From contig OZ287759.1 of assembly GCA_965649765.1 (NCBI GenBank), forward strand, positions 48,980,001 through 49,044,000: a stretch of 64,000 nt of DNA, written 5' to 3'. Both the position numbers and the translations under genes were made by a program. How positions within the stretch are numbered: the stretch's first letter is position 1; every line of letters starts with the position of its first letter. The notes below the pieces were generated by a model. It ran no database searches. It was not told the origin of the DNA and was given only the letters and a program-made list of their open reading frames with translations. The stretch is from Bispira polyomma (Eukaryota). Positions 1 through 64,000 of the stretch are shown here, piece by piece.

Positions 1-51
1 AAATTCCTATGATGTCAAGTTTGGTGACAGAAGCTAACAAAAGCATAAATC

Positions 52-1324
52 TTGGGAGAAACTACAGTATGCAAGTTACACCCGGGAAGAAAAGAATCAA
101 AAATAAGAAAAGCGTTGTCTTCTCCAGTTTTAAGCCCAGATATCCACAAAATGGACAGTATGCTTCACTCTATGCAAGATGCCTTTGCAAAAACAACAGA
201 TACCATAATAAACACATTTCAAAAGGACTTCCAGAATGCAATATCATCTTTAACAGAAGAGTTTAGAAGTGAAATGCAGCATTTAAAAGCAAACACTTTT
301 GAAAGGGTGGACCAGTTGGAAAAGACTATTACAGAAATGTCTCGTGTTATAACAGATCAACAGAAAGACATGGCCAGTATGCAAGAAGAAAATAAATATT
401 GGAAAGTAAAATCCAAGATCTGGGAAGGCAGGATTACATGAAATGAAAAGGAGCTAGCCAATGTTCAGGAAGATATGTTACAGCTCACAACAAGACAAGC
501 GAGGGAAAACTTGATATTTTATAATATTGAAGAAACCAATAGTGAAACTCCAGATCAAGCTAGAGAAACACTTCATGGAAAAGGAGATGAAAATTAGTGA
601 AAGAGATATGAACTTGATTAAATTGGATAGAGCTCACAAAACAGGAAAGCGCAATGCTTGGAGACATAGACCAATAGTTGCCAGGTTTTTAACAACAGAA
701 AGCAAAACTATTATCCTAAAACATGCCAAAAACATAGACAATACTAGACAGGAAAAGAAGCAAGGTGTTTCAGAACAGTTTCCTTTGGAATTGGTAGAGA
801 GGAGAGCACAATTAAGACCACAGTACTGACAAGCTATAAGAAATCAAAAAGACGTGAAATGTGCATTGGATCAACTGATTATAAATGGAAGAGCTCTTGA
901 AGTTCCAAAATACAAAATTAAAAACATTAATTATTGTGCAGAAGACAATGCCCTACAAATGCAACCCATTCAGGCTCCCTCTAGAGATTATGATGGCAGT
1001 ACTTTCCAGGGACACTGTGTTAAAATACAGAATCAGGATGATGTTATTGCTGGACTGCATGCTGTTTGGATGGACTCCAGAGTGGCTCGAGCAGATCATA
1101 ACATATATGCGTATCGGTAGCAAGCAGCAGATGGTCATATAATCAAACACTACGTGGACGACAGGGAATACGGCAGTGGTAGACGGGTTCTGGATGTGCT
1201 TGAGAAAAAGAACGGGGTTAATCACCTAGTGGTTGTCTCAAGGTGATTTGGAGGGAAACATCTAGGGCGTGCCAGATTTGATCATATAAAAAAAGCTGCA
1301 AGTCTAGTTTTAAATGAACTTTAG
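52..1324 (+). pseudogene. LINE ORF1p: coiled coil + L1-type RRM/CTD (Transposase_22-like) + C-terminal IMPACT/YigZ (UPF0029) domain
   Basis: Heptad-rich N-terminus, then RQARENLIFYNIEE, DRAHKTG..RPIVARF, VSEQFPLELVERRAQL and DQLIING (L1 ORF1 motifs). The same frame continues as GSTFQGH...ARADHNIYAYR*QAADGHIIKHYVDDREYGSGRRVLDVL...NHLVVVSR*FGGKHLGRARFDHIKKAA. Stops at 439, 827, 1118 and 1244, and one frameshift near 570. Confidence 0.85.
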
Positions 1325-1660
1325 TGTGCTGTTTGGGACAGGTAACTTATGTTTGATAATATTAAAGAGTAATAAAAGCATTTTGCGGGTATATTGTGGA
1401 GGAACTTTTAAAATGCAGGTATTTGGCAATAAAGACATTAATTTTGTTATTGATAAATATTTTGCAGAACTATTTTGGATTATAATTTCTTTTTAACTGT
1501 TTTGTAATGAATACATATATGTTGTAGGAACTTTTTTAACATTAGAGAATGAATATAGCAGAACTCAATTGAAAACTGTGAGAAAACTTTTTATACTTTA
1601 TTATGAATATATTTTTTTCTTTTTTTTTTATCTTCAAAAGAATGTGTGTGTATATATATA

Positions 1661-3486
1661 TGTTACAGTAAATATGTGAAATCAGTAAATACGCGTATTT
1701 ACTGAAAATTCAGTAAATACGTGTATTTACTGATTTGGTCAGTAAATACGCGTAATCTCTAAAAATTTCAGTAAATACGCGTACTTACTGGTTTTGGGCC
1801 TGCATTATTTCACAAGTTTACTGGTGGTCATTTCACTAAACATGTGTAATGTGAAAATTTCACTCAAGGGTTTTATTGATATTTAAAAGATAAATATCAG
1901 TGTTTGGTGAATTCATCAGTCTTTCTCATGCATATAATATACATGTAGTATTATTTGGTGTTTTGTGTTGAAAGTTATTTAAGAATCTGGGTTTAGTTAG
2001 GTCACTTTAAAGAATGCTACATCACATGTATTTTGTATTCATATTATTGTCCATTTACACAAGTGTGGTCAAAATATTGGTTTACCCATAGTATATACAA
2101 ATTAAACACTCTAATTTGGTTTACATTTAAAATTGAATAATTATAAAACTGTGAAAATAAAATATAATTTTAAATTACTTTTTTTTTAAATAAAGACTAA
2201 AGGATATTAGTTTGGTTTACATTTAAAATTGAATAATTATAAAACTGTGAAAATAAAATATAATTTTAAATTACTTTTTTTTAAATAAAGACTAAAGGAT
2301 ATAAGGTACTAGTTTGTAAAACTTTCTTTTGATATTATTATAACCAGTTAACTGTGGCTTCTACAGCATCCAAATATCATCCAAGACTCAATTACATGTC
2401 TGTACAGGCCACACTGGCTTTAAAGGTAATTTGATAAATAGATGAAATGAACCCTTTACAAACCCTTCTTTTGATGTACCTAAAACTGTAAAATGTGGTT
2501 TCTGTGTAAGGTAAATCTTAAAGACTCACAATTGCCTATGTTGCATGCTGGTCATCCAATTATATGTGATACTTGTGGCTTCTTAACATTAAATACAATT
2601 ACAGGTAAGTTGAGGTGTGGCTTCTTAGTTTGTGAAATCCATTGGGCCAGATTGAGAAGGTTCAAAATAATCACCCATTGAATTTAATGTTAGCCATTAA
2701 TTGTAATTATCACATACTGTTGTACATAAATAAAGACTGCTGCCTGCTATCAATTCATTTAAGATTTGTACATGTGCAAAATAGCTGATTTAGTTAAACA
2801 TAGATTTAAGCAAGATTTATACACTACATTTTAGCAAACTAAAAAATTGTTTATGTAAAAAGATTAATATTTTTACATAAGTAAAGAGATAAAAAATGCT
2901 GACCAAAAAAAGAGCAGATATATTTACTTACTATTACCAACCACTTATAAATGTACATATTTTCTGTAATAATGTAATTAATTAATTGGTGTCATTTACT
3001 AGATAAAATATACCACATGACATGTAATATATGAGAAAATGTCATTTATATGAGCAAATCTATTTCAAAAGTCATTTTTAGGTGTAAATATATATTTTGA
3101 AGACTACTTGCAACATATTGGTGTAATAATTGAATGATATGTAGAACATACACTTAGGACAGAGAACATAGTATATATGTACATGTATATATAATGTGTC
3201 CAAATAAATTGACCTAAATATAGATGGATTCTTTAATAACTTGTAAAATCACCACTACCACGTAATTATACATCATATGGATGAAAAAGACTTAATGTGG
3301 CTAGTTAATCATCACTTAAAGAATAATAAGACAATTCAGTAAATACGTGAACTTACTGGGCCCAAAAACCAGTAAGTACGCGTACTTACTGAAATTTTTA
3401 GGGATTGATTGGGTCAGTAAATACACGTATTTACTGAAATTTCAGTAAGTACGCGTATTTACAGATTTCACATATTTACTGTAACA
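1661..3486. mobile_element. Non-autonomous DNA transposon (TGT...ACA termini, ~140-bp composite TIRs) inserted in a (TA)n tract
   Basis: Left end TGTTACAGTAAATATGTGAAATC; right end GATTTCACATATTTACTGTAACA. TIRs are built from the palindrome CAGTAAATACGCGTATTTACTG. TATATATA flanks both sides. No coding capacity. Confidence 0.9.
2115..2302. repeat. Near-perfect ~93-bp tandem duplication inside the TIR element
   Basis: TTTGGTTTACATTTAAAATTG...ACTAAAGGATAT occurs at 2115-2207 and 2211-2302; the copies differ by one T in a T-run. Confidence 0.95.
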
Positions 3487-3891
3487 TATATATAATTATC
3501 TTCAAAAGGATATGCGTATTCTTTTATAGTTAAAATCAAAATCGCTTATTATTAAGTTACAGAACAGGACAAACAACTAAAATGATAATGAAAATGCATC
3601 TTTGGAAATGTTTTGAAGGGATTAATTTAATGTTTGGTAATTTAAATCAATTAATTTTATGTTCGGTATTTTACACTCTTAATATAGAGAGATAAAGAGA
3701 CATTTGAAGAGGGTTGCTCTGCCAACCAATCCTGTGTAAACTCTGTTGTGTGTGTTTTTTGTCATATCCAGTCCTCAGTTATTGTGGTGTTGGCTGGTAG
3801 TTAGTGTGTAACCTGTTTTGTGTTTCTGTCAGTTTATTGTGAAACCTGTGTTTAAGTGTTTGTGTTGTTTATTGTTATGTCATAACCAGTT

Positions 3892-4410
3892 ATGTTAGAT
3901 GAAATGTCGGCAAAGCATACTACAGTAGGTAAACTATCATTGCTTAGAGCAAATGTTAGGGGTATTATTAACTTTATATTTACTTATATTAAACAATTAG
4001 TATATTTACTTATATTAAACAAGAAAATTATGATGTTGCTTTTTTACAAGAGACATACTGTACAATGGAACATGAACAACTTTGGCAAAAAGAGTGGGGA
4101 GGGATTTTAATTAGTGCAAATGGGACAAACCACAGTAAAGGTGTTATGATTCTTTTAAAAGACACTCTTCATTATAACGTATTAAATAAGACAATAGACA
4201 ACCTGGGACGATTTATTATAATTCAAGTACATATTGAGGGAAAGACATTTGTTTTAATAAATATTTATGCTCCTAACACTGATGTTGAACAAATAAAATA
4301 TTATGAAGATTTATCGCATGTTATAGAACATGAAAACATAAATGATAATATAATTATTGGAGGGGATTGAAATTTAGTTCAGAATTTAAATTTTGATGAA
4401 AAGGTTGGAA
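3892..4410 (+). pseudogene. LINE ORF2 apurinic-like endonuclease, N-terminal part
   Basis: LSLLRANVRGI, KEWGG..SANGTNHSKGVMILL, GRFIII, LINIYAPN, IIIGGD*N: canonical APE motifs of L1/Tx1. Confidence 0.9.
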
Positions 4411-4633
4411 TTTTTTTTTTTTATCACGCTTCTTTATTACACAAAGTATAGAAGATAACAAACACAAGTTGACAAGTTACTTCAACGTACAACAGATAAA
4501 TACATAGAATTGTTGAATATAAAATAATCTCAATTTCAACCACTGTACATCATTGGGATTTACATTCTGAAGCTTGTGAAATCCTTGCCCATTTTGCAGT
4601 GATATAGTTCTAGAATTAAATAGGATGTCATAT

Positions 4634-4793
4634 ATAGTGGAACCTGGTGAATCTGAAGGGACCATAAAAATGCCAAACTCTGCTCAACAGGGTCAATTTT
4701 AATTATAAATATAGCAACGGGACACTTTAAAATAACTTCTACTTAACAAGTAATTTCACTTATCAAAATTCTACTTAAATGGGTTTGACTGTA
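4634..4793. mobile_element. Tc1/mariner-pogo-like MITE remnant within the transduced segment
   Basis: TA(T)AGTGGAACCT ... GGGTTTGACTG-TA degenerate TIRs with TA flanks. Confidence 0.45.
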
Positions 4794-5170
4794 TATACCA
4801 TTTTTTATTATAGTTAGTATGACAAAGTTCTTTCGTTGCTCTGTTAAAAAACCCGGTTTTATTGCTGTTATTTAATTCATGTTATAATGCATTGCACCTC
4901 TGCTAATAATAATCATGATAAAGAAAGTATTACACTATTTCAAGAAACAGATGCCCATTGTCTACTGTCTATTAACTTGACCAAAAGATTCCTGTGATAT
5001 TAAAAAATTCCTTGATCTTTGAGCATACACGACCATTAATATTAAGTAGGGAATCTTATTTAAAATCTCAAAATAAACGTCTACTATTTGTAATCACAGT
5101 CTAGCCTACGCGACATTACACACAATATAGAAGATGCCAATGGATAAATGTTGATTATCTAACAACACCG

Positions 5171-5171
5171 T

Positions 5172-5206
<35 letters not shown>

Positions 5207-5242
5207 GTTAAAATAGTCTTTTTTTTTTTTTTTTTTTTTTTT
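5171..5242. repeat. (TA)n tract and 24-nt T-run (internal poly(A) of the minus-strand LINE)
   Basis: Read directly from the sequence. Confidence 0.9.
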
Positions 5243-5477
5243 AAAATTTTTCGCATTGATACACAGAACTTCACGCATACATACACAGAACATTCGCACA
5301 ACATAAAATATACATACACAAATACAAATGAATGTACACACACAGAACAATGAAGATAAAAAAAAGAAAACAAAATGGAAGTCCTTTGGTGTTACTTTGT
5401 AACATATGTTTCAAACAAATGGTAAAAATTTAAAAAACACCATGGTTTTGCAAGGAAAGCTGATAAAAAGGCCAAAA

Positions 5478-6955
5478 CTAAACCTCCAACAGATCCACTA
5501 AGGGACTCCACTTTTTAATAAAAACATCTTCTGTTTTGTTATATTGAATTATTATATTCCACTCTACCTTATAAATGTCTCTAAATTTGGCTAAAGCCCC
5601 ACCGACACTAAGATTTTGACCACAACATTTTGTTACATATATATATAATTTTGCTAACATTAACAGATGATTTATAAGCCTTTCATTATGTGGCATCGGA
5701 GCACCGAGTAAAATAGATTTGATATTCAGTACCTCTTGTAAATTGATGTATTGTTCCAAACATTTTGCCAAATCTTTCCAAAACCGATTGACCACTTAGC
5801 ACTCCCAGAACAGATGTTCTAGTGTTTCAGTTGCATTTTTACAAAAATAGCATTTGTCTTCTTTTATTTGGCAAACATTTAGAAATTTATTGGTGGTTAA
5901 AATTCGTTGCAGAATTTTGTACTGAAAACTCTTAGTCTTACTATCAATTGTAGACCGAAAGTTCAAGAGATAGTATTCTGTCATATCGTCTTTGGTAATT
6001 TGAGCTTTTAAGTTTTCAGACCATTTATTTATATGGTTTCTCTTTACATCTAATGAGTTTATTAGTTTCTGGTAAGTTTCCTTGCAGACTTTTGACATGA
6101 CCAGTAGATCCCTTAAAACTGGTTGAAAGACTTGACCTTCACTTAATTTAGCCTTGTGTTCAAGCAGTAATGTCCTCCATAAGCATGGGATCGAATATTT
6201 AAGTGAGTAGAAGTCAACAAAGTTTATATTTACTTTATATAAATTTACAAAGACTTCATAACCCATAAAAACTCCAGATCTGTCTAAAAGGTCATTTACG
6301 TAAAGAACACCCTTCTGCTGGAGCTCATCCCTCCTGCACAAAATGTTGCTATTTTTAAAAAGTAAGAGTTCCAAATAGGGTATGTTCTTATATTAATCTC
6401 ATCCACAAAATTTTCTTTATAGACGGTCCAAGAGTTCAAAACATCTTTCCAAAAGAGATTGGATACCATGTTGTAGAGAAGTCTTAATGAGCAGACATCC
6501 AATAACCATATATCTCTTTTATTAGGTGTTACATTTGTTTCAAAGATGTATTGCCAATCACCATCTGTTTTTACCAAATTTTGAATCCATGTCAATTTTA
6601 ATGCTAAATTCAAAAACCTAAGATTTGTCAACTTTAGTCCTCCATCGGGTATGTCTTTTTCAAGCTGGGACAGCTTAATTCTAGGTTTTTTGTCATCCCA
6701 GAGGAACTTTCGAAACATTTTGTGAATGTTGTTAAAAAATTCTGAAGTGGGTGAAGGTAAAACTTTCATAATATATATCAGTTTAGGTACAGCTAAAGTC
6801 TTTAGTATTGTTACTTTACCAATCAGGGAAATTTTTCGCTTTTTGTATGCCAGCAAAGTATTCTCTATTGCTACAAGTTTTGAGTTGTAGTTCTGATCCA
6901 TCATTACTGTTAGGTCAGTGTCAAAATTAATGCTAAGTAGTGTAAATGAGTTGGA
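5478..6955 (-). pseudogene. L1/Tx1 ORF2 C-terminal half (post-RT region + CCHC zinc finger)
   Basis: KRKISLIGKVTILKTLAVPKLIY, FRKFLW, DGGLKL, PIWN, FQYKILQRILTTN, CYFCKNATETLEHLFWEC, INHLLMLAKLYIY. Only one frameshift (~6370) and one stop (5796). Confidence 0.9.
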
Positions 6956-6966
6956 GTTGGAATTTT

Positions 6967-7358
6967 ATCAAGTAAAAGATCCTCCAAATCAGTACAAAAT
7001 ATGATAAACAAGGTAGAACTTGTAGATATTTGGAGACTTCAAAACCCAACAACAAAAAGATACACATTGCGACGAAAAAACCACAAATACATTGTAGATT
7101 AGGTTATTGGATGATATCCTATAACTTAATAGATTGGGTCACACATACAAATATTTGAACTTCATTTCAGAGAAGGAAATTTTATTTGGAATACTCGAAA
7201 GTGATCATAAAAATAATATTGTGAATCAAATGAATACAATTATACTTTATGCTAAATATTACATCTGGAAGTCAAAACTAGCAAAAAAACATCCAACCAT
7301 CGAAGAATTTAAAAAAACTATGCAATGTTCAGTTGTATATAATAATATTGTTATGTAA
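6967..7358 (+). pseudogene. Continuation of the host LINE endonuclease, fused to the extreme ORF2 C-terminus
   Basis: MINKVELVDIWRLQNPTTKRYT...HCRLGYWMIS (APE C-terminus), immediately followed by EKEILFGI...NTIILYAKYYIWKSK. Confidence 0.8.
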
Positions 7359-8499
7359 TAACATTACTTTTATAGGTAAATATATTTTTCAATAGCTGGG
7401 TGTGACAATGTTTGTCCTGTGAAAATTGTTCGCTGTCTTGTGCTGTAAGTGTCCTGTGGAGTCTTTGTGTCCTTTTGTATTAAAAATGTAAATCCTGTGG
7501 AGTCTTGTGTCCCTTTATCCTTTTGTATTAAAAATCTAATAACTATAGGTCTATTACTTTTGTATTTGTTAAATAAAACATGTATTAGTACATTGTAATT
7601 TGAAGCATTAAAAGATTTACACAGAAAAAAAATTAATGACAATGAGAAAGGTAAAACAGAAAGGACAGTAGTGCAATCTGAATTATCAGGCAAGCACAGT
7701 AAAGTAGAACAGTTTAAATTCATTGATGATTGTGGTCTTGATATTTATATCAGTAGTAGAATTGTAGATAATAGACACGTATACTATGGAGCCGACAAAA
7801 TAGACTCAAAGTTTACAGGAATTTATATGGAAATGTCAGAAAAGGAGAGCCTGATATTACAGGATGCTTGTTATAATGCACAGGACATATGGCCACTTAT
7901 GTACTATATGTCTACAGGGGTCAAGGTCATCAAACATAGACCTGACTGTAAAGGAAAAATGAAAAAAGGGAACAAACCTACGATTGGAAAAACACAATAC
8001 TATAAAAATATCATAGATAAGATAATACAAACACAGGTCATTGAAAAGACAGAAAACAATAAAAAAAACAAAAAAAAACAAGAACAAACAAAACAAAAAC
8101 AAAAGATAATACAGACAAATAAAAACATACAAACGGACAAAAAATAAATTTTAGAACCTACACACATAGTAAAGAAAAAACACACAAAAGCGAACACAGA
8201 TATACCACCAAACTTAAGTGATAACACATCAGCAGTAATCACTTATACAATATGAGAAGAATGACATAGTCGGCAAAGACAATAAAACATAAGGACAAAA
8301 GTACAAAAACAAGTACAGACAGGCGATGACAGAAAATATGTGTTTATAACTCTAGACGATATGCAGTTCACATTTATAGGATCCCGTAAGGAAGTAGTAG
8401 ACATTTACATAATATAAGTATTATATATATAATTTAAAATATTATAAAAACTGACTATAAGTAACTGACATAATTAGAAAGACAAATAAGGCCAACTAT

Positions 8500-10048
8500 A
8501 TACAGAAGCACGAATACCTATTGAGAGTGGTCTAACTATTGAAAATTGGAATAGACACTTGAAAAAGTGTCCAGATAGACTTGTACTGCAATATCTGGCT
8601 TTTGGCTTTCCTATCTCACTGTATGATAGAAATAGACTAGATACTAAACATATTGAAAACCATTATTCAGCAAACATATTTCCTGAATATATAGATAATT
8701 ACTTTGTGACAGAAAAAAGCTAAAAACACAATAATAGGACCAATTTAGGGAAATATACATGAAGAATTTCATCGTTCTCCACTTTTAACATGACCAAAGG
8801 ACAATAACCAAAGAAGATTGATTTTAAACTTGTCTCACCCTTTAGGATTTTGTGTCAACGAATGTACCCAGAAAGACATTTATGATGACATACATTTTGA
8901 ATTTAAACTTCCGACAATAGATCAGATAGTAAACCACATCCAGGTAATAGGAGAAAGCGCCGTACTCGCGAAAGTCGATATTGTAGATCCTATAGACAGT
9001 TTTAAAGTGGGATATAAATGGAATAATTACCATTACATTGATCAAGCGTGGACTTTTGGCTTAACTCATAGCACTTGGGTGTTAACGAGAGTTTCTAATT
9101 TGATTACTCATATATTACAAGAACATAACTATAAAGTCTTTAACTATATAGACAATTGTATCATCGTAGAGATGGATTTGAAGGCAACGTCAGTGTATGT
9201 ATTTTTGCAAGATTTAATACAAGAATTAGGATTACCAATAAGTACGAAAAAGCTTGTAGCACCCATAAAAAAGGTGACATGCATGGACTTCTCAATAGAT
9301 ATCACTAACAAAACACTGAGTATAGATGACAAAAAACTAGAAAGTATATATAACATATGTTTATCTTTTCAAGAAATAAAAAAGGTAAAAAAGAACAAAT
9401 ACCAAACATTATTGGGAAAGTTGTTGTATATACTTAGATGTATAAAACCCCCAAGAGTGTTTATAAATTAGATGTTGAAACTACTACGAGACTCAGTTAA
9501 TCAGAAAACGATTACTTTGAACGATAAATTTTATAAACACCTGAAATGGTTTATAATTTTTTTAAAACAGTTCAATAGTACGAGATACATCCTTACAAGT
9601 CGATGCACGCCTTCAAGTCCCAGGAGGAATCTCGGGAATGGACCTTTTTACAACAGCGCTTCCAAGATTTATTACACAGGCATACAGTATTCTGCATTTT
9701 AAAATAATTAGTATAGTAATAGACTTTAAGTTGTGGACTATAAAATGGCAAAATAAAACTATACAAATACATTCAGATAAGGCAGCTGTAGTGTGTGCAG
9801 TGCGGTCGTCGAAAACCTGAGATAAGTTTTTAAGTACCTGTTTATGAAACTTGTAGCTGACTTGTGCACACTACAATATTGATGTACACGTTGAATACAT
9901 TGTAGGAAAACGAAATATCATAGCCGATACTTTATCAAGATGGCATGATTTGGGACCTCAAACACCACAAAAACACAAACTAATATGTAACAAATTTAAT
10001 ATGACCAGAGTTCCTATTGATCCATTTGTACTTGACAATGACATTTAA
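8500..10048 (+). pseudogene. DIRS/Ngaro reverse transcriptase + RNase H
   Basis: ARIPIESGL..W..QYLAFGFP, RRLILNLSHPLG..VN, LPTID, LAKVDI, FGL, NYIDN (YxDD), LGLPISTKK, LLGKLLY; RNase H WQNKTIQIHSD.AAVV and VEYIVGKRNIIADTLSRW. Confidence 0.88.
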
Positions 10049-10059
10049 TTGTTTTTCAG

Positions 10060-10960
10060 ACAATACAGACACTTTGCGACCACTACTGACAGCAGCAATA
10101 AACAGGATAAAAACAAGAACCAAGAACCATTACAATGTATGAAGGTCAAATTAGACTAAATTTGGCGTTTGTCATATATCACCATATACAACAAACTTTT
10201 AACTTCTGTACAATTCTGACATTTTGAAAAACATCATGGGATAGAACACAAACATTTCATGATGCAAGAATAGCATCTTATCAAATATTATTGAGTATAA
10301 ATTCTTAATTTAGACCAAAACCCAAAGAGATTTTTGATTTGCAACAATTGCACACAATTTTAAGACAGTGTCAATGACTTCCTTTTTCAGAATTGTACAG
10401 TACAGCTTTTTTGTTTGCTTATTTTGGATTTCTCAGGATATCCAACCTCACACCACAATCAGTAACAATTTTTCATGTGACAAGACACATTAAAAGATCT
10501 AATATAAATTTTTTTACCCTGGCATATACTTAGTGTTAAAAGGGTCTAAAAGAACCAAACAAGGATAAAAATAGACATCATACAAATTCCAAAATTGAAA
10601 AACGCAGTTTTGTCCAGTTTGTCCAGTAAATGCGGCAAGAGCACTTTTTCAAAAATATCCTCTGCCAGGAAATGCACCATGACTTGCAGATCCTTTGGCT
10701 AAAGGGCAATGTGTCAACAAAGTGACATTTCACCAATAGGACATTCCTTCCATTGGCTAAAGGGCAATGTGTAACAGAAACAAAATTTAAAACTATTTTG
10801 AAAATATCTTGCAACAAAGTGACATTTCACCAATAGGACATTCCTTCCATTGTTTTAGACGGCCAGGACATCCTTGGCTTTCAACAACAATGTAAAGCTA
10901 CAGAATATACAATAACATGGATGCTGGAAATCTGATGCTGTTTGGACTTTTTTTAAAATG
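10060..10960 (+). pseudogene. Tyrosine recombinase of the DIRS/Ngaro element
   Basis: AFLFAYFGFLRISNLTP (box I Arg), GHSFHCFRR (HxxR) and HGCWKSDAVW (box II), read across frameshifts. Confidence 0.85.
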
Positions 10961-11933
10961 TACCTCTCACACAGCGTCCATTATCCCAGAAACTTATCCT
11001 GTTTTTTCTTTAATTTGGCTTTGGTAGTTTCAAAATTTTAAAAGCTTATAATTTTATGTATAGTCTACAAATCATATCCAAAAAGGAAATTGTAAATGAA
11101 AAATTATCTCCAAACTACATCACCAGTTTTCAGCATCAACCTCAACAAGCTACATAATCGATAGAGTTGCAACTAAAATTCATAAAAGTAGAAAATAAGT
11201 ATAACTTTGGTGAATATTCACAGATATTGTTGGGGAATGACTACTGAATAATTTTAAATGCATTCCGAGAGCTAATTCTCAAAGATAAATATTTAGAAGC
11301 TATTTGCTTGAGGGTCTTTTTGTAATGTTCAGCCATCTTGGATTTGACAGGAAATCACCTAGTTCCAGCACTTTACCGGACTTTAGTATAGGGCAAAAGG
11401 CTATAAGATAACAACAAAATTAATAGTATTCTGACTCCATATACCAACACTTGGGGCAATTAATATTGATAAGAAAGAAATATCACCCTACTTGATCTCC
11501 AGTGACCATTGTGGCACAGATAAGTGTTGCCTTTTTATGAGATGCCGTATTTTCCTACATTTCTAAGTGTCCACATAAGCTATGTCAATTACAGTTGGCA
11601 TATAGATAGTTTGTTATTTACATTAGTTTAGACTTTTCTTATCACATAACTGATTAGAAAGACATTTGCAAAGAAATACACCGTATCTTTGTACACATCG
11701 GTGCGTATGACTGATAAAACAGGAGTTAGTCGAGGTGCTGTATTATATAGAACACAACTTAATGAAGCCAATACCCACCAAGAGGAATATTTACTTGTAT
11801 TTTGTTTAGCTGCACTCTTCAGGAATATCATAGTACCACATAGAGATCTACACACTACTAAAATTGAGTACACACTAAATTTGACAAAAGTGGGGAACAA
11901 GTTTAAAATAAATGAAAATGAATACATAAAAAA

Positions 11934-13793
11934 ATGCATATAAAAATCATGCATATGAATATATACCGTAAGAAATGTGTTGTGATTAGTGTTTGTATTT
12001 TATGCGCCATCATTACAACTCAGTTACGATATGCTCCACTGGAAACTATTGCCTGGACGATGGACATTGTTAAGGACTTCGAGGAATACATGACAACTCG
12101 TGACCACTGCCTTGCCTATGCAAATGCAGTGCTGGACGGTTCTAGCCACAGACGTTGTATGCTGGGAAGCAACTATTGTAAAGTTGTACATGCCGTAAAA
12201 CACAGTACTCGGGCAAGTGGTGCTAGTTCACCCGTAAAATGTAAAGATTTGTCAGTAGGCTCAAAAAAGTTTTCCATTTCGGTGTCCAGGTTTTATCAGG
12301 GAGTGAGGTGGCTGTTTGAACCAGATATTGATGATTCTTGGACGACGATATGTAATGCCGACAATACGTATGATATAGGTGTATTTCCAAGGCATGTGCA
12401 GTATTTGTCGAATATATTCTTCTTTCAAATGAGGGTTCTTGGTCCCTTGTTTGAGGTACTAAGTCACTCTGTTGATAGATCAGAACGGTATAAAATCGCT
12501 CTGGTATTACCAGTTAATGGCACGGTTACTTTGTACCGAGCCTTCTTGGAATCACTTAATATCAATCACATTGTGCATCTCTACGCCGGTGAAAAGGACC
12601 AGAGATGTTTTAAATGGGCTATTTTACCTGCTCATTCCTATGGTACTGGATTACCACAACATGCAATCCATGTGATTAAAAGAGCTCAGAACATTTCAGA
12701 CAGTAGATGCCAGCATCCACAAGTGACTATTATTCAACGCACTGGCTCAAGGGGCATTACAAACGTGAAGGACATATTGAACGTCATCATCTCAAACTTT
12801 CCTCGCTTCAGCCATACAAAAGTTGTGTACTTGGAACAAATGACCATACAACAACAAATTCAAGAAATGCACTGCACCACTGTGCTAATTGGTGTACAAG
12901 GGGCCGCCCTTAGTTGGCTACAGTTTCTTCCCCCAGGTGCCCACCTGATAGAAATCTGGTTTAGAGGTTGGCCTTCCAAGTATGTGGAACGAGCACAGCA
13001 AGCCAGAGCAGATCTACATCCAGTGGACTTAAAATGTGAGCCAGTTACCTCAGACAAGGTTAGTCTTTTGTTTATCTGTATTTACCCAAATATAAATCCA
13101 AAGGAATCCTTATAAATTGAGTAGAGTAACACAGTCAAACTCGAGTTTCGTTTGATGTTTTTCTGCAAACTTTAAATTTAAATTTTCCAACTTACTAGAG
13201 AACTTATTTCATACATTACTTGTCAGTATTTCATATATCACATTAAGGCATCTTGCATGAGGCGAGTGTGTACAGCACAGATTATGTGAATGACACACAA
13301 GATAAGAATTACACACAAACTAAAAATGGCACAGAGTGTGTTACTAATTGATTCTCAAAAAACATGGACAGTTGATTCCAGGTTATCGATACTTGAATTA
13401 AACTGCATTACTACAGTCACTTAAGCCATGACATAGTTTTCGTTAAATCATAAAAGGTTGGATGGGTGACACATCATTTATTACTGTTATGTTTCAATTT
13501 CTCTGCCTAATATTACTATTGTGATTTGTTCAGATAATTGTTCATTGGCACCATGGTATAGACTCTACTGCTCCCCTGGTTGTCACTATGTTTTTCAGGT
13601 GTGGCTAGAAGTGGCCAAACATTACGGAATCCAGGGCAACTTGACAAGCCAACTGAGGAGGGAGGTAATACAGACTGGAGAGGTTTACAAGTACAAAAAG
13701 TACTTTGATACCGTGTGGAAACGTAGTCACTGTAAATGTGACTTAGAAAAGATACAGAGGCTATTTACACAGATTGATAAAATAATAGTATAA
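11934..13793 (+). CDS. Glycosyltransferase family 61 (EOGT/POMGNT2-like, DUF563), type II membrane protein, 2 exons, ~439 aa
   Basis: Exon 1 is 11934-13058 (donor AAG|GTTAGT); exon 2 is 13599-13793 (acceptor TTTTTCAG|GTG); phase 0 and intact. N-terminal RKK + hydrophobic anchor. GT61 motifs IIQRTGSRGITN, VVYLEQMTIQQQI, VLIGVQGAALSWLQFLPPGAHLIEI. Confidence 0.85.
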
Positions 13794-13842
13794 AGGAAGA
13801 AATATAAAGTTTTTTAGCAAAGGAACTAATTTTTATATATTA

Positions 13843-14148
13843 ATAGTATATTTGCTGTCATATATAAAGACATAAATTATGACGTTGCTGTGATATGTCG
13901 AATCACAGGATCTTTTCCATGGTTTAAGAAGCCATCTATAACCATACCTTTTCAGATTCGCCTCCATAGTATCACCATTCTCTGGTGAATACTTTTGATA
14001 TTGATAGCATATTTGCTGTCATATATAAAAACATAAATTATGACGTTGTTGTGATATGTCAGATCACAGAATACTTTACCTGGTTTCAGAAGCCATCTAA
14101 AACCCTATCTTTTCAGACTTGTCTCCATAGTTTCACCCTTCTCTGGTG
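13843..14148. repeat. Diverged 161-bp-period tandem duplication downstream of the GT61 stop; includes an L2 3' tail
   Basis: Copies at 13843-13987 and 14004-14148. The second copy runs on into an L2-type end (TTTCAGAAGCCATCTAAAACCCTATCTTTTC...GGCGCTCTATAAATG..ATTACTATTAT, to ~14268). Confidence 0.85.
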
Positions 14149-14290
14149 GGTGCTTTTTAGTAAAGACCTTTTGCTCGCCCCTGGACCTTCCCTTTTTGGA
14201 TATCAGCATCTGAGAGGATGTTTTTTTATCAATTTGGCGCTCTATAAATGCTTCAATTACTATTATAAATAATTCACTGCCTTTCTACCA

Positions 14291-14547
14291 TTTGAATTTG
14301 AATTTGGATATTTAACGTCCACTCTAGTACCTTTTAGTAGCTTATATTGGGACGGGTAGTTGGAAACGCTTGAGGAAACACTGCATACAGTTGGTCAAGG
14401 TTCTGCACTGAAACCAGCGGCGCACAGTAAGGAACTACCACCTTTCCTACATAGGCATCGACAGGATTCGAACTCATGCCGCCCAGAGGTGAGAGACCAG
14501 TGATTGTGAAGCGCAATGCTTGCTAACCACTAGGCCACCGCGGCCCC
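14291..14547 (-). mobile_element. Full-length tRNA-derived SINE with 12-bp TSD
   Basis: Minus strand shows A box TGGCCTAGTGG, B box GAGTTCGAATCC, 3' end GTGGACGTTAAATATCC and an (AAATTC)n tail. TSD GCCTTTCTACCA at 14279-14290 and 14548-14559. Confidence 0.9.
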
Positions 14548-14750
14548 GCCTTTCTACCAAAGTAATTTTAATATGTAAGGCAAGTATAACATGTCACAGT
14601 TGCAGGAGTCACAATTTGAAAAAAAAAATGCTTACATTTTTATAAAAATTCTTATTTTCTGGGAAATTTCACAAAAGTATGGATTGTCAGTAATATAAAT
14701 TGTTCCACAAAAACTCTATTTTCACCTGATACTGTTTGCCTTTTTTGTCT

Positions 14751-17396
14751 TAATCTAATCTAATCTAATCTAACTTTTATAGCGCTTAATTTCTCCTTCT
14801 AAGGGGATTCTAAGGTGCAGGACAGTATCATTATTCAAATTGCATTTCCGTTAGACAAGCATGGGTCAGCACCATGGAGACGCCGGTTGAATTTAGTGCT
14901 ATGCTGGAAAAGCCTTGTCGAATAGGTAGGTTTTAAGTTTTTTTCTAAAGGATGTGAGTGAGGTTGCAAAACGAATTTTGACAGGTAATTCATTCCAAAG
15001 TGTTGGAGCATCATGGGCAAAGCTATTGTTAAACGGACGTTTAGATTTGTGTACTGCTGAGATAAATCTTGGAACGGTCAGGTAACTTTTTTCCGGTCTG
15101 CTCCTTCTGGTATTATGAGTGCATGTGTAAAGTGTGAGGTATGGATTTCAGTATGCTGGAAGGCCATAATTTAAAAATTTGTAGACTAAGGTAGCTGTTT
15201 TGAACATACATCTAAACTCAATGGGTAACCAGTGGAAATTTCTTAAAAACAGGAGTAACACAGAGTACTTGGAATGGTTGGCCACCAGTCTGGCTAACGA
15301 GTTTTGGATGCATTGCAACTTACAGATGTGAGCCTTGGATAAACTTCTATAAAGAGAATTACAGTAGTCAAGACGACTTGTAACCAGGGCATTTGCAACT
15401 ATAGTAGCAGTACCGGCTGACAAATAGCGCCTAACCATCCATAGATCCCTCATTTGGATGAAGCAAAACTTGCAAACTTCATGAACTTGTTTGGAGAAGA
15501 AAAACGTAGAATCAAACCACACCCCTATGTTCTTGACAGCATTTGCAGGGTACACCGTGTTTTAATAAAATATTGACTGGGAAAAAATCCTTCAATCTAT
15601 CAGCCTGTGCTCTTGATCCGAATAGTATAAACTCAGTTTTTTCCGGGTTTAATTTAAGCTTGTTGGCAAACATTCATTTTTGAACATCACTGAGACAACT
15701 TTTTAGACTGTCGAGAACAGTTGTGGCATTTTTATATGAGAAATGAGCATACAGCTGTGTGTCATCAGCATGAAAGTGGTACTTGATATTGGTATGTTTG
15801 CTGATGATATAGCTGAACGGAGTAGTGTACAAAGAAAACAAGATTGGGCCCAGAACTGACCCTTGTGGCACACCAAACTCGAGCTTAAACAACTCTGACA
15901 AAGTGGAGCCTATTTTGACAGACTGAAATCGATTTGAGATATATGAAGTAAACCATTTGAGAACTGTACCATGAAAGCCGAACCAGGACGATAAATACTT
16001 AAGCAAGGTAGCATGATCAATAGTATCAAAAGAAGCCGACAGGTCGAGGAGGACTAGTGCTGTAGGTTCACCTTTTGAAAGAGATATATGTACTTCATTT
16101 TTGATGGATAGAAGAACTGTTTCAGTGGAATGGCTCTGTTTATAAGCAGACTGCAGGAGATTACCCAAACCATTTTTGTTGATATGTTGTGTTATTTGTT
16201 TTGCCTCAATTTTTTCCACTAGCTTGGAGATGAAACTTAGGCCCGATACTGGCCTATACTTCTTAAGGTCATTTTTTGGTAACAATGGTTTTTTTATAAG
16301 GGGAGTTACTGCAGCCTGTTTAAATTTATCAGGTACAATACCCTCTGCAAGAGAATGGTTGACAAGTCTGCTGATAGAGGGTAGAAGTATATGAACGTAT
16401 TCCTGCACCAGCAAAGTTGGCCAGGGGTCTAACATACAGGTTTTAGTGGGTGATTCATTTATAGTTTTTTGGACTTCATCTTGTGAAACTTGGGTAAAGC
16501 CAGAGAAATTTGGTGGAGGTCTGGTAGGGGGAATGCAACATGTATTTGAGCCAGAGAACATGTTTCTGAAATTCTTAATTTTTTCACTGAAGATAACCCC
16601 ACAATTTTCTGCCAGAGATTTTCCTGATTTGAATACTGGAAGGATGGACTCAGGTGTAGCACTATGCAATTCTTGCCAGAGCTATCGCCCGTTTTGTGAA
16701 TTTTCTTCAATGACTGATTTGTAGTGATCACCTTTTGATTTACGTAACAATATATTGCACCATGCAACTTGTTTCCTTAATCTAGATCTGTTCAGTGGAC
16801 TTTTCTCCTTTCTCCAGGCACATTCATATTGATGGCGCAGTGCTTTTGCCATACGGTATGCTTCGGTAACCCATTTTGGTGCTGGTTTTTGTAGTAATCT
16901 AGTTTTGACAGGGGCATGTTTGTCAAGTAATAATTTAAGGTCACTGATGTATTGATTATACAAGTCAGTAGCATTTTTTACAAGGGTCTGTGACAAAGGG
17001 AATGGTAGACAGGTCATACTTTAGTTTGCACATGTCAATACGGTGATAACACCTGAAGCTGACAGTACGCTCGACTGATTCGGTTTGAGGTATTATGTTA
17101 ACGTCACATGAAACAACTGCATGATCAGATACGAAATCCGAGCACCTTGTATTTCTAACTAACTCAAGATCTGTGGGAGCCAGAATGAGGTCTAAGATGT
17201 GACCGTGAATGTTGGTGGGAGTGGAAACATACTGAGTTAAATTGCAGGTATCCAGTATAGAACTAAAATTGGCATTATTGTGGATATTGAAGTCACCACT
17301 GACCACAAATGAAAACTCATATTTGATAAGAAGTCATCCAGAAAACTTGCAATATTGGAAGTAGGAGGGCGATAGATGCATGCAAAAGACAAGCTT
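14751..17396 (-). mobile_element. L2/CR1-group LINE, 5'-truncated within the endonuclease; APE + RT + C-terminus + (GATTA)n tail
   Basis: CIYRPP, VSGDFNIH, GHILDL, SDHAVV (APE); [58 protein letters not shown] (RT); SRLDYCNSL, HWLPIEFR. Tail (TAATC)n at 14751-14775. Confidence 0.95.
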
Positions 17397-17682
17397 TGTG
17401 TCAATGTTACAAAACACCCTTGTGTGGTCTTCTACAGGGTTACCCGTACATAAGTTATTCATGGGCTGTTAACCTTGTATTCCAACATTATTGTGTCTGT
17501 TATTCTAATGGGCTGATAGCCTTGATAAAATTTTGCATATACTCATGGCTGTTTAATCAGTTCACAATGGAAACGTAAGTAAGACGGAACAGCCAGTGTT
17601 TGTGTCTGTTTAGGACTAAAGAGATGATTATTTTGTAAATTTAAGAAAAGTTTTACCTTTTTATTATTTTGCCATTTTAGAA

Positions 17683-17800
17683 TAGGAATAACACACTCCA
17701 AATCATGGTATACGCAGAATTTTACCTTGATTTAAAAATCAAATCCTTCCTTTCATGGTAAAATTCTGTGTATACCATGGTTTGACGGGTGTTATTCTTA
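17683..17800. mobile_element. Short hairpin-type MITE (~40-bp imperfect TIRs)
   Basis: GAATAACACACTCCAAATCATGGTATACGCAGAATTTTACC versus GGTAAAATTCTGTGTATACCATGGTTTGACGGGTGTTATTC. Confidence 0.75.
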
Positions 17801-17803
17801 TGA

Positions 17804-18199
17804 TAAGGTCATCCGAGGCAGATTTAAAAAAAAATTTTTTTATGAAAAGCTGGAATAATATGTTGAACAAAAATATAAAAAAAACTATGTCACACCAGAC
17901 TCGTTCAAAAACTACAGATTAAAAAAAATAACAAACCGTAACTATATATGAGACAAATTTTTGAAATCTCAGTTTGTCAAGAATTTTTGAGCCCAAAACC
18001 TTATGTTTCTATTGAAATAATAGGAAACATGTCCAATTTTTCTGAAGATAAACATTATATTTATAGCAGAGTGGCTAAAAAAAGGCAAAATGACACATCA
18101 TTCCAAATAGACAATTTAACAAAGCACATTTTCTGCAATTTTCATGAAAAGATATTGAAATTTATTTTTCCGGAAAAAAATGGTAACGAACAACCTTAA
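17804..18199. mobile_element. Possible Kolobok-type non-autonomous element
   Basis: TAAGGTCATCCG ... CGAACAACCTTAA: AGG/CCT termini with TTAA-like flanks. TIR match is weak. Confidence 0.35.
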
Positions 18200-18417
18200 G
18201 TAACAAATTAATGTTAGTCAGTTTACGATAATTAGGGCCCTAAACTTAACTTCAGTGCAGTAGTTGATTATCATGTTGCTAATCATGATTGTGTAAAGTG
18301 TAGTGCTAATCTGTTAAAATTGGACATATGGGAAAATACAATTAGTGTTGCTTTAACTTGCATCCTGAGAGAGTTGGATTTTCTATGGAGTGTTGTGTTA
18401 GTATATAAGTTAAGATA

Positions 18418-18935
18418 TACACTCACACTGTTGGAGCTGTCTGCGGCCTTTGATACCATCGACCATACTATCCTCTTTAATTGTGTGACTGATTGGTTGG
18501 GTATCGATTGGACCGTCTTTAATTGGATTTGGTCCTATTTACATAGTAAAAATCAAAAAATCAAAATTAGCGATAACTCCTTGGAACCTTTCTCACCATC
18601 TCATAGTGTCCCACAAGGTTCTGTATTGGGCCTTCTTTTCACCGTGTACACCACTCCCGTCAGTAAAATAATCTCATCACTCACCACCTGTATGTTGATG
18701 ACACACAAATATACTTAACGCTAGACGCAAGAAACTTTAGCTCTAGCATATCTAGCAAAATGTCTCGAGGCTGTACAAACATGGATGGAAAATGTCAAGC
18801 TGTATCTCAATCCAGATAAAACTAAATTGATCACTATAGGTGGAAATGCTACTCGAGACAGCTGCAAACCATTTTTTCCGATCAGTCTACTGAACAACAA
18901 TATGTCACCATCAAGTAAAGTGAAAAACCTGGGTG
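18418..18935 (+). mobile_element. L2 RT fragment
   Basis: [43 protein letters not shown]. Confidence 0.88.
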
Positions 18936-19921
18936 CAGTACCATGGCAGAATGATAGAGTATGAAGTTTGACCTGAGCCTGACCTGAGCCTAACCACATC
19001 AGCCCGATGAGAAGCCCCCCCAGCCTGAGATGTTGCAGTAGCTGTAACCAAAAAACGTCCTTTTTAGAACCACCCAAATATTCCAAGAATAATTACAAAG
19101 CTTTTTGTTACACCCCTCACCCCCTTACCAAATCATATCTCACAAATCAAACTTCATAAGATTCAAACCCAGCACCCATACATGTAATATTTTTGGCCAC
19201 ACCATAGAAACACAGTATATTCCAACACATACACTGAAGAAAGAAACCCTTGTTGAAATAGATTCAAACCCAAAGCCTTTCACTGACATAATAAATTCCT
19301 ACTGTGCGCCCCCCCCCCCCCCCCCCACCCCTTAATATATAATGTAAAGGTTATGGGCCATTTAGAGTCAGAGATCATTTGTTCAAATTCTGTCATTTGT
19401 GTGACTACCTGTTTGGGGAAAAAACTGGGTTAAAACCCTAAAAGTGGTGTGACCACTTGTTTTGAAGAGGAACAATTCAGGAAATTGTTTTTTGGTCTAT
19501 GAGAAACTCTTTGTATTGCACAACTGCCAAAATTGGGTTACAAAGAGTTTCTCCTATTTTTCTAAATTATTTCTAAATCATTTCTTTTCTCTTAGTCTTT
19601 TTTAAAAGTTACAATTTGCAAAGGAAATAGGGGCTTCTTCTTTCAATTTAGTAATTATTTGGACTATTTATTTCTAGGGACAAACACTGTTACTTGGAGA
19701 TTTACTGTCACTTAATTTTTACTTTAGGGTTTGAACTCTGGACCAGTGGTTTATAAGTTCTGTGTGTGTGAATTGTTTTTGAGGGGACAGTATAATCTTG
19801 TTTTTGATTTTCAACATTCAACTCAAAATATGTTCTTGGAACATTCAGGTGGACCTAAAAAGTGCCGCAGGTTTACGAAGAATGGCGGTCTGAAAAGGAC
19901 CGCCAGTAGACTGCTGACTGG

Positions 19922-22612
19922 CTACTGCGGTGGTGGTGGGGACTGTGATGCAGGAGTGATGTGGGGTGGTTGTAGGCTACACGTTCCAAGCTGCTGATGC
20001 TGATCACTGACTATAGGTAGGCTATGTGTTCCAAGCTGTTGCTTATCGCCGACTTGTTGAATGTTGAGTCTGATGAGCTGTTGAGTCTGATCCATTGGTG
20101 TAAGACTGAGCATTCCAAGCTGTTAATGATCGCTTTAGTTTGGGGGTAACTCCTGGTTGTAACATTTTATGAAACTTGAAATCGAGAAAGTCTTGTGAGC
20201 TGTATCATCATACGTCGTGGAGGATTTCGACGAGGTTTGAAAACTGTTTACTGGGTGATGGGCTGACAAGTTTCACCTTCGTAGTAATCTCTGTGGCATC
20301 ATCCATGACATAGAATGGCAGCTTTGTCACCAAAGACTTGCAGCTGGGCAGTCTGGGAGGTTGACGGGTTAGCTGTATCCACATACAGCTGCATTTGACA
20401 CAATTGATCACAAGATACTTTCTGAATGCCTTAATTCTTGGTTCAGGCTATCTGACTCGGTACTTCAATGGATTAAATCCTATCTCAAATGCCTTGATCA
20501 AATCATCAGGGTCAATGGAGCAAAGTCATCTCCCTTTGATCTCCCTTTCGGTGTCCCTCAAGGTTCTGTCCAAGGGCCCTTTCTGTTTTCACTGTACACT
20601 ACTCCCCTCGCAAGTATAATATCCTCACACCACAATATTAGCTATCACTTCTATGCAGATGACACACAGATCTACTGCTCCCTCACTTCCAAAAATTGTT
20701 CTCAGATCCTTGAGCAGCTTTCTAGTTGCCTGTCTTCAATAGAATCTTGGATGAGTAATTCAAAATTGAAACTCAACCCTGACAAAACAGAATTCCTACT
20801 TATTGGCTCCAAACATCAGAGGGAAAAGGTTCTGGACTTCTTCCCTGCTACTCTCCTTGGTAACACCACTGTTCCTGCTGATAGTGCGAAAAAACCTAGG
20901 AGTCACTTTTGACTCTGACTTCTCCTTCAAAAAACATATATCTGTCATTCCTGCTACGGCAACATCCGTGACTTTCACAGGATTCAACGACATTTAACCC
21001 AAGAAAATACCATTGCAGTGGCAATTGCCATGGTATCAAGTTGACTAGATTACTGTAACTCACTACTATATGGAATTGGAAAGGGCTAAATAAACAAACT
21101 ACAGAAAATACAAAATAACCTGTGAAGAGTAGTAAACCATGCTGGCCATCGCACTCACACTACTCCCCTACTGAAACAATTACATTGTTACCTATTGAGT
21201 TTCGCATTAAATTTAAGGTAATTGTCCTCATTTTTAAGACAGTCCATGTACATCAACCTGCCTATTTATCATCTATGCTGTCTATGCTCAGCAATCTCAC
21301 CAGATGCAATCGTCTCTTCACCTCTGGTTTTCTACCAAAAAAACAACTAGCTGGTTCAAAATCATTCTTAGTTGCAACACCTGCTGAGTGGAATAGCCTC
21401 CCTACCAGTCATCGGACTGAGATGAGCATCATGGGTTTCAGAAAAAGGCTCAAAACATGTCTGTATCAGCTTGTTTTTCCACCCTAGCTTGCGTCCTATG
21501 GTCACGACTGATTCTCTGGTCACAAATCTTTTTTTGTCTACCGGACTATGCTCTTGCATACTAAGAAAAGGGGCCACAGAGGATGCCTGGTCATCGATTG
21601 TGGCGCTATAGAAGTAAAAACATTAACATCACTTGATGCTGAGGTTGATGCTTGGGCACATAGGTTGAAACTGCAGGTGGCTTGGACTGTGTAAAAAACT
21701 AGGTGTGGTTCTCACAATAGCACTACGCTGATGATTTCTGTCACAATGTATCTTGCTGAGGGTAGCAAATGTCTCGTTCCTGAATGTCTGGAAATCCCCC
21801 TTATCCAACTTCTTGGCTTCTGCCGCCAGGTACTGAAAAAAGGCTGCCCTGTTGGACTGTGGCTTCTCGGACTTCTGAGTCTCTACCACAAAGCCGGACA
21901 TTATGCTCCGCATGGGTCCAAGGTGTTCCATCAGCTGGGTGCTGATGTCAGAGCCCTCACGGGGTGGAGAAGGTCTGTGACTACTTCTGAGACAGGTCTC
22001 TGTGGCGCTGTTTCCACTTACTTGAACAACTGGACAAATTGTGGATCTCTGTCTGTCGCTGTGGGGAAGCTCCCTAGGTTAAGGTGACACTTGGCTTGAA
22101 AGCCGATGACTTCACATGCCTGACTATGTTCGAGCCCAGAAAGGTGAAGCAGCTGAGTGGGGCTGTCGTGACTTCTTTACCATGAGCTTGCCGAAGTGGA
22201 TGCATTGCATCTCAAACCAGGTCTTCACTTCTGACACCTTGAAACCACGACTAATAGAAAACTCGTCCCAGAGCCTCTCCTTCAACAAATTCTCCTTATA
22301 TTGTTCATGGCGCTTGTTGTAAAAAACTTTGACTTCAACAACTGACTCGTCTGCCTCTGTCAGGATCACATGCACAATCTTTCAGAATTTCTTGTCTCTC
22401 CCTCTGTACTGGCACTCCTCCTCCATGGAACCCTCTCTGTCACTCTGTTCCTTGTCCTTCTCACTGGGTGCTGAACTTTCCCTCTGATCCCTCTTCTTTC
22501 TCCAGCCCTCTAACTCATCTGAAGAAACTCCAACGTCAAACTCTCTCTCTGGCTCCTTCCCCTTTTCCTTTTCTGTATCCATCTTTCTCTCTGTTCTCTT
22601 TTCTCTTAGCAT
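19922..22612 (-). pseudogene. MADF (Myb/SANT-like) DNA-binding protein, split by an L2 insertion
   Basis: Charged N-terminus; FYNKRHEQYKENLLKERLWDEF....VSEVKTWFEMQ..HFGKL..KKS (MADF); BESS-like RAAFFQYLAAEAKKL...FQTFRNETFATL; Q/S/P-rich tail resuming at 20390. Confidence 0.72.
20391..21629 (+). mobile_element. L2 LINE, 5'-truncated (RT to 3' end), inserted in the MADF gene
   Basis: [54 protein letters not shown]; 3' end GGCGCTATAGAAGT...CATTAACAT. Confidence 0.92.
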
Positions 22613-23504
22613 TGTTGATGAAGTGTATATAAAAAACCTAACTGTAAAATAGTCCCTAAGCTTAAGTACATAGAATATTAAAAACAATAAAAATCCTCTC
22701 TACTAAAAAACACAACACGTAGCACCAGCCAGCAATCTCCAAATACGAGTCCTGCACTACCAGGATATTTTGTACCAAAACACACCGACAAGTGCCAGTT
22801 CGATCCGATTTGTCGGGGATGAATACATCAGATCCTACTGGCTGTAAGTTCAATTGTATGATTCCCCCGTTCTATCGGGGTAAAAAACGTATCGTCTCCA
22901 AGTTTGATTGGCACGCAATACATCAGATTGGAATATGACTAAGTTTGATCGTACTACTGGCCCATTCTGTCCTACCCAAAAGTGGGCAAATCCAAATAGG
23001 ATAGAACGGCCCAGTGTTGAAAAAGGCCTGGAGTGCGATAAGACCTATCCGACAGAATGTATTGACAATACGATTGAACATATTCGCCAGTATTATTTGG
23101 GGGTCTGGCAAGCTAGATCGGGGTACTTTTTGAAAATATCAAACATGTTTGGTATTATTACTGACCACTGCATACTGCGACCACATATTGATTACAAAGT
23201 AAGAAAAAAAATACGATACTTGTCAAAGCCTGGGGAGCCCTATGAAGATACACCATGAACATATTTAGAGTACACATTTGTCATTCACTTACATAATGCA
23301 GAGATATATGTTAAACAATCGACAAGTATACAACAACTAAGAAGGGCACTCAGTAGAGCGTATACCTCCACCAAGGTGCCACAGATGATCAAAGATAAAA
23401 AATACTAATAAAAATAAAAGTGCAAGTCGAAGAATATAAATGATTTCTGTATTTCCCAGTTACAATGCCTACAACATAGCCTTACAAGGATAGTAACAAA
23501 AACA

Positions 23505-23790
23505 CCATGGACACTCACATTACCCCTATTTTAAGAAGCCTTCACTGGCTACCAGTGAAATATTGTTCAAGCTGTAAGTTTTCCACTGTATTTTGGCCCA
23601 TCCTTATACACGTTTACATAACACTAGGTGAAGTAGGTCTGACAAGACATTTTTTAAATGTTCCAAATTTTAAACCATCGGTTCATAAATCAAAAAGCAT
23701 TTTAGCCATAGTCTTGCTTTTAATTTTTGAAGACTTTGAATAATTTGCCTCCCACTCTGGCCTGTTTCAGACAAAAGCTGACATATATTT
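23505..23790 (+). mobile_element. L2 3' fragment
   Basis: HITPILRSLHWLPVK and FRQKL motifs. Confidence 0.75.
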
Positions 23791-24116
23791 CGCATATGGT
23801 GACAGTGTATCCAACATGCTATCTTGTACATCTAGCCTCACGTTCTTTGAGACAAATCATTGTGCATCAGAAGTTGTTAAAGATATTATATCAGCTATAA
23901 TATTCATAGATTTTTCTTGCATCAGAAGGTGTAGTTTGTAATCCTACTATGGCTGTTGCATATGCTTTGTTCTTGTGGTTTACTGTACGTTACAAAAAAC
24001 AATGGAAGATGGTTTGAGAGCAGTGTGGAAGAAGAGGCCATGCAGATAAGGAAAATGCAAGGAGAAAGCCAATGGGTATGTAGTATGTAATGTTTAGTTA
24101 CATAAGTGTTGTTCCT

Positions 24117-24312
24117 CTGTGGCCTAGTCATTAGGGAGTTTGTCTAATGATCAGAAGGTGCCGGGTTCTACTCCCGGTACCAGCCGCTAGTCTCATCGGT
24201 GGGATAACAACCTTGGGCAAGATGTGTACAGTTTAAGGAATGGGTTAATTGGCTCTCTGAATACCAGATAAAGGTGGAAATATGTGCGGAGAACATATGA
24301 ATACAATACAAT
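24117..24312 (+). mobile_element. tRNA-derived SINE (family B)
   Basis: TGGCCTAGTCATTAG A box, GGTTCTACTCCC B box, CCTTGGGCAAG core and 3' CTGAATACCAGATAAAGG...ATACAATACAAT. Related fragments at ~24355-24420, ~24515-24630 and ~30295-30355. Confidence 0.75.
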
Positions 24313-24994
24313 AATAAAAGCTTGTATGTTTATTTACAGAAATACACTTCACTGTCTCCCTAGCTTAGTTGTTAGGGAGTTAATCTAGCGATCATATGGT
24401 TCTGGGTTGGATTCCTGGCTTGTGAGTTGTGCCCCGTTTATTTAAGCACGAATAACCAATTATTTAATCTAGACCTTATAAGTCTACCATCATCTAGTGG
24501 ATCATGTCTGTGACTTTTCTTACCAGTTAGAGGACTTGGTCTGGTAACCAGAAGGTGCCCTGTTAGACCCTTGATATTGGTCATTTTGGGATAACATTAT
24601 TAGGCAAATGTGGACACACTATTGCCTGCTCAGTTGGTCATGTATAAGGATTATAATTAATTATTGATTATGACATTGTACTTTAGAAGATGCTAACCAT
24701 CAGTAAGGTGTGTTAAAATGCAAATAAAATATATTGGCGTGTTCGAAACAGAGGCTCTTTTAAATGTTTAATAATTTCCCTAAATATTGTCGGATTCAAC
24801 AGTTAAAATAACTATTTTCTTCATTTTCTTTTCTTCTGAAGCTAATGTTATTAATAATGAAGTTTTTTCATCTTATTATTACATTAGTTTTCATTTTAAC
24901 AATAATGGTATAGGTTTCAAAAGAGAAATGAAATAACCAACTGAAGGAAAATAAATGAACTTGCATTAATAGAAAGAAAAAGAAAAAAGAAGTG

Positions 24995-26650
24995 TTGAAG
25001 ATTGAATACCAGCAATGCATCTGAAAAATTACAGACCTGTATCAAGTATTCCAATTCTATCAAAGTAATAGAGAAAGCTGCAATTATCTGTGTTGACAAT
25101 CATATGACTGAGAATGGGCTTCATAACTCCAACTTCATATCATTCTTCAACAAGAAAAACAGTGAACTACTAAAATCTGCAATTCTCTCTTGTACGGAGC
25201 AAAAGCCCCTTGCCTCCCTCCTTTCCTTCAGTAACCGCAAGAGAGGCAACAGACTCTCAGTCACTTCGGTCAGACCAATCAGAAAGGCGAGATTCAGAGG
25301 GTTCTCCACTGCAGCTCCACGGTTATGGAACAGTCTCCCAGTCTACCTCAGATCAGTTGACACACTTATCAGTTTTAGGAAAAAGCTTAAAACATATCTT
25401 TTTTAACTTGCCTACCCACCTTAGCTTCCCTCGTGCACGCTCCCACTTCCTTCCTTACGACTTTGCAATGTCCATGGACTTAATGATTGGACCAATGATT
25501 CTGCTGTTGCGCTTTAGAAGATGCCTAGCATCAATAAAGAGCGTTAAAAATCTATAATAATAATAAGAAGAAGAAATTTCAAACTGCCTACCATGCCAGC
25601 CATGGAACAGAAACAACACTTGTTAGAATATACAGTGACATCCTGTGCTCACTCAATAGCAAGCATGGCATCATTCTGATACTACTAGACCTTAGTGCTT
25701 TGACACCATTGACCACAGTATACTGATAGACAGGCACAATTCTCGTCTCGGTGTTGCAAATGTGTCCCTAAATTGGTTCAAACAGTATCATGTTGGAAGG
25801 TCACAAAGAATGACTATTGAAGATAAACAGTCAGAACCTGTACAACTGTACGTTGGTGCCCCTCAGGGTTCGTTGATGGGACCTGAAGATTACAAGATCT
25901 ACACTATTCCCGTTGGTGATATCCTCAGAAAACATTCCTTGAATAATTACATCTACACAGATGACACTCAAATCTACACCCCCTTTCTTCTCAATGATAG
26001 AAATAGTCTCGATGATGCTCTGACAAAAATAACCACCTGTATTGATGAGATAAAGCAATGGATGGCCAACAATAAGGTGAAAGTGAATGACTCAATATAA
26101 TCACTTATAACACCAAGTGAAAGTGCCTAAACATTGGAGTCATATTTTACACATCTGTATCTCCAGGAAAAGAAGTATCTCAAAGATGTAAATCATGCTT
26201 ATTTCATCTTCGCAACATCAAATCAATTTGAAGATGCATACCACAAGATGCCTGTGAAAAACTTGTTCACGGCCTTATCTACTCAAGATTGGACTATGCC
26301 AATGCTATCCTGTATGGTCTGCCGAAAAACAGAACTTACTAGCTTCAGAGAATACAAAACATGGCTGCCAGAGTAATAATTGGCATGAACAAACATTATT
26401 ACATACCACCAGTCTTAAAATCACTTCATTTGCTTCCAATTTAACACAGAATCAAGTTTAAGAGCTTTTCGTGCTATCCATGGTATGGCACCAGAGTATC
26501 TTGCAGATCTCATCACTCACTACAATCCATTAAGGACACTCATATGAAGTGAACAGTCTCTGCTGAAAATTCCAAAAGCCAGAACAAAGACTTATGGTGA
26601 AAGTTCCTTCTCAAATTCGGCTCCATATCTTTGGAACAGTCTACCACTAG
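24995..26650 (+). mobile_element. L2 RT fragment containing a nested L2 3' fragment
   Basis: RPVSSIPILSKVIEK...TENGLH is interrupted at ~25125 and resumes at ~25574 as KFQTAYHASHGTETTL; then LLDLS, GAPQGSLMGP, IYTDDTQIY, RLDYANAIL. Confidence 0.88.
25126..25573 (+). mobile_element. Nested L2 3' end
   Basis: RGFSTAAPRLWNSLPVYLRSVDTLISFRKKLKTYLF, then 3'UTR GCGCTTTAGAAGATGCC and an (AAT)n/(AAG)n tail. Confidence 0.88.
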
Positions 26651-27771
26651 ACCATTTGATGTTGTGTATGCTATGTTTGCACTGTTGTTGTGACATAATT
26701 TGCTGGTGGCTCTTTCCGAAGACAGAACTTTTGCATTTAAGAGTATTTTAATATCGTTACAGCAAACTGGATTATCCACCAACAGACCTAATGTTTTGAC
26801 ACATATACAAAATAAAAGCATTATACGATGTTATTCTGTACAAAACTCTATTTTTAGTGTGATATAAGTCTACATTTTAGGCTAATTCTTTAAGGTGACA
26901 AATTAGTACCTTTTGTTTATATTGTGCAAATTGCCGTGAATTTTAAATTCAAATTACCCTTTTGGTGTATGGTGTAAAAAAAACCTGGGTAGTTTTATTA
27001 TTATATTGATGACCATAATAACAATATATATATAATGAGGAATTAGAAGTTATGAATTGTAAATCGTTTGTATGGGAGGTTTTTAACTTATTTCTGTAAT
27101 TTTTAAGTAAATGGGGGTATATGAGTTTTAACGTATAATATACCTGGCTTCAGGATAAGATCCAACACAATAAACTTCAGTTTAAACTGAATACAGCTGA
27201 CTGGTCTTTTACTATTTTTTTCAGGCTAATGATGAAATGGTTGACATGAACACCAGGCCAGCTGAACGGTTAGTCTTTAGGCTACTGTGTAATTCATCTG
27301 AAATACACTAACATCGATAGGACTACTTTATACTCAGAAAAATCAGACACCCTCTCAGCTGCATCTGATAGTAATAATCTGATACCTCTCAGTTTAGACG
27401 ATTCAATTGCTTCTAACCAATCCATAAAGGCCTTACATATTTTAAAGATGTCTTCTCCTTTTTCAGAATGAAGATGACTCGCATCAATAATGTTAAAAGT
27501 GCATAATATAAATACATTTAAAATATATCACCTAGAATCTAGATCAGACAGGTTATTTGCTCACAGTTTTTTAACTCAGTAGCTCATATTTAAAAATTGC
27601 TTGGATCTGTGTTTCCACTGTTTGTTGAATATGATGCATATTCATAGTATAATGCATTGGTATTGTTCTGTAAATAAACTTCTGTGAAGATTCTGTAGTC
27701 TCTCTCCTATATTTCAGTATGTTTTTAGGAAGGATATGTCACCTGCTGAAGAACACATCATTTTGACATGC

Positions 27772-29277
27772 AGTGATGACCTAAAGAATTATTGCCCTGT
27801 ATCTGGTCTTAGTTTCATATCAAAACTGGTTGAAGGTGGGGTTGCTAGGCAACTGTTAGATTACATCTTTGTCCACGACTTAGACAACCCATACCAGTCT
27901 GCGTATAAAACAGATCATTCGACTGAGACAGCTCTTCTGTCTATAAAAAATGAAGTTCACCTATCTTTGTCAAGAGGGAAACCTACTGCCCTGGTATTGC
28001 TCGACCTCTCTGCTGCCTTTAACACCATTGATCATTCCATGCTTCTCAGTTGTCTTCAGACTTGGTTTGGAGTTAGGGGCTCTGTTCTTAAATGGTTCAC
28101 TTCCTACTTCACTGATCGTTATCATTGGCTCTACTTTGTCCGATTTTTGTAAACTCTTGTTTGGTGTTCCCCAAGGTTCTGTTTTGGGTCCTCTGTTGTT
28201 CTCATTATACACTGCCCCTCTCAGATTGGTTATTGGCAAATACACAGGTATTAAGTTTCATTTGTATGCAGATGATACCCAAATTTATGTGCACCTATCA
28301 CATAAGAACACATCTACTGCCTTTGAACAGTTGAACAGGTGCCTTGACGATGTGGAAGAGTGGATGTCAACTGGTAAACTCAAACTTAACCCGACAAGAC
28401 TGAGTTCATAATCTTTGGCTCAAAACAACAGAGGGATAAGTTGAAAGCATTGTTTCCAGTTGACATCATGGGTAGCCCTTTCAGCCCAGCTGATTCTGTC
28501 AAGAAACTGGGTGTATAGTTTGACTCTGACTTTTCTTTCTCTAAACACGTTCAGAAAGTCTGCAAAAGCCGTTTTGTGCAACTCCAGGACTTTAGATGTG
28601 TCAGGTGGTTTCTCACTTTCGATGCTTCTATACTTGTGGCCAATGCTTTTGTCAGTAGTAGACTGGATTACTGCAATTCGCTTTTCAGGAGTCTCTCAAA
28701 GTTTAATTTACGTAAATTACAATGCATTCAAAATAGTGCAGCTAGAATTGTGTCAAACACCAGTCGATACACCAGTATAACTCCTGTTCTTAAGAAATTG
28801 CATTGGCTCCCTGTTGAAGAGCGGTCAGTGTTTAAGACAGCTACACTTGTTTATAAGTTTCTTCACACTGGGTTTCCAAAGTATTTTGCCCCATGTCTTT
28901 CCACTTACAGTAGTTCCTACAATACCAGACATAGTCAGAGTGGTAGTTATTTCCTTGTTGTTCCAAAGTTCCACCCATCTACTCAAAAGTTTGGTCACAG
29001 CTTTGCTTTTGATGCTCCTATTGTTTGGAATGCTCTTCCTTATGTGATTCGTGCTTCCCCCTCACTAGCCTTTTTTAGAAAGCATCTTAAAACCCACTTG
29101 TACACTAAAGCATACTCACCTTAGTCTCAATCATCCCCCGGCGCGCTCTGTGGTGCGGACCCTTTTCTGTCCCTTGATTTTGGAAATTGGATTACTGTCT
29201 TTTGTACTGGTGCGCCTTAGAGTTACCTTTGTTAAGGGGAGATTAAGAGTGATAAAAGTATGATTGCAATTACAATT
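27772..29277 (+). mobile_element. L2 LINE, 5'-truncated (RT to 3' end)
   Basis: [67 protein letters not shown]; 3' stem-loop and (ATTACA)n tail. Confidence 0.95.
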
Positions 29278-32179
29278 GTAAGTAGCATTAATGAAAATAT
29301 TCCATCATGAAAATAGATGACAAAATAGAAGTAACTAACATAAAAGTAAGTAATATATGCCAGGTAATGTTTTTTAATATCCTAAGCTGGTCTTGCCCTC
29401 TAACCTCTTTTGTTGTGTGTTCTGAATCTTGGACATGGTGTGTATATTTCTGTCAAACAGTGAACTGCACATTGTGATATCACACAAGATATGTTGAAAG
29501 AGACGCTAAATGAAATATATATTAATCATGAAAGCCTTTCTTTTAACCATTAAAACAATTCAAGCCTAATGCAACTTCATTTTTACCAATAGTTGTTTAT
29601 GAATAGAATAGTGCAATGACACATTTGAGTTGTGCGAATTTCAAATATTTTAGGCCAAACAACTCTTTGAAAGGGTTGTATCAAAGCTGTAGATATTTAA
29701 GTTGTAAATATCCAAACATGTGATTTCAAATGACAAATTACATCCCTAAATATTTTACCAATCACATAAATTCAGTGAAATGCTTACTTAATAAACTACA
29801 GCCTACTGTATGTAGGTCCTTTTGATCACATACGTGTTATGTGTCAGGAGATATCCTACTGCCTGGGTGCTAGTTTATTTGAACCTTTAACATATAAACT
29901 GTGGAGTTTAAATTCACAAAGTCAAAATCAAGGCTTTATCTTAATGTTTATTTAATCTACCACACTGGTGCAACTACAGGAAAAACGATAATACCCAGCA
30001 AGCTGCTCCAAAAAATAAATTCTGTCTGGTACCGAGATATAAAACCAAAGTACACGAGTCAAAGTTTTACTTTGATAAAAGTTTTGCAAACGATTATCCT
30101 ACTTCATGGAATAGTTTACTTCAAGACATTAAAACATCTGTGTTCCTTCTGGCGTAGTTTAGATACCTCTCTGTCCAATAATGCATTCCCTCTATAGCCC
30201 CTTTTCTGTTCTTGGTGGATGTATTAATGATGACTTCCGGCTGTTGATCATTAATGATTTTTGGCTCTGGTTGTGTAATATATGTGTGATTATCCCCAGC
30301 CTAGTGGTTAAACAGTTATTCTGGTGATCAAAAGTTCCCTGGTTCGACTCCTAGTAAAACATCGAAATGGTCATTGGATCAAAACAATATGCATGAACAA
30401 GGTTCATCAGAAATTTATAATACACAAATGGCGGCAGCTTATTCAGAAATCTTTAGCCACTGTGAAAATGTAGGTTAAAGGATTTAATACCTTCTACCAG
30501 ATTCTGTTATTTCACACATTTAAAACACCATGTTTTAGATAATATTAAGCAATCCCCGAAGAAATTCACTAACTATAGAACACAATTCACTTGGTGTGTC
30601 AAAGTACACAAATGTTAAAGTTTCCATACTATACAAGCATGTACCAAATATGTGCTGTTCTACTTCACATAATTTATATCATAAACTGTGTAAATATCAC
30701 CTGATATGTAATGTTCTATATCTAAGTCTGTTCACTTAAAAGTATACATTCTCACTGAAGCCAGATCAATTAAATCTGCCACTGGTTGTGTGATAACTCT
30801 TGTCAGCTTTACAACAGTACAGTAAGGAATCTAAAATATGCACCTGTATCTGAAAAAAATCGCCACCCATGACATTTAAGCCAAATAAATGAAAACTGGC
30901 AAAAATTAATTGGTAGGGAAGGCAAAATAGTTTCACCAGTTAATAACCACAATTATACCCAAAAACAAAACATTTTCTAGGTGGCGAATATTATATAGTG
31001 GCGAAATTTACATGCCTTACATGTGTATATATATATTTTTTTTTTCGAAACATGTGCTTTCTACCAATAAAACACATAAGGAAAAATGCAGTAGACCAAA
31101 GTACAAAACATATTTAACAAACAAACAAAAAATAGATATATTATAGAATGGTTTTCAAACAATGTCCTCAACGAAGTTGGTTATCTCAAGGACGACAGTG
31201 TAGCTGTTAATGCTGCCTTGCAAAATATTCAACCAGGTATTGAACAATTACATGTTTATGACACTTGAATATCATGCACAAAATCGAAAGAAAACGTAAG
31301 TTTGTTTTCAACAACTTGGGTTATATATAACGACAGTCAAATTTAATGATAGAAGAAACCAGTATTAAAGCGCTGTAAACCACCGACCCTACAGTAAGCA
31401 TATTTGGTCTGTACAATTCATTATTATTTCAGGAATGAAGAATATATAACTAATATGGTGTAGGTCATGTGGGGGTTGAGATATTCCCCACAAGGGAATT
31501 ATATACTTCTATATATATATATTTATTTATTTCATAACTGTTATGTCACTTTTAACAGCTTTGGTCATATCATAACGGCCAGATTTGATGGTGGCAGAAA
31601 CCCATGCTGAAGTACTTGTACACCACTGAGCTACATCAAGTACCTGACCAACTTTCCCACATACAGGAATGGGCAGGGTTAGAAGTCCCTGCTCCCCTGT
31701 ATATATGCACGCTATATGGGGATACCCAAAATACTGTCCGCTTTGGTTACGTTTTCTCTCTGGATAAGTGTTTGGAGTGATACAGTCTTTTTTTTTACAT
31801 CAGATGTTTACAATATTATGGCACTAAATACTTACCATTTGTTTTTTGTAAAAAATATATGTGTCATTGTTGACAAATAATGTTATGCCTGAAAGGAACA
31901 CCCCGTATTCACTAATTGCGTACTGTGGCAGTAAAGGTAATTTTAAATTTGTCATACATAAAATACAAAAACTGGGGTTGCAGTTCCAAGTGTCAGTTAA
32001 CAGTAAAACTTGTATTTTACTTTCTACAAGCTGCTTACTTTGACAATTACTCACCATAGTTTCCATGCTTATAAAGACAAGTAATGCTTGTGTATATTTT
32101 TCAGATCTTGTGAGCACTAAAGGGAGGGTTTCTTCTCTGGAGGATAATTATGAAGATAATACTGTCAGAAGATGTGAGT

Positions 32180-32345
32180 ATATCAACTGTAACCTCTCCA
32201 GACGTTTTATGTGAAGTTAGTTGGGTGTTCTGTCGCCTACACAGTTTAGGTAATATCACTGGGGCAAGCTTTAATGGTCGAACAAACCAGTGTTGGAGCA
32301 AACCACCGACCTACGGTAAGTACCTTAAACTTTTCCCACATGAAG
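32180..32345 (-). mobile_element. SINE fragment (family A, related to 14291-14547)
   Basis: Shares the ATGTGGGAAAAG...TACTTACCGTAGGTCGGTGGTTT core. Similar fragments at ~31345-31400, ~31530-31680, ~49725-49900, ~54480-54740 and ~61270-61480. Confidence 0.6.
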
Positions 32346-32829
32346 GAGAGAGGCCAGTGGGATGAACAGAGAAAAAAGGTTGAAGGTATAGGACATTAAC
32401 TCACCACATGAGTGGCGTAAGATTTAATGACCTTACGTTGCAAAGAAATCAATTGTACTGCGTTCCTTGGTAAAGGTACAGTGAGACTTTTTTTTACACA
32501 TAGCATTGCATACACAGTCAGTACATTTATTTAGAAAAATACGATTGGAGAGAAATAATGTACACATGGTATGACTTTTTAGCAAACACATTGATTATGT
32601 ATAGAAACCCACATGCCTATGTCTGGCTAGGTTTATACCTAACATACACATCTAGACAGGGTGCAGGGGTAACACCCTCTCCTTGCACCTCTAGGTTGAA
32701 ATCGTAAAGGGCGTCCTGGCCCCTTCTGGTGTCGTAAAATCCGAACATTTATTTATTTATCTATTTCATACAACAATGTGTATATTACTTTAGTTTACAA
32801 TAACAAACATTTTTTTTAAAATTATTACC

Positions 32830-33130
32830 ACCATCAGATCATTAAAACACCATTAATCTGTTACCAATATAAAATTCAAACCCACAATATTTCAATTTTA
32901 AAATAACCAATGTACACAGTGAATAAAAGTCGTGATAATACGCCACCTTCCTTAACACCATGAAAAGCAGAGTAAAATTCAGAGATATTGTCACAAGTTT
33001 TGTGTGCAAACTTAATAACAACCTTGTATACATAGGACATAAGCAATGTGAATAACGTTACACACTGAACTCTGTCAAAAGCTATGCTTGCATCAAGCAT
33101 CATAAAAAAAACATCACTACTATTATTTAA
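32830..33130 (-). mobile_element. Non-LTR RT fragment (RTE-X/Proto2-like)
   Basis: MLDASIAFDRVQ...LF, GVKEGGVLSRLLFTVYI, CG..FYIGN. Confidence 0.7.
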
Positions 33131-34869
33131 GTAATATTGTATAACTTAATTTACGGTAACAGTGCACATCATAGTAGAATGGTTCTTTTTAAAACGAAAT
33201 TGACAGTTAGATTTAGCAAATACACTGTCATGTTGACTCATAATGAAAAGATCAAGCAGTTTAACTATAAGGCTACTCTAAGATATAGCCCTGTAGTTGT
33301 CAGAGCAATAAACATACTTTTTCTTGTTCTTAGATATTTGTATTACAGTTGAAATTAACATATCATTTGGTGTATTTATTTATTTCATTTCTCGCTCGTC
33401 CAATAAATTTGTACATTACAAGGTAAAAAGAAAAAATACAACTATAAGAATACACGGAACAAATAGAACAGATTTATATAGCCTAATTATATATTTAAAT
33501 GTAGACTACTGTGCTTTCGTCATCTAAAATTATGGGTTTTTATAAAACATTTAACATCTAATTTATTTCACCCATGTCTTAACAAACTCAAATAAACATA
33601 CAACCTTTCATTGCTATGGATAAGATGGTTTGTGAAGTGTCCTAAACGGCATTCACTGTTGCCGTGTTTAAGTTTTTTGATAGCACAACACAGATCAGAA
33701 ACATTAAAATTATGTTTACAGTAATACTACATACCGTATTTGTATTATTATTCTTGTTCATAGCTAATATAATTTTGACTTTTAAGTCCAAAACCTAGCA
33801 CTATCCCTCTCCAATACTATATTTAGTTTCATTACATTATTTAGAATACTACCAAAGTAATAATTTTGACTTTAAATTTGCTTCTGCTCTGGCCAGGTAA
33901 CAGCATTTTTCACCTATTTTTCTTTGTAATTGTTGGGTATGTACCTCTTGATTACAAAAATTACGTGCAAGATTTTTCATTTAAAATAGATTTTCAATTT
34001 ACATTTGTGTAGTATTTTATTCTGAACATCTAAAAAAGTATTCTCTACTCCAATTACCCAAGGTAATGTGTTAATTAATGCCAAATATGATTCACTATTC
34101 CCAGTTTTACACCAAAATTATGTTTATTACAGAGAAAAGGTTTAGAATAATGGTTGTGCTGTTAACATTTCACTATAGAGGAATTATGTAGATATTATTA
34201 AATATTGCAAGGAACTGAATCAAAATCAAAGATATTTTGTAGATAATAAGGATTATAAATATGTTGCTTTTTTTTATTTGTTACTCTTGTTTATAGAAAG
34301 TTATACAGTTGTCTCCAAATAGTAATTTTTGACCAATTAAACACAAGGTTGCATTTTGTTGTAGATTATTGGTGTCACTGTTTTTCACTTGCAGTGATAA
34401 TTGGGAAGCCTGCAGGTATTTCTATTTTTATTACATGTTTATTTTCGAGCCTTTGCCAGGCTAGGCGAATATTTTCTGCAGAGGTTTGTGTGCATCTACA
34501 AAGGGGTTCAATATTGATTAAATATGCTTGACAAGGAGTGGACATTTACAGCCACATGAAGTGTGGTGATTTTTTGTATAGTTTGGGGTGAGTTAGCAAA
34601 AGGAAGTTCAGGGTAAAACACCCAAAAAGTTTATATTCTGTGAGGTCAGAAGCTCCAATGTTTTGTAAGTATTTTGAAATTTATTACCAGTAAAATTGTA
34701 ATTCCTTTTTCTTGTAGTTTAATGTTATTATTTTTTCCTCTTTTTTCCCTTCTCTATTTTTGTGTTTTTTGTATATGTTACTTTGAATGTGCTTTTTTGT
34801 CTGTTTTTTAGATTTACCTGGTTATACCAGTGTACAGCAATAAATCTTTTGGAAGGAATAATTGCTCTT

Positions 34870-37116
34870 TATTTTTTACCTCACAAACTCAACATGGAAG
34901 ATACATATTTATACAATATCTTACAGAAATATATAGTTAAAAAACTTTTTGCAGAGCAGTCAAAGTCTCTTGAAGGTAAAGTTACAATAGAAGAATTAGG
35001 AAAGGCTTTAAAAGCCATAAAAATGGAAAAACTCCTGGAATCGATGGCTTTTAACATATATTTAACACTGATATTTAAGCAATGTGGTATCTTGTCTAAA
35101 GCATTTAGCATAAAACGTGGTTTTTAAATTTATTTTATGTGGATAGATACTTTCTACACTTATACAGAATTCAAATAATTTTAAAGGTATAATAGTTGGA
35201 ACTATGGAGTACAGACTTATGCAGCTTTCCGATGACACCACACTGTTTATGAATGGGTCCCAAAAATCCCTGCAGGGAGCTTTAAATATCCTGGAAATAT
35301 TTGTCAGGCCTGAAAATGAATACCCTTTAAAACTAAGGTGATATGGATAGGGAGCAAAAACACAATAAAGATAAGCTATTAATAAATTCAAAACTTGAGT
35401 GGGGCATCACAGATTTAATATTGTTAGGTATCACATTCAACGTAAATCTTGACCGTATGTTAGAAAACATTTTCAATAATGCCATGCTGCAATCTAAATC
35501 TTTATTAAACAATTAGAAGAAGCGATATCTCACACCATTTGGAAAATAACTATCATAAAGACATTTATGATTGCCAAATTTAACCATCTGTTTATATCAC
35601 TGCCAAATCCAACCTCGATTATGGTTAGGTCATTAACTAATTTGATTAATGACTTACAATGGAATGGCAAACCAGACAAGGTAAATAGAAAACAAAATTG
35701 TAAAAAAGATTCTGATGGTTGGTTAAAAATGATAGATATTGAAAAATTCATTGCATCCTTAAAGTCTACTTGGATTGGACACAGATTGGACATAGGCATA
35801 TCTTCTTAACTATAAATTAAACATAGGTCACAAATTAGGCCTTTTTGGATCAATATGGTCTAAAGAATTATGCTTGAAGATAACAAATCCATTTTGGAAG
35901 GGCGTATTGCTTTCATAGCATTCAGCCACAGAATCATGCACTATTAATACCAGAGAAAATGTTTAGTACAGTCCACTGTGGTACAATGACAACATAAGTT
36001 CACAAACTTTTTTACCCTAAATGGTTTGCAAAAGGTATCCAATATGTAGGGGATTTATTAAAAGATAGAAACATGATCCTTTCTATGAAAGACCTGAAAC
36101 AACACTAAAATCTCCAAACTTTTAATACTTTAGAATACTACACAGTTATATTGCTGATCAACTCCTTTATAAATAAACATAAACGATGGGTAACAGTTTA
36201 ATCAGCAAAGTAAGACCTTTCATTCCATTTCATATGGCGTTCTTATTAAATAGTAAAAAAGCTGCGGTAGATATGTACAAAATCCTGAAGAAATCATTAT
36301 TGAAGCCTAAGATGAAGAACAAGAATAGAGACTTATACGAAGTAATTGAAGATGCCAATTGGAAATTTTTTTAAAGTATGTTTCCGTTTCACATGTGATG
36401 CCTCACTTACATGACTCCAATACAGAAGTTTAAAAAGAATCATAGAATATTTAACTGTTATCAATAATGATAACTCAGACACATGTAGATTGTGTAGTGA
36501 GGAAGTAGAATCAATTGAGCATTTATTTTTCTATTGTAATAAATCAAACCAATTATGGAATACAATTCAGAATTGGATTAAAATCAAGATTGCAGCTATG
36601 TTTGATTTTAATGTAAAAGATATTGTCTTTAGACATATTAAATAGATTGCCATTGTGAACCATTAAATTTATTAATCTTGTCAGCCAAGAAATATACTTT
36701 TTATTGTGTAATAATTCATAAAATTCCCAATTTCTATGCCTTTCTACAGAAATTTAAGGGTATTTACTTAGAGTAGGGGGTAGGAGAGATCTTTTTGAAA
36801 AGAAGTGGAGAGTGTGGAAACAACTATTCCAGGATATATACATTAAAACTATACGTGACAATTACAGAGGAAAGTGACTGCAAGAAGAACTAATGTTTTT
36901 TTGTTTTTGTTTTTAAATGGTGTTTTTTATTTCTTGTTAACTTGATTTAATGCATTGTATGTAAAACTTTGTTATATTGTGATATTTGTTATTTTAAATG
37001 TGTTTTTCATTTCGTTCAGAGTATGTAAAGTGTTCTTTATTTCTTGGTAATTTAATGCATACTATGTAAAATTGTACATTGTGATTAACTGGAGAATAAT
37101 AAAAGCATATAAAAAA
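34870..37116 (+). mobile_element. Tx1/L1 ORF2 (RT to 3' end), heavily decayed, in the lectin intron
   Basis: LEGKVTIEELGKALK, QLSDDTTLF, LTPFGKITIIKTFMIAKFNHLFISLPNP, SPLWYNDNI, CRLCSEEVESIEHLFFYC; AATAAA plus A-rich tail near 37098-37116. Confidence 0.9.
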
Positions 37117-37519
37117 GAAGAAATTTGGGTTAAATAATTGTACCAAAAATGTAATTAAAATCTTGTCATTCATGAGTGCAAAGAAAACATCTCATTCTGT
37201 ACTGCACTTCAAATATTCATCGTTTCACTTTTATGGAGTGATCAATTGGCCTTTATTTATGTGTTACTCAGTATGCTTATCTAAAATGCTTAGTTAAAAG
37301 TTACTGAATGAAGTCTATTTGGCATGGGGATTAAAATACTGTGGTAATTTGTGAGAAATGAGAAAATCTAATTTCTATAAATTGTAATGAAAATGCTTTT
37401 TCAATTTAACTTTTCCGCAAACAATAGCTCCATGCTAGTCAGCAACTATACTATTAATGCTACCTGTTCAGTACACAGCAATAATACCCAATTTGTCAAT
37501 ATTTACTTTTGAAATCTAA

Positions 37520-37634
37520 ACATTCTTAGGAATTTAGAAATTCTTATTCTCAGAATTATTCTTAAGAAATGCTGGTTTTATTTATAAAAATAAGAGTAAT
37601 TCTAAGTGTAAGAATGTTAGTGAATATGGACCCT
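37520..37634. mobile_element. Palindromic MITE remnant
   Basis: ATTCTTATTCTCAGAATTATTCTTA...TAAGAGTAATTCTAAGTGTAAGAAT..GTGAATATGGACCC; related copy at ~40045-40150. Confidence 0.45.
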
Positions 37635-38766
37635 AGTCACTGTTAATAAGAATTTGTCTATCTATGTATGAAGGCTTAAATGGTATCATAGCGGATGCTT
37701 GTGCACCAAACTGTGGCAAGTGGGCAGCTTATTACGATACATCCGATCACAAAGTGACTTTCTCACCAGCGTTTTATAAGACACCCATGTTGTCCTCTCT
37801 CTAACTATATATGGTAGGTATCCTAAAATAATGATAAAATTTGCCGTTTTAAATAAACTTGTTATACATGTACTAACTTTGTACCAAATAAAATCCCCAA
37901 TTGTTCTTTTTTTTGATATTGAACCTTAAATTATATTAAACCCCACACTAAGTTTGTTGCATAAATGTTTTTTTTTTTGCTTTTTGAAAATATTGTTATA
38001 AAGAATCCGATTGGGTTTTGAGATAAAGAAAATTCTGACAAATTGCATTCTAAGTAAGTTCAATTCTGTCAAATTGCATTCTAAGAAAGTGTGTGAAATG
38101 TATATTATTATTCTTCTAAGAGTCAATGCCAAGTACAATGTATAGTAGAAATACTTAAATTATTATTCCTAGAATGAATGTAAGTTCTATATAATGTACC
38201 TTACTGTGTCACCAGATGACAATGGCGGGACTAAAGTAAGGAGGCAACTTTACCCCACCGACGTTACCAAGTACAAAATGATTGTCAAACTGTATCCATG
38301 GGCTGACACCAAAATAGGAGCCGCTAGTGTCCACTGGGTGGCATGTGCATGAGAGATCTATGTACAAGCAACACATCACATGAGTGGATAGCTTGGTTCA
38401 ATTCCTTTTTGAAAATAATCATAAACAATTGTTTTCTACTAGTACATATGGAAAATCGATTAAATGACCATGATCTAATATGGTTTAGACAGAGTATTAA
38501 TAAATTTCATTGGTAATATTTTCAGCTGCAAGTAAGATTATTGTTTCAAGTAATTGGTAAATACTTACAATAAGAATTCTTCATTCAAGTAATTATGTAT
38601 TTTTTTATATTTCTTATTTTTTCCACATCCACAATAATATATAACCCAGGACAATGTATGTAAGAGAAATTTGCCCATGTGATCAATCTAAGAAACCCCC
38701 TCATAAGTTTGGATTGTACATTTTGAATGTGCCTTAGGCATCTTCTGCAGTACAGCAAACTAGTTG

Positions 38767-38768
<2 letters not shown>

Positions 38769-38809
<41 letters not shown>
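38769..38809. repeat. (AAT)n microsatellite; the tail of a minus-strand L2 3' remnant (38769-39215)
   Basis: About 13 perfect AAT units. The minus strand upstream reads LSVFKKKLK... Confidence 0.85.
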
Positions 38810-38811
<2 letters not shown>

Positions 38812-41334
38812 TTTAATCACAACTTTGACACCGAGCCCAATGACAACACAAACAACACGCAACCAGAGTAAAACACTACAATATTAAACAGCCCCACCAG
38901 GGTAACAAACTCCAAACTCCAATACTGGTGTGGGTGAGTGGGATTTTGCATAGGTATTGTCCGTTCCTCCACTTTATTGAAACCCCACACGCTTTGTCTG
39001 AATGAACCATGAGTCCTCTTTACTGACTAAGGTGTAGAATCAATTCATATTCATAATCAATTCATAGTCATAATCAATTTATAGCCAAGGTTGTAAGGAA
39101 GGATGTAGGGTTTACAGGGAGGGAACTAAGAGTAAGTGACTTTGAAGAGTTAAGTTTTAGTTTTTTTTTTAAACACAGAAAGTGTTAGTCTAAGAAACAC
39201 TCCTCAAACATTTAGATAAAAAGTATTAATCTCAATCAATAAAAATATATACTTGTACAGTTCACTAAGCCAAGTGTATAAGTGTCATACAGTTATGTAT
39301 TAATTAGTGATTTCAAGAGTATCATAGTTTGTTATAAATATATCATGTGAAATTTAACTCGCCAACAGTGAGCTGATGCAAGTATTTTTCTCTCACCATA
39401 CTTTACAAATAATATATGTATTTTAATTTGTATTCCTATCTAATGTACCATCAATAATACAAAATTTTGTGGCCAAAATTTTTCCCCTTAGTTATTCATA
39501 TTTTGTTTACAACTACTTTTAACATGACCATGAACACTGTTCTGAGAAAAAGCTCTGAATCAAATGTTATTGTGAGAGGGTGATAGAGTGGTATATACTC
39601 CTGTGTATTGTGATTTTATCATTAAAATTAGCTTTCAATCAAAATGTTGATATCTGTGGCTGGGTTGAGGGTGATAAGTAGTATATACGCTTGTGTAATG
39701 TGATACACATGATAAGGAATATGGGACATTTTACAATTTTTGCAGCAAAATAACTTTTCAAATTAGCCACTCAATGAATTATGCCAAATGTGGCAAACAT
39801 ATTAACAAGTTAATTCTTGGCTAAGGATTGTGAATAGAAATGTAGGCACACATGATTTATGACAAATATTGAAAATATGATTTTAGTGAATACCAAACTT
39901 CTTACAGAAGTTGACACAAATATCCAAATCCAGCTTTAGAAAACCTAAATTGCTCATCAAATTATTATTCATCAAATACATAAAAATGTCATCTTTCCTT
40001 AAGTAATGTCTTGACCATTTTTAGGATAAGAATTTAATGAATACCAAAATTCTTATTTATAGAATTATTCTTGAAAATCCTGGGTTATGTAAGAATAATT
40101 CTAAGAGTAAGAAAAGTCAAAGAATAATTAGTTTAGTGAATATAGGCATTTCTATACAATTTTCTTCTCGGTCACTTTGAGTTAATGTCATGTGTATGTC
40201 AACGCCAGAGGTCACAAGGCAGAGTAAAATACATTTCGAAGTAGTCTTTTTAAACTTTTTCATACAAACAGCTGCACATCAATAATTACCATATACTACA
40301 AGATAGACAAAATTTACACAGTTACAGTTACAATCAATGTTGCAATAATTATTGTGTTAATTAATGTAGAAATAAAAAAGTTTATGAAATATGCTGACAA
40401 ATGAAAGTATCAACATTCAAAGTCACAATTCGATGTCACCCAAACAGTCCATCAACACCTTAATTCTCTCTTTAACAAATATGTTTTAAAAAAATTGGGT
40501 GTAAGGCTGGGAATTTGAAACTTGTTGACACAATAATATCTACATAATTGATGACCGACACACAGTGTCTAGGTGGCGTACATGAAAGTGACTGATCTAT
40601 TACATTTAAGTCATGTTTGTGTTCTGACACTAACATGTCACTAATCTGTCACCAACATGAAACAAATGCACAATAATATCACAAATCCTCACTTTTACAG
40701 ACAAATGCCGACAAAGCTATACACAAACTAGTTACTTATGGTCACTAATCCTTACTTTTGGAAACAAAACCACACCTGTCTCAAAGGGTTATGCCATATA
40801 CTGTCATATGACATGAATGATTATGTGTTACAAAAATTGGGAAGTCCCTCAAATTTGCTATGCATGACACAGCCGTGACAATAGCTATGATAATTTTGGA
40901 GCAGCGAAGCTAATTCTCACCCTTCATCTCAGGCAGTTGTTTTACTCCCAAGAGAACAAATTATTCGGGGTGTTATATTCTACCATGACAATCTTGTGTC
41001 TCCGACTCTGATCGATGTAAAAGTATGGTAAAATAAAGGACTGCATGGATAAACAGAATTTTTTTCCCTTTCAATATGTTAAGTTACGTAGTTTCCCTTG
41101 TAACAATAACTTGAACTTTAAAAACAGCAATAATTAAGATATATATTTATTCTGCCATGTTAGAATCGAATTAACCCATTTCAAAACGGATTATACAGGG
41201 AATTGCTGCACCTTCATCCTATGCCTCCAATCGTGATAAAGTTCCCTTGTATATCCATGATTTGTCACAAGTTGTCCCTTGAGTAAAGGGTAATCCATAC
41301 AATAACCTGCACACATCACGGAACTGGTCCCCAG

Positions 41335-43330
41335 TTACTACATAGAATTCCGGCTAATTTTTAAAAAATTTTGGAAAGACTTACATGTATGGTTACTAAA
41401 GACCTTAAACAGAAGTTTTGAGAAGAGCATTCTCTCTATATCCTTGAGACAATATAGAATAACTTGCCTCTTGAAAAAGGGCAATCCAGAGATGAAATAT
41501 AATAATCAGCCACAATTGCAAACAGAACAAAACCTTTTCTGGATATCTTGATTGATAAGTCACAAAATAGATTTGTGTTTGGGAAATATATTGGTGATAG
41601 TACTAGACTAGTGTATGATATTATGCATTATACAAATATAGCCAATCTTCCAATGCTTCTGATGTTAATTGACTTTAAAAAAGCTGTTGACACAGTTTCA
41701 TGCAGCTTCATGTATAAAACTTATTTGGGCTTTGGCAAAAGTTTATTGAGATGGACAAAACCTTTTTAATACTGATATAAAAGCAACTGTAATACAGAGT
41801 GGTTTTCTATCTGATTATATAAATATTGAACATGGATGTAGGGGACTCAATTTCACCCTATCTCTATATACTTGTAGGACAGATCATGTCTGTTTTAATA
41901 TCACAATCTTCCAATATTAAGGGAATAAATATTAAAGGTCATGAATTTAAAATTACTCAATATACTGATGATACAACCTTATTTTTTGATGATTCATGTT
42001 TATCTTTATGTTAACAGTCTGCTCTTAATATACTGGAAATATTTGTTTCTATTTCTGGTTTGCAGGTCAACAAGGATAAAACTAAAGTTATCAGGATCTG
42101 AAAGAAAACGTACTGTAAGGACAAATTACAAGATAGTGGTTTACACTGGGGCTGTTCAGAATATGATCTCTTAGGGCTGACCTTCTTATTGGATTTAGAT
42201 AGAATGTTGGAATCAATTTTAACAACTAAGATGGTAGAAATAGAAAAACGTGTTGACAAATGGAGCAAGAGAAGTGTAACTCCACTAGGCAAGACTACAA
42301 TTGTGAAGACATTTCTGTTGGCCAAATTAAATCATCTCTTTCAGTGTCTACCTAACCCTGGGGGTTTGTGGATAAAAGAATTAAATGACATATTATTCAA
42401 ATTTATATGGTCCAAAAACAGATAAAATAAACCGGAACACTCTGTTGTTGGATAAGTATATAGGAAAACTAAATTAACATTGAATTATTTATAAAATCTC
42501 TAAAAACAACTTAGTTGAGAAGAATCCTTGAACAGAAAGAAAGTCATTGAATAAATTATTTCAAATTACTCTATTTTCTCCCCTAGATAAAATTACAACT
42601 CCTGGACTCTCATTTTATTGAAAAGAAAGACTGGGAAAATACCTTTGATGCATGGTATAAAGTACTGAATAGTGGTCAATCAATTGTCAACAACATAAAA
42701 TTTTTAACTACCCCTATATGGTATAACAATAACATTTCACCCCTATTTACACCAGACTGGCATTCTTGGGGGTATTGACAGTTTCGGATGTATTGAACAA
42801 TACAGGTTCCTTCATGAGTATTGACCACTTACAGACCATATATTCTATAAATAATTTAAATTATCTGAGATACCTATGTGTAAAGATAAATTTAGCAAGG
42901 ATGAAAATTACAACCTAACTAGACCTTTTAGTCTGAATCATGTTGCTATTCTTTTCAAATCTAGGACATGCAAGATATTTTTATAAATGTCTAAACTCAA
43001 AACAAAAAAAAAATACACTCTGAAGCAAAAACGGAATAATGACTTGATTGTAATTATAAATGAACCAATGTGGAAGAATACCTTTAATAACTGGTTTAAC
43101 AATGTCTGTAATGATGGTTTGATTTGGTTTCAGCTGAAAATATTATACAGAATTCTAGGAACTAAATAATATTTTCACAGAGTTGAGCTATCTGATAATG
43201 CTTTCTGTGAGAGATGTAAAGATCAAGTTGAAAATTTAATGCATAATGTTTATTGAATGTGAGCAGGTTAAAGTTCTTTGGTTTACATTATAAATTATAT
43301 ATTTGAAAAAATTAAACTTAAGATATGTAA
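41335..43330 (+). mobile_element. Tx1/L1 ORF2 (RT to zinc finger), decayed
   Basis: GKYIGDSTRLVYDIM, LIDFKKAVDTV, GDSISPYLYIL, QYTDDTTLF, KWSKRSVTPLGKTTIVKTF, TPIWYNNNI, WFQLKILYRILGT, CERCKDQVE. Confidence 0.9.
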
Positions 43331-43423
43331 ATATGTATCTATATATGTTATTGCTACTGTAAACATACATGTAAATTAAGATTTGTATGTACAGATATGG
43401 GAGAGTATAGAAGCCTATACAGG

Positions 43424-43575
43424 AAATTATGAGCTAGCATTATGTTGAAATTACAAGATAACCGTATGTTGAAATTACGAGAAAGCACTGTTTAAATTAC
43501 GAGATAACGCTATGTTGAAATGACAAGATAAAGCTATGTTAAAATTATGAGATATATCTCGTAATTACGAGAAAA
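43424..43575. repeat. ~24-bp minisatellite ending in a palindrome
   Basis: About 5 copies of GCTATGTTGAAATTACGAGATAA, followed by TCTCGTAATTACGAGA. Confidence 0.8.
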
Positions 43576-43859
43576 ATTATTTTTGGTATGACCTGTATCG
43601 GCTTTTGTAGGAAAGTTATAAATAAATAAATTAAAAAAAGTGAAAAAAAATCTGATGCACTGAGAGCAAACATATTATCAAAATCAAGACACATTGCAGT
43701 TATGTAACCTATAATGATTCTACATATAGATATATATATATTTAAATACCTTTGCAATTTTTTAGGTAGATTAGGAAATAAACATTGTGTACACTCTGTT
43801 TAGATTTATAAGTTGATGTCAATATTTTTAAAAATAATATCAATAATATTATCAGTATT

Positions 43860-44060
43860 TAATGTGCCAATATCTATCTAAAGATAATCACTGACACTAC
43901 AACATATTAGATTGCACCTTTGTAAGCTTCATTGAACAAAACCTTTTTAATAGCACATTTAAAACTTGAAAGTTCTTCAATCATCCTGGTGTCAATTGGT
44001 AAACTCTTCCATAACTTAGGAGCACTGTATGAAAATGATCGATCCCCAATTGTGTTGTGG
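43860..44060 (-). mobile_element. L2/CR1 3' fragment
   Basis: GDRSFSYSAPKLWKSLP...FKCAIK on the minus strand. Confidence 0.6.
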
Positions 44061-44297
44061 TAATCACTACTTGATCATGAAGGAATATACATGTTTTTAC
44101 TTCAACTTTTAAAGCACCACAATCGATGTCCAGGAATTCATCTTATATGGCACACATCCCAATCAATAAGCAAAAGAAAAATCTGTTAGCCGTAACCAAC
44201 AGGCGAATGTTTAAAGCTAAGGAAAAAGTGTTTTATATACAATGGACTCTAGTTTTAGTATTTATCTTATTAATATGTGATTAGTACTAAGAAACTA

Positions 44298-45144
44298 ACA
44301 CTGCCCCTCTCAGATTAATTATCGGCAAATACACAGGTATTAAGTTTCATTTTTATGCAGATGATACCCAAATGTATGTGCACCCATCCCATAAGAGCAC
44401 ATCTACTGCCTTTAAACAGTTGAACAGGTGCCCTGACGATGTGAAAGAGTGGATGTCGGGCGATTTCTCACTTATGATGCTTCTATACTTGTGGCCAACG
44501 CTTTTGTCAGTAGTAGACTAGATTACTGCCATTCGTTTTTCAGGAGTCTCTTAAAGTTTAATTTACGTAAATTACAATGCATTCAAAATAGTGCAGCTAG
44601 AATTGTGTCAAACACCAGTCGATACACCAGTATAACTCCTGTTCTTAAGAAATTGCATTGGCTCCCTGTTGAACAGCATTCAGTGCTTAAGACAGCTACA
44701 CTTGTTTATTAGTTTCTTCAGACTGGGTTTCCAAAGTATTTTGCCCCATATCTTTGCACTTACAGTAGTTCCTACAATACCAGACGTTGTCAGAGTGGTA
44801 GTAATTTCCTTGTCGTTCCGAAGTTCCACCCATCTACTCAAAAGTCGGTTAAACAGTTTGGTCACAGCTTTGCTTTTGATGCTCCCATTGTTTGGAATGC
44901 TCTTCCTGATATGATTCGTGCTTCCCCCTCACTAGCCTTTTTTAGAAAGCAGCTTAAAACCCACTTGTACACTAAAGCATACTCACCTTAGTCTCAATCA
45001 TCCCCCAACCCGCTCTGTGGTGCTGACCCTTTTCTGTCCCTTGATATTGGAAATTGGATTACTGTCTTTTGTGCTGTTGCGCCTTAGAGTCTCCTTCGTT
45101 AGGGGGAGATTAAGCGTGATAAAAGTATAATTACAATTACAATT
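44298..45144 (+). mobile_element. L2 LINE 3' part, same subfamily as 27772-29277, with an internal deletion
   Basis: Near-identical to 28208-29277 except that 28369-28602 is missing at 44457; (ATTACA)n tail. Confidence 0.95.
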
Positions 45145-45379
45145 GTATCATCAACAATTGTTATATATAAATTTCTACTTTGTATTACTTATGCAATTTA
45201 ATGGGACAATTTTTCAGAAATATGGATAAAACGTCAATATGGTAAACAATAATTTTTTTTAAAAAAATAGACTGGCAAATTACATTACAAAAATGAAAGT
45301 AAAAAAGTAGTTCTTGCGTATAAGGAAGTGGATAGAAATGAAATGTTAACAGTAGTAGTACAGTAGTCTAGACGGCTGC

Positions 45380-46255
45380 TAGGAGACAGCTGCAAGGGAG
45401 TCAGTCAGTAATGGCAGTATCCAGTGACAAATGATTTCTAATTTGTGAGGAGAGGAATTCAGCATGTAGATCAAGATTTTTGTGGGTATTATGAGGGTTG
45501 AGTGAGAGATAGATTCAACTATCGTCAGCTTACATATGGTGTTTAACATTGTGACTATCGATGATTGTACTAAGGGTGTGTGTGTGTAAAGTGTAAAAAG
45601 AAGAGGCACTAGGACTGACAGCTGGGGTACCCCAAAAGGTAGATTGAAGGAGGATAAAAGTGATAATCCAGTTTGATCTTTTGGGTTCTGAGTGCGAGAT
45701 TGTATTGTATTGTATTGTATTGTACATTTTTAACGCACCTTATTGATGCTAGGCATCTTCTTAGGCGCAACATCAGAATAAATCAGCCAATAGAAAAATG
45801 AAAAAACATAGCCAGGTCGTAAGGATGGATGCGTCAGCGCCCAGGAAGAGGACTACGATAGGATAGGATCTAATCCAGTCAAAGACAGCGCAATTTAGTC
45901 CAAACCAGTTTTAAGGTGTCTAAAAGTAGACCATGGTCAATGGTATCAAAAGTTGCCATCAGATCTAAAACGGTGAGGGCTACAGTTTCACCCAAATCCA
46001 AAGTAAGGTTTATGTCATCACTGATGGAAAGAAGGGAACTTTTGGTGTGAAACTTTCGAGTGAAACTTTCTGTAGGCAGACTGGTGGGAGTTTGCAAGTT
46101 TATGTTTCTTAAGGTGGTCATAGATTTGTTTTGCAACAGCTTTCTCAATGAGCTTAGAAACAAAGCTGAGCTGAGCTGAGGGTTTTACAAGCCCTGATTT
46201 TTTCAGTAGGGACAACATAAGCGGTCTTCCAACATGAGGGGGAAATACTGTCACA
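45380..46255 (-). mobile_element. Decayed L2 RT fragments with a nested L2 3' end and (ATACA)n tail
   Basis: LSFVSKLIEK, HQSAYRKFHS, VLDLMATFDTIDH, GVPQ.SVL.PLLFTLYT; (ATTGT)n at 45699-45724. Confidence 0.75.
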
Positions 46256-47718
46256 AAGTAAAAAGTTAAAGATTTTTGTAATAGGGATTATGAGAATGTG
46301 AAGTCATTCAGAGAACACTATAATCAATGATTTGTGTTTGAGCACTTTACCTAATTACTAAATAATATTTTAAATTCTATCTACTGTAGCGGGTAGGCTG
46401 ATTATTGGCTCAAAATCGGTGTATCTGTTGTCTTTTCGAGGTAATCACCATTTTATGAAAACTGTGAGAATTTAAGATGGCCACCGTCAGTATTGGCTGA
46501 TGTTTACCTCCCTTGTACCTGAACAGTTTTAAATTGCTCTATATAATTTCTGAGATTGCTATTTTATCAAAATACAATAACTCAAGATGGCCGCCAAAGT
46601 TTTAATATTAGTTTGTATTACACCCCCTTTACACTGGTGGGTTTAATATTGGATTGAAATTGATCTATATGTGTCCATTTCCGAGTTATTTACCATTTTA
46701 TGAAAATCATGACAATTCGAAATGGCCACTAATATTTTTTATAATTTTCAATATTGACACGTACTCTACCTTTTTCATTATAGCGGGTCGAGATTTTCAC
46801 CAGTTTATAAAAATCCTGAAAATTGAGTCATGTGACCTTAATTTTCAATAATTTTACTTGAAATTCATCGAAAGATTTCCTTCTTTTCCAAAGCAACCAC
46901 CATATCAAATTTGGTAATTTTAGTTCAATAGTTTGGGTGTAAATTACCATAGACTATTTTTGAAAAAATCTATCTTGTTTTCATGAATTCTATAAACATG
47001 ATGAAGACTCACTCAAAGTGTGATGATTGTTTGATACAGTTTTATTATAAAATAAAACAGACACGGCACTATCTGAAATACCCTTTTGGCCAGGCGCAAC
47101 AGAGTCTGTAACTGACAAATCATTGGGTGTTTTTGGGAAATAGATATTTGGAGTCACTGATGCCTTATTTCAGGATATAGCTGAGTCAATTTGACGCAAA
47201 TTCCAGTTTTTATATCACATTGATAATTTTGAAAATTTAATGCATTTGTAAGAACAAATATTACATTTCTATGTGTAATAAATCTATCATGACATATTGT
47301 TTTTATTATCTAAATTGAAAACAGTATAATAAAGTTATTTTCAAGTGAGTTTTCTGGAATACATTTTTTTCCAATCATTGTTTTGTATTAAATAGTACAC
47401 ACCTTTTGCATATAATGTGTAGTTTATAAATCCTCACCAATACACCACAAGCAAGCCAGGGGTGGATAATATTAACACACCTAGATTTTTTTTCTGTAGG
47501 CAGTGGTGGGCCATGTGTCATGCTCAGCAGAAGTTTAATTTCACTGAGATGAGGCCAGAGTAGATGATTCCTTTAACTTGGCAGTAAATTGTAGCAGTTT
47601 ACTGTAGTGCAATTACTAAGAAATAACATAGATGATAAGTAGACTGGTTGCTCCCCACGGACAGTAATCTTTTAACAAATAACAACATTTTAGCACATAT
47701 TAGATTGAATAAAATTGC

Positions 47719-48150
47719 CTAAGATGTCTTAATACTGGATTTGCATTTAATCACACAGCATCTGCACCAAGTAACCTCTCTCTCTCTCTCTGATGTCACA
47801 CCATTACATGTACTCTCGAACACTGGTTCTCGACATTCTTGTTCTGCTACTGGGAGGCTCTTGTCTTTGATAGAAATCTCATATTCTGTTGCAGTTGCCA
47901 GATTTGTTAATAGTTTTGAACAATGTCCCTTTTCTCTGATGTCCACCGATTTCCATGAATGGCCATGGTGCCTGTATCTTATTTTGTAGAAAGCATACTC
48001 TCCAGAAGCTTCTGCCCAGTGGACCTTTATAGCTGTGGTGGATACAGCAATGGCAGTGTACTGGAATCTACGTGTCACAAAGGCATACATCTCAAATAGG
48101 AAGTGGCCAAGGCATTCTGGGATGCAACAGCAGGAGAATAAACAGCCCAT
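47719..48150 (-). CDS. Small (143 aa) single fibronectin type-III domain protein with an N-terminal acylation motif and a Cys-rich C-terminus
   Basis: Intact ORF preceded by acceptor TTTCCAG (exon starts at 48170) and AAAGC-ATG-G context. MGCLFSCCC; FN3 pattern STTAIKVHW...YKIRYR....W...LTNLATATEYEISI; WCRCC. Confidence 0.7.
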   Translation of the reverse strand: MGCLFSCCCIPECLGHFLFEMYAFVTRRFQYTAIAVSTTAIKVHWAEASGEYAFYKIRYRHHGHSWKSVDIREKGHCSKLLTNLATATEYEISIKDKSLPVAEQECREPVFESTCNGVTSEREREVTWCRCCVIKCKSSIKTS

Positions 48151-50275
48151 GCTTTAGTTTGGTTTGTTTTCTGGAAATATAAAGGTCATTGTTTTGTTTC
48201 AGTTGTAACATTACGGCATATGATTTTACTGAGTAAGAATTTGTAATGTGATTGCTGTTTCCGAAACAGTATTGGTTCAGTAATATTTTCACTATTTCAG
48301 TCTGATATACAAAACAACTAAAACAAAGCATCAAGTAATCAAATTGAAAAATATGCAGCATGGGGACGGGGCCCTTAACTTGACGGGAAGTTCACTTGTT
48401 AGAGAAATTAGAGCTGGGTAGTTGGAAGGGTTTCAAACCAGCAGCAAAAACTGAGTCTACTGCCAACGTTCTCACAAGATTCAAACTCACGACTGCAGAG
48501 GTGACAGATGAGTGTGGTTCTACACACCACCGAGGGCCCTAATAGGTGGGGAGGATGATGATCACAATAAATGAGAATTTTTACACAATACAACTAAATT
48601 GTTCACATCAAGATAAAATGTTTGTAAGCCATAACGGTCAATGGCCCCTTCCCACACAGGTGAATTGGCATGGAAAAACAGGGACATAAAATGTAGTGTA
48701 GTAACAATGGGTTCTCCCCATTGTCCTTTTGGTATTTCGTAAATTCCTCTTAGTGTCTCTTTGTAGTGTTGAAGTCATCACCCCCGCTCAAGTGGTCATT
48801 GTCACCTTTGAAGTGGCACTTAGGAAACAATTACCTTACTGCTTTATCTTCGTCTGCTTTTGAAGTCACCAGCCATCACTTTAATCGGGTGTAATTGTCG
48901 TTATATGTCTTCTATTGTTACCAAACCAAATAAAGTGGGCAACAGTAATGTGGACGTTAGTTGACAGCTGTCTCATTTATGTCCCTTGTTATACTGTCTC
49001 AATGGTGCCGTTAGAAAGCTTCTTTGCCGCCTATATGGGACGCCAGCTTAACTATATGTCTGCTGTTTTATTCTGTGTGTTATTGTAGATTATTTAGTGC
49101 AAAACATGTATAATTCCAAAAGGACATACAGATATTACTGATAAACTGTAGCTCTGTGCATGATATGAGGTATAAAACATTATGTTCATGTGTCAACATG
49201 ATATGAAAACCCCATGTATGTGTTCTAGAAGTTATCTAAACACACAGGCATGTATCCAGGAGAAAAACACACTTGCACTAGTGGTAGCAGACCAATTATC
49301 GCCAGGGTACCATTTGATGACCACCCTGATTGAAACAGTGGGCATATATATTTGTATTAAATATCTATCTCAAACAGATAGTTTGCTCCATTGTTGTTAA
49401 AACAATATTTTTGTTATCCTTTAGGAGGCAGGCGTTATTTGGTATGCCACAACTAATGATTGTTTGACAGAGCACAATTATCATGATACTTTAGAAACAT
49501 TGTTTTATAATTTAATTCTACATGTAAAAGCGTTTTATACATCTAACATACCAAGTGCTGCTATATATCCACTATATCCACAACCAAGGTAGAAAAGTAA
49601 AATATATGAAATGTGCACATAACACATAACAAATTAAAGTGTGCACGTTGAACATCACAAGTATGTCTAACCTTTTCTGGCCTCTATTTATTGATCGTAA
49701 GATCATACTATTTTTGGGGAGACTGCAGTCACTGGTCTCTCACTAATGTGGGTTTAAATCCTGTTGGTTCCTTCATGTGGAAAAGTTGGTGAGCTAATTG
49801 CTGTAAGGTGGTGTTTGTTTCCACTACACTGGCAGAATATTGGGCCTTAATGACCTGGTCACACCTACACGTGTTAAAGCCCCCCAACGTAGCAAAGCAA
49901 TATAAACTGACAACGTGGTAGTTTCGTGTCAAAGTGGCGTCATTTCCATAAAGGGGTAGTTGATTGTGACGTTTTTGTAACCTTTCAAGACGTTTCGTCA
50001 TGATGTCGGTACTTATACACACGGAGCGGGGGCGAAAAACGGACCCTTTACTGGTAGGATATCACTACCAACTACTACATAGAGCTACTGTACTGCTACT
50101 CACTCATGCGTTCTGGTTCGTTCTGCTACCTAGTAAAACGAATACAACGAGTGGAGACAATATCACTACTTACTGGGACTTCCTCGCTACCCACTACTAC
50201 GTAGAGCTACTTACTGATACGTCTATGCTACTTTCGGAAACGTTCGGGGACGAACAGTGAAACGGGAGCTCTGAC

Positions 50276-50306
50276 ACGATTGTTTCAAACTGTTTGAAAC
50301 AATCGT
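50276..50306. repeat. Perfect 15-bp inverted repeat in a CpG-rich patch
   Basis: ACGATTGTTTCAAAC-T-GTTTGAAACAATCGT. Confidence 0.9.
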
Positions 50307-53072
50307 CACAGCAGACGAAACAGAGACCTGTCCAGAATGATACCATCCGTTAATCAATGTCATTGAACAAACGCACCAGGGATCGTTTTCAAAATTGACA
50401 CAACTTGACACAAACGTAGCTCTAGAATGTGTAGGTGTGACTAGGACATAAGCAAGTGTGTTGATAACCACAATAAAGATTGTATAACATAGAATTAACT
50501 CAGTGATGCTGTAAAAAACATACTGTGAATACAACCAACAACTGAGATAACATTCCATTAATTCCAGAAATATACCATTGTTTATGAACACAACTTGAGA
50601 AAATGACATTTCATAAGAAATCGCCACACAATCAAATATGAGCTAACCTAAGCCGATGACAGGCTAAATGTGGGATTTCCCTATTGTTCTTTGTTCATTT
50701 TTGTGTATATGAAAACACAACTAAGCATGTAAACAAATAGGAGTCAGATCACTATTAACTTTGTTATACGTTATCTTATAACCTTTTGCCCTGTATCAAA
50801 GTCCAGTGAAGAGCTGGTCCTACAAATCATATATCAAATTAAACATCAATCATTGCCTGAATTTTTAGTATAAATAAAAAGAGGTATGAATTGAATTTTT
50901 TTTAGATATTTTTTGGGGGAAGTGTAAAACTAGGTGATTTCATGTCCATTCCAAGATGGCTGAATATTACCAAAAGGCTCTTAACCAAAAAGCTTCTGAA
51001 TATTTATATTTGTGAATTAGCTTTTAGAATGCATTTGAAATAATTCAGTAGTTATTCTCCTTCAATATCCATGAATATTCACAGAAGTTATAATCGTTTA
51101 CTACTTTTATGAATTTTAGTTGCAATCCAATTAATTATTTTTCTTTTTACCTAAAATACTCTGTCACCAAGAAGCCGGAAATAGTCAAATCACTGCATAT
51201 ATATACTACTGTTGTCTAGGGAGTATAAAATCTAGTAGGTTTACATAAAATTATATAACAAAGTTTGAAAACTCAAAACGGGAGATTGTATATTCTTTTT
51301 TCATCATTTGTAATATATGCCAAGAGGATAGTTTTACAGTATTTAAAAAGTCCTCAGTAAATATACATGTGTGTGTTTAACTATTCATTTATTATTACAT
51401 GTAATACATGTTTACACTGGTATCTTTGATGATTGCTACGAGTGTGGCATAGCGGATGACAGACTAGCATTGGAATACAGAGGATGTAGGTCCTATCCCA
51501 TCATATACTGGTGCTAAATGTGTATTGTATAGACTTTGGAATCTGGTTGTTAAAAGTATGCATTAATTTGTAGGAAATGCACACTTTGGTCATGAGGCAA
51601 TGCACAACTCTAATTAGTTTCCATTAATCCACATTCTGTGCATACTTTGTGTATTGCTTAAATTAACGTGTTTTAATCACATAAAGCTGGGAAATATTGT
51701 GCTGATATGAATGAAAATAGGAATAACATTTGAAATTATACTAAAGATAAGATGCAGTCTGTTATCATGTGTCACATTAGTCAACAACCCCCAAACCTGG
51801 GGACAGTAAACATTGAGAGGTTTGTCATCTCTAAGAATAGATATTCCTCAACAGCTCGTCCTCTTTACACAAATAATACCTATTCGCTAGAGACAGGCTA
51901 CTAAGCTCCTCCCATATTTATAGTAAAGTTCACTGCCTGTGTATATAAGTCACACTGGCTGTAATGTGGACCGCCTCTCCCTCCTAACATCAGAAGTGGA
52001 AAACATGTGCCAGAGGCTCACGGGGAAATGACATCATATATTTGTTGTGTGCGAATAAAACTCAGAAATGTGAACTAACTCTTTTACTTCTAATCTGGAC
52101 ATGACTTTGCCTAACCACAGATTCAGACATCGTCTGGTCTATAAATACAATTTAGTCCAACAGAGCAATCAACTCAATGGTTCTTATTTGTGGACTTTGG
52201 GCTTTATGCAAGTTGAATCATTCAAAAATGAGTCATTCAGGATTATTATTTACAGACTTAATGTTTAATTATTATAAAAAGACCACCTCAATATACGGCT
52301 ATCAGTATATAAATTTAAGGTAACCTTAACTTTATACTTAAGATTAAGTTACCGTGTCAATTTAGGAGTGATTTCATTTACTGTGTAATTAACAAGTAAA
52401 GGTGACCTTAACATACTGATACTTCTAGTAAAATCTTCAAGTGAAAGTTGTGTTCACATATGAGTCAAAGGATAAATCAAGTATAAAAATGATATAAAAT
52501 GGCCAATAATTCCCAATTGCTATGTCTCGAAGAGTTCACGTTTCAAAATCAATGTCAAAATGGAGGTTGAATCAGATATCAAATTTGATCAAAACAGACC
52601 AGGTTTTATGGTCAGTTCAAGTTTTCAATGCTGCTTTATCAACGTGTGCTTTTCATATGAAAGGGTACCCTGAATAATTGCCTGTACTTGAGGGGTAACT
52701 GAATCTGATTAGCTATGGGCAGATTGAAGTAGTGGTCAAGACTGCCCATAGGGATTAATGTGGTTATATAACCAAATGGGGAACTGCATTAGCAGACCCC
52801 TGTGTGGTCGTGCTGGCTACTATGCATTACATCTCATATGAGGATGTCATCTTTATTTTATCCCTAAATGGATTTAACACTTAATTTTACAGGAAACATT
52901 TCAATGAAACTATAGATAGACTAGGATGGAATTTCCTATAATTATGTAAATTCGTCAAGAATAGCTTTGTTACATATATTTGGAAGTAGCTTTGTTGAAT
53001 ATTGTGAACTATTTTGGCATCTTTGAATGTAGACATTTTAGCTATTGTTTAAATCATCTTTCTTTTCCTCAA

Positions 53073-56000
53073 TTAAACCATTGTAGAATCTGTTTCATCT
53101 TTATCTTCAACAGTTGCAGATCGAAGCCTAGTCTGAAAAATACAGATATATAAAATTTTAGTAACAATCATTTGATGATTTGATGTAACATTATGTATTT
53201 GACACTTCTAATTTGCCAACTCTTTAATGCATTGTGAATCACCAACAATATGAAAATACTAATTAAAACCTGAATAATTACCCCCCCCCCCCATCTTCTT
53301 CACAGACACACACATTAACTGCATTTAATAGATAAATATGCATATGTTATTGCTGTGAAACAAACCTCTGTAACAAACACATATGTCATGTCAAACTTTT
53401 AAAAATTCAACCCCCATGTTTCAACCTTCACTGTGGTACCCCATGGCCTAATGGTTAGGGAGTTGGTCTGATGATAAGAAGGTCCTGGTTTCAACTACCA
53501 CGCACAGATGACCACATAAAAAGACACTCCTCTGTTACTGTGTGCTATTCAAAGTGGCCAGCTAAATGCATTGATAAATGGTCATCATCAAGCCTCTCTC
53601 TTCAGATAGGGGAATGACAGTAACTGATACAGTTGACTGTTAGAGTCAGGAAAGGGGTAATTAGCATTCTGAATACCAGATAAAGGTAGACATATGTAGA
53701 GTTTTCATATGAATATTAATAGGAACTTTTATGAATTGTCACTGTAGTAAGTCCCCAAGCAATAACATATATACTTCAAGCTGTCCAAACCTTCTTTTCA
53801 TAAGTGTCACCACTCCCTGATGTGTGTTTGCAAATTTGATAATCTGTTGTTTTAGGGCAAGCATCCCCAGGTGAAACACTCAGGCTAGGAGGAAGCTTTG
53901 TCTTGCACATGTCTTTGGTGCTGAACTAAAGCAAGTAGAAAATAGAATAATTCTTTGTATTCAGTCAAAAAGCTCAATGTATATATTTATTAATAAAACC
54001 TAGATTCTAAGTAAGGCTGTAGACAACATAGAGGATATTAAAATTAATTAAGAATAAAATCCGAAAATTATTCATCACATATATCTAGATATATACCTTA
54101 CTACATTATCAATTAAAAGCTAAGGAGAAATGAAAGTTTAAAACAATGATATACATGCAACCTGGCTTTACTTTTAAGAAACACATGGTGACTTTCATAA
54201 AAAATACATGGTGTATCTGACTTAAAACACCCGTTGTACAAAGGCCTATTTTGATCTGTATCTAGTCTGGCGTGACTAAACACAGCACACACCACCAACA
54301 AGGTTATACACAAGATGAAACACTCCAAACTGTAAATGGTGTCTTCATAGAAACATGTCCTATCATAATTTTGTATGATTCTTTTGCCAAACAATTAAAT
54401 CAAACAGCAAATGAATTCATAACATCATTGGCAGAGTGGCATGTGGGAAAGTAGGCAGTAGATTTATATTTTGTTTGTTTTTTCAGCGCTTTCAATAACT
54501 TAGGTAATGTCACAATGGTTAGATTCAACAGTGAAAGAAACCAGTGCAGAAGCATTGTAAACCATTGAACCTACCTCAAATACCTTCCCACAAAAAGAAA
54601 TAGATTTGCTAAAGACTGGTGTGGTTTACAATGTAGGTAATACCTTGACCAAGTAACCTGTATCTGCATTCCTCCACCATTTACTTTTCGGCTGTGATAG
54701 AATTCAAACTTGTTAAACTGGCGTTAAAACTGAATTTACAAATTTAAATGCTTGTGCGAGGTAACAATATGTAAATATGATCAAAGTTGGTGGTATACAT
54801 GCCAAAGATTGGTGGTTTACAGTGTAGAATACATTGACTAACTACACTATACTATAACAGAGTGCTGTATTGTAACAGAGAAACTAAATTTCATCAAAAT
54901 TGGCAATAGACTTGATAAATTTATCAACTGGACCATACAGTTTTTTTCTTCACCAACAAGTCCCCCCTTTCAATATAATTCACAGCTATTTAAATAGCAT
55001 AACAATGAAACACATCTAAATCCTTGGCGGATGTCATAATAACAGAGTTTTGTACAAAGATAGGTCACACCTCCCCACCTTAAAGGCATTTGACAGGCCC
55101 ATCCAGGTTCCAGGGCGACAATGCTTACGGTAAGACCTCTGACGTCTGCACAAAATATAGCCACACCATGGATTCCAGGGGTCAAAATAGTGACCATCAC
55201 TCATCTTACCACAGTAGTCTGGTAATAATACAATGTGACAGAAAAATATGTAATATAACAAATACCATACCATATATATATATATCCTTAAGTAATAAGA
55301 ATAAGAATAACATGTAATATATGTAAAACAAACACTATAGTCAAGGTTTATAAAATAGCTAGAAAACGATAACAATAGTTAAATAACCCTGTGGAACTAT
55401 ATTATGTGTGTGAAATTGTACTGTATTTTATATTTTTAACATGCTTTATTGATGCAAGGCATCTTCCAAAGCACAACAACCAAATCAATCAACCAATCAT
55501 GTGTCCTACATTATAGCTTGGGTCATCATCAGTAGGCAATGGTATGTTCACATTTTGCCTAAGGATGTTATCCCACCAATCAACCTAGCTGCATTAGCAG
55601 GAGACAAACCAGGAACCTTCTGATCACCAGACCAATTCTCTCACCACTAAGCCACGGAATACCATATGTACAGGGAATAGAGTCGGGCTCATATTGGGTA
55701 ATGCAATGCTTAAAAGGAGCTTTTCTAATGTAGGTTAATGTTAGATTTGCCTATTATATCATTATAATATTAATATCACTAATAATAAAGCGACATACTA
55801 AACATTTACAAGCAGTAATATTGACTCTACCACCGTGACCTAGTGGGTAACACACCCTCAAAAAACACAGAGGACCTGCGTTCGATCCCGGCTGGGGCGA
55901 CAAGGTACAGGTAGATACATAGTGGTTTGAATGACCACTTAAAATGATGCCTCCTCTGTCATTGACTCCTACACCTTGTGGCAGGCTAAAGAACCTTGCA

Positions 56001-57544
56001 GGACATTGATAAATGGCCATCCTGAAGCCTCTGTCTACAGTTAGAGGAATGACAGTTACTGGCGCAGGTTGGCTATACTTGGGAACTCAAGAAAAGTTTA
56101 ATTTGTGCTTCGAAAACGATTTCAAGTAGATATAATTACTAATTATATAATTTTAAGACAATACAATACTTTAATCCATTTTACAATGATCACAGAGTCG
56201 ATAAGGCAAAAGTGATGCATATAAATTAGCACAGTCAATGGCGATCTTACATATCCAATCCTCTGGGTTGTCACAATCGGTTAGTTCTTTCACTTCTTCA
56301 TACTGTCTTTCTACATGGTTTGATTGAAGCAATCCAGCATTGATAGGAATGGGTTGATCTAAATTCTAACAAGGGTTTAAACGTTTAATTAAGTGATGGC
56401 AAACATTTTTTACAGCATTGTATATGAGTTTGATTATTCATCAAAATTACTTCTCAACTATTGTTGGCTTGCGTCTGTTCAAATCCAAGTTTTATTAGTT
56501 TGTTTGATCTATTTAATAAATAATGATGTATTTTATTGCAACCTGATCGGAGAAATAAGACTACAATTCCACAGTGGCAAATTAAGACTAAAATAAAACA
56601 TTTCTTTTCTAATTTGAATTACCTTGTTGTTCAATTTTGTTCAGTGAAATGATTGAAAATCAGAAATTAAATATATCAAGAGATACTTTCGTAAAGAGCA
56701 AATTGTCTCTGATATAAACTCCAGTGCCCATGTTCCAATGTACATATCCACGTAATTCACAACCAAGGAGGTTAATGTTAATGTATTATTGTGTAGAATA
56801 CTCTATGAATTGTATATATTTTTGTCCAAAGCTTTAGAATGATCTGCCCCATGATATTTGCACTGTCTCCTCACTTGTCTAAGCTCAAGCTCAACACCTG
56901 CCTATTCAGCAAGCCTTTCCACCATAGCCTTGTTACCTTTTTATCATGTACCTTAAAATCTGCTGGCACAGGGATAAGCGAATGAGACAAAAAAATCATA
57001 GTTGGGATTTAAATTTTCGTGAGGAGGTCATATCTCCTTAACATTATAGATGTATGCGTTGGTCTCTAGACAGAAGAAGAAATACTAGGCTTCAGATAAT
57101 AAAAAACAAGTCATTGCTTACCTGCCCATCGAGAGAGACAAATGGTAATCCGACTGGGTCATGATTGACAAGAAACTTATCTGTTTTGTCCTCGATATTT
57201 TGATCCATAAACCCATACTGTAATACGTCACTATTATCCGGTTCACCCCCTTCCTTAAAATACTTCCCGTTGACGTTATAATTATACTCATAATTCTGAC
57301 GCCTTTCTTCCTGCGGTTCATTTTCATACGTCACGTCGTTTTCATCGAAAACTGTGTTTTCTTCATCGACGTAAACACTGTCTTCATTGTCATATTTAGT
57401 ATTAAATTGTGGAAATCCAAAAATAGGCGTGTTTGTAGTTTTTATATATTTGGCATATGTTCTTGCATTTGTTTCCCTGCTTGAAACTATAAGGAATACA
57501 AAGTAACCAAACCAAACCAAACATTGGTATCTCCTCTCAGCCAT
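53073..57544 (-). CDS. Secreted acidic (D/E/N/Y-rich) protein with a chitin-binding type-2 (peritrophin-A/CBM14) domain, 5 exons, ~290 aa
   Basis: Exons 57544-57122, 56365-56251, 55218-55079, 53925-53791 and 53132-53073 have GT-AG boundaries, compatible phases (0,1,0,0) and no stops. Signal peptide; acidic tract; CGKMSDGHYFDPWNPWCGYILC...KHCRPGT...KDMC...DAC. Confidence 0.78.
53442..53715 (+). mobile_element. tRNA-derived SINE (family B) in an intron
   Basis: TGGCCTAATGGTTAGG A box and the CTGAATACCAGATAAAGG 3' motif shared with 24117-24312. Confidence 0.7.
55543..55657 (-). mobile_element. tRNA-derived SINE head (family B)
   Basis: Minus strand CCGTGGCTTAGTGGTGAGAG...GATCAGAAGGTTCCTGGTTT...CCTTAGGCAAAATGTG. 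Confidence 0.65.
55832..56095 (+). mobile_element. tRNA-derived SINE
   Basis: TGACCTAGTGG A box and GTTCGATCCC B box; body shares CATTGATAAATGG.CATC and GGAATGACAGT with 53442-53715. Confidence 0.65.
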
Positions 57545-59436
57545 TTTGTAGTGTTTGGCAGATGTATATTCAATGGAGGTGTATTAGGCCTATTACACTT
57601 CTGGTAATTACCATAGTTTTAATGGCATCTGTTCTTGACTCTGTGTATATTTTAAGTTAAGATGTTAGCTATTAAGAAAAAAGCCTGAAAATCTTCTGAC
57701 AAGAAAAAAATAATTATATTACATATTGTTTAATAAATTAATAATATTCTTTAATGTTGTGCCAGATATTTTTTGTAATTTGTAATGTTAAAAAATTACA
57801 CAAACAATATTTAACAGTTTAACCAAACACCACCTATCCAGAAGCACAATTTATGATGTACTTCTGTTTTCTCAGTTTTAGCAACATCGTCTTAAGTGAT
57901 ATGACCTGAACATTTCTCCATGTAAGGTAACCTAATCTTGATATTTGGCCGATGATTTACTTTATGCTTTTTGGTGAGAGTCCAGTGACTGCCTTTGCCG
58001 TCATTATTGCAGAGGTGTCTGATCAGAACAATTCACAGTGTAGATAGATTGGCAATTCTAAGCAGCCACACACTCTGTTCTGATTTACCCTCAGGCAAGT
58101 CACATTTGTGTCAAAGGTTTTATAGAGATAGAGAAACAAGGTAAATTGATGCGTCTATGTTTATTTCTACCTTCAAAGCTGTACTTTTATTGGTCAATGG
58201 AATTTTATATACAAGTTATGAAACAGTCATAGACCATCCTCTCTTACATACTTATATGCTACTTTTAAAGTTTCAATTGACAGGTGTGCTGTAAACACTG
58301 ATATCATAAATATATTAGAATGTTTTACCATATAAACAGAGTGAATCAGTAAACAGTAAATCAGTGTACTTTGGTGTAATGTATTCATTACAAAGAGAAG
58401 AAATCTTTGACCAAAAGTACTTTGAACAAGACATTACAATATCATACGATACTTGTGGAGCCATATAATAATGTAGCAGCGAAACTTGTAACTGGAGTAA
58501 ACTTTCACTAAATGATGATTTCTGATTAATTAATTTCGAATATTTTTAATTTTACCACTTGTCAAATAATATTTAAAAGGGTAACTACAAATGTACTAGG
58601 TACTATTATTGTTTACTATACTAGCTATTTGGTAATGATAGCTAAAACCAGTTTCCACCTATAGTAAAAGAGAAATTACATTTATTTTGTCACATTTTAA
58701 ATTTTTTTGACTTATCCATTATTAGATTAATAACATCAGTAAACCAGCAGGAAACTTTTTTGACTCTTAAGGGTCTTACAGATTCCCGACTACACAACAT
58801 GTCACCACAACAAAATAGAAATAAGGAAATATTTACTGACTATACATACTGACCCAGACACGATACCAGATAATACTACACAACATTATAATTTAAATCG
58901 CAAAAAAAAAAACAAAGTGTCTTTGGGTGTTTCCAAATTGTTTGTGCACAAATGGCTTTGGCAATGCATTGATCCCCCTCCTGACTGTAAAGAAGATACT
59001 TTATATGGATTATGTAGTGTGGTTACCTGTTGGTTCGTCGTGCCCTCTAATTTGGTATCGTGTAATTGGCGGTGTGTAAGGTCCTTAAGAAAAAACTATT
59101 ACTGGGAACTGAAGGATTTTTTTTTGGATTATAGGTTACAGATAGAAATAGTTACTAAAACACTCCTTACAGATGATGTACTAACAATTTCCTATTACGA
59201 GGAACTGACGGAAAATACAATAATATTTTTGGGTGTGTTAACTGCTTGCCATAAGACGTAGGTTCTGGGAGTACCAGATGCCATTAACTACTAGTGGACA
59301 ACCTAGGTGTCCAAAGGGTTAAATTTTATACCCTAGCCATATTATGAGCTATGTATGATTATATGTGGTTTTAAAACCTTAAACCTTCAGTTTACTACTG
59401 TCATTATACAATTCAGCTTCAATAACAAATTCAGCT

Positions 59437-59521
59437 TCTTTTGTGCTGGTGCGCCTTAGAGTCCCCTTTGTTAAGGGGAGATTAAGCGCAATAAAAGTCT
59501 AATTACAATTACAATTACAAT
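59437..59521 (+). mobile_element. Extreme 3' end (~85 bp) of the L2 subfamily at 27772/44298
   Basis: CTTTTGTGCTGGTGCGCCTTAGAGTCCCCTTTGTTAAGGGGAGATTAAGCGC...ATTACAATTACAATTACAA. Confidence 0.88.
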
Positions 59522-59569
59522 AATGCTTCAATACAAACAAAAAAAAGCAACAAAGTGGTTAGCCTAACA

Positions 59570-62500
59570 TCATGAAGTGGACAATCTTGTATAACCAGCC
59601 GCCTTAGGATGGTTCTTTTTACAACATATGTAGACATCGGCTGCCAATAAAAGTAACACTATTGCTATTAATACAAGTGTTATAGTCTTATAGAGGAATA
59701 CAAGGCTTGCACAACTGTGGTTTTCTGTCTGATCTGCAACAAAAAACAGAAATATATGTATATATCTTATATTAATTTTGGTGATTAAGTATTTGGTGAT
59801 TAAGTGACTTAACGACACATACAAAAAAATTATATTTAGAGTTTATTTCGCAACTAGTAGGCTGAGAAAACATAATCTGTTTGTAACTCGAACAGTACAT
59901 TTGTATTGACTTCTGTATACAAGTCTTTCTATTTAAAAAAACACAAGTATAATCAATAAACTAAAATATGTGTGCGACAGAACTGGTAAAATGACCAAGA
60001 TGTGTTAAATTTGTTCATGTTGTCTAATGCATCAAATAACTTATTCCTAGTATTATTTTCATCTCTCTAATACCTAATGCTATCGTATCTATTAGTGAGT
60101 ATACGTTTTAATTTCGGTTCAGACTCGTCTTAATTTGGAGTGCTTTGTTGATATCTGTGAGCATTAGTGGAGCTGCCATGTATACTTTGGTATGTTTAAA
60201 ACATATGTGTCAGACAGCTCATTTATGAGGGGAAGGTTTTGGAACATTTCTTATGAGTAACAGGTTGTGTTGGCTGATTTTCACATTTGTGTCAAATTGG
60301 TAGCAGTTAGTGACCATTCGTTGGTATCCGTGAGGTATTAGTGGGTATTCATTAGTGTTCTTGATGTCTTCCTTTCTCATTGGTGAGGATTAGTGTGATT
60401 TAGTGGAGGTATGTGTCGTTTCATATTTTTTACTTTCATCTCTGCTAACAAAACAGCAAAGACAACTGCTTTTGTAATAACTGTTATCATTAAATATATA
60501 TATTTATCAAATAACCTATATGTGTAGATTATAATAGCTGATGCCTCATATCTGTCTGGGACCACAGTCATAAAAGGTCTTTGTCTTAACTTAGCTTTAA
60601 GCTTTGGCTATTTGACTTTTACCCAAGAAAAGTCAAAAGTTTAGCCTTAGTCTCAGTGACAGCAAGAAAAAAATTTGATTAGCTTAATGTTAACTCAGCA
60701 CTAAGATTAACAGAAGGTGTGATGAAAATTGAAAATTTCAGGTCTAGGTGTGATGGAAATTGAAAATTTTAAAACTAAATATAAGATTACCTCTGCGAAA
60801 AAGCTTATTACTCTTCCTTTTGTTTACCACTACATCCGTCCAATCAGGGTTTCCACATTGAAGCATGTGATCTGGTGCAGGGGCCATCTCAGAAGTATTG
60901 CCTACTTTGAAAACCATGGACATCCCTTCTTCGTTGTGGAATTCAGTGTGACAATGCATGTACCAGTAACCAGGGTTATCAGCTGTGAACTGGATAACTG
61001 CATACCTGGAGCAAGACAAATATACCTCTGCCCTAGTGAGTGTATCTGAATCGGTAATGTGTTATGCCAGACTAGTAACTTAAAGAACCATATTCACATA
61101 AGAGATACCAAAAATTATTTGTTTGCAACAATGAGTTTCATGTCATGAATAAATCTTTAAGTAAATGAATACAGAATACTTGCTATATCGAATTGCACCC
61201 CACATAAATATTGATCTGTATTTTTTAGTTTTAATTTTATAATAATTTCTGTTAATTTATTCCAGAAGCACCACTTGCTTATCAAGCACAAGTCTCTCAC
61301 TAATGTGGGTTTGAATCCCTTTCGATACTTTCTGTGTGACAGTGTGTCAGGTACATTTCAGGTAGTCTGGTGGTTTACAGTGGTTCAGCACTGGTTACTC
61401 TTACCATTAAAATCTGGCTACCACAATATAACCTAAGCTGCTATATACGATGTAAACTCCAACTAAATTCAAATAGACATTCATCTGCGGTCAAAAGAAT
61501 ACCATCACTTTATTGTGAGATAACTAGAAATATATCCCCATACGAGAATTAAAACTAATGCATTATATACTGTGTGGTTATACATGGAATCCAATATATA
61601 AAAATATGATTATAGATATTGGTATAAATTTGATAATGATATTCAAACTTCGTCTCATCTATCTGATGTGATTTAATGCTGGATGAACTTTTGGAAAGCT
61701 AGCATACTCGTAAAAATATGAGGCATGTTTGTTGTCTATCTTTCTGTCATGGACGGCTGGCCAGACAGATCAAAAGCAATATAAAAACCTGTTTTGTGAA
61801 ATAATTTGTATTTACAGAATACTCACCCTCCTACTGGTATTAGTATGGTGTCCTTTAATGGTTCACGGCTGTCCCTATGGACAGGAACATTGCCACCAAG
61901 CCATGAGCTGTTAGTCCACGTTGCCTTGTTACAGAATTCTCCAATACATTTAATATCCGTACTATGTTCCATCACAAATGAAGTTTCATTGTCATAGGCT
62001 GGGAATCCAATTCGAAGTAGTTTAAATCTGTAGCCATGTAAGTGCACATTGTGTGGGGTCCCATCCCAGACACCAGCTATTCATAAAAATAAAAAATAAA
62101 TGATTGTTAACAATAAAGCATATTTTGCAAGCGAGGCCAGTTTTCTATTTGTTTATATTGCCTGGTAATTAATTTTTTTAATTGCTTTTGCTTGATACTT
62201 TGGTAAACCAGGATTTCACTGCCACAGCATATTCAATCATATGGTGAAGTTTATGGAATTAACATATCTGCAGCAAAGAAAAACAGAGGAATTGTCCTTT
62301 CTCTGGTGAATGTAGATGTTCACCCTGTCGACCCATAGACCCTATGTTGTCGACTCCCAGTACCTATGTTTGTTGGCAAGCTTCAGTTCCGTCCAATAGG
62401 AACTTGTTAGTGTGATGCCATTATTAAATTCCGGAAGTGTCTGTGGTGTGTGTTTCAGTGACTTCGGCTATCTGTTTTCAATTATTGAAATATTTCCAGT

Positions 62501-63539
62501 TTCTGACAATAGTTTTTTCTTTGGACAAAAACGGTTGACACAATTTATACCTTACACAGGAAAAATACACACACTGTTGTATACGTAACCTAACTAACAT
62601 TTACATACCTGGGTTCTTGACTGTAACAAACAACACCAGCTGTACTATACTGCCAAGTGGAATGTCCACCATATGTGTACAAGGGCAGAAGACATCGGCT
62701 GGGCATCTGCACAGCTTTCTCTGTTCTGATTCCGTATCTGGGTAAACCTAAAGTAAAAATTGCTAACCACTAAACAACTACATGCCAATTGGTGTTGTCA
62801 AAAGAACATTCATGTGTCTAAATCCCCCTAACATAGCTATGTGGACTACAAACAGGAAAAATATCTATTAATTTCTTTTTTTTATGTAGATTTGTACTTT
62901 AGTTACATCCGTGTATTCACGATAATTTATTTTGGGGACAATCAGCTTGTAATTTTGCAGACAATATCTTGATAGTATGATTAATAAAATATATGATAGT
63001 AGCATACTTTATAAACGGTTGATACATATTTCTCAAAGAAAGCAAATGTTCAATTTGAATTTAATATAGTTGGGTGTTACATTGCTTTGAAAAGCTCAGA
63101 TCATAATTTTTATAACTTTCCGGTTTAATGGTGCAGGAAATCCGTGATGAAGCTAAACATGATGAAGATAAACATTATAGCGAGTACCTGAGAAATCTTC
63201 CCAGATAATGAACCGACAGGATTCAAACCCACATTGGTCAGAAGCCAATGTTTATGAAGTAACCACTAGGCCACCCCGGCTCCTTAGGAGGAATGATGGT
63301 ACAGTTGGAAACTTCAGAGGGAACACATTTCCTGTTGTTGGTTTTAATAATACACCAATAAACACATTTGTACCTGAAGTGGCAGATGAGGCAACTCATT
63401 CCGTTTACCATTAATACTCATCGCCCACATCCCTCCTGTACTTTTATGTTGCAACTTCAACATAGCATGGTAGTTCAGAAAGTGCTCCACCAAGACAGGA
63501 GGCTCGAGATAAGACCCCCTGGCTTCCACACCCTTCTTG
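59570..63539 (-). CDS. Laccase-like multicopper oxidase, 3' five exons (cupredoxin domain 3 + transmembrane tail); gene continues beyond the window
   Basis: Exons 63539-63374, 62747-62609, 62076-61827, 61005-60791 and 59733-59570, with matching phases. CPCTHMVDIPLG, Cu motifs HNVHLHG and WYMHCHTEFHNEEGM, KDTILIPVGGYAVIQFTADNPG; TM TITLVLIAIVLLLLAADVYI; tail CCKKNHPKAAGYTRLSTS*. Confidence 0.92.
60377..60444 (-). CDS. Possible alternative terminal exon of the laccase (soluble isoform)
   Basis: Polypyrimidine acceptor TTTGCTGTTTTGTTAG|CAG, phase-1 compatible, reading AEMKVKNMKRHIPPLNHTNPHQ*. Confidence 0.4.
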
Positions 63540-64000
63540 CTAATAGAAAATGTAATAATCATCGAGGTTAATAGAACACTATTTGATATAGAACAGTTGT
63601 TTATTACACATACAATCAGGTTCACTAGAAATGAGACTATAATGTCAAACATGATACATGTCATCACACCATCCATCTTGTGTACTAGGAAAAAAATCCT
63701 TGTTCTGTCAAATTATCACTTTGAAGTGTCAAGTTTTTAGCAGCTTCACATGAATCAGTATCAGGGGCTAATATAATAATTCATGGGGGAATGCTGCAAA
63801 AGAAAAAGGCCTGAAATAAATACCCTGCCATAATTTCATTTTGTTTTTATATAATGTATACTACAAACACTACAATTCACATATTTATAACCGTGGTTTT
63901 GTGGAACTACTTCTCTGTACTCTCTATTTACTGCAAATGACAAAAGTATTTTTAAATTTTGGTCAAAAGCCATATGAGCCCCTTCAGTCATTGGCAATTA

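What the first reader, a model, noticed from the sequence alone, without database searches (positions are those of the whole stretch)
527..1324. L1/Tx1 retrotransposon ORF1 carries a captured IMPACT/YigZ (UPF0029) domain
Seen: one reading frame (527-1324, three point stops) runs from L1-ORF1 RRM/CTD motifs (DRAHKTG, RPIVARF, SEQFP...RRAQL, DQLIING) directly into GSTFQGH...RVARADHNIYAYR...DDREYGSGRRVLDVL...HLVVVSR*FGGKHLGRARFDHI. Known: this matches the 'ancient' domain of IMPACT/Yih1 and bacterial YigZ (S.FQAH, ATHNIYAYR, DDGE..AG..LL, VVVSRWYGG..LG..RF.HI). There are no introns and no RWD domain, and an APE ORF2 lies downstream, so this is element cargo rather than the host IMPACT gene. ORF1 accessory domains I know of are zinc knuckles, PHD and esterase; I am not aware of an IMPACT-type one. 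Inference: a LINE lineage has recruited this domain, either as an extra nucleic-acid-binding module or to act on translation/GCN2 stress signalling while its RNP forms. GCN1 binding in IMPACT maps to the RWD domain, which is absent here, so the second role is speculative.
Basis: partly seen in the sequence, partly recalled or inferred. Interest (0 to 1): 0.88.

Follow-up and report, generated by a model that had tools for sequence, protein, structure and literature searches.

The report
LINE ORF1 protein carrying IMPACT domain

Summary
Window 1-1324 (+) is the decayed ORF1 of a ~6.2 kb poly(A)-tailed L1-superfamily LINE. Its last 113 codons (983-1321) are a UPF0029/IMPACT "ancient" domain.

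- **Domain identity:** three collinear Pfam pieces match in the window. A naturally open 502-aa copy scores 88 bits.
- **Fold:** the predicted structure reads coiled coil, RRM, CTD, then UPF0029. It matches human L1 ORF1p and also YigZ/Yih1 (Z 17.7, 16.5 and 10.6).
- **Not a one-off:** there are at least 9 copies of this family. At least five families in the genome (427 UPF0029 candidates) share the layout, each followed by an L1-type APE ORF2. More than 100 public protein clusters share it too, with Mollusca the commonest recorded taxon.
- **Selection:** between families the domain is the most conserved part of ORF1, while synonymous sites are saturated.
- **Not the host gene:** there is no RWD domain.
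- **This copy is dead:** four stops, two frameshifting deletions, two nested insertions and a deletion that removes the RT.

The function is unresolved. I favour docking to the translation apparatus, with low confidence. I found no paper describing this fusion. Two first-reader notes of this scan reported the same fusion elsewhere in this genome.

The parts
1..1324 (+). Decayed ORF1 of the LINE, from codon 59 to the stop codon. It is 96% identical to an open 502-aa copy. Two frameshifting deletions lie after 94 (2 nt) and after 571 (8 nt). Four in-frame stops lie at 439-441, 827-829, 1118-1120 and 1244-1246.
   Evidence: (table 4)
175..498 (+). Coiled-coil region of ORF1p (residues 118-225 of the open copy)
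   Evidence: AF2 model: one helix spanning 118-225, pLDDT above 90 from about residue 140. Mapped to the window.
499..745 (+). RRM domain of ORF1p (L1 ORF1p type)
   Evidence: Foldseek hits to 2yko/2ykp/2w7a. Profile hits to 2ykp, 2ldy and 2w7a at E 7e-7 to 2.5e-5.
746..901 (+). C-terminal domain (CTD) of L1-type ORF1p
   Evidence: 2ldy RRM-CTD
902..982 (+). Linker between the CTD and the UPF0029 domain, with a short helix
983..1321 (+). UPF0029 / IMPACT 'ancient' domain, broken here by stops at 1118-1120 and 1244-1246. The ORF1 stop codon is at 1322-1324.
   Evidence: Pfam pieces. Open copy scores 88 bits. Domain model matches 2cve at Z 17.7, 1vi7 at 16.5 and 6bqi at 10.6.
1325..1649 (+). First part of the inter-ORF spacer, which is about 680 nt in uninterrupted copies
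1650..3495 (.). Nested insertion of a high-copy non-coding element with inverted ends of about 150-170 nt. It is not part of the LINE.
   Evidence: Absent from other family copies. 2304 candidate copies, with the ends matching each other in reverse.
3496..4414 (+). End of the spacer and start of ORF2 (ATG at 3892): the N-terminal part of the APE endonuclease
4415..6957 (.). Second foreign insertion inside ORF2. It carries another LINE's RT-C-terminal ORFs on the minus strand.
6958..7169 (+). Next 213 nt of ORF2. It is followed by a ~2.85 kb internal deletion that removes the RT domain.
   Evidence: L027 4669 jumps to 7521
7167..7632 (+). 3' end of ORF2, the 3' UTR and a short A-run. Other copies end in AATAAA plus a poly(A) tail of about 20 A or more.

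Best explanation
**What it is.** The window holds a dead, rearranged copy of a ~6.2 kb poly(A)-tailed LINE of the L1 superfamily. By what is reported for bivalves it is probably the Tx1 branch.

**The protein.** In open copies, ORF1 encodes a 502-aa protein with this layout:
- disordered N-terminus
- long coiled coil
- RRM
- CTD
- short linker
- UPF0029 domain, the 'ancient' domain of IMPACT/Yih1/YigZ

The domain is an integral, selected module of ORF1p in a large LINE lineage. Mollusca is the commonest recorded taxon. It was most likely captured once from a eukaryotic IMPACT-type gene without its RWD domain.

**How it probably works.**
- Inferred from homology: ORF1p trimerises through the coil and coats its own RNA through the RRM-CTD, as L1 ORF1p does. 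The RNP would then display three UPF0029 domains.
- Shown: those domains keep the family's invariant residue cluster (F397, H428, D448, D449, E451, R476, G484, R487 in the open copy).
- My favoured guess, at about 0.25-0.3: this face binds the same conserved partner as in IMPACT/YigZ. I think that partner is most likely a component of the translating ribosome. Binding it would hold new ORF1p near its own mRNA (cis-preference) or help ORF2 translation across the unusually long 0.7-1 kb spacer.

The confidence given below refers to the architecture and selection statement, not to the mechanism.
For: - **UPF0029 identity:** Pfam 88.2 bits on the open copy. Family profile against PDB gives Yih1 E 8e-30, TTHA1053 1e-7 and YigZ 5e-3. 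The domain model has pLDDT 97.5 and matches 2cve at Z 17.7 (rmsd 1.4 over 109), 1vi7 at Z 16.5 and 6bqi at Z 10.6.
- **L1-type ORF1 core:** AF2 pLDDT exceeds 90 for residues 140-502, with helix 118-225, RRM and CTD. Foldseek matches 2yko/2ykp over 190 columns. The profile hits L1 ORF1p at E 7e-7. Relative P0171 passes Pfam Transposase_22 (28.2 against a cut-off of 22.4) and also carries UPF0029.
- **LINE context:** ORF2 has APE, RVT_1 and zf-RVT, and scores 188 bits to human L1 ORF2p. Copies share a common 5' end and end in AATAAA plus poly(A).
- **Recurrence:** at least 9 family copies at 90-95% identity. The genome holds 427 UPF0029 candidates; 150 were scored and all exceed 60 bits. Of those, 111 have no stop in the domain and about 30 lie in open frames of 400 aa or more. 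Five families are collinear, each followed by an L1-type APE. One hundred representatives of 50%-identity clusters reach E<=1e-30, most of them spanning both the ORF1 core and the domain. The same gene order occurs in another genome (L063). Atlas clusters are mostly Mollusca.
- **Selection:** in 10 of 10 between-family pairs, pN in UPF0029 (0.19-0.38) is lower than in RRM+CTD (0.27-0.46), the linker or the coil. pS is saturated at 0.81-0.90. Several 513-aa frames have identical domains, which points to recent activity.
- **Origin:** the domain is much closer to Yih1 and canonical IMPACT (42-47% identity) than to bacterial YigZ. The four RWD-bearing IMPACTs form one clan against 90 LINE-borne domains (SH-aLRT 97).
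- **Ribosome link (literature only):** Yih1/IMPACT bind ribosomes, but the sufficient region overlaps the linker, so the binding is not mapped to the ancient domain itself. The ancient domain's own function is described as unknown (PMC4503747, PMC7140605, PMC13094546).
Against: - No experiment or RNA/protein data were available. The sequencing runs found were contigs of unknown library type.
- The open copy itself does not reach Pfam's Transposase_22 threshold. The ORF1 assignment therefore rests on profile, fold and a relative.
- All eight family-A copies I fetched with downstream sequence have a broken ORF2. Current activity of this particular family is not shown.
- The mechanism is inference only. 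The ribosome-binding region in Yih1 overlaps the linker and is not pinned to the ancient domain. The fold relatives at Z of about 5 (EF-G domain IV, RNase PH, ribosomal uS9/uS5-like) are weak.
- The tree is unrooted and lacks bacterial sequences, so a single capture is consistent with the data but not proven.
- The host IMPACT gene was not located.
Confidence: 0.85

Rival explanations
1. The UPF0029 domain is a catalytic or small-ligand-binding module, for example acting on RNA ends, nucleotides or a modified base. On this reading it is not a docking module.
For: The nearly invariant His, Asp-Asp-x-Glu and Arg residues are kept in LINE-borne and canonical domains alike. Weak fold neighbours include RNase PH/exosome/PNPase, YicC endoribonuclease and GHMP kinases, at Z 4-6. 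The Yih1 literature notes that the invariant motifs cluster on one face.
Against: No activity is known for any UPF0029 protein in the literature I could read. Matches at Z of about 5 may reflect only a common fold.
Confidence: 0.2
2. The domain is simply an extra nucleic-acid-binding surface that increases ORF1p affinity for LINE RNA or target DNA.
For: It is fused directly after the RNA-binding RRM-CTD. The fold class is shared with RNA-binding and ribosomal proteins.
Against: The domain is near neutral: median net charge is +1 over 157 LINE-borne domains and 0 in this family. That matches canonical IMPACT and differs from the basic RRM (+3) and CTD (+5). Conservation concentrates in the family-wide motif cluster rather than in new basic patches.
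Confidence: 0.15
3. The domain manipulates GCN1/GCN2 stress signalling. It might bind RWD domains of host IMPACT or GCN2 in trans, as the ancient domain binds its own RWD in the 'closed' form of Yih1. This would tune eIF2alpha phosphorylation while the RNP forms.
For: An intramolecular RWD-ancient domain contact is reported for Yih1 (PMC13094546). GCN1 competition maps to the RWD (PMC7140605).
Against: ORF1p has no RWD, so it cannot compete for GCN1 in the way IMPACT does. There is no direct evidence.
Confidence: 0.1
4. The domain is a neutral passenger that hitch-hiked in one successful LINE lineage and is not needed by the element.
For: Within-family pairs differ too little to measure selection. 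Some give dN/dS of 0.4-1.3 on fewer than 15 changes.
Against: It is retained with all signature motifs across five families at 40-63% identity and across more than 100 50%-identity clusters. It has a lower pN than RRM+CTD in 10 of 10 family pairs, with synonymous sites saturated.
Confidence: 0.04
5. A chance insertion of an IMPACT retrocopy into one ORF1, a host (domesticated) gene family, or an assembly artefact.
For: One bivalve protein of this kind is annotated as an ordinary host protein (P0186, Tegillarca granosa).
Against: The same junction appears on many chromosomes with different flanks. Copies share a common 5' end and poly(A) tails and have a downstream APE-RT ORF2. The same order occurs in another assembly.
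Confidence: 0.01

Closest known systems
Human/mouse LINE-1 ORF1p (type II ORF1; Pfam Transposase_22; PDB 2ykp, 2yko, 2ldy, 2w7a)
   Same: Coiled coil, RRM and CTD in the same order. It lies upstream of an APE-RT-zinc-finger ORF2 in a poly(A)-tailed element.
   Different: It has an extra 113-residue UPF0029 domain after the CTD, a ~117-residue disordered N-terminus and a 0.7-1 kb inter-ORF spacer. Sequence identity is only about 20%, and the open copy itself falls below Pfam's threshold.
IMPACT / Yih1 (RWD + ancient domain; PDB 6bqi)
   Same: The ancient domain is homologous (107 bits to the family profile; 42-47% identity to canonical IMPACTs). All invariant motifs are kept.
   Different: There is no RWD domain, so no known GCN1-binding determinant. 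It is multi-copy, intronless and part of a transposon protein.
Bacterial YigZ / TTHA1053 (PDB 1vi7, 2cve)
   Same: Near-identical fold of the N-terminal domain: Z 16.5-17.7, rmsd 1.4-1.6 Å.
   Different: Sequence similarity is much weaker than to Yih1 (34 and 19 bits against 107). The second, C-terminal domain of YigZ is absent, because ORF1 ends right after UPF0029.
Other accessory domains in LINE ORF1 proteins (CCHC zinc knuckles, PHD, esterase). Recalled from my own knowledge of Khazina & Weichenrieder 2009 and Metcalfe & Casane 2014; the latter appears in the reference list seen.
   Same: Modular gain of a host-derived domain by ORF1.
   Different: I know of no report of a UPF0029/IMPACT-type domain. 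Full-text searches for UPF0029, PF01205, YigZ or IMPACT domain together with retrotransposon/ORF1/LINE returned nothing relevant.

Membership tests
UPF0029 / Impact_N (Pfam PF01205) | Score above Pfam's curated cut-off (27 bits) | tested here: met
   88.2 bits on the open copy. The window pieces give 20.1, 24.6 and 15.7 bits in collinear order. The genome scan gives 82.7 bits for the window locus read through its stops.
UPF0029 / Impact_N (Pfam PF01205) | YigZ N-terminal domain fold | tested here: met
   Domain model pLDDT 97.5. Z 17.7 to 2cve, 16.5 to 1vi7 and 10.6 to 6bqi, against Z 5.8 or less for everything else.
UPF0029 / Impact_N (Pfam PF01205) | Invariant motif residues (SxFQ, HNxYAYR, DDGE, RWxGG..LG..RF) | tested here: met
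   Invariant or nearly invariant in 65 LINE-borne plus canonical domains: F13, H44, A48, D64, D65, E67, R92, G100 and R103 of the domain.
IMPACT / Yih1 orthologues | N-terminal RWD domain (GCN1 binding) | tested here: not met
   No RWD hit in the 502-aa ORF1. Canonical RWD+UPF0029 proteins form a separate clan.
IMPACT / Yih1 orthologues | Single-copy host gene | tested here: not met
   427 candidate loci, each linked to an APE ORF2 wherever I looked.
Bacterial YigZ | Second C-terminal domain after UPF0029 | tested here: not met
   ORF1 stops 4 residues after the Pfam match. No other Pfam domain is present.
L1-type (type II) ORF1p / Transposase_22 | Coiled coil preceding the RNA-binding domains | tested here: met
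   Single helix 118-225 in the AF2 model. It aligns to the coil end of 2ykp/2yko. Trimerisation itself was not tested.
L1-type (type II) ORF1p / Transposase_22 | RRM homologous to the L1 ORF1p RRM | tested here: met
   Family profile against 2ykp E 7e-7 and 2w7a E 2.5e-5. Foldseek to 2w7a gives TMt 0.69. Relative P0171 is over Pfam's cut-off. The open copy alone gives no Pfam hit.
L1-type (type II) ORF1p / Transposase_22 | CTD following the RRM | tested here: met
   The alignment to 2ldy (RRM-CTD) and 2ykp extends through residues equivalent to 317-361.
L1-type (type II) ORF1p / Transposase_22 | RNA binding and chaperone activity | not testable with these tools
   Needs biochemistry.
L1-superfamily LINE | ORF2 with an N-terminal APE endonuclease, RT and a C-terminal zinc-binding motif | tested here: met
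   Exo_endo_phos, RVT_1 (128 bits) and zf-RVT. Best PDB match is human L1 ORF2p at 188 bits, against 54 for R2. Families B and E have APEs nearest to the L1 endonuclease.
L1-superfamily LINE | Poly(A) 3' end and a defined 5' end with unrelated flanks | tested here: met
Tx1 clade versus L1 proper | Placement in an RT phylogeny with reference clades | not tested
   No reference LINE RT set was available. Tx1 is only inferred, because bivalve surveys list Tx1 and not L1 proper (PMC10294476).

The most novel reading that the evidence does not exclude
The isolated IMPACT 'ancient' domain is a ribosome- or translation-factor-docking module that this LINE lineage captured. It would tether nascent ORF1p trimers to the translating element mRNA, enforcing cis-preference or enabling ORF2 translation across the long spacer. 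Alternatively it could blunt the GCN2 stress response. Either way, these elements would reveal the long-unknown function of UPF0029.
Probability: 0.25. Interest if true: 0.8.

Novelty: new variant of a known kind. Interest (0 to 1): 0.62.

Why it matters
LINE ORF1 proteins are known to be modular, but I found no report of an IMPACT/UPF0029 module. Here it is abundant, spread across several families, and more constrained than the RRM-CTD that retrotransposition is known to need in L1.

The UPF0029 'ancient' domain occurs from bacteria to humans, yet reviews as late as 2026 still describe its function as unknown. A natural system offers a concrete experimental handle on that function, and on how LINE RNPs interact with the translation apparatus. 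In this system the domain works without its RWD partner, is fused to an RNA chaperone, and is present in hundreds of selected variants.

There is also a practical annotation warning. Such ORF1s are being deposited as host 'Impact N-terminal domain-containing' proteins, and they swamp any search for the true IMPACT gene in these genomes.

Tried and rejected
- **Pfam on window pieces.** Piece 527-826 and the whole open ORF1 gave no Transposase_22 hit. The ORF1 identity had to come from the profile, the fold and a relative.
- **Repairing the stops.** I did not do this. I used pieces and naturally open copies instead, and I built no consensus.
- **Literature.** Five searches linking UPF0029, PF01205, YigZ or IMPACT to retrotransposons/ORF1 found nothing relevant. 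One search was wasted on word-start matches of 'Yigz'. The assembly accession of one hit was not found in any paper.
- **Bacterial YigZ for rooting.** Searching the domain alone returned only eukaryote-like fragments.
- **Host IMPACT gene.** I found only a candidate RWD exon on C4 near 58.68 Mb.
- **Expression.** No run on record as RNA holds the stretch. The runs I laid were contigs only, so they say nothing about transcription.
- **Within-family dN/dS.** Too few differences to be informative.
- **Net charge.** There is no basic shift in LINE-borne domains.
- **Complex prediction.** Canonical RWD against the LINE UPF0029 domain gave no verdict, which is evidence neither way.
- **Cluster look-up.** It gave no organism names.
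Full report
**1. What is in the window**

Codons from 527 to 1324 carry the quoted motifs, with three in-frame stops at 827-829, 1118-1120 and 1244-1246. The tools take no read-through proteins, so I searched the pieces between the stops separately. The three C-terminal pieces each hit Pfam UPF0029 (PF01205), and they do so in collinear order: profile 2-40, 47-83 and 85-107, with 20.1, 24.6 and 15.7 bits. The piece holding the presumed RRM gave no Pfam hit.

**2. It is a repeated element with open copies**

A DNA search of the window's own 1.035 Gb genome with 100-1400 found at least 9 near-full copies at 90-95% identity, on different chromosomes.

- **An open ORF1.** One copy (L002:1597-3102:-) has an uninterrupted 502-aa ORF1 that is 96% identical in DNA to the window. 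It scores 88.2 bits (E 4e-25) on UPF0029 at residues 394-498. It has no RWD or other domain. Its best solved relative by sequence is yeast Yih1 (6bqi, E 2.6e-13).
- **Lesions in the window copy.** Aligning the window to this copy shows that the window begins at codon 59. Beyond the three stops, the window copy has a 2-nt deletion after 94, a stop at 439-441 and an 8-nt deletion after 571. Contigs from independent runs also show the 8-nt difference.
- **ORF2.** About 680 nt downstream of ORF1, copies carry an ORF2. It has Exo_endo_phos, RVT_1 (128 bits) and zf-RVT. Its best solved relative is human L1 ORF2p, at 188 bits for the RT part against 54 bits for R2.
- **Element ends.** Full-length copies share one 5' end with unrelated flanks. 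They end in AATAAA plus a poly(A) tail, giving about 6.2 kb in total.
- **State of ORF2.** All eight family copies that I fetched with downstream sequence have a broken ORF2.

**3. State of the window copy**

Against two fuller copies, the window element maps as follows.

| Window span | Content |
|---|---|
| 1-1649 | ORF1 and the start of the inter-ORF spacer |
| 1650-3495 | Foreign insert |
| 3496-4414 | End of the spacer and the APE start of ORF2 (ATG at 3892) |
| 4415-6957 | Second foreign insert |
| 6958-7169 | Next piece of ORF2 |
| (deletion) | About 2.85 kb missing, which removes the RT |
| 7167-7632 | 3' end with a short A-run |

The first insert is a high-copy element with inverted ends of about 150-170 nt and 2304 candidate copies.

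**4. Is the N-terminal part an L1-type ORF1p?**

- **Predicted structure.** An alignment of the open copy with 67 relatives (A1) gave an AlphaFold2 model with pLDDT above 90 for residues 140-502. It shows one long helix (118-225), an RRM-like domain (229-306), a small CTD (317-361), a linker, and then the UPF0029 domain (390-501).
- **Fold search.** The only significant Foldseek matches in the PDB are Yih1, the human L1 ORF1p trimer (2yko/2ykp, 190 aligned columns, TMt about 0.6), its RRM-CTD (2ldy) and RRM (2w7a), and the YigZ-family structures 2cve and 1vi7.
- **Profile search.** The A1 profile finds L1 ORF1p by sequence (2ykp E 7e-7, 2ldy 4e-6, 2w7a 2.5e-5). It also finds Yih1 (8e-30), TTHA1053 (1e-7) and E. 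coli YigZ (5e-3).
- **A relative over Pfam's threshold.** P0171 is about 35% identical. It passes Pfam's own cut-off for Transposase_22 (28.2 against 22.4) and carries UPF0029 at 85.7 bits.

The type II (L1-like) ORF1 assignment therefore holds, although the protein itself is too diverged for Pfam.

**5. The domain alone**

A domain-only model (alignment A2, pLDDT 97.5) was aligned to 48,161 PDB representatives. It matches 2cve at Z 17.7 (rmsd 1.4 Å over 109), 1vi7 at Z 16.5 and Yih1 at Z 10.6. Everything else scores Z 5.8 or less.

That weak tail is dominated by EF-G/TetM domain IV, RNase PH/exosome/PNPase, ribosomal small-subunit proteins, MutL and GHMP kinases. This fits my recollection that YigZ-N belongs to the 'ribosomal protein S5 domain 2-like' fold class, but such scores may reflect only a common arrangement.

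The residues that are nearly invariant across LINE-borne and canonical domains are the family's signature positions: F13, H44, A48, D64, D65, E67, R92, G100 and R103 of the domain.

**6. How widespread is the fusion?**

- **In this genome.** A Pfam UPF0029 scan gave 427 candidates. The 150 that were scored all exceed 60 bits. Of those, 111 have no stop in the domain, and about 30 sit at the end of open frames of 400-532 aa.
- **Five families.** The 30 fetched loci fall into at least five families, at 40-63% identity in the domain. All align collinearly as coil, RRM, CTD, linker and UPF0029. After a 0.7-1 kb spacer, each is followed by an ORF that starts with an L1-type endonuclease.
- **Recent activity.** One family has several 513-aa frames with identical domains, which suggests recent activity.
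- **Outside this genome.** An exhaustive search of 1.84 billion cluster representatives returned 100 proteins at E<=1e-30 and 1288 at E<=1e-10. Most top hits align across both the ORF1 core and the domain.
- **Same order elsewhere.** A 36%-identical homologue on a 2.3 Mb contig of another assembly is followed by APE, RVT_1 and zf-RVT genes.
- **Taxa.** Where taxa are recorded, the nearest Atlas clusters are eukaryotic, with Mollusca commonest. One bivalve protein (Tegillarca granosa) is deposited as an 'Impact N-terminal domain-containing' protein.
- **Earlier notes of this scan.** Two first-reader notes reported the same fusion elsewhere in this genome (s1-590157, s1-596229). One calls its element CR1-group. 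Every family I examined had L1-type ORF2 starts, but I did not inspect that note's locus.

**7. Selection**

Between families, synonymous sites are saturated (pS 0.81-0.90). Non-synonymous differences per site in UPF0029 are 0.19-0.38. In all ten family pairs this is lower than in RRM+CTD (0.27-0.46), the linker (0.34-0.64) and the coil (0.37-0.57). The domain is thus the most constrained part of ORF1p. Within-family pairs have too few changes to be informative.

**8. Origin**

The domain is far closer to eukaryotic IMPACT than to bacterial YigZ. It scores 107 bits to Yih1 and is 42-47% identical to RWD-bearing IMPACTs, against 34 and 19 bits for the two bacterial structures.

In a 94-sequence tree of the domain, the four RWD-bearing IMPACTs form one clan (SH-aLRT 97) against 90 LINE-borne domains. 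The five families of this genome fall in one well-supported subgroup. This fits a single capture of the ancient domain without the RWD. However, the tree is unrooted, short (114 columns) and lacks bacterial sequences.

I could not locate the host's own IMPACT gene. Only a candidate RWD exon was found.

**9. Mechanism**

*Shown:* the architecture, the recurrence, the constraint and the retention of the invariant residue cluster.

*Inferred from L1 ORF1p:* trimerisation through the coil and RNA coating by the RRM-CTD, so each trimer would display three UPF0029 domains.

*What the literature says:* reviews up to 2026 call the ancient domain's function unknown. GCN1 competition maps to the RWD. 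Yih1/IMPACT also bind ribosomes and actin. The ancient domain contacts its own RWD in a 'closed' form (PMC4503747, PMC7140605, PMC13094546).

Without an RWD, the element cannot act as IMPACT does on GCN1. The domain is near neutral in charge, like canonical IMPACT and unlike the basic RRM and CTD, which argues against a generic polyanion-binding add-on.

My ranking of the functional readings is:

| Reading | Probability |
|---|---|
| Docking of ORF1p/RNP to a conserved partner in the translation apparatus | about 0.25-0.3 |
| An unknown enzymatic or ligand-binding activity | about 0.2 |
| A generic nucleic-acid-binding surface | about 0.15 |
| Interference with RWD proteins and GCN2 signalling | about 0.1 |

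A co-folding test of a canonical RWD with the LINE domain gave no verdict.

**10. Novelty**

Full-text searches found no paper linking UPF0029, PF01205, YigZ or the IMPACT domain to retrotransposons or ORF1. A large survey of bivalve LINEs worked from RT domains only (PMC10294476). I therefore file this as a new variant of a known kind: an L1-type LINE with an undescribed ORF1 accessory domain.

**11. Limits and compliance**

Open frames cited are natural ones, used for analysis only.
- No human contig was handled. Human L1 proteins appear only as PDB matches.
- There is no expression evidence, because the runs holding the stretch were contigs of unrecorded library type.

Noticed in passing
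window 1650-3495: A 1.85 kb non-coding element is nested in the LINE's inter-ORF spacer. Its ~150-170 nt ends match each other in reverse orientation, and the genome holds over 2300 candidate copies. It looks like a non-autonomous TIR DNA transposon. It contains a 29-nt palindromic tandem array (1682-1790) and a 96-nt duplication (2115-2302).
   Followed up: partly
window 4415-6957: A second foreign insertion sits inside ORF2. It carries RT-C-terminal-like ORFs of another LINE on the minus strand (5478-6904).
   Followed up: no
L002/L025/L034/L050/L061 (other copies); window 1325-1649 and 3496-3891: The inter-ORF spacer is unusually long in all five families, at about 0.7-1 kb. It has no long ORF, and in family A it holds a TA/TG microsatellite. 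How ORF2 is translated across it is unexplained.
   Followed up: no
P0186 (Tegillarca granosa KUTeg_009388): This protein is deposited as a host 'Impact N-terminal domain-containing' protein. It has a coiled coil and an L1-ORF1-like RRM fused to UPF0029, so it is probably a LINE ORF1 annotated as a host gene.
   Followed up: partly
P0123 (569 aa, public metagenome/assembly protein): It carries two full and one partial UPF0029 domains in tandem (env 188-243, 290-405, 450-565). This could be a tandem duplication of the module or a merged gene call.
   Followed up: no
G000:C4:58680646-58680834 (L070): This is the best candidate for an RWD exon of the host's own IMPACT gene (34% identity to a canonical IMPACT RWD). 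The rest of the gene could not be fetched.
   Followed up: partly
G000:C8:48885767-48891809 and C8:26391642-26397680 (L010/L011, L014/L015): Two loci 22 Mb apart on C8 carry the same compound arrangement: a family copy interrupted after the CTD by another retroelement, with near-identical coordinate spacing. This suggests a segmental duplication.
   Followed up: no
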